A stretch of 64,000 nucleotides of DNA, from contig NC_058381.1 of NCBI RefSeq assembly GCF_018350175.1, forward strand, positions 18,042,001-18,106,000, written 5' to 3'. This document shows positions 1-64,000 of the stretch, piece after piece; the stretch's first letter is position 1, and each line of letters starts with the position of its first letter. The DNA is from Felis catus. Lineage: Eukaryota. The notes under the pieces are model-generated. The model had not been told where the DNA came from and ran no database searches. It worked only from the letters and a program-made list of their open reading frames with translations. Position numbers and translations under genes: made by a program.

Positions 1-368
1 CAGCCCGCTCAGTTCCGGGCAGCCTCCGCATCCTCTGCTTCCTTCCTCTTGGTAGAGGGGTCTTGGCCCTCAGCCAGGGGCCTGGCTTGCCACCCAAAGG
101 GGAGGGGAGCCCTGCTTGCGAGCACAGAGCCGCTCTGTGCACCCCCTGGCACCCCCACAGGCCGGGCATTGTGCCTGCCCTCCAGGGCAAACACTGGCCT
201 CATTTGCAAACTGGCCTGGTGGGAGGGAAGGGGCCACCTTTGTGGGGGCACAGGATTCCACAGGACCGGGTTGACACTGGCCCCGAGCCAACTGGCTGCC
301 GGCAGCTCCAGCCTCCACCAAGGGCAAAAGCCTGTAACTGGGGCCTCTGCCTGGCACTGTGGACTCAC

Positions 369-3300
369 CTTGGCATAATCCAAAGGAAGTTGGTCCTCAG
401 GGCATTTGAAGACTCCTTCACTGTGAAGGGGGAGGGGACAGAGTCAGGCTCCAGCTATGGGAAAGGAGAACCCAGGTCCCACCCCTCAACCAGGGCAGCC
501 TCCCTCTCACTAGACCTGTCCTCAGCCAGAGGCCTGCAGGTACCCACTTGCCTAGCACCCCAGAAGATCCTAGCTCTTGTCCTGGGGAGAGGGTTGTGGG
601 CCCAGTGGAGACAGACAGCTGCCTCAGACAGCATTTGGCCAACAGGTGGCAGCTGGTACCCCTCCCCCCAGGAGGGCAGCTGGACTGGGAGAGGGACAGG
701 ACACCTGCCCTCCACCCTGTTAAGTTTTCGGCGGCAGGGGGTGAGTGCTGAGATGAAGTGCCAGGGCTGCCCGGCCCCCAGCAGGGATCTCGTCCCAGAA
801 CCCAGGGCAAAGGTCAGCTTGGGGCCACTTTACCCCATCCCTTCCCTCCTCCCGTGAGGGTGTGCCTCCTAAAGCAAGGAGGAGGAGAGGCTCACTCTAA
901 GTCACTGTTCACACTCCCATCCAGTCCTGACCACCTGCCTCTGCGAAGGGGCTGCGTGTTCCCATTTTGCAGATGAAAGAACCGAGACGGGGGGGGGGGG
1001 GGGGGGGGGGGTTAGCAGCGGCTGGACGTCAGTCTGACTCCCCGCCTCACACAGGTTCTACTACCCCACAGACACCGAGGAGAGGCTGGGGCGACAAAAA
1101 CCGCCCAAGCAAGCACAGCCAAGACTATGGTCACCGCAGGGCACACGCTGAAAGCTTTCTGACCCTGCACCAACGAATCCACTGACACGCCTTCTTCTAC
1201 CAACATGCCCTTGCTGACCCCAGCCAGGACCAGTCACACACACACCTGGCATGGCCTGAGCAGAGCGAGGGCTCACCCAGTAGGGCTGAAGGCCCTCAGG
1301 CGCGGCATTCCTGGCAGGTCTGAGTCAGGTAGGTGGGAGGCAGAGATCAAGGCAGAAGCGGAAGCCACATGGCAACCCTGTCCACGACAGAACTTTGTAG
1401 GACCTGGGCAGTCCGTGCCCCGGCTGCCCAAAGGATTTCTAGCACCCATCTCCCCTGACCCCCACTACCACCACCGGCCACGCCGCCAATACCAAGAACA
1501 ATACGTGTCCAGGCACCGAAGAGGTGTGCCCGTGCCCACAGGGCAACCAGCCTTCCTGGACCAACCTGAGTAATAGCCCCGGCAGGAATGGGGAAAGAGG
1601 GGGGTGGGCCATGGGGGAGGGGTCTGCTGGGCTGCTCCAGGAATGTGCTGATTTAGTGGTTTTGGAGACAGGGAGGGGACTAAGGCAAGTCCCCAGGCTT
1701 CAGGCAGAAGATTAGTCGGAGCAGCTTGGGGCCCCGCCAGGACAAAGGTTCTGCGGGGGCTATGGACACCCTTGCTTGTAGGATAAGGGGTGGTGGTGAG
1801 GGACAGAGCCTGCTCAACCACTTCTTTCCTTCGGGGGGCCTCAGCAGCATCGCTCAAGCTCTAGGGGAGGAGGCAGTGGAGGGGGGGTGGGTGGGGAAAG
1901 CAGGGGCCAAGACTGCTCCAGGCGGTGCAGTGGAGGCCCAGGCCCAGGGGAGAAAACAGGATGGGGGGAGGGGGCTGTGGGAGAGGAAGAGGGGATTTCC
2001 GGGAGGGGGAGGGGCAGAAGCTGGGGAGAGGGACAGAGGAGGTGGAGGGAAACGGCCTGACAGCCCCCTCCCAGGCAGTCGGGGTGGGTCAGCTGGGAGT
2101 GGGGGCAGGGGCTCAGCTGGCCTCATCTGGAAACCAGAGGGCCGGGGTAGGGCGCCGCGGAAGACAATGGGACTGTGTGTCTGTAGGGGAGTATGTGTGT
2201 ACACTGAAGGGAGGAGGGAGGACAGAGGAGGGTGAGGGAAAAGGAGGAGGGGGCAGCACAGCAGCTCTTGCAGGAGCATATGTGAGGGCAGGAGCCGGCC
2301 CGGGCTGCGGGGAACTGAAAACAAAGGGCCTGCTGAGATTTCCGCCAGCTAGGGGCTGCGGAGGGCTGAGAGAGGGAGGGGAGCAGCACTGAAGGCAGGA
2401 GCCCCAGGAGCGCTCCCTGCCTGCGCCCCTAGAACCCCTCAGCGAACAACCTCCAGACAGGCGGCAGTGGCTGACCTAGCTTTTCCCTGGGGAAAAGGGA
2501 GCACGACCTCTTCTTGGGGCACGACCTCCCCAGGAATGAGGGCTCCCTCGTCTTGCCTCCCTACACCTGACGTGAGCATTTCCCAGCAAAGGCGTTCGAT
2601 TCAGGACACCGCAGGGTGCCCAGAACTCAGCAAACGCCCCACGGGCCAAGGGGCCACCTGGTTCAGTAACACTCAGGGTGCGACCCCCTCCCTAACGATT
2701 TATAGACGCCCCGCGGTATTGAAGATCCCCAGGGGCAAGGAGGGACACCCAAGGGGTTCCACTGCTTCAGGGGCGATCTGTACCGTCACAGTCCTCCCAC
2801 TGTTGTGGGACCAAAAGCAGCCCGGGCTTAAAACCCAGTTAAGCCTTTAAGTAACTGTGTGATCGTGGGCAAGCCGCAGCCTTTTTTGAATCTCTCGTTT
2901 CATCATCTGTGAAATGGGAGAACAATAGCTGCCGTTCTCGAATTGTTAGAATCAGAAGAGGTTAGATGGGCGGAAACTCCGGAGGCTTAAGGTACTGCCC
3001 GGGACAGAGGGTTTTGTCCTCCTCTTCCCGTAAGGATTCAAAGTTCAAGGATGAGGCCGCTCCGGCTTTCAGGTGAGGGGGAGGGCCGGCCACGGGTCAG
3101 GAAGGGCGTCTTCTCCCACCTCCACCCCGCAGGCTGGCACGGAATTCTTCCGAACGGGCGCGGGCGCCAGTGGGCCCCGGGCCCCTTCGGATTAGTGCGT
3201 GGGGTCCTCCCTCGGGGCCTGACGTCACCGCCACCCCGTGACGTCACGGTGGGCGCCCCTGAGGTCACGGAGCCGCGGCGCAGACAAAGGCCCGGCATGT

Positions 3301-3522
3301 CTCCGGCCCGGGCCCCTCCCCATGCGTCGTCCCCCCTCGCCGTCGCCACCGGCCGCTCCCCGCTACCCCCGGCCCGCACCTGAGGAACTCCTGCAGGCAG
3401 GTGTCGCAGAAGCGGTGGCCGCAGGTAGAAACCTGCACAGGCTCGCGCATGGGCTTCCCGCACAGCGGACACAGCAGCCGCCGCTTGGGCTTCTCCAGGA
3501 ACTTGTAGTCGAAGCCGGGCAT
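369..3522 (-). CDS. TRAF4: TNF receptor-associated factor 4, partial: coding exons 1 (3380-3522) and 2 (369-420); gene continues past the left edge
   Basis: Exon 1 encodes MPGFDYKFLEKPKRRLLCPLCGKPMREPVQVSTCGHRFCDTCLQEFL(S), a RING, with donor AG|gtgcgg in phase 2. Exon 2 encodes (S)EGVFKCPEDQLPLDYAK with cag| acceptor and |gtgagt donor. Matches the TRAF4 N-terminus. Confidence 0.98.
637..655 (+). promoter_or_regulatory. Candidate CTCF site in TRAF4 intron 1
   Basis: ggCCAACAGGTGGCAGctg, one mismatch to the CCASYAGRKGGCRS core. Confidence 0.4.
1277..1449 (-). CDS. Candidate alternative first coding exon of TRAF4 (57 codons + 2 nt)
   Basis: gagATGG start at 1449 opens MGARNPLGSRGTDCPGPTKFCRGQGCHVASASALISASHLPDSDLPGMPRLRAFSPT, ending at donor TGG|gtgagc in phase 2, which joins exon 2 in frame. 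No transcript evidence available. Confidence 0.45.
2845..2965 (+). mobile_element. MIR fragment
   Basis: actgtgtgatcgtgggcaag...gtttcatcatctgtgaaatggg core. Confidence 0.65.
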
Positions 3523-4130
3523 GGCGGGCGGCAGGCACGGGCGAGCGGGGCCGGGCACGCGGCGGCCCCACAGCCCGCGCCTCGCTCCGGCCGCGCTCCC
3601 GGCTCCGGGCGGCGCCGACTGGCGGCCGCGGCCTGCGCCCAGCCCCCGAGCCCATGAGCCCGCCCGCCGGAAGAGGGGGTGGAGCCGCGCCCGCGCGGTC
3701 CTAGCGCCGGACACTCGCGCTCCCGCCCACCTCGCGGGCGCGCGGCTTGCGGGGTGGGCGGCTGACCGGCCTCGCGCCCTCCAACCGCGTACGGGCTCCT
3801 CTCTCCCCTTCGGAAGGGAGATCGCGGCTCCGCTTCTCCCCAGGGGCGGGAGGCCCTGAAGCTGGATGGGGCGGAGGGCCCCGGTGGCCGGACTGGGCCG
3901 CGCCACGATGGTTCCTTCTCCCGAGCGTATAGCTCCGTCTCCGGGGCCACGTGTCGCCTAGGGGCCCGGGACTCCAGCTTGCAGGTGCTAGGCAGCCGAA
4001 GCTTGGCAACCAGATCTGGGGAGCTCGGCTGGCGCGGGGAAGCCGTGCTGGGCGCTAGGCCAGAGGAACCTCGGCCCCAGCCTCAGGCTGCGCCTACATT
4101 CCTCCCCAGGCCGGACCGCGGCCCTGCCCA
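3040..4130. promoter_or_regulatory. TRAF4 promoter / exon 1 CpG island
   Basis: Very GC- and CpG-rich stretch spanning exon 1, with GC boxes and an E-box (cacgtg near 3948). Boundaries approximate. Confidence 0.85.
3220..3267. promoter_or_regulatory. CRE/ATF site cluster in TRAF4 intron 1
   Basis: TGACGTCA at 3220-3227 and 3239-3246, and TGAGGTCA at 3260-3267. Confidence 0.6.
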
Positions 4131-4193
4131 GCCCTGGGGTGTCGCCACCCCCAACCCTGAAGAGACCACATTCTAGGGCAGGCAGCTGATGTT

Positions 4194-4199
4194 TTTATT
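4194..4199 (-). terminator. NEK8 polyadenylation signal AATAAA
   Basis: tttatt on the + strand, about 740 nt downstream of the NEK8 stop codon. Confidence 0.65.
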
Positions 4200-4489
4200 G
4201 GCGCTATTTCCCAGTCATCTGGAAAACTGGTCTGGCCCAGCCAGCAACCCTTTCTCCCAACCTGCTTTGGGGGAAAGGCTGGGGTGTGGGGTGAGAGGCC
4301 ACCTTCAGCAGGGATTAGCTCCGCGGTAGACACTTTGGTACCCTTGGCAGATGCATTTCCAGTCGACAGGGGAGGAAGGAGCTCAGAAGTTGTGCTGATC
4401 CGTGCCTCAGGTTACCGAGTGGGGGGTAGGTGGCGAGACTCCCTGCAGGGCAGGCAATGAAGAAGCTAGGCTGCCAGAATGGCCGGTCC

Positions 4490-4509
4490 AGGCAGGACTG
4501 GGCTTGCCC
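4490..4509 (-). promoter_or_regulatory. Candidate p53 response element of TRAF4, lying in the NEK8 3' UTR
   Basis: Minus strand GGGCAAGCCC AGTCCTGCCT: one perfect RRRCWWGYYY half-site plus one imperfect half-site with no spacer, about 1 kb upstream of the TRAF4 ATG. TRAF4 is an established p53 target. Confidence 0.55.
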
Positions 4510-4937
4510 TGCCCCCAAGTAGAGCTGCTCTCGCAGGGGGCACCAGCGATTTATTTTCTAACTGGGCTGGGGGAAAGGGCACGATCTGCATGGAGCCACA
4601 GCCACCTCCAGCTTTTTTCTGCCAAGAGTCGGGAGACCACCCCGCTTCCCAAACTTAGGTCTGGTTTCCAGGTCTAGCCAGCCTGGTCCCTGGGGACACC
4701 AACTTAAGAGAAGAGGGGTGGGGAGAGAAAAGAGAGTTGTTGGGGGAACAGGGTGGGTTGAGGTTTTCATATCCGGGGCCAAAGGAGAGTTGGGCGCCTC
4801 ACTAGTTCTTCTACCGGGTTAATGACCAGCCAGGGGCTGGTGGGGACAGTCTTGCTGCAGGCATCCGCACGTTTCAAGAACGTTCAGAGGAGAAGCAACA
4901 GCAGGGTGGTCCAGGTCCAGAGGTGTATCTAGGTGCC

Positions 4938-7900
4938 TCAGGGTGGGATTGGCTCATCCGTAACCGCTGGAAGGTATGGAAACTTGCAGCGACCCAGAGG
5001 GCAGTGCCTCAGCAAGGGGTACCCACCTCGGCTCCCACTCCCACACATGGCCCTGGACTCTGGACCCTGATAGGCCAGAAACAGAGGTTCAAACTAAACT
5101 GGACTGGGGGTAGGAGGAGAAAGAAGGCCTTTGGGCCCTGGGAAGCACCGGAGCAGCCCTTCAACAAGGCCCAAGACGCAAACGCCCTTGCCCTCCCCAG
5201 GTAGGAAGCTGTTTTACCCGGCAACTTCTGCTTTCATTTACCTGGGGGCTTTTAGTGATTTGGGCTGTGACCACTGGGGATGGGGGCAGGAGCCGGGCCC
5301 AGCTGGATTAGTGGATGAAGTGGGAAAAGTTATAACAACTCACGGCGAACGGCCAGCAGAGTGTTTCCATGGCAACAGGACACAGACGTCACTGTGTAAG
5401 GGTGCGTCTCATCCAGCTGCACTGGCCGAGGAAGTCCAGCATCCTCATCCCTTCTTCCCAGTCGACCTCGGGCCCCTTTGCCCCAAGAGTACACTTCGCC
5501 TTCTGCCAAACAGAATCCCAAGCAGGGAAGTAGGAGGAGGACACGGCTCAGCGAGCAGCTCTCCTCCCGGATTGCTGCACGGGCCCCATCACGATGTTCA
5601 GCAACCCTGAACGTGATAACCACGGACTGCCCACACCCTATCCGCCCCCACAGTGCCCACTAATCACCTGCCCCAATGGCTACAGTAAAGGCATCCCCAC
5701 AGGCCACCATCGCTGTCTTGATGTTCTGCAGGCCTCGGACTTGACAAGGTGCCCGGCTGACCCGGCGGGCATTGGTGCCCAACTGCCCATGCTGATTGCT
5801 GCCAAAAGTGTAGCAGTCACCAGAGGCTGTAGGGGAGGAAAAAGGGAAGGAAGGAAAGGGATGCCTCAAGTGAGATTCCAAGGAGGCCAGGAGAGTCCAC
5901 CCGCGGCCTCCCGTGCCCAGGTCCTACTCACCAGTGACGGCAGCTGAATGAGCAGTGCCCAGGTCCACACTCAGCAGGGGCTCCTGGTCCAGGGGTGCGG
6001 AACCTAGTGGTGTGAAGCTCAGGGCCTCCTCTACCTGCTGGTCGGGGGCAGGCTCCTCCCCCAGGGAGCAGTGGTCCAGGCCCAGTTTGTTGAACCTGAA
6101 GGTACAGGCCAAACCCAAGTGCAGCTGACACTTCGTATAGTCTCTCCTGCTCCCAGCAGTCTGGGCAAGAGCCCTGGTCACCAGGGCACAGATCCCACCC
6201 TGGGTTGAACCCAGCAGCACTCTCAGCGCCCCCTAGTTCTGCCCCTTGGTTGGTGGCAACGACATGTCTTGTTGCCTTAGCAGCCAGGGAGGGGAAGGGG
6301 ACAGGCTAGTCATCCCGGTGTACCTATTTACCTGTTACTCCCACAAGCCAGGGCTCGGCCAGGCACGGTGAGGATCATGGAGGAGTCAATGCCACATACA
6401 ACCCGCTGGGCTTCCTGTCCTGGGGGTATAGATACCTGCTGGGGACAGCTGTGGGACTCCCTGGTGCCCAGTCCTAGCCGGCCTACAATGAGAAACCAGG
6501 ATGGGGCTTGTTTGAGTTTTAGGGTCGGTGATGCCAGGATGAGGAGTCACAGAGAAGAGGTAACAGCGTGAGTGAAGGCTGTGCCCTCAGCCTGAAATGC
6601 CCATCCTTGGCCCCTCTGTGGTCAAAATCCTACTCCTCCTCAAGACCCCGTTCAGATGCCACCTCTGCCTTCTCCAGGAAACTCCCATGCCATTCCTTGG
6701 GTTCTCACATCTCTGGACCTTGGGAGGAGCCCTCACGCTGTCTGTCCTTTTTTTTTTTTTTTTTTAACGTTTATTTATTTTTAAGACAGAGAGAGACAGA
6801 GCATGAATGGGGGAGGGACAGAGAGAGAGAGAGGGAGACACAGAATCGGAAACAGGCTCCAGGCTCTGAGCCATCAGCCCAGAGCCCGACGCGGGGCTCG
6901 AACTCACGGAACGTGAGATCGTGACCTGAGCTGAAGTCAGACGCTTAACCGACTGAGCCACCCAGGCGCCCCTGTCTGTCCTTTGTCATAGGGAGACGTC
7001 ATCCCTTCCATTAGAATGAGTCTGCCAGGAGGACAGAAACCCCACGTAGGTCTTCTCTAGTTTCAAAGCCCAGCGGGACGTGTGACCCAGGGGGGGCCAC
7101 CAGAAGTATTGACTGATGAAAGAAATCTCCCCTGTTACAACATAAGCCCCTGAAGGAAGTGACTCTTGTTCAACTTGTCTCTGCACCCAGCCCAGGGGGC
7201 TCACAGATGTGCAGTAAAGTTTCATAAGTCAATAAATGAGTGGAATTGAAGAGAAAAGACGGAGAACGAGTCATGGGGTAGAAGGTGGGTATGAAGAGAA
7301 CAAATCATGGCCAGGGTACTGTGAGATGCAGCCAAGAGGCTAGAATGGGGTGGAGAGCTTACCACCGTCTCCGCGGCCCCACGCAAAGAGTTCTCGCTCT
7401 GTGGACAGGGCCAGCACGTGAGAGGCCCCACAGGCCACCTGCACCATCTCATAGCCCAGCAGCGCCTCCACAATGGTGGGCTAGAGAGGGAGGGGAAGCG
7501 AGAGAGACTGGGCAAGGGGCCTAGACTAGCTGCCTGGCCTCAGCATCCCACGTAAGGACGAAGTTGGAAGCGGCGAATTCTCACAAGACACGGCTGTCTC
7601 TTTAACTGCCCTCCCACCCCCACTGCAACCACTGGGGAAGGCCGGCCTTTCGGTACTTCCCCTGGTACTGCCTGGGACAGGTGCAGCCTGGGAGCTAGAG
7701 GGACCTAGCTGCTGGGGATCCCCTGCCCCCAACCTGGGTGTCAGCTCTCAAATGTGGGCTCCATGCCATCTCCCCACTTCCTCTTCTCCAAGGTATGTGC
7801 AACACCCACCTGGCTGATGTCATTGAGGCTGCCATGGCCTAGGCACCCGTTACTGCCGCTGCCAAAGGTCATGATGATACCTCGGTCTGGAGAGTGGGGG

Positions 7901-8344
7901 GTGGTGAGGAACGAGAAGGGAGAGAGAGGTTGGGCTGGTTTTCCAGATAAGCCAGTCCGTGGGTTGGAGGAGCAAGAAAAAGCTGGAAGAATGGGACAGG
8001 AGGTAGAAAAGGATAGGCAGAGGTGTCTCTTCTCAGATGTGTGAGTTGGGACAAGTGACAGTCTCTGAGCTTTATTTACTTTATTATTTTTTTTTTTTGA
8101 AGTTTATTTATTTTTGAGAGAAAGAGAGTGCGAGCTGGGGAGGGGCAGAGAGACAGGGAGAGAGACTCCCCATCAGGCTCTGTGCTCTGAGCGCAGCAGC
8201 AAGGTCTGTTGCCCTGATGCAAGGCTCCATCTCCCCAGTTGTAAGATCAAGACCTGAGCCCAGATCAACAGCCGGGCGCTTAACCAACTGAGCCACAGAG
8301 GCGCACCTCTCCTCTTTGAGCTTTTAAGATCTGAGCTTTCCAGG

Positions 8345-8375
<31 letters not shown>

Positions 8376-11300
8376 GAGCCTCCCTCAAATGAGTACAGTA
8401 TACTGTAACTACTCGGCCAGGCCCTTGTGAGGGTAAAGGGGAGTGCGTGAGTGAAGAACCTGGTGCCAGATAAAGAGCAGAGAGCAGTATTAATTGAGTG
8501 TGCAGATTGCAAATGACAAAGCAATGAGGGAAGGTGCTCTGGGGGTGCCTTCCCATAGTCCCCTGAAGGACTCACCGGTCAGGCAGGCTGTGAAGAGGTC
8601 CCCGCAGGCCACATGTTTGATAGTCACGCCCGACTGGCCCTCCAGGAAACGGGAGACGAACTGGGGCTGAGGCTGCTCCACGGCCCCGGGCAGGAGCGCG
8701 CCCCCTCCGGCGCCTAGGGGCGGGGCCTGTCGGAGGCCAGGAGGGCGTGGGCGGCGCCCCGGCCGCCCCTGCTTGGCCCCTGCTTGCCCGGGGCCCCCCT
8801 TGCGGTCCAGGGCCACCCCAGCCTGCTCACCTCCCAGAGGATAAGGCGCCCCGAGCGCGTGACGCCCGCCTTCTGCGTGCGCCCAGCTGCCACCTGGACC
8901 ACCTCTGTGTTGAGCATCGGCAGCCGCAGCGGGGCGCTGAGCCCACCGCCCCACGCGTAGACTGCCGACAGGGGTGGCGGAATGGCCGGCCGTGCGGGTC
9001 CCCGGGGTATACCTGCGGGGACAGTGCATCAGGCCTATTAAACTAGTGGGAATGGCTTGGCGGCCGTGGGCACCGGCCGGGGGCTCCGACTTACCCCTGC
9101 AGCGGGCGCCTGTGGTCCTGCTCCCTGTGCTGCCGGGGGCCATGGGTGGCCCTGGGACCAGGGACTTCTCTGCCCTGTGGGTCGGGGGTGGGGGTGGGGG
9201 TTCAAGACCTGGCCCATTCCTGGCACTCCCACACGCAGGAATGGAGGACTTGCCCGGAGGTCCCTCTGCCCCAGGCTCATTGTGCTCCCATTGGGTGCTC
9301 CCCTGGGCCCAGAGTCCCCCCTCCCTCCCTGCACAGGCCTCCTCATGCGGATGCTCCCCAGGTCGGTGTGGAGGTTGAGGAGGGCGCGGATGCAGAGTGG
9401 CTGTGCCATGATGTGGCTGAGCGGTGGCCGCTGTGAGGGCTCCAGGCTGAGCAGACTGAGGACGAGCTGGCGCAGCTCAGGGCTGTACCGGTCAGAGATA
9501 GGTGCAAAGGTGCCACTCATGATCTTCAGCACCAGCGCTGGCAGGTTCTGTGAAAGCATCAAGTGTGAGGTTGGCCACAGCCGGAGTCATGCTCTTGGGT
9601 GGCAGCGTCTCCCCGCCCCAGGTCTAATGGGGTGGTCATTGCCCTGCACTCAGAGCGTTCAGTCTGAAGAGGGGACTCCCAGTGATACAGCTGCTGAACC
9701 CTGCTCTCGAGAACTCCTGATCGGGGAGCTTAGCTTCACTTATGTCCTCAGGAACTCAAGCCTTGCCCTTAGGAGGGTCCCTAATCTGATGGGAGAGCTC
9801 TGCTTTCAGGAGTCCTCAGTTTAGCGGAAAGGCCCAAGCCCTCCCTCAGGAACCCATAGCCAGAGGGAAGTCACAGCCCTGCCCTGGGCTGACCTACCGG
9901 TCTGAAGAGGGAAACATAACTCAGCCAAAAGAGAAGAAATAAGAGGTGGCTGGAGCCGAGGACTTCCTGAGGAGGGACAGAGATGTCCTAGTCGTCCCCA
10001 TGGGGGTGCTAACTCACCGCAGCTTCGAAAGCCCTCTTGAGACTGGCCAGTTCATAGAGGACACAGCCCAGGGCCCAGATGTCACTCTTCTGGTTGTAAG
10101 GCTTGCCCTCACACAGTTCAGGGGAGATGTAGCACGGAGTGCCCACCACCTGCAGGGCGGAAGAGGACATTATTATAGCCTGAGGGTGGGGGAGGGAAGG
10201 CTCTGTTCAAGGCCCACTGGGAGACAGCTTCTTCCCAAAGCAGGCCCAAGTGCTTCTTCCTGCAGCCAGCCAGGGCCTAAGGGGCCAAGGTCTTATGGTG
10301 AGGAGAGAGTTGGGGCACACAGTGGGCCTTGGCCATCAAAACCTCCAGCACCCTTGAGTTCCCCTCCACGCCCAGGCACCGTGTAGGCCTTGCTCTTGCT
10401 GCTAAGGATCTTGGAGATGCCGAAGTCCCCGATCTTGACAACCATGCGGTGTTTGTCAAGAAGGATGTTTTGAGTCTTAAGGTCCCGGTGCAGGATGAGA
10501 TGGGTGTGCACGTGATGGAGCGCGAGCAGGATCTGCACAAAGAAGTGCAGGATGGTCTCCTCCTCCAGCAGGGAGTTACAGCGTTTTTGGATGAACTCAG
10601 CCAGGGTGCCACCTGCAGCCACAAGGAACCACTTCAGATCCAGGTCTCCCCATACCTGGGACTCTCCTTTTATGAAACTAAGCCCAGAAAGGGCAAGGGC
10701 CTGCTAGCCTCACACAACTGGGATGAGAACTCTATACCTCTGACCCTCCATCAAACTCATTCTGAGGAGGGAAGCCGGCTGATCTGTGTCTGCCTGTCCC
10801 AGAGGTGAGAGGCCCTTGGAGCCAGGACAATGCAAGGAGGCTGGCCCACCTGGTGCGTATTCCATGGCAATCATGAGGGCCTTGTCCTCCAGGAAGTTCT
10901 CATAGTACTCAATGACATTGGGGTGATTGAGTAGCTTGAGGACCTGGCACTCATTTTGGGCTGCCTGCCGCTCTTCCTTGGTCATCTGCTCCACTGGGAT
11001 CTGCTTGATGATCACCAGCTTCTGGTCAGCCTTGCGCAGGCACAGGTGCACAATCCTGGGGACACAGAGTACAGGGGTGGGTACCAGCCGAGCCTCCAGC
11101 CACACATCAGGCAGGGCAGACCTGGTCACTGGATAGTACTTAAGAGAGGGGAAAGGAAACCCAGACTAAGAGATCATCTAACTAAATGCACAGAACACTG
11201 AGTTTAGGAACAGGGAGAATTGACCACAAACTCTGTGTGAGACCTTAGGCAAGTCATTTAACTTATTTGAGATTCAGTTTCACCAAAGACACAGTGAAGT

Positions 11301-12920
11301 TAGTCTTGATCTCCCTACGTTCCCACACACCCCGGAGTTAACTGCCTGGGTTCAAATCCTGGCTCCTCCTCTTACTACTTATCTACTCTTGCATTATATG
11401 ATGTTATCATCTGAAAAACAGAATCAACTTCCCTGGGTTGCTGAGAAAATACACGTAAGGCACTTAGCACAGCGTTTGGCACATCAAAAATGCTCAATGA
11501 GTAGAAGCCATTTACACTATTATTTTCTTCCAACTCTGGTTAGTATCCATAAAAAGCAGGATTCTTGTTCTCCTTCGCAACCATATCCCCAGAGCATAGC
11601 CCAATATTTAGCACACAGGAACTCAATAAGTATCTACTGAATGAATGGATGATATGAATGAATGATCATCTAAGTATCAAATTTATATTTGATATATCTC
11701 TCCTCTGAGCCCCAGACTAACAAATCCAACTACCTGCCTTGCATCTCTACCTAAATGGCTTGCATGCATCCTTAATTTTAACAAAAAAATCAAAATAGAA
11801 CTTTCGATTCCTGCCCCCAAAACCTTTCCTTTCTCAGTCTCTTCCATCTCAGTAAATGACACCACCACAAAGTCAGACACCCTGAAAATCATGCCAAAAT
11901 CTTTCCTCCATTTCAAACTAACACATCAACAAATCCTGTTTCTACCTCCAAAATATTGTGAACTCATCCATTTCTCTCTCTGATTTCTGCTACAACCCTT
12001 GGCCAAGTCATTATTTCCTGCCTAAAATACTGCACGAGTCTTTAAAATGGTACCTTCACTTTTGTCATCCTCAAATCTAAGTTCCATACAGCAGCCCGAG
12101 TGACATTTTAAAAATGCAAATCACATCAAGACCATTCTGCTTAAACCTCTTCCCTTTACACTTCAAATAAATTCAACCCCTTTATCTCCGCCCATAAGGC
12201 CATAATCTGGTCCCTGACCTCTGTGACAATCTCATTTTATACCATTCTTTCCCTTGCCCACTACATTCCAACTTCAGTCTTTTTTTCGGTTACTTGAATA
12301 CTCTGAATTCTTTCTCACATGAGGTCCTTCCCATAGACGGTTTCCTCTCTTTGAAAAGCTCTGCCTTCACCTTCGAATTACTGGTCTTCACTCCTTAAGT
12401 CTTGGCTTTAAACTTCACCTCTCAGGGAAAATTTCCTTGACCATCCCAAATAAGTACTCCCTGGTGTATACTATGCTCGCAGCTTGTTAGTAACTGCTTT
12501 AATATCTTGTTTATTGTATTATTTCCCTACAGTCTGTAGGCTTCGAGAGAGAAAAGGCCACGCCTATTTTGGTCTTGACAGTATACTTGGCGCCAAGAGC
12601 CAGACCGGTAAGAGTTGGCGCTCAGTATTCGTAGAATGAATGAATCAGGCATCAAAGAACAGAACTCTGCGGGGGCGCACAGGCTTGTTGGGGGCGTGAC
12701 CTCCTTAGAGGCGGAGTCTCCCAGCAGGGACTGAGACCGGAAGTCTGGGCGGGGCTTTCCAAGTGTGCGCTCACGCTTCGGGGCGGGGCTAACCAGGCAG
12801 AGAATTCGCGGACAGAGCTGGGACTTACTTTCCCTCTCCCCGACCAGTTTCCTTCCCCAGATCCCTGGCTCACCCGAAAGCACCTCTCCCCACCACTCGG
12901 ATCCGCTCGTACTTCTCCAT
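4938..12920 (-). CDS. NEK8: NIMA-related kinase 8 (NPHP9): kinase domain plus RCC1 repeats, 698 aa
   Basis: Exons 12874-12920, 10850-11055, 10380-10612, 10018-10149, 9339-9547, 9095-9174, 8831-9012, 8576-8726, 7810-7886, 7363-7480, 6332-6482, 5932-6095, 5668-5826, 5344-5502, 4938-4966 total 2097 nt, frame intact. Starts [16 protein letters not shown], has [11 protein letters not shown] and RCC1 motifs ([18 protein letters not shown]), ends VTDEPIPP*. Intron 5 is GC-AG. Confidence 0.97.
5363..5376. promoter_or_regulatory. Perfect RFX X-box inside NEK8 coding exon 14
   Basis: GTTTCCATGGCAAC matches GTTNCCATGGNAAC; function untested. Confidence 0.4.
6224..6240 (-). promoter_or_regulatory. Candidate CTCF site in NEK8 intron 11
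   Basis: Minus strand agaACTAGGGGGCGCTG matches the 3' part of the CTCF core. Confidence 0.4.
6751..6972 (-). mobile_element. Young Can-SINE (SINEC_Fc type) with 12-bp TSD
   Basis: tRNA-derived head GGGGCGCCTGGGTGGCTCAGTCGG, (CT)n tract, A-tail. TSD tgtctgtccttt at 6739-6750 and 6973-6984. Confidence 0.95.
8085..8306 (-). mobile_element. Can-SINE, older
   Basis: Degenerate head, (CT)n tract and A-tail. Confidence 0.85.
8570..9150. promoter_or_regulatory. Intragenic CpG island over NEK8 exons 6-8
   Basis: Dense CpG in exons and in the short introns 6 and 7. Boundaries approximate. Confidence 0.6.
11230..12650. mobile_element. MIR fragments (about 11230-11520) followed by L2 fragments (about 11540-12650) in NEK8 intron 1
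   Basis: gaccttaggcaagtcatttaac, gggttcaaatcctggctc, and L2 3' signatures gaatgaatg. Boundaries approximate. Confidence 0.6.
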
Positions 12921-13030
12921 CTCATTTCTCAGTCACATTTCCGGAACCCCTACACCCAGACGCGGCGCGTGCGCGGACCCGCCCACCCTAGGGCCACGCC
13001 CCCTACGTTGCAAGATAATTGGGGGCGGAG
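12660..13030. promoter_or_regulatory. NEK8 promoter / exon 1 CpG-rich region
   Basis: GC boxes (gggcggggc, ccacgcccc), ETS-like ccggaa sites and cgcgtgcgcg around the NEK8 ATG. Confidence 0.7.
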
Positions 13031-14749
13031 CAAGTGAGATTGGAGTTGGTTCAGCCTTGTATCTGTTGTGTGCTGTTTACTGGGTGTTACCAGCCCCCAC
13101 CCACAGTTACTTTTTCAGGGTCCGAGGAATGGAGTGTTATGCCGTTTCTTGGCGCGGTTAGCGGTACGGTACCAGCCACTTCCCACACACATCTCGGCAT
13201 CCGGCCCTCAAAAAGCTTCCTTAGAGCGGAGGGGTGCCCTGCACAACCGTGTGAGGGTGGAAAGCCAGGACCGACCTCTCAGCGCAGCACCTCTTTGCCC
13301 ACTAGTGACGCTATTTCGAAAGGGGAGAGCAGATTCTCATTGGCACGCAAATGATGAACTACCAAAACTGTACCGAGAGCGTCAGCACTCTCGGTCTGTG
13401 GGGCAGGGAGCAAGGTTAGCTGAGTTTCGTGTTTGCCTAGGGAGGGACCGGGGAAACCCCGAGCTGTGCAAATTGATTCACCTAGGGTGGAGGAGACACG
13501 GTCTCCAGGCCGTCCGGACTTGTGAGCACCGCGCTCGTCAGCACTTCCAACTCCCCCCTGCACACACACAACTTTGCCTCAGGTAATCTGCCTTCAATGC
13601 TCAACTGTAGGGAGAATCTCCTTGAGAGGGGGATGAAAGGGAAGTGGACCACTATCTGAAAACAACAGAGAGAGGAGGAAAGGGAGCTGTTTGGCCGATG
13701 TGGGTTCAAAGCTTCTGCCTAAACGTAGGGGACTGGTCAGTACGATTGTCTTGAACAGGAGTGAGTTTAATTCCTGTTGTCTCCCTGTGCCGCCTCCTCT
13801 GTGTGAGCTCCATAAAAGCTCAAAGAGCGAGAGGATGATTATTAGCTAAGGGATAGCGTCCCTATTTCTGAGTGAATGAGGAATGTGAAGAAAGGAGTGT
13901 TTATGTTCTGTCCAGCCCCACCCCTCAAAAGGGTACTCAAACCTACCCAAGTGGAAGGACCACTTGAGGGTCCCCACGAGGGGCCCTCGGTCGCTGCCTC
14001 AGGCTGCTCTTGGCTGATAAACAAAGCTGCCCTGTGACTAAAGGGGAGCACAGAGGGGAAAAGCCGCTCAACCCGGGACACTCGTGCTCTCACCTAGAAA
14101 CCAATCGGGCCGTGGTTGACCCAGGAGCCCCACAGGGGTTAATATGTAACCGTGGAGCTATCAGGGGAGGTAGAGCAAACACCCAAACCTCTTGGTCCCC
14201 TAAGGCTTCTAGCTTTCCCTCCCTCTCGCAGCAGCTTTTCCCTAGCTCCCCCCTCCCCTCCAGCTACACCCTTCCACTCCCATACCGCCACCCCCAGCCC
14301 CAGGTTCTCAGCAGTTCGGGCATTAGCTCTTCGTTCCACTGGAGGCGGGAGGGGATCCCGCCCCAAGGTGGGGATAGGCTGACACCTAGTGACCGCGAGC
14401 TGCAACTGCCTCGGGCCGCTGGCCTGAAGAGTAAGCGTCACCCCAGCAGCCCCGGCAAATCCGCGGTCTTTCCTCGTCCCAGTCTCCAGGGAGCCAGAAG
14501 AAGAGAGCTGGGACTGTCTGAGGGAGGATTGTGACAGCCGCACGGTCCCGGGAGCCCAAAAGCGAGCTGGGAAGAGGGGTGATGATAGATTAGTCGACCC
14601 TTTCCAGGCACGGAGTTGATGCGGGGCGCCATACCCGCAGAAAAACTGGCCTGAAGAAGCTAGAGATCCAGTGGAAGAACAGGGTATGGGCGGAGATCAT
14701 TGTCGAAGTGAGGCTCGGATCCATCTGCAGGACCAGGGCTTAAAGGACC

Positions 14750-15560
14750 CGGGTGTGTGACGGGCCCCGCCCCGCTCTGCCAAGATTGGAGTTGAGGGAG
14801 GAGAGAGTGTTCTCTCAGTGCCCGCCCAGGAGGGGGAGCCGGTAGCCGCGGGGAAAGTAGGGACGCGGGTTAATGAGGCCAAGCGAGCGAGGCGGGGCTC
14901 CATCGGCAGTCGGGAGGGGCCAGAGAGGGGTGCCGCGGGGGTGGCGGCGCCCCCAGTAGAGCTCCTTTTCGCCCGAAGTCCGCGGGAGCCAGGCGGGGCC
15001 GGGAGACCCCGCGAAACGGCGCTCACGCCCTGGGTGCAGCCTAGGAGCCGGAGGGGCGGGAGCAAGCGGCCGGGGCGGAGCGGGGCGGGGCGGGGCGGGG
15101 CGGGGGCGATAGGGGGCGGGGACAGAGGCCCGCGGGGAGGGCACGGGAGGAGCGCAGGGGCCTAGAGGGCTCCACGAAATCTGTGCGAGGCTGGCGGCCG
15201 GCAGCGAGGCGGCCGGGGTGGACTGGCCCGAGAGGGAGCGCCATTCCGGGAGCAGTCCGAGGAGGCCGCCTCGAGGGCAGACAGACGGCAGGGAGGGCCA
15301 GCATGCCCCCACTGCTTCACCCCGCCCTGCCGCTGCTCCTGAGCGCCACGCTGACCTTCCGGGGGCTCCGGAGAGCGCTCTGCTGCCTGCCGCTGCCGGC
15401 GCACGTGCGCGCCGACCCCCTGCGCACCTGGCGCTGGCACAACCTGCTCGTCTCCTTCGCCCATTCCATCGTGTCTGGAATCTGGGCGCTGCTGTGGTGA
15501 GTAAAGGACTGGGGTTTTGAAGGTGGGTGGCTAGGGATCCCGCGTTACCCTCCGCATCCC
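14750..15560. promoter_or_regulatory. TLCD1 promoter CpG island with tandem GC-box array at 15055-15125
   Basis: (GGGGC)n run and dense CpG immediately upstream of the ATG at 15303. Confidence 0.8.
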
Positions 15561-16731
15561 TCTCGGGCAGGCCGAGGCCATGCAGTCTTACCTGATTTCC
15601 CTGTTTGAAAACTCTCCAACTAGGAGCGGCAGAGGACCCAGGGGGAGGGGAAAAAAAAAAATCCCATCTGGGAAACGGGAGACACCTGGGTTTCAGCCAG
15701 GCCTCTCTCCTCACTGCCCAGTCAGCCAATAGCGCGAGCTCAGATCCCCGGGGACTGGGAAGGGTAATGGGGGATTAGAGGGTCCTTAGGGATGCCGAGA
15801 TGTTGAGAGCCTGCTTTCTTCGCTCCCAGTATATGGCAGACCCCGGAGTTGCTGGTGGAGATTGAGACGGCATGGTCGCTTTCTGGCTACCTGCTAGTTT
15901 GCTTCTCCGCAGGTAGGTCTTGCCCAGAAAGCATTAAGTAGGTGGGGGACGGGGAAAAGCTTGTTCAGGTCTTTTCATGACCTTTTTCTCTCTCTGCTAG
16001 GGTATTTCATCCACGACACGGTGGACATCGTGATTAGTCATCAAGCCCGAGCTTCTTGGGAATACCTGGTTCACCACGTCATGGTAAATGAGACGCAGGG
16101 GATATGGTGTAGGCCTGGTGCTAGCAATCTAGTCTCAGCCTTGTCTGTCTGAACCTGGGAGGTAAAGACCCATCTTTTTCTTAACCCCATTTCTAACCTG
16201 TGTCCTACATCCCATTGCTGGGACAGAGGGTTGGCATTGTTTCTGTGCTTTTGGCTATTTTAAGCCAGCAATCCCTGGCCTTACCTAGTATCTCAACAAA
16301 CTGATGGTATCTGGGTTCCCTAACACATTCTCACCCGTGTCTTCCAGGCCATGGGTGCCTTCTTTTCAGGCATCTTTTGGAGCAGTTTTGTCGGTGGGGG
16401 AGTCCTAACATTGCTGGTGGAGGTCAGCAACATATTCCTCACCTTCCGCATGATGATGAAGATCAACAATGCCCAGCACCTTCTCCTCTACCGGGTCAAC
16501 AAATATGTCAATTTGGTCATGTACTTTCTCTTCCGCCTGGCCCCTCAGGCCTACCTCACGCACTACTTCTTGCGTTATTTGGGCCAGAGGACTCTGGGCA
16601 CTTTTCTGCTGGGTATCCTGCTCATGCTGGACATCATGATCCTCATCTACTTTTCCCGTCTCCTCCGCTCAGACTTCTGCCCTCAGCGTGTCCCCAGCCA
16701 GCAACACAAAGACAAGTTTTTGACTGAGTGA
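15303..16731 (+). CDS. TLCD1: TLC domain-containing protein 1 (calfacilitin), multi-pass membrane protein, 247 aa
   Basis: Exons 15303-15496, 15830-15912, 16001-16083, 16348-16731 total 744 nt, all GT-AG. MPPLLHPALPLLL...WHNLLVSFAHS...GYFIHDTVD...YLVHHVM...EVSNIFL...HKDKFLTE*. Confidence 0.97.
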
Positions 16732-17381
16732 GAGGCACAAAGCCTACAACTTGTGGCAAGAGCAAACACAGCCAAGAACAGAGCCTCACACATATATGAA
16801 AGAATTAGCCCCAAGCCTGGGGCATCCTGGGGATAACCTCTCCACCTTTCAAGTCTGCACCTACTATTGAAAATGCTAATGAAAGCACTCCTCCGGAAGT
16901 CCTTGTCCTTTCTTGGGCAAGGGGTGAGGAAAGCAGACAGACCGGTTGGACATGCTGGTTGGGTGCAGGGACAAGGTGCTATGAAAGGCAGCCATCCCAC
17001 ACTGCCCTGAAGTGGATGCTAATGAGAATTGTGTATTGTGTACTGGTTTCATACAAAGCCTCTTCCAGGGATAAAGGGAGGGGTTCTTGTTTTTTCCCCT
17101 ACCACTATGATGGTGGCAAATGGTAGTTGTCCTAGGACAGACAACCAACCCTCATCTGGGCCACAAATATTTGAGTTCCTGTTGCTAAAATGTTAACAAG
17201 TGCGGTGAGGTACTAAAGCAGAGTGTTCCAACAGGGTAAGTAGACCAAGAGTCTTGCCCAAGCCTTGTTACTGTGGTGTGTATACACCACAGTATGGCCT
17301 TCCTGAAGCCCAACCAGAAATCGACAGAGAAACATATATGTTGAAAAAATTTATATTTAGATTTAGCCAGCTGGACTCAGT

Positions 17382-20390
<3,009 letters not shown>

Positions 20391-20399
<9 letters not shown>

Positions 20400-20630
20400 C
20401 TTCGTGAAAGGGATTTCCGAGGCTTGTTTCCAGGGGCTTATAGAGCCAAGTCTCACGGAAGAATCGCGATACTTTTCATTTAAAGCTCATTGGATAATCT
20501 ATGGCGCGGAGACCGCCGGGAATGGTAGTTAGGTTTAGTTTCCTCCCCAGAGCGATTAAGCATGCTCCACCTCTTCCCTCGAAAGACACTATAGCTTCTT
20601 GGGAGTTGTAGTGTTTTGGAGACACGTGTT
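20391..20630 (-). promoter_or_regulatory. RPL23A core promoter: TOP/TCT initiator, TATA-like box, CCAAT, ZNF143/THAP11 site, E-box, YY1
   Basis: Pyrimidine initiator CCCTTTC at 20412-20406; TATAA at 20442-20438 (-30); CCAAT near 20489-20493; ACTACAACTCCCAAGAAGC at 20612-20594; CACGTG at 20623-20628; GCCATCTT over the ATG. Confidence 0.8.
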
Positions 20631-20909
20631 TATTTGCTGCTGCGGGTGGATGGTGGATGGTGCAGCCAGCTGCCGCTTGCGTTTGGTCCTGAGCGCTTTC
20701 CATCTTGTGGAAAGAGGATCGTAGTTGCAGGAGACAGTAACACTGAAAACTGAAGTGAATATAATTAGGTTGATTTGGAGAGTAAAGCGAAGTTCTAGAA
20801 CGTTAGAGCAGAATTTGGTTCAAGTCCTTCAAACAACATCTGTAGAAATTTGGGTCCAGAGAGGGGATGTAGTTTATCAATAACAGTGATTTGGTGTTAG
20901 AAAAAGTCA

Positions 20910-21143
20910 AGGGGAGCCTAGGTGTCTGCCGGTTAAGCGTGGGACTCTTGATTTTGGCTCAGGTCATGATCTCACGGTTGGGGAGCTGGAGCCCCACATT
21001 GACAGTTCGGAGCCCGCTTGGGATTTTCTCTCTGCCACGCCCGCATGTTTGCGCGCTCGCGGGCTCTCTCTCTGTCTCAAAATAAATAAGTAAACATTTT
21101 TTAAAAATAAAAAAAAAAAAAAGAAAGAAAGAAAGAAAGAAAA
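20910..21143 (+). mobile_element. Can-SINE with (GAAA)n tail
   Basis: ggggagcctaggtg...ctcaggtcatgatctc...tctcaaaataaataa. Confidence 0.85.
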
Positions 21144-21883
21144 GTTTGAGTCAGGCAGAGGGGAAGAGGAAAGTATCCGAAGAGGTAGAAGGTGGCCACA
21201 TCTGCCCCTCTTTACCCGTGACAGTCAGATTTTGTGTGTTTTCCCAATAATACTCTTGAAACTCTACCAATATTCCAAACACCCAGTGTACAGATTTCTC
21301 CAGGATTTGCTAATTCTTGTGAATAATTTCATTTACAGTCCCCTCCCTTTAAGTAGTCCTCCCATCCTTGCTTCAGTCATGTTTGCATCCTCAAAATCAG
21401 TTCCTGACACAGAGCAAGTTTTAGTAAAGCTCAGGTTTGCTTCTGTGAGGGTCTGTGTCTATCCCACCTCCACCTTGACCTTTCTTTCTTCCTCCTCTCC
21501 TCTTTGCCCCTTTGACAGTGAGAATTACTGTGTGCCACACCCCTCTTTTATCCTGCAGAACTGCAGAATGGAAAAGTTGTCCTTGAGGGTTGGTTCCAAT
21601 GGGACCAGAGAGAACGCCTATACCAGAGCAGAGGCCCCATGTCCCAAAGCGGTGACCTACCCAAAGGGCAGAGTTTCAGGTCTACCTACCCCTTCTTTAT
21701 CTTCCATCCAGGCGTGGTCTTCAGCCTCCCCACCCGTCAATCTACACCGCTTTAAAGGAAAAGACACCAGACTTCAGACGTCTCTTTTCTCGGTGAGCAT
21801 CCCATTCCGACCCTGGCATCCCCTGTGTGCTTCCCCCCACCCCATCCTATCCCAGGGCAGAAGGGCGAGCGAGGGCAGACTCT

Positions 21884-22028
21884 ATGAGTCACGTCCTGGG
21901 CCTGGAGTTGAGGAGGGAAGCGCCGCCTCTCCTCGGGCCCCTTCTCTCCTCCTTTCCCCTCCCCGCGGGTTCCTGGCCTAGCCAGATACTGCGCAGCAAT
22001 CACGGTTCTCCATCACCAGTTTGCCTGG
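21884..22028 (+). CDS. Upstream alternative first coding exon of the RAB34/NARR locus
   Basis: ATG at 21884 encodes MSHVLGLELRREAPPLLGPLLSSFPLPAGSW..., resembling the recalled N-terminus of the long human RAB34 isoform. Strong donor TGG|gtaagg. Confidence 0.55.
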
Positions 22029-22438
22029 GTAAGGGTCCCCTTGAAGCCGCAGCCCGGCACAGAGTTGCAAGGGAGAGCAACCTGGGAGACCTCGATCTGG
22101 ACAGGTTCCAGCCTGCGTGGAGGCGGTCCCGGTGCCCGTGGGGCATCTGGAAGGGTAGCCAGAGCTGGGGCAGCGCAGTGGGGAGGAGAGGAGGGGAGGT
22201 TGGGACAGCCCGCGAGGCCGGGAGCTGCCGGGAGAGGGGCGGGGGGCGGCCCTTCTCCAGGAATTTCCGGGGATCATGTTACAGCGCTCGCGGAGGGAGA
22301 GCTGAGTGGGACGCCAGGTCCTGCTGCGGTCTGGGACCCAGGCCCCCTCCTCCAGCAGCCCGCGGGCCTTGCAGCGCCATCCCTGAGCACACTGACCCCG
22401 TGCGGCGGGGCCGTTCCGCGCCCCCAGGCAGCTCTGTT

Positions 22439-24092
22439 ATGGTAGGGCCGCCTGAACCCCGAGTTGTCGTCGGGTCACCGCGGCCCCGAGTCATTGTAGG
22501 AACTATCCGACCCCGAGTTATTGTGGGGTCTGCGCGGGCCCGGCCCCCTCCGGACGGGACTTCCCGCCCCCATTTGGCGGCGGAGGAGTCTCCCCGCCCC
22601 CGAGTCATCCTCGGGACCCCCCGGGCCCGGGTGATTGTGGGTTCGCCCCGGCCTCGGATGATTGTTTCATCCCCGTGGCCCGCTGTGGTCGTAGCGTCTC
22701 CGAGGCCGCGAGCTCCTGGAGGCTCCCCGTGGCCCAGAGTTATAGTCGGCACACCTCGGTCGCGGGTGATCGTCGGGTCTCCACGGGCCCGGGTCGCTGG
22801 GGCGGATCAGGCTCCAGTGCCTTCTCGGGGCTCCCCGCAAGGCCGTAGGCGAGATGAACATTCTGGCGCCGGTGCGGAGGGACCGCGTCCTGGCGGAGCT
22901 GCCCCAGGTAGGCTCCAGGGCCACGTCGGGCTTCTGGCTGCGGTGGGGTGTGGGCGGGAGGAGGCGGCACCAGATCAGTTAGAGGCTTGGGCCCAGCCCT
23001 GCCACCCGGCTAGGTCGGCTGCTTCTGGGTGGTCCCCTACCCCCGCCCAGCGCAGCTTGGCTGCGGGACATGGGCCAGGAGTGGGTGAGTCCCATTCTCT
23101 TCGATCCCTCTGAGTGCCTGAGGAAGGAGGCCGCTTTGCACGTGCACAGAGACTTCAACCCCCGCGTCACCTGCGCCTGCCAGGACCACCGGACAGGCAC
23201 CGTGGGGTGAGTTAGACACCCTTAACAAAGAAAGGAAGGCTCAGGAAACCCTGTAGTCAAAGCTAGGGTGCACAAGCACCCCTGGGGCTCCATTTCAGCT
23301 TCTCCCAGCTATATATGGTTATTCCCCCTTTTTATATCCATGTGTTCTCCCTTTTCTTCCCAGCAAGCTTGTGATGAGTCCTATGAAATGGGGTGGGGTA
23401 GAAAGGTGGTAGTTCACTTCCTGAAACAGAAGGTGTGCAAGGGGGAGGTGCGGGGCTGGCGTGGTCACGAGCTCAGCTTCCCACGTACCATACATTTGAG
23501 CCCTAGGGCAGGGGGATGTGCCTGGAGGGATGTGTCCCATTATGGGTAAAAGAAGGTAATACTAATAACACTTGCCAACCATTAACTGAGCATTTACTAT
23601 GTGCCCGGGCAGTGTGTTGGTTACTATGATTGTATTTTATTAAATGGAAAACACCATCACTTTTAAGGTGTATCCTGATTTCAGAGATGTTATCAAATGT
23701 ATGTGTGGAGGCTGAAGGGGAGGTATGTCTCAGAATATAGGACATTGATCTTATTTCAATTGTCACAACAACCCAATAGAATATATACTAAATCTTTACC
23801 TAACACATGTTGAAACTGAGGCTCAGAGAGGCCAAGTAACTTGTCCAAAGTCACACAGCTAGTAAATGTAAGAACTGGGATTCCAATTCATGTTTCTTTG
23901 ATGCTGAAGCAGAAAACACTCCTCCCCAGCAAGTGTGTCCAGCAGGCAAGCTGCCTGGGAGGCCCCGTGCCTATGGTAACCTCAGCCTGGGTGCTGCTAA
24001 CGTTATAGATCTAGTACGGAACATTGAGACTCTCTAGGTTGCAAGAGTTAGTGCTCATTCCTCCTGCCCACCTTTGTGTCCTGCAGATTTAA
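22439..24092 (+). CDS. NARR: NARR (nine-amino-acid residue repeat protein), alternative-frame product of the RAB34 locus, 188 aa
   Basis: Exons 22439-22907, 23115-23206, 24087-24092 total 567 nt. MVGPPEPRVVVGSPRPRVIVGTIR... with about 12 PRVIVG(S/T)PR-type units, ending VPEEGGRFARAQRLQPPRHLRLPGPPDRHRGI*. Overlaps RAB34 in a different frame. Confidence 0.9.
22457..22795 (+). repeat. Degenerate 27-bp coding tandem repeat (NARR repeats)
   Basis: About 12 units of ccc cga gt(t/c/g) at(t/c/a) gtn ggn (t/a)cn ccn cgg; two units are 30 bp. Confidence 0.9.
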
Positions 24093-25525
24093 GATCTCCA
24101 AAGTCATTGTGGTGGGGGACCTGTCCGTAGGGAAGACTTGTCTCATTAATAGGTAAGAAGGCACCTCTAGTTGGGCTGGTTTGGGCCGGGCAGGGTTCAG
24201 CCAGACCTAGCCAGGTGGACTGGGCTCAGGGCCAGAGCATCTGGTACTCCTGCAGGTTCTGCAAAGATACTTTTGATAAGAATTACAAGGCCACCATTGG
24301 AGTGGACTTTGAGATGGAACGATTTGAGGTGTTGGGCGTCCCCTTCAGTCTGCAGCTGTGAGTGCTTTCTCCATACCTTCCAGCCATTCCTTCCCCCAGC
24401 ACGTATACCCCACCTCACAGGCCCCTCCCACATACCCGTGTTTTACCCCCTGCTTCCTCCCAGCTGGGATACTGCTGGACAGGAGAGGTTCAAATGCATT
24501 GCATCAACCTATTACCGAGGGGCTCAAGGTAAGGGCGGGGGTGAGATGGGGCAGGTGGGTGTTCCTGGCCTCCAATCTAGGACTTGGGGGGATTTGGGAA
24601 ATGAGCCAGTAATGTCAGCTGTTTTTGCCACTTTTCCAGCCATCATCATCGTCTTCAACCTGAATGATGTGGCCTCCCTGGAACATACCAAGTATGTAGG
24701 GATGCTGCACTGTAATGGGGGCTTTGGGAAGAGAGGGTTCAGAAAAGAGGGGTGGTCGGGTATATCGGTAGTGAAGAAGAATGCATCGGGGACCAGAGAG
24801 AGGGTAATGGGCATATGAGTGACAGCAGGAGGAGCCTGTCCAGCTCACTCATCCTTGATTGTCTACCCTCTATGGCAGGCAGTGGCTAGCTGATGCACTC
24901 AAGGAGAACGACCCTTCCAGTGTGCTTCTCTTCCTCGTGGGTTCCAAGAAGGACTTGAGTGTAAGTGTGCCAGTCAGGGGGTACTTCCGTTTTGGTGAGG
25001 GGCTCCTCCCCAACCCTTGCCGTCTGACTCTGCCCTTCTGTCAGACTCCTGCTCAGTATATGCTAATGGAGAAAGACGCACTCAAGGTGGCCCAAGAGAT
25101 GAAGGCTGAGTACTGGGCGGTCTCATCTCTCACTGGTGAGTCAGCGGCTTCAGGTCTTTTGAAATGGCACTCCCGCCTACCTGGCCTCTCATTCCTCTAC
25201 CTTCAGCTGTGCCCAATGACCCCAGGCTTGGAACTGTCCCTAAGCACCCATTTGCTCCACGTGTCAGGTGAAAATGTCCGGGAATTCTTCTTCCGTGTGG
25301 CAGCACTGACCTTTGAGGCCAACGTGCTGGCTGAGCTGGAGAAATCGGGGGCCCGGCGCATTGGGGATGTTGTCCGTGAGTGCCTACCTGGATGAGGGTG
25401 GCAGAGAGCACGGGGAACCTCTCATCCCTGCCTCACATATTTCCCACCCTTCTTCAGGCATCAACAGTGATGACAGCAACCTTTACCTAACTGCCAACAA
25501 GAAGAAGCCCACGTGCTGCCCGTGA
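22854..25525 (+). CDS. RAB34: Ras-related protein Rab-34, 259 aa
   Basis: Exons 22854-22907, 23115-23206, 24087-24152, 24256-24357, 24464-24528, 24640-24691, 24879-24960, 25045-25135, 25268-25375, 25458-25525 total 780 nt. MNILAPVRRDRVLAELPQ, GDLSVGKT, IGVDF, WDTAGQERF, GSKKD, C-terminal CCP prenylation site. Confidence 0.98.
23570..23905 (-). mobile_element. MIR, apparently split by a short DNA-transposon fragment (MER104-like, about 23630-23745)
   Basis: actgagcatttactatgtgcc...gaaactgaggctcagagaggccaagtaacttgtcc. Inner family assignment tentative. Confidence 0.55.
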
Positions 25526-25853
25526 GCGGTAAGGGGACGGTCGAGAGACTGGCCAGCCTTGGGGCACTGTGCCACCTTGATTGCCCTAGAGCTCGACCCT
25601 GGACATTTGCACTGATTGTTTTTCCAGACCAAAGAGCTGCCCCTTCGTGGCAGTACCCCTGGAGGGGTAGCAGGGACCATGCTAGTCACTTCCTGCCCCA
25701 GACACCATGCCAAAGACTAGATGTCCTCCCTCCCCAGGGGCTCTCCGGGCTGCCCAGCAGTGGGGAGGTAGTCCCTGCTGCTTTTGCTTAGCCTGCTGGA
25801 CCCCTTGAGTATGAGGATGCTTAATGATCCAAGCCTTACACTGTGCCTTATGC

Positions 25854-25859
25854 ATTAAA
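25854..25859 (+). terminator. RAB34 polyadenylation signal ATTAAA
   Basis: About 330 nt after the stop, followed by GT/T-rich sequence. Confidence 0.65.
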
Positions 25860-26191
25860 ATCTCTGTTATTAGCAGTTTGGGGACTGGAGTCCTTTGTTG
25901 GGGATGAGGGATGTGGAATGGGCAGAACTGTATGACTGTCTTGGGACTGGAGCTTCCTGTGGGATTCTGGCCATACCTGACCCCTGGGCAGGGCTCAGAA
26001 AGGCTGGGAGCTCAGGAACCAGATTTGGAGGGCTATCCTGGACTCTCAGTGTTTGGTTTTGAGAGCTCTTTCCTTTGGTTCCTTATCCCCACCTGTGTCC
26101 TCCTACTTGGTGCTTGTTCCCAGATTTCTTCCATTGGATACTTTCTTCTTTTTTTTCCCATCCTCTTCCTACCTTCCCTTCCTACTTCTCT

Positions 26192-26541
26192 GGGGGCGCC
26201 TGGGTGGCTCAGTTGGTTAAATGTCCTACTTGTGCTCAGGGCATGATCTCATGGTTCGAGCCCCACATTGCACTCTCAACTGTCAGCGTGGAGCCTGCTT
26301 AGGATCCTCTGTCCCCCCCCCCCATCCTCCCCCTCAAAAATAAACCTTAAGAAAATACAATAAAATAAAAAATATTTCCCTGAGGGAAACACAGTAAGGA
26401 GTGACTGAGTTTTGCATGCTCTTTGGGTTGACCAGAAGGCCCAGAGTGGGTATGGGCTTGGCTTTTACTCAGAAGATGTGTTATCTAACAACTAACTATA
26501 TTAATGATATAAACATAAATGTATGAGTAGTATCGTTTTAA

Positions 26542-26580
<39 letters not shown>

Positions 26581-27165
26581 TATTGTTTATTTTTGAGAGA
26601 GAGAGACAGAGCAATAGAGTGGGAGAGGGGCAGAGAGGAGACACAGATGTGAAGTAGCCTCCAGGCTCTGAGTTGTCAGCACAGAGCCCAATGCTGGACT
26701 CAAACACACAAGCAGTGAGATCATGACCTGAGCCAAAGTTAGAGGCTTAACTGACTAAGCCACCCAGGTGCCCCTCATTTTACATTTTAAAACAGGATTA
26801 AAGGGGCGCCTGGGTGGCTCAGTCAGTTGAGCGTCCGACTTCAGCTCAGGTCATGATCTCATACTCTGTGAGTTCGAGCCCCGCGTCAGGCTCTGTGCTG
26901 ACAGCTCAGAGCCTGGAGCCCGCTTCAGATTCTATGTCTCCCCCTCTCTCTGCCCCTCCCTTGCTCATGCTCTGTCTCTCTCTGTCTCAAAAATAAATAA
27001 AAACATTTAAAAAAATGAAAAAAAAATAGGATTAAATAACTAAGTTCAAAACAAAACAAAACAGTCTGGCTGGTTCAGTCGGTGGAGCATGCAACTCTTG
27101 ACCTCAGGGTGTGAGTTCAAGCCCCATGTTGGGCCTAGAGCTTACTTAGAAAAAAGAAAAGAAAA
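26192..27165. mobile_element. Can-SINE cluster: 26192-26370(+), 26545-26774(-, (ATT)n tail), 26803-27026(+), 27060-27165(+, partial)
   Basis: Recognisable heads, ctcaggtcatgatctc cores and A-tails. Confidence 0.9.
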
Positions 27166-27345
27166 ACAGCCCATTTTTTCCCTCTTCAAAAAGAAAAAGG
27201 CATGCTCTGAGTCAGGAGGTTCCCCCATTTAAGTCCTCACTGTTCCCCTCAAAGAAGTATTTTTTTCCATCTCTCTTCCCTAACAGGACTGTGGTCATCA
27301 CCTCTTGTCTTGTGGTCTTGCCCAGAGCCTGTATGTAACTCAATG

Positions 27346-27352
<7 letters not shown>

Positions 27353-27391
<39 letters not shown>
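27353..27391. repeat. (TG)n microsatellite
   Basis: About 19 TG units. Confidence 0.95.
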
Positions 27392-27394
<3 letters not shown>

Positions 27395-27675
27395 GCCTGC
27401 ACTGTGGAAATGCTGTGGAATGTTTGTGCTGCATAGGGTGTGGGAGCAAGGATATGGTTCAATGTTCTGGGTGATGTCTGTGAGGGGCATGTGCATGTGT
27501 GCATATGGCATTAGTCCACGTGTGATGAGTAGACTTTTTATGTATGCATAGAGCAGGTTACTATGAATGCAGCTGGCCCTGCTCCCCCTCACAGGCAAGC
27601 CTATGGAGACACCTGAGTTTGCAGAATAAATAAAACACTACTAACACACATAAGAAGAGCTGTAAAAAAGGGGGG

Positions 27676-27870
27676 GGGGCGCCTGGGTGACTCAGTCGGT
27701 TAGGCGTCCCACTCTACATGATCTCACAGTTTGTGAGTTCGAGGCCCGCATGGGGCTCTGTGCTGACAGCTCGGAGCCTGGAGCCTGCTTCGGATTCTGT
27801 GTCTCATTCTCTCTCTGCCTCTCCCCAACGTGTGCTCTGTCTCTCAAAAATAAATACATGTAAAAAAAAT
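27676..27870 (+). mobile_element. Can-SINE
   Basis: ggggcgcctgggtgactcagtcgg...ctctcaaaaataaata. Confidence 0.9.
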
Positions 27871-28695
27871 TAAGAGCTCAAAAGCCTTAACTATTTTAAT
27901 AATTGTTTTGGGGGAATTGTAACCAAGATCCTGGCTCTTTGTGGACATCTTTATTGGCTGGTATTGTCTCTGGGACAGGGCGCCTGTGGGGGCCAGGAGC
28001 TGGGAAGGGGCTCTGGGGTGGGGGTGGGGTGCCACAAGGGGCTGGGAGCTGACATCAAGTCCTCACCTAGAGTGGTGGGCCTTGGACTCCTGTGGAGGGT
28101 CCTGAGGGCAGAGAGAGAGAGAGAGAGCGCGAGAACGCGCGTGAGTCGGAGACTATGCTCCAGAGCGGGAGGGACCTCGGTAGGCTAGGGGGAGGCGGGA
28201 GGGGCTCAAGGGCCGGGGCTGAGTTCCGAAGGGTTGGGAGGGGCTGGATTGCGACCGAAGCTTGAGGTTGAGAGAATGGCTGGGGCGGGGCTAAGAACGG
28301 GGATAGGGGCGGGGCTAAAATCTGGGGACAGGACTAAGAGCTGGGAGTAGGTCTGGAAAGAAACTAGGGATGGGACTGAGGGCTGGGCCTCAGCGGCCAA
28401 GCTAGGGTTTAGGCCTGAGAGAAAGGGGAGGTACTAAAATTAAAGGTGGGACAAAAAGGGGCCTGGAAGAGCTGGGAGGCCCCGGATGAAGAGCGCCGTT
28501 GAAGTTTAGATTGGGCTAACACAACGCAGAACCGGGGGAAGGTGGAGGGAGGGGTTGGGCAAGCATGAGGTGGAGTTAAGGGCTGGACTGGGGTGAAGCG
28601 GAGATTGGGGTTTACGGTTGCCTCGACCAAGCTGAGGTTCAGGATTGGACTTCTGCAAGGAAGAGTCTTGTAGCGACGAAGAACTGGGCTGAGCG

Positions 28696-31600
28696 ATGTG
28701 GGTCAGGACGACACTGACGATTGAAAGGTGGACTAAGGAAAAGGCTAAGGACAATACCAGCGCCTGGGATGAGAACAGCACTGGTAAGGAAGGGGCGGGG
28801 CAGGAGTTTGGGGGTGGGTTTCGAGCTGGGGGCGTGGCACACAAGGAGAGTGTAGAACTGCAAAGAGCCTGGAGAAGGAGGCGGGACCAGAGGCCGGGCT
28901 GGGTGGAGTTAGGGCCTGGGGGCGGGCTCACGCCGAGCCGCGGACCAATGATTGAGGACTGGGGTGCTGAGGCTCTGGGGAACGCCTGCGGGTCCGGCTG
29001 TGCCTGTCTGGCTGGAGCCGGAGCTGCTAACACCGGTTCTATAGGCTGGAAGGCCTTGCCTTGTCGCAGCCGGGCCCCGGCCGCTGCCTAAGAAATTCGG
29101 GGCCTGTCTGGAGCCCTTGGTTCAGCACCCACCCAGTCGCCAGGCTGGGGCAGGAGGTTTCATTGACACTAAGGGGAGGAAGGAGTCTGGGGGTTCCACG
29201 CGTGACATCACAATCGCCTTCAGATGTGGGCGGAGCCGGAGCGGCATTTCCCAGGAGACTGTCCTGCCTTGCTCCCTCCTTCTCCCTTCTTCCTTTCCTT
29301 TCTCCCTTTCCCCCACCCTTCCTCCCCCATTCAGCTGCTTTGGTGCCCAACCTGGAACTCCGCCCCACCTGTGCCACAAGGTCAGGGGGGAGTTCCTCAG
29401 CCCGCAGGACTGAGAAGATTCTGTACAAATGAGCATCACCTGTGAGTTTTGAGTTAGACCCCTGTTCTCCGGATTAATTACCTACCGAGAAAAAGACCAC
29501 AAGCCTCCCTCTTCCTTTCAAGCTATCACTCTCCTCATTTCATTATGAAGCTCGCTCTGTGTCCCGCCACCATTATTTCTCCTGCAGGAGCGATGGACTG
29601 CTGCTTCAGTAGGAGCTCTCCTTCTGCCTGTGAAACTAGAGAGCAGATTGCCTTCCTCAGATCTGAGGAGAGTTACTAAATCTCACCCCTTGGCAAAAGG
29701 AGTTATGATTGTCAGGGCTTCTTGGGGGTTTGGGAAGAGTTAGTCAGTGGATCCTGTCTACAAGCTTCCTTCATGGTGACTCCGGAGACAGCAAAAACAG
29801 TGGAGTCAGATAAAGCAGAATTTGAATCCTGACACTGGCTCGGGTTCCTCTGACTCCTTCCGTCTGACTTTAGGGTGGAGGCTGGATATAGGAGGTTGTG
29901 AAGTCAGGAATGAGTAAAAACAGAGGATGAAGAATTGGCTGTGTTGGAGCTAGAAAACAGGTGCAGTAGGAAGTGACAGCTAGCAGGATGGGGTTTGGAT
30001 AGGAACCCCAAGTAGACAGGGCTGCAAGAGCACAGGTCATACAGAGCTCTTTCCTTTGCCATCTATTAACTTGTCTTTTTTTTTAATGTTTTTTTTTTTT
30101 ATTTTTATTTTTGAGACAGAGAGAGACAGAGCATGAACAGGGGAGGGTCAGAGAGAGAGGGAGACACACAATCTGAAGCAGGCTCCAGGCTCTGAGCTGT
30201 CAGCACAGAGCCTGACACGGATCATGAGATCATGACCTGAGCTGAAATTGGACACTTAACCAACAGAACCACCCAGGCACCCCTATTAACTTGTCTTTGA
30301 ACAGGCTTCTTCCTGAGTCTCTGAGTCCCCATCCACAGACTGGATTGTGGTGGTTATTTAGAATCAAAAGCAGGGGCACCTGGGTGGCTCAGTCCGTTGA
30401 ACGTCCAACTTCAGCTCAGGTCATGATCTCAGCCTGTGAGTTCAAGCCCCTCGTCGGGCTCTGTGCTGACAGCTCAGAGCCTGGAGCCTGCTTCTGATTC
30501 TGTCTCCCTCTCTCTCTGCCCCTCCCCTGCTCATGCTCTGTCTCTCTCTGTCTCAAAAATAAATAAAAACATTAGAATCAAAAGCATATTCTAAAAGCCC
30601 AGCACAGTGCGTAACATTGGGAGGATGCTCATCCTGGGTTAATTCTCTTTTCCTAGAAAAGTCCCTGGTTTTGAACCCTGGACAGAACCTCCAATGCTGT
30701 AGCTTCTTTGTGTGTGGTTCCAATAGTGGGTTTATTCTATTTTACTCATGTATTCTTCAAAAAAAAAAAAAAAAAAAAAAAGACCAACCCAGTATTTACT
30801 GAGCACTTTTCAGAGGCAGATAAAATATGGGTTTGTTCTCAAGTTGCTGTGAAATAACTTGATGAAGTACCATGGCAGGGTAAAGGGTGTAAGACATGTG
30901 TGACCGATTCTACTTGGATAGCTAGCTTTGTTCTTTCCAAGGTGAACAGGTGTTTCTGGGGAGTGGGAGGCAGGAGAGAAAGAATGGCGAAGGGAGGGGT
31001 GGGAGGAAGGATGGATGGGTGAGAGAAACTTGTGACTGAGGAAGGAACCAGGGGCTGGGTCCTGGGGGGCCAGTTATGTCATGATAAGGAGTTTGCACCG
31101 CATCCTGAAGGCAGTGGAATGCTGTTAAACAGAAGGAATATAGTGGGCCAGTGCCCACTACATTGCAGGAGGCCCCTGCAGCTGTCTTAGAGATAATGAA
31201 GGTTTCAACCAACATAGAGGTAGGTATGGCGAGACTCGGATCATCAAGGTGGTGTGGAGGTGAGGGAAAGAATGATCGTTAGATTCCTAGCTGGGATGCC
31301 TATTCCTCTCTGAAATGGAAGAGACAAGAGATGGTTCATGGAAGGTAGGGAGAAGATGATAGGTTCGTGTGGGACATGCCAGCCTAAGAGGTTTGGGAAC
31401 GCCCAAGAGGATATTGACCGTGTGCTCAGGAAAAGCAGGCTGGATTGGAGACCCTGATTTGTGTCATTTTATTCGTGGATGTTTATTGGCGTCCTTCTCA
31501 CCCCTCCCCCAGCCCCTTGAGAGCAGGGACTGTTGGGTGCCTGTTTTAATTTCTGTATCTCCAGGGGGCTGGTGGAGCTTCTCAGGAGATGTTTGAAGAG

Positions 31601-32698
31601 TGAATGGCTGGTGGGAGGAAAGGGGTGCTGCTGCTGTTGCCACTCTGTACTCTCTCAGATGTAAACAGGTTACCCAGCTGGGAGAGACGACACCTGCTGG
31701 CTGGCGTGGCGTCTAGCACTGATGCGTCTACCTTCTCCGAAGGTGGGTTCAGGGAACCTCTGGCCCCAGGCTTCCCCACCACCCCTCACTTGGGAACGCT
31801 GACACCTCATGGCAGGCAGGAGGGAGGGAAGTGTTTGGTCCAAAAGGGGTCCCTCAGCTGCCCCGTCCCCAGCCCCCATTCCTCACTTCTGCCAGGCAGG
31901 GAGGGCCCCTTCCTGGAGGCCACCATCACTCCCCTTTTTTTAAGTTTATNNNNNNNNNNNNNNNNNNNNNNNNNNNNNNNNNNNNNNNNNNNNNNNNNNN
32001 NNNNNNNNNNNNNNNNNNNNNNNNNNNNNNNNNNNNNNNNNNNNNNNNNNNNNNNNNNNNNNNNNNNNNNNNNNNNNNNNNNNNTGTCAGAGCCTGACAC
32101 AGGCCTCGAACCCATGAACCTTGGGATCATGACCTGATCCTAAACCAAGAGTCAGACACAACCGACTGAGCCACCCAGGCGCTCCACCCCTGTCTTTGGC
32201 AAAGCACTTTATCATGCACAAATTTCTCTGACATATGTGAACAGAGTCCTCCCAACAATCCTGCAAAATTAGGGATTTCCTCCATCCCCATTTTGTGGAT
32301 AAGGAAATGAAAGCTCGGAGAGGTTACTTGCCCTAGGGCATCCAGCTAGTAAGTGAGGAGCCAAGACTAGTACTCAGGTCTGTCTGACTACAAGTTCAGG
32401 GCACTTGCCACTATGCTGCCTCTTGCCCCCAGTCAGCCAGCAGTGCTGAAGAAGGTGGTGGTGGTCTAAGGTCTGGCCTTACATGCCTTATTCCTCCCAG
32501 AATGGAAAAGGGGCATGGGAAAAGGACAAAGGGGTGCCATCAAGCGTGTACAGGGGACCTGGGACCTTCATAGCCTGGTGGGGGAAGGGAAAGGTGGAGG
32601 AATGTGGGGCAGAGCTCACACCAAGCTGCTGCTCCCTTATCTCCCAAGTACTTTTTTAAAATTTTATTTTTATTTTTTTAATTTTTAAATATTTTATT

Positions 32699-32743
<45 letters not shown>

Positions 32744-35700
32744 TGAGCAGGGGAGGAGCAGAGAGAGACAAGGGGACAGAGGATCCAAAGCAGGCTCTGT
32801 GCTGAGACCAGACAGCCCGATGTGGGGCTCGAGCCCATGAACTGTGAGATCATGACCTGAACTGAAGTTGAATGCTTAACCGACTGAGTCACCCAGGTGC
32901 CCCTCAAATACTTTTTTAAAAAAGTTTATTTTGGGGGGCACCTGGGTGGCTCAGTCGGTTAGCTGTCTGGCTTTGGCTCAGGTCATGATCTCACTGTTCC
33001 CCAGTTCAAGCCCCACATCGGGCTCTGTGCGGACAGCTCAGAGCCTGGAGCCTGCTTCTGATTCTGTGTCTCCCTCTCTCTGCCCCTCCCCCGCTCATGC
33101 TCCATCTCTCTCAAAAATAATAAAACATTTAAAAATAATGTTTATTTTTGAGAGAGAGATGTGTGTGCAGGAGGGGGAGGGGCAGAGAGAGGGAGAGAGA
33201 GAGACTCCCCAGCAGGCTCCATCTGCACTGTCAGCACAGAACCCAACTCGGGGCTTGATCTCATCAACTGTGAAATCATGACCTGAGCCGAGATCAAGAG
33301 CTGGACACTTAACTGACTGAGCCACTGATGTGCCCCTCAAATATTTTTTATTTTTGAGAGAGCGAGCACACAGGGGAGGGGCAGAGAGAGAAGGGGACAG
33401 AGGATTTGAAGCTCTATGCTGACACCAAAGAGCCTGATGGGGGGGTCTAACTCACAAAGTGTGAGCTGAAGTCAGACCTTAGCCGAATGAGCCACCCAGA
33501 CACCCCACCCCTCAAGTACCTTTAAGGCCACTTGGACTAACACACCCCCAGGCTGGGTTAACTCCTGGCTGGTGGTCAGGGTGAGGTTTTGTCCTGTTCC
33601 ACCCCTCGTAGAGGCTAAAGGCTTGGTCCTCCTGGCCTGTATGGAGGGAGTAAGCCAGCCAGAGGACCCCATACCAGCTTGTCCTGGAACTCATCAGTGC
33701 CTGCTCACTTCTTCCTCCAGGGGTGGGTGGAGCTGGAGTTCAAGGGGGACCTGCAGGAAGGTGCCCTGTCCTCTGTCCTGGTACATGGAGCCACTTGCAG
33801 GCTCACCTTTTAGATGGTGGCCTGAGGGAGAGCCATTGGTAGACTGGAGCTTTAGGCGGGGTCAGAGGGGAGGTGGTGGGGGTAGAGGCCGGGAGATTCC
33901 AGTGTGTCCAGGGCTTATGTTCGCCTGGGTGAAAGATGTGGAGCTCTTCTCCAGGGCCTTCCCCAAATCCCAAATCCTCACCCCAGCGGCTTCTCCCCTG
34001 TGCCCTGGGACCTGTGCTGGCTACAAGAGGTGAAAGGGGTCAGGCGGGGGCCGGTGTTTTAAGTCTGTGGCTCTGAGGACTGGGAGCGGGAAGAGATGGG
34101 ATGCGGAATGGGACCTTGATGAGTGTGGAGCAGAGAAAGAATGGAGGGTGAGCATGTGGACAGAGAAGCGAGAAAAGTGAGGAGAGGTGTCAGGGGGAGG
34201 AGAGGCTTGGAGAAGAGGAGGGAAAGAAAGCACCAAAGTCAGGAGAGGCTGAGGAGTGGGACCTAATCTGCCTTTCACAGCAGGTCTCGGGGCTGGAGTG
34301 ACTTCGGGGCTGAGGGGTAGGGGGTGGGTTTCCTGGCCTGTGCAGGGCAGGCTGGGGACTCTGAAGGGGTGTTCCTGTCTGCCATGTGGCTCCACAGTCT
34401 GCTGGCCCGAGGACCTTCCAAGACCCAGGCAGCCCGTGGAGGGCCCGGGTAGGATAGGCTCCCAGAGGAGGCAGAGAGTGGGAGAGGTGGGTGGCACAGG
34501 GCAGCAAGGGGGACTCAGTAAGACATCTTCCTGGGGGTCTGTGGGGGGTGGGGCGTGGGGCGCGAGGGCAGACAGGCAGATGGGCGCAGGGGAGCTGTGG
34601 GGGAAGAAAGGTACATAGTTCCCACTGGAGGGTTACCCGCCTGAAGCAGAAAGCTGCCAGAGGTGGTGGGGTGGCAGCAGGTGCATTTGGTGAAGCCTTT
34701 AGATTGAGCTATGGGAGGGGAGACCCAGGGGCATGCTGCTGCCACCGCCCCGGTGTGACCCAGACTCCCGCCCTCTCAGGTGAATTCAAGGACCCGGACA
34801 GGTGCTGCTGGAAACACAAACAGTGCACCGGGCACATCATCCACCCCTTCACCCCTGACTGTGGCCACCGTAGCCTGCACCTGCACTCTGTCAGCCACTG
34901 CGACTGTGATTCTAGGTAAGGGCCCTCCTTTTTGGGGGGGCCCAGAGCCCAGGACAGACTCCTGGGCAGAGCCAGGCCCGAACTTCCCCTGTGTTTCCCC
35001 GCTTCAGCTCTAACCTGGCACTGCCAGCCCAGCCCCGGCTTTGTAAACCTTGCTCCGCTCCAGAGCGATGGGAAGGTCTTTGGGCAGCCGGGGCTGAGCC
35101 GGGCAGAAGCCAGCCGTCCCTCAGGCTCCTCCCTCCGGGCCCCCGGGGGGTCACGGAGGCCTGGGAGCCACGCTGAGTCCTCTGTGTGGCAGGCTGAAGG
35201 ACTGCTCAGAGAAGGCAAACAGCAGCAGCTCCCAAGACGTAGGCCCAACCTGCTCCCGAGATGTGGGCTCAACATGTTTAAACATCATCCAGTCCCCTTG
35301 CTTTGAGCTCATCCCAGAGGAAGAGTGTGTGCAGCGGTTCTGGTACGGCTGGTGAGTGCCAACAGGCTGACAGGGGCGGCACTAAGGGGCACCAGCCCCC
35401 CCCCCCCCCCCGCCAACTCTGTGACAATCTTCTCTTTTCCTGTCCCCCTCCCTCCCAGGTGCAAAAGCTATAGGCCTGTCTCTGTGGCAGTGATCCACCA
35501 TCCCATCCACCATGACTGTGGGGCAGACGATCTGAATGAAGAAGAGGAGGAGGAGGAGGAGGGGGAGGAGGAGGAGGAGGAAGAGGGAAGCACGCCTCCC
35601 ATCCCGACCCAGGTGGGGCCCGCCACCACACCCGCTGACACAGGCATGGGTGCAGTCACAGGTACCCCGGACTCAGCAGCTCCCATCACTATCTGGCGCT

Positions 35701-36137
35701 CTGAGAGCCCCACAGGGAAGTCCCAGGGCAATAAAGTGATCAAGAAGGTAAAGAAGAAAAAAGAAAAAGAGAAAGACAAGGAGGAGGAGACAGATGAGAA
35801 GGCAAAGCTGAAGAAAAAAGCCAAGAAGGGCAAACTGATTAAGAAGAAAAGCCCAGTTAAATTGGAATCTCCACCTCCAGACTTGACCCGATCAGTAAGC
35901 CCAAGAGAGTTGGCCAGGATGTCAGAGTCCAGCCCAGACAGCCGGGAAGACCTGGAGAGTGAGGACAGTTACAATGACCCCAGGCGGGAGGAACCCTCCA
36001 GCGAGGATATTGTGGAGTCTTCATTGCCCAGGAAGAGAGAGAACACGGCCCAGGCTAAGAAACCCAGGGCGAAGGCCTCACCAGTCAAGAAGGTCAAGAG
36101 GAAATCTCCCCCAGCATCAAACCCCAATCTCAGTTGA
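28696..36137 (+). CDS. PROCA1: Protein interacting with cyclin A1 (degenerate group III PLA2-like domain, poly-Glu, Lys-rich tail), 381 aa
   Basis: Exons 28696-28783, 31659-31742, 34780-34915, 35193-35351, 35459-36137 total 1146 nt, all GT-AG. MWVRTTLTIERWTKEK...DVNRLPSWER...DRCCWKHKQC...HCDCDSR...CKSYRPVSVAV...PPASNPNLS*. Confidence 0.95.
30076..30571. mobile_element. Head-to-head Can-SINE pair: 30076-30283(-) and 30373-30571(+), each with a TSD
   Basis: TSDs tattaacttgtcttt and ttagaatcaaaagca flank the two elements. Confidence 0.92.
31934..32185 (-). mobile_element. Can-SINE interrupted by N-gap 31950-32084
   Basis: Tail start before the gap and ...gactgagccacccaggcgc head after it. Confidence 0.8.
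32210..32410 (-). mobile_element. MIR fragment
   Basis: ccccattttgtggataaggaaatgaaagctcggagagg...cagctagtaagtg. Confidence 0.6.
32651..33505. mobile_element. Four stacked Can-SINEs: about 32651-32904(-), 32934-33135(+), 33136-33336(-), 33341-33505(-)
   Basis: Four heads and tails separated by repeats of the target motif ctcaa(g/a)ta(c/t)ttt. Confidence 0.9.
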
Positions 36138-36159
36138 GGCCAGGGCATCCAGGGTGAAG

Positions 36160-36165
36160 AATAAA
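36160..36165 (+). terminator. PROCA1 polyadenylation signal AATAAA (second candidate at 36503-36508)
   Basis: Canonical hexamer about 22 nt after the stop. Confidence 0.6.
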
Positions 36166-37656
36166 TGAGATCAAGCCTGTAGCTGACCCCCTGCTGCTAT
36201 TCTCTCTCCCTCCAACCTGTCACTTCTGTGGGGAGGGTGTGGGTTCTGGACACAGCTGGAGCCGAGGGGTCAGGGGGCTGCAGGAGTTTCTGAAGGGTAA
36301 TCTATCTTTCAGGAGGCAGTCCATGGGAAGGCAGGAGGGATGGCAAGGGAGGGGCACAGCCTGCTTCTCTGTAACATCCTAGGCTCAGGGCAAGAGAGGA
36401 GCACACCTGGGTGGGGTGGGAAGGAGGCGTCCCATCTCCTGGGAGACTGGTCTGTGTGAAATCCACTCGGGGACAGGCAGTACTGTCTGCAGCGACAGCC
36501 CTAATAAACTGAACCTTTTAACCCACTCTGTGCCACTGTGCCTGGCCTTTCCCTCCTCTAAGTGGCCCTTCGGAGGATGCTGGTAACACCAAAGGGAACA
36601 TGATCTTCCCAGCTCGTGCTCCTGCTAGGCCCTTCTAGACCTCTGTGCTGAAGGGAATAGAACTGAGTTCCTGGCAGAAGACCAGCCCTTCCCTCCCAAC
36701 TCTTGCCAACAGCCAAAGAGATCTTGAATGACAGGATGAAGTCAAGACGGGAAGCTCACCAAGTGTGGGCAGCAGTGACCTTTTCTGATTTCTCTGCTGA
36801 GCCCCAAATAGAGGAAAGGGAGGGGGAGAACCTCACTTTCTTAGCACCAACTTGCAAAGCTAGGAGAGGAGGCCCTTCTGAAGGAACACAGGAGACCAGG
36901 AGTCTGGAACAAAAAGAGGCAGTGAGGCAGGGGGAAGGGGCCGGGGCCAGGGCCAGGGTGTTGGCCGGTCCCAAGCAGGGAAGGCGGGGCGGGGACTGGC
37001 TTCCCCCACAACATCCCAGCACTTCCCTTTCCAGGGCGTGCGGGTGTGGTAGCAGGCGAGCATGGGGCCCATCCTGGGGCAGACATACTGGACTTGTGCA
37101 GAGGTACTATCGGAGACTGAGGCTCAGCTGGCAAAAAGAGTGCGGTAAGAGGTACAGGGGCTCAAGCTGAGAAGGGCCAAATTTACTCATGGCCCTTCCT
37201 TGCTGTGCCAGAGAAGGCTAGTGGGCAAGCAGATGGGGCGGGTGTGTGAGAGCGTAGGGACAGCGGCTAACGTGTACAGAGGACTGATGAGGTCCCAGGC
37301 CTCCCCTTGGCAGAGCGCTTTCACACATTCTCTGCCTCTGCAGCTGCCCCAGGGAGGCAGATGAGGCAGGTCTCGCTAGCTTCACCATACAGAGGAGATG
37401 GCTGGCTCGAGGACAACAGGAGTTCCCTCGGTTCCCTCAGGGCACAGGGCACAGGGCACAGGGCTGGGAAGTGGAGCACGGATTTGGCCCCGGGCGGTCA
37501 GATACAGAAGCTGCTTGCTGTTGAGTCACTGCCTCTCTGGTGGCCTGGAAGAACCAGGGGGAGCTGTCAGAGCTCCAAACCCAGCTTGGAAAGCCACCCT
37601 TCAAGAGCCGGAGTGTTGGAGAGAGAGGCTTTGCCAAATGCTCTGTAGAAACACTG

Positions 37657-37662
37657 TTTATT
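37657..37662 (-). terminator. SUPT6H polyadenylation signal AATAAA
   Basis: tttatt on the + strand, about 590 nt downstream of the SUPT6H stop. Confidence 0.65.
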
Positions 37663-38252
37663 CAAATGACAGGCAGGAAGCGGAGGCAGCAGCAGGTGGG
37701 TGAAGGCGGCCAGGCGGGGGCTGAGCAGGTTAGCACTGCTCCCGTGTCCCCTGCAATTCTGCTTTGATAGCCACCCAAGCTGTTGGCATCTGGGTCAGAA
37801 ACACCTTCCCTCCTCTCCCTCCTGCCCGAAACTGAATAAATAGCATTCCTCTCCCCACAAGAGCTGGGGGAGACTCATGTGCTGAGCTTGGTGCCCCGGG
37901 GTCACAGCCCAGAGTCAGGTGAGGGCAGAAGCTCAAAATGGCTTGTAGGGAGAATACAAAACTGTTCCACTCTCATTCTCGTCTTCCTCTTCTTCCTCCC
38001 CGCCACACTCCCCGCCCAGCCTGGTCCCAGAACAGGTGGTCGGTGAGGGCCTGGAGTGGGAGAATTGTCGCCTAGCTTACACTGAGCTCAAATTCCCAAG
38101 GCCATCCAGCTTGTCACCTATCCAGGCTGACCACCAGAGAGAACGTCAACTCACGCCACTTTATGGACAGAAAAGGCGGGACAGGGAGTGAGGCAGTGGG
38201 CGGCCGGGCTCTCCCAGCCTCAGAGGTAACCAGAGTCCTAGGAGCAGGCCCC

Positions 38253-60716
<22,464 letters not shown>

Positions 60717-60969
60717 CTAAGATGCCTAGAGAAGGAAGGAAGATGGGGATAGAAAAAATGAGACACGTGACTTCACAGAGCACTTTAAACCTTTCCACAA
60801 ACAGCCTTTTAGCCACGTGCCACTGCTCTGCCCCTCAATCATTTCCACCTAGGAAGGAGACAGTAAGACTCAGATGGCTTTCTCTCTTCCATTTTCCACT
60901 CTTCCCATGGTTACTCCTCTTACATGTGCCTTGAAAAAGAGGACTGATTACACAGAACTTCTCTACATA

Positions 60970-61462
60970 CAGTTGACTCGAAAACAGCAGGAGTTTGAAC
61001 TGCACGGTCCACTTATAGGCTTTAAAAAAATTTCTTTTTAATGTTTTTATTTATTTTTGAGAGAGACAGCACAAGCAGGGGAAGGGTAGAGAGAGGGAGA
61101 CACAGGATCTGAAGTAGGCTCCAGCCTCTGAGCTGTCAGCACAGAGCCAGACACGGGGCTAAAAATCCACGAGCCATGAGATCATGACCTGAGCTGAAGT
61201 CGGTGCTTAACTGACTGAGCCACCCAGGAGCCCCAGGTTTTTTCCGATAAACACAGCAGAGTACTGTAAACGGATTTTCTCTTCCATACAATTTTAACTT
61301 TTTTTTTTCTGGTTTACTTTAAGAATACAATATACAGTACATATACAAAATGTGTTAATTGAGGCTTTTGTAAAGTTTTCAGGGAGTCAAAAGTTATATG
61401 CAGATTTTCAACTGTGCAGGAGGCCAGTGCCCTTACCCCCTGCATTGTTCAAGGGTCAACTG
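60970..61462. mobile_element. Tigger2-like non-autonomous TcMar DNA transposon with a nested Can-SINE (about 61030-61235, -)
   Basis: TIRs CAGTTGACtcgaaaac... and ...gttcaagggtcaACTG, with TA on both sides. Family assignment from recall. Confidence 0.75.
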
Positions 61463-62261
61463 TATACCAAAGAATTTTATTTCACTTATCATTTGGGAGC
61501 AGGAATGGGTGAATGATGAAAGAATTAGTGTATGGATAATTATATAGGTTGGCATATGGTAGCAGTGATGTTATATGGCTTCTCATAAGAAATTTGGGAA
61601 ATGAGTGATAATGACAGGCACTTTCATGTACACTATACCTGGCTACTGGCAGAGCCAAAAGGAACATCCTTTTTAATGGATTAAACAACATTTCATGAAC
61701 TTGAGCCCCCTTATGTGAGTAGTGGTTGGGAGCAGTAGTGGGGTGGAGAAAGGGTCTCTTTAGAACCATTAGAACCATAACCCTATTTTTACCATTGACC
61801 TCTGCAGCAAAAAAAACACTTTGAAAACAACTTCTGTGGCCTACAAAATAAAGGCAACATACTTAACTGCAAAGATTGCTGGGCTTAAGAGGAGAAATCA
61901 AATCCTGGTTCCACCATCTGCCAGATATGTGAACTAAGCAAATTATTCAATTTGTCTGAATATCAGCTTCTTCATCTGGAAAAGAGGAATAGCACTACCT
62001 GCCTACCTCGCACAGTAGTTGAGAATATCACATGACACAAGGGAAAGAACCTAGTTTATGGCTTCAATACATGTTAAATGAGTTTGAATTTGAAACTTGG
62101 GCCTAATTTTCCTTAGCATTCTGTAATTCTGTACCAACTGATCCCAAATTTGTCTTTTGCTTCCCCATTTTCAGGCTCATCCAAAGCCTGGACATGGCAG
62201 TGGATAACCCCAGAACCCTAACCCTAACATGGAGTTTCCTGTGTCTTGTTTGGCTTTAAAG

Positions 62262-62478
62262 GTTTTATTTATTTTTGAGAAAGACAGAGAGCATAGCATA
62301 CATGTGCAAGCAAGGGAGGCAGACAGAGAGACAGAGAGAGGGAGAGAGAATATCCCAAGCAGATTCCACACTATCAGAGCAGAGCCTGATGCAGGGCTCG
62401 AAGTCACGAACTGTGAGATCACCACCTCAGCTGAAATCAAGAGTTGGATGTTTAACCGACTGAGCCACCGAGGCCCCC
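62262..62478 (-). mobile_element. Can-SINE
   Basis: tttatttatttttgag...ctgtgagatc...gactgagccaccgaggcccc. Confidence 0.88.
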
Positions 62479-63589
62479 ACACCTTGTAGGACTTTAAAAA
62501 ACAGCACGCATCTCACAAATCATAACATCAAGATCTTATTCTGGAATCTTGAAGCTGGCTGCTGATAAACTCAACATCACCCCTCACTTTGTCCTGAATG
62601 ATGGTCCACTGTATTTGTGCCCATTTTCTCCACTTAGACCATAAGCTTCTGGAAGTTAGAGACCATATCTAACTGAAGGGCTAATGAAAACCAAGAAAAC
62701 ATAAATGGCAACATGAAAGGCATTACAAGGCACTTGGTGACCCTGTACCAAATAAGCTGTACCTTCTAGGTGCTCTGTACAAAATAGGAACTGCTAAGTA
62801 TCTATCAAATAGATTACTTACTTTTCATATTAGTGCCACCTTCCCAGTGAAACATGGCAGTGGGATGGAAGAAAAGAGGAGGCTGGCTAACAGCTACTTG
62901 AAATGCTCTGAGCTCTAGAAGGAGCCTTAAATTCTGTGGCTCTAATTCTTCTGAAAATTACCCTTACTGGTATCAATTGATACCACAATCAATTAACCAA
63001 TGAACTCAAAAGAAACAAAACTGAAGGTACTGAGTTCTGTGTAAAGGGAGGGGCAATGATATGGTCTTATGTTCAATTTCAGGCTGAGGTTTCAGATGCC
63101 ATTCTTTTCAAGTTTTAATGAATGTCTACCATGTACATACATTTTGCTGAGACGTGGGGGTTTGAAGAGAAAAAGAATTGTTATCAAGGAGTTGACTTCT
63201 AGTAGAAAGACAGAGATATGAAAACAAATAAGGACCATAAAATAATTTTTTGTATTATATGCAGAGAGCAGGCATAGGAAGAGAACCAACCTACAACATT
63301 CACACAAAACCCAACCAAAACTAATATAGGCCTCTCCTTTAAGCAGTTAAAAAAAAAAAAAAAGTGCTCAGAGGAATAATAATCACACACCTACCAAGTT
63401 CCAGACACTTCAGAAATACCAATTAACCCCTACACTGATCTATGAGTTACAGTACACTTCTCTCTCCATTCAACAAAGGAGAAAACAGATCTCTTCAACA
63501 GAGATGAAGTCACTTGTTCAAGCTGACACAAATATCAACTGCAAGAGCTGAGATCTGGGTTAAGGTTTGTCTGTCTCCAAAGTCACAGT

Positions 63590-64000
63590 TGTTCTACTCT
63601 ATCAGTAGGTCTCTATGTGTAGTCCAGGGACCACCTCCTCCCTTATCTCATGAGTGTACAGTGGAGTTTTCTAGAGGTAATATGATGTAGTATCACAACA
63701 CTGAATGCAGAAGCAGGTATGAAAATCCAGCTATATTCTATTAAGGCAGACGTTAAAAAGAATTGGTGGGAAAAAAAGTAGAACAGTGTAACTCTTTTCA
63801 CTAATTTTGAAGAGTACAGTTTCCATAAAAGTATTGTTTATGTTAAAGTGTAGTGGGCTTATTTTTTCCTCCAGCTTTATTACATGATAGACATATGGAA
63901 CTGTAAGTTTAAGGTGTATATTGTGTTAATATACCCCTATACAGCAAAATAATTTCTTTTGTGCACTTGTTATAATTTTTAAATGAATTAATATACCCAA
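63590..64000. mobile_element. Old hAT-Charlie-like fragment (about 63590-63860) followed by an antisense L1 3' end (about 63865-64000)
   Basis: gaatgcagaagcaggtatgaaaatccagct...attaaggcagac; ttttcctccagctttatt...gtaagtttaaggtgta. Family names tentative. Confidence 0.45.

What the first reader, a model, noticed from the sequence alone, without database searches (positions are those of the whole stretch)
1277..1449. Candidate alternative first coding exon giving a RING-less TRAF4
Seen: on the minus strand of TRAF4 intron 1, an ATG in good Kozak context (gagATGG, 1449) opens 57 codons (MGARNPLGSRGTDCPGPTKFCRGQGCHVASASALISASHLPDSDLPGMPRLRAFSPT). It ends at a strong donor TGG|gtgagc in phase 2, the same phase as canonical exon 1, so it joins exon 2 as ...SPTG-EGVFKCPEDQ. 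The ORF track misses it because unspliced it is only 58 aa. A second in-frame ATG (MPRLRAFSPTG) exists, and a G-rich promoter-like tract (about 1860-2420) lies upstream. Established: exon 1 supplies six of the RING zinc ligands needed for E3 activity. Inference: the isoform would keep the zinc fingers and TRAF domain but lack ligase activity, so it could act as a scaffold-only or dominant-negative form. It may already exist as a predicted isoform in databases.
Basis: partly seen in the sequence, partly recalled or inferred. Interest (0 to 1): 0.7.

Follow-up and report, generated by a model that had tools for sequence, protein, structure and literature searches.

The report
Conserved TRAF4 intron-1 exon, RING-less isoform
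A small exon inside the first intron of the cat-family TRAF4 gene matches predicted isoforms already listed for sea lion and four rodents, and would likely give a minor TRAF4 lacking its ubiquitin-ligase RING domain, most likely from the shorter second start codon rather than the 57-codon one.

Summary
The ORF (ATG 1449), second ATG (1308) and phase-2 GT donor after 1277 are in the sequence. Alone they are near chance: 197 of 1000 shuffles give such a frame, 49 with strong Kozak. Support comes from relatives: predicted TRAF4 isoforms of sea lion, two rats, grey squirrel and gerbil join this same exon to exon 2 and lack the RING. What they share is ATG 1308 (11 codons, 433 aa), not ATG 1449: sea lion starts at another Met, and 5 of 5 informative unnamed mammalian ORFs have Val there. 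The 11-residue peptide diverges far faster than the protein body. No read evidence was obtained in this species. A rival stays open: AG acceptors at 1319/1310 would make a 43/34-nt cassette that turns exon 2's first codon into a stop. The 'promoter-like' tract is CpG-poor, with no GC or TATA box. Verdict: likely a real minor exon, already annotated as a prediction, function untested; the 480-aa form is unsupported.

The parts
1277..1449 (-). Candidate alternative exon, long reading (57 codons + 2 nt); its true 5' end is unknown
   Evidence: sea lion model P0102 aligns over 1407-1276 at 89%
1447..1449 (-). Upstream ATG, strong Kozak, not shared with the relatives read (Val in 5 of 5 informative unnamed ORFs)
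1277..1308 (-). Shared core: ATG 1308 and 10 codons + 2 nt to the donor; gives 433 aa when joined to exon 2
1271..1276 (-). 5' splice site, intron side (GTGAGC), phase 2, 6.7 bits
   Evidence: same join point in P0102, P0087, P0099, P0096
1311..1321 (-). Two candidate 3' splice AGs (exon starts 1319 and 1310) after a pyrimidine-rich stretch; cassettes of 43 or 34 nt would shift the frame and make the first codon of exon 2 a stop
   Evidence: 5.7 and 3.4 bits, ranks 20 and 37 of 186; the gene's true acceptors 1.9-10.6; use not shown
1439..1612 (-). Out-of-frame upstream ORF (57 codons) that ends just past ATG 1449
1240..1248 (-). Competing, stronger donor (last exon base 1246), best-scoring GT of intron 1; not in frame for ATG 1308
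1860..2420 (.). Purine/pyrimidine-skewed tract; CpG-poor, no core-promoter motif; holds several acceptor-like AGs
3380..3522 (-). Canonical TRAF4 exon 1 coding part (six RING ligands)
369..420 (-). TRAF4 exon 2 (52 nt; starts TGA, a stop in the shifted frame)

Best explanation
The stretch ending at the donor at 1277 is likely a minor alternative exon of TRAF4, shared by carnivores and rodents, that likely acts as a first exon spliced to exon 2 and would be translated mainly from ATG 1308 into a 433-residue TRAF4 without a RING domain. Shown: frame, phase, loss of the RING match, and the same exon in predicted isoforms of five species. Inferred: transcription from a weak intronic start downstream of the CpG island; translation; the 11-residue leader is only an in-frame start, not a functional peptide. 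The product would keep the zinc fingers, coiled coil and TRAF domain, so it would still trimerise and reach membranes but could not ubiquitinate; at low abundance it would dilute ligase activity slightly rather than act as a strong dominant negative. ATG 1449 is likely a lineage-specific extra start that adds 47 unconstrained residues if the exon reaches that far.
For: Predicted isoforms with this exon on exon 2: Zalophus XP_027480995.1 (47-aa leader), Rattus norvegicus XP_017452777.1 / A0A8I6AJ00 and R. rattus XP_032768419.1 (MPCLGAFSLAG), Sciurus XP_047400778.1 and XP_047400779.1 (MPCLRAFSPAG), Meriones XP_060243201.1 (MPRAFSPPG). They map to 1308-1276 of the window (E 6e-30, 0.09, 2e-6, 1e-4 within 4.5 kb). 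An unspliced unnamed ORF (P0128), found by homology and not by splicing, keeps the 1308 Met and ends in Gly exactly at the donor. The sea lion model starts at window 1416, upstream of both candidate acceptors, so there the exon is longer than a 34/43-nt cassette. All four isoform proteins lose every RING Pfam match and keep zf-TRAF and MATH. The TRAF domain governs trimerisation and is sufficient for membrane targeting (PMC4292048 passages); RING deletion removes some TRAF4 functions (PMC7191261 passages).
Against: No read evidence in this species: 0 reads laid from 4 of 4 raw runs on 300-1200, no test; no lay covered the exon itself. No felid model with this exon among the proteins listed, though only 15 of 65, 15 of 67 and 15 of 246 members of the main clusters were shown. 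Only 4 of 41 fetched proteins with a non-exon-1 N-terminus on exon 2 use this exon; others map to at least four other intron-1 regions, which looks like widespread low-level splicing. Leader divergence 2-4 of 11 residues against 3-15 of 422 in the body (Fisher p 0.0007-0.03). The shared Met and donor are partly an ascertainment effect: species without them would not appear. Protein models do not show whether the rodent exon is first or internal. That XP_ models rest on RNA-seq junctions is my background knowledge, not checked here. No promoter motif.
Confidence: 0.45

Rival explanations
1. It is an internal poison (cassette) exon: exon 1 splices to an AG at 1319 or 1310, the 43- or 34-nt exon shifts the frame, the first codon of exon 2 becomes TGA, and the mRNA would be destroyed by nonsense-mediated decay, tuning TRAF4 levels. 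The database proteins would then be longest-ORF calls.
For: Both cassettes are 1 mod 3 and stop exactly at the start of exon 2, giving 62- or 59-aa peptides with five junctions downstream. The Ser/Ala/Leu/Pro-rich part of the long ORF is a pyrimidine-rich stretch ending in two AGs that score within the range of the gene's true acceptors. The rodent match begins right after the 1310 AG. The gerbil's two-codon loss leaves the length 1 mod 3. Intron sequence just downstream of the donor is also conserved (11 of 12 residues against a gibbon model). Other intron-1 cassettes are annotated in pangolin and opossum.
Against: The acceptors rank only 20 and 37 of 186 AGs in intron 1. The sea lion model runs 140 nt upstream of the donor, past both AGs. 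Exon 2 begins with TGA whatever precedes it, so the stop needs no special explanation. TRAF4 was not found in the supplements searched of two poison-exon papers (one file not searched).
Confidence: 0.25
2. It is a cryptic donor inside a conserved regulatory intron next to an active CpG-island promoter; rare spliced reads were turned into gene models and no meaningful protein results.
For: Sequence features are near chance. At least five different intron-1 regions serve as leaders in different mammals. Neighbouring intron DNA is conserved in other reading frames too (1601-1461 at 70-74% residues in another frame). The leader is unconstrained compared with the body.
Against: The same donor and Met recur in carnivores and three rodent families and in an unspliced ORF not selected for splicing; all residue changes need only one base change, so the 33 nt are well kept over a deep split.
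Confidence: 0.22
3. One reading: a functional 480-aa isoform from ATG 1449, driven by a promoter at 1860-2420, acting as a dominant negative.
For: Strong Kozak context and open frame; sea lion model shares 39 of the last 47 residues.
Against: Val at this position in 5 of 5 informative unnamed ORFs; frame open to the donor in 1 of 6; the sea lion Met is ACG here; overlapping upstream ORF 1612-1439; no promoter features; no Pfam family for the ORF.
Confidence: 0.08

Closest known systems
RefSeq/UniProt predicted TRAF4 isoforms: XP_027480995.1 (Zalophus X2), XP_017452777.1 / A0A8I6AJ00 (rat), XP_032768419.1, XP_047400778.1 (Sciurus X2), XP_060243201.1 (Meriones X2)
   Same: Same exon, same donor, same join to exon 2, no RING.
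   Different: They start at the 1308 Met or, in sea lion, at a Met that is ACG here; none uses 1449. No felid model of it was seen in the partial listings.
Human and gibbon TRAF4 predicted isoforms (XP_011523808.1, 454 aa) and other intron-1 leaders (horse, whales, camel, muntjac, bat, opossum)
   Same: RING-less products made by joining intron-1 sequence to exon 2.
   Different: Different donors; the human leader maps just downstream of the 1277 donor and its frame holds a stop in this genome.
TRAF1 (natural RING-less TRAF) and engineered RING-deleted TRAF2/TRAF4
   Same: TRAF-domain scaffold without ligase domain (PMC3757440, PMC9406534, PMC7191261 passages).
   Different: TRAF1 is a separate gene; the deletions are overexpressed constructs. 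Dominant-negative action is described for TRAF2 mutants in the passages read, not for a natural TRAF4 isoform.
Hybrid first/internal exons (PMC8769537) and poison exons
   Same: One exon could be first in some transcripts and internal in others.
   Different: Neither use is shown here; TRAF4 was not in the one short supplement held.

Membership tests
Alternative first coding exon | Functional 5' splice site joined to the next exon | tested here: inconclusive
   Same join in predicted isoforms of 5 species; 0 reads laid in this species
Alternative first coding exon | Own transcription start (capped 5' ends, no upstream junction) | not testable with these tools
   No CAGE or long reads; no core-promoter motif or CpG island
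Alternative first coding exon | In-frame ATG open into the main ORF | tested here: met
   433 aa from 1308, 480 aa from 1449
Alternative first coding exon | Start codon conserved across species | tested here: met
   Met at 1308 in 4 isoform proteins and P0128; partly ascertained. For 1449 not met
Alternative first coding exon | Protein-level constraint on the new peptide | tested here: not met
   18-36% leader divergence against 0.7-3.6% in the body; no DNA for dN/dS (searches found none)
RING-less TRAF adaptor | RING absent, zinc fingers and TRAF/MATH kept | tested here: met
   Pfam scan
RING-less TRAF adaptor | Expressed protein that enters trimers and lowers ligase output | not testable with these tools
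   Needs proteomics and cell assays
Poison exon | Inclusion creates a stop upstream of the last junction | tested here: met
   Stop at the first codon of exon 2 for 43- and 34-nt cassettes
Poison exon | Used 3' splice site and NMD-sensitive transcript | tested here: inconclusive
   Moderate AG scores only; no reads

The most novel reading that the evidence does not exclude
A conserved hybrid exon works as a two-way brake on TRAF4 ligase: used internally it shifts the frame so exon 2 opens with a stop and the mRNA is degraded; used as first exon its own ATG makes a RING-less TRAF4 that poisons trimers. Both outcomes cut TRAF4 E3 activity while sparing or removing its scaffold role.
Probability: 0.13. 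Interest if true: 0.6.

Novelty: already known. Interest (0 to 1): 0.28.

Why it matters
TRAF4 is an E3 ligase and membrane scaffold tied to development and cancer, and many papers separate its RING-dependent and RING-independent actions with artificial deletions. A natural RING-less isoform, or a poison exon, would give cells their own way to split or dampen these functions, and would affect how antibodies, siRNAs and exon-1 knockouts are read. As it stands the exon is an already predicted, probably minor isoform with no functional study found.

Tried and rejected
Orthologous DNA: two metagenome scans found 0 matches, so no dN/dS. The 58-aa ORF searched against longer proteins: 0 of 8 candidates scored; its exact sequence is not in the collection; the 480- and 433-aa spliced forms could not be looked up by exact sequence. 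P0129 was dropped as an unrelated repeat protein. ESM Atlas gave no answer. AlphaFold of the sea lion isoform: pTM 0.35, residues 1-67 under pLDDT 50, but the alignment has almost no depth there, so it says nothing on disorder. PDB: no TRAF4 RING chain among 37 hits. p53-driven intronic promoter: rejected for want of a site; 20 matches in the window against 23.5 expected, the best near TRAF4 (4490-4509) lies upstream of exon 1. Earlier findings: none. Supplements searched without a TRAF4 hit: (file 13 not searched). PubMed 11275257 (Grech 2000, TRAF gene structure and RING splice variants) is not held and may bear on novelty. One search stopped on a script error and its remainder was rerun.

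Full report
Observation. The minus strand carries TRAF4: exon 1 coding 3522-3380, exon 2 420-369, and five more exons in the neighbouring DNA, giving 470 aa. With intron 6 retained the protein is identical at 562 of 562 residues to a Felis catus UniProt entry, so this is a felid gene. The ORF from ATG 1449, the second ATG at 1308 and the phase-2 donor after 1277 are as described. Spliced in a script they give 480 and 433 aa without stops. Exon 1 holds six of the eight RING ligands.

Chance. On a simple matrix built from recalled frequencies the donor scores 6.7 bits, below the gene's six true donors (7.7-12.2) and below a donor 31 nt downstream (1246, 9.3 bits). In 1000 dinucleotide shuffles of intron 1, 620 held some ATG frame open to such a phase-2 donor, 197 held one of 57 or more codons and 49 one with strong Kozak context. 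The real intron has a second such frame, 3298 to 3120. The tract at 1860-2420 is CpG-poor with no GC or TATA box. Sequence alone therefore does not make the case.

Relatives. A search with the last exon gave 48 proteins; members of 10 clusters were listed, at most 15 each. Of 41 fetched proteins that join a non-exon-1 leader to exon 2 (32 mammalian by my count), 4 use this exon: sea lion XP_027480995.1, rat (XP_017452777.1, XP_032768419.1, A0A8I6AJ00; two species), grey squirrel (two transcripts) and gerbil. They map to 1308-1276, and the sea lion one to 1407-1276. All four lose the RING matches and keep zf-TRAF and MATH. I take XP_ models to rest mostly on RNA-seq junctions; that is background knowledge and I could not see the support. 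Recurrence of one donor in carnivores and three rodent families is the main reason to think the exon is spliced.

Which start. The rodents start at the 1308 Met. Sea lion starts at a Met whose codon here is ACG (1416). Six unnamed, unspliced mammalian ORFs cover the region. Five reach the 1449 position and all have Val. Only P0128 stays open to the donor, where it keeps the 1308 Met and ends; two end at the same earlier residue, one shifts frame and two end sooner (some ends could be contig ends). An out-of-frame ORF 1612-1439 overlaps ATG 1449. So 1449 is likely a lineage-specific start and 1308 the shared one. The 11-residue leader differs at 2-4 positions against 3-15 of 422 in the body, while exon 1 differs at 0 of 47 from the seal and rat proteins; every change needs one base. 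The DNA is kept; the peptide is not under strong selection.

Expression here. Four raw RNA runs (1-2% of each read) laid on 300-1200 gave no reads, which is no test. No lay covered the exon. Two metagenome scans found no orthologous DNA. The junction in this species, its abundance and the start site remain open.

Mechanism. Most likely a weak intronic start downstream of the CpG island makes a minor transcript whose first exon ends at 1277, and ribosomes start at 1308. The 433-aa product would lack the RING but keep the TRAF domain, which governs trimerisation and suffices for membrane targeting (PMC4292048 passages). RING deletion abolishes some TRAF4 functions (PMC7191261 passages), and dominant-negative TRAF2 mutants are known (PMC9406534 passages). 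A dampening role is plausible but depends on abundance and is untested.

Rival. The low-complexity middle of the long ORF is a pyrimidine-rich stretch ending in two AGs (exon starts 1319, 1310). A 43- or 34-nt cassette after exon 1 shifts the frame so that the first codon of exon 2 is TGA, which is a poison-exon layout. Protein models cannot tell first from internal use in rodents; the sea lion model extends past both AGs. Both uses could coexist, as in hybrid exons (PMC8769537, abstract and outline). A third reading is splicing noise: other mammals' models use at least four other intron-1 regions.

Literature. Searches aimed at a TRAF4 isoform, intronic start or poison exon listed no paper on one; several were swamped by papers without TRAF4, and most subscription journals are not held. 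Searches served for background. PMC3198437 (section 6 and one passage) lists human TRAF4 among genes predicted to make alternative transcripts after irradiation, without naming the exon. PMC3757440 and PMC5511239 were seen as passages, PMC11546965 as passages that did not bear on the question. For PMC11632617, PMC7821541 and PMC11188260 I saw search listings and supplement searches only; tables not held as text could bear on the poison-exon question. Grech 2000 was seen only as a title in a reference list.

Verdict. The exon is likely real and is already annotated as a prediction in five species. Interest 0.28.

Noticed in passing
L002:6646-7078 (TRAF4 intron 6, downstream of the window): Intron 6 (92 codons) is in frame and stop-free; retention gives a 562-aa protein annotated in fishing cat, lynx and cat.
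   Followed up: partly
window 3298-3120, minus: A second ATG frame (59 codons) open to a phase-2 GT donor in intron 1; no relative's model seen to use it.
   Followed up: partly
window 1246, minus: Best-scoring donor of intron 1, 31 nt below the finding's donor and followed by a short UG repeat; the adjacent intron sequence matches the leader of human and gibbon predicted isoforms.
   Followed up: partly
window 700-480, 965-930, 2932-2906, 4150-3746, minus: Other intron-1 or upstream regions used as leaders or cassettes in models of horse, whales, camel, pangolin, muntjac, hippo, fruit bat and harbour seal.
   Followed up: partly
window 4490-4509: p53 consensus match with 2 mismatches about 1 kb upstream of exon 1; TRAF4 is a known p53 target. 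Match counts are at chance level.
   Followed up: no
P0014, P0120, P0122, P0123 (opossum): Opossum models show an alternative first exon and a cassette exon in intron 1; no alignment to this window.
   Followed up: no
P0010, P0045: Database NEK8-TRAF4 fusion models in a bat and a fish, probably read-through mis-annotation of neighbouring genes.
   Followed up: no
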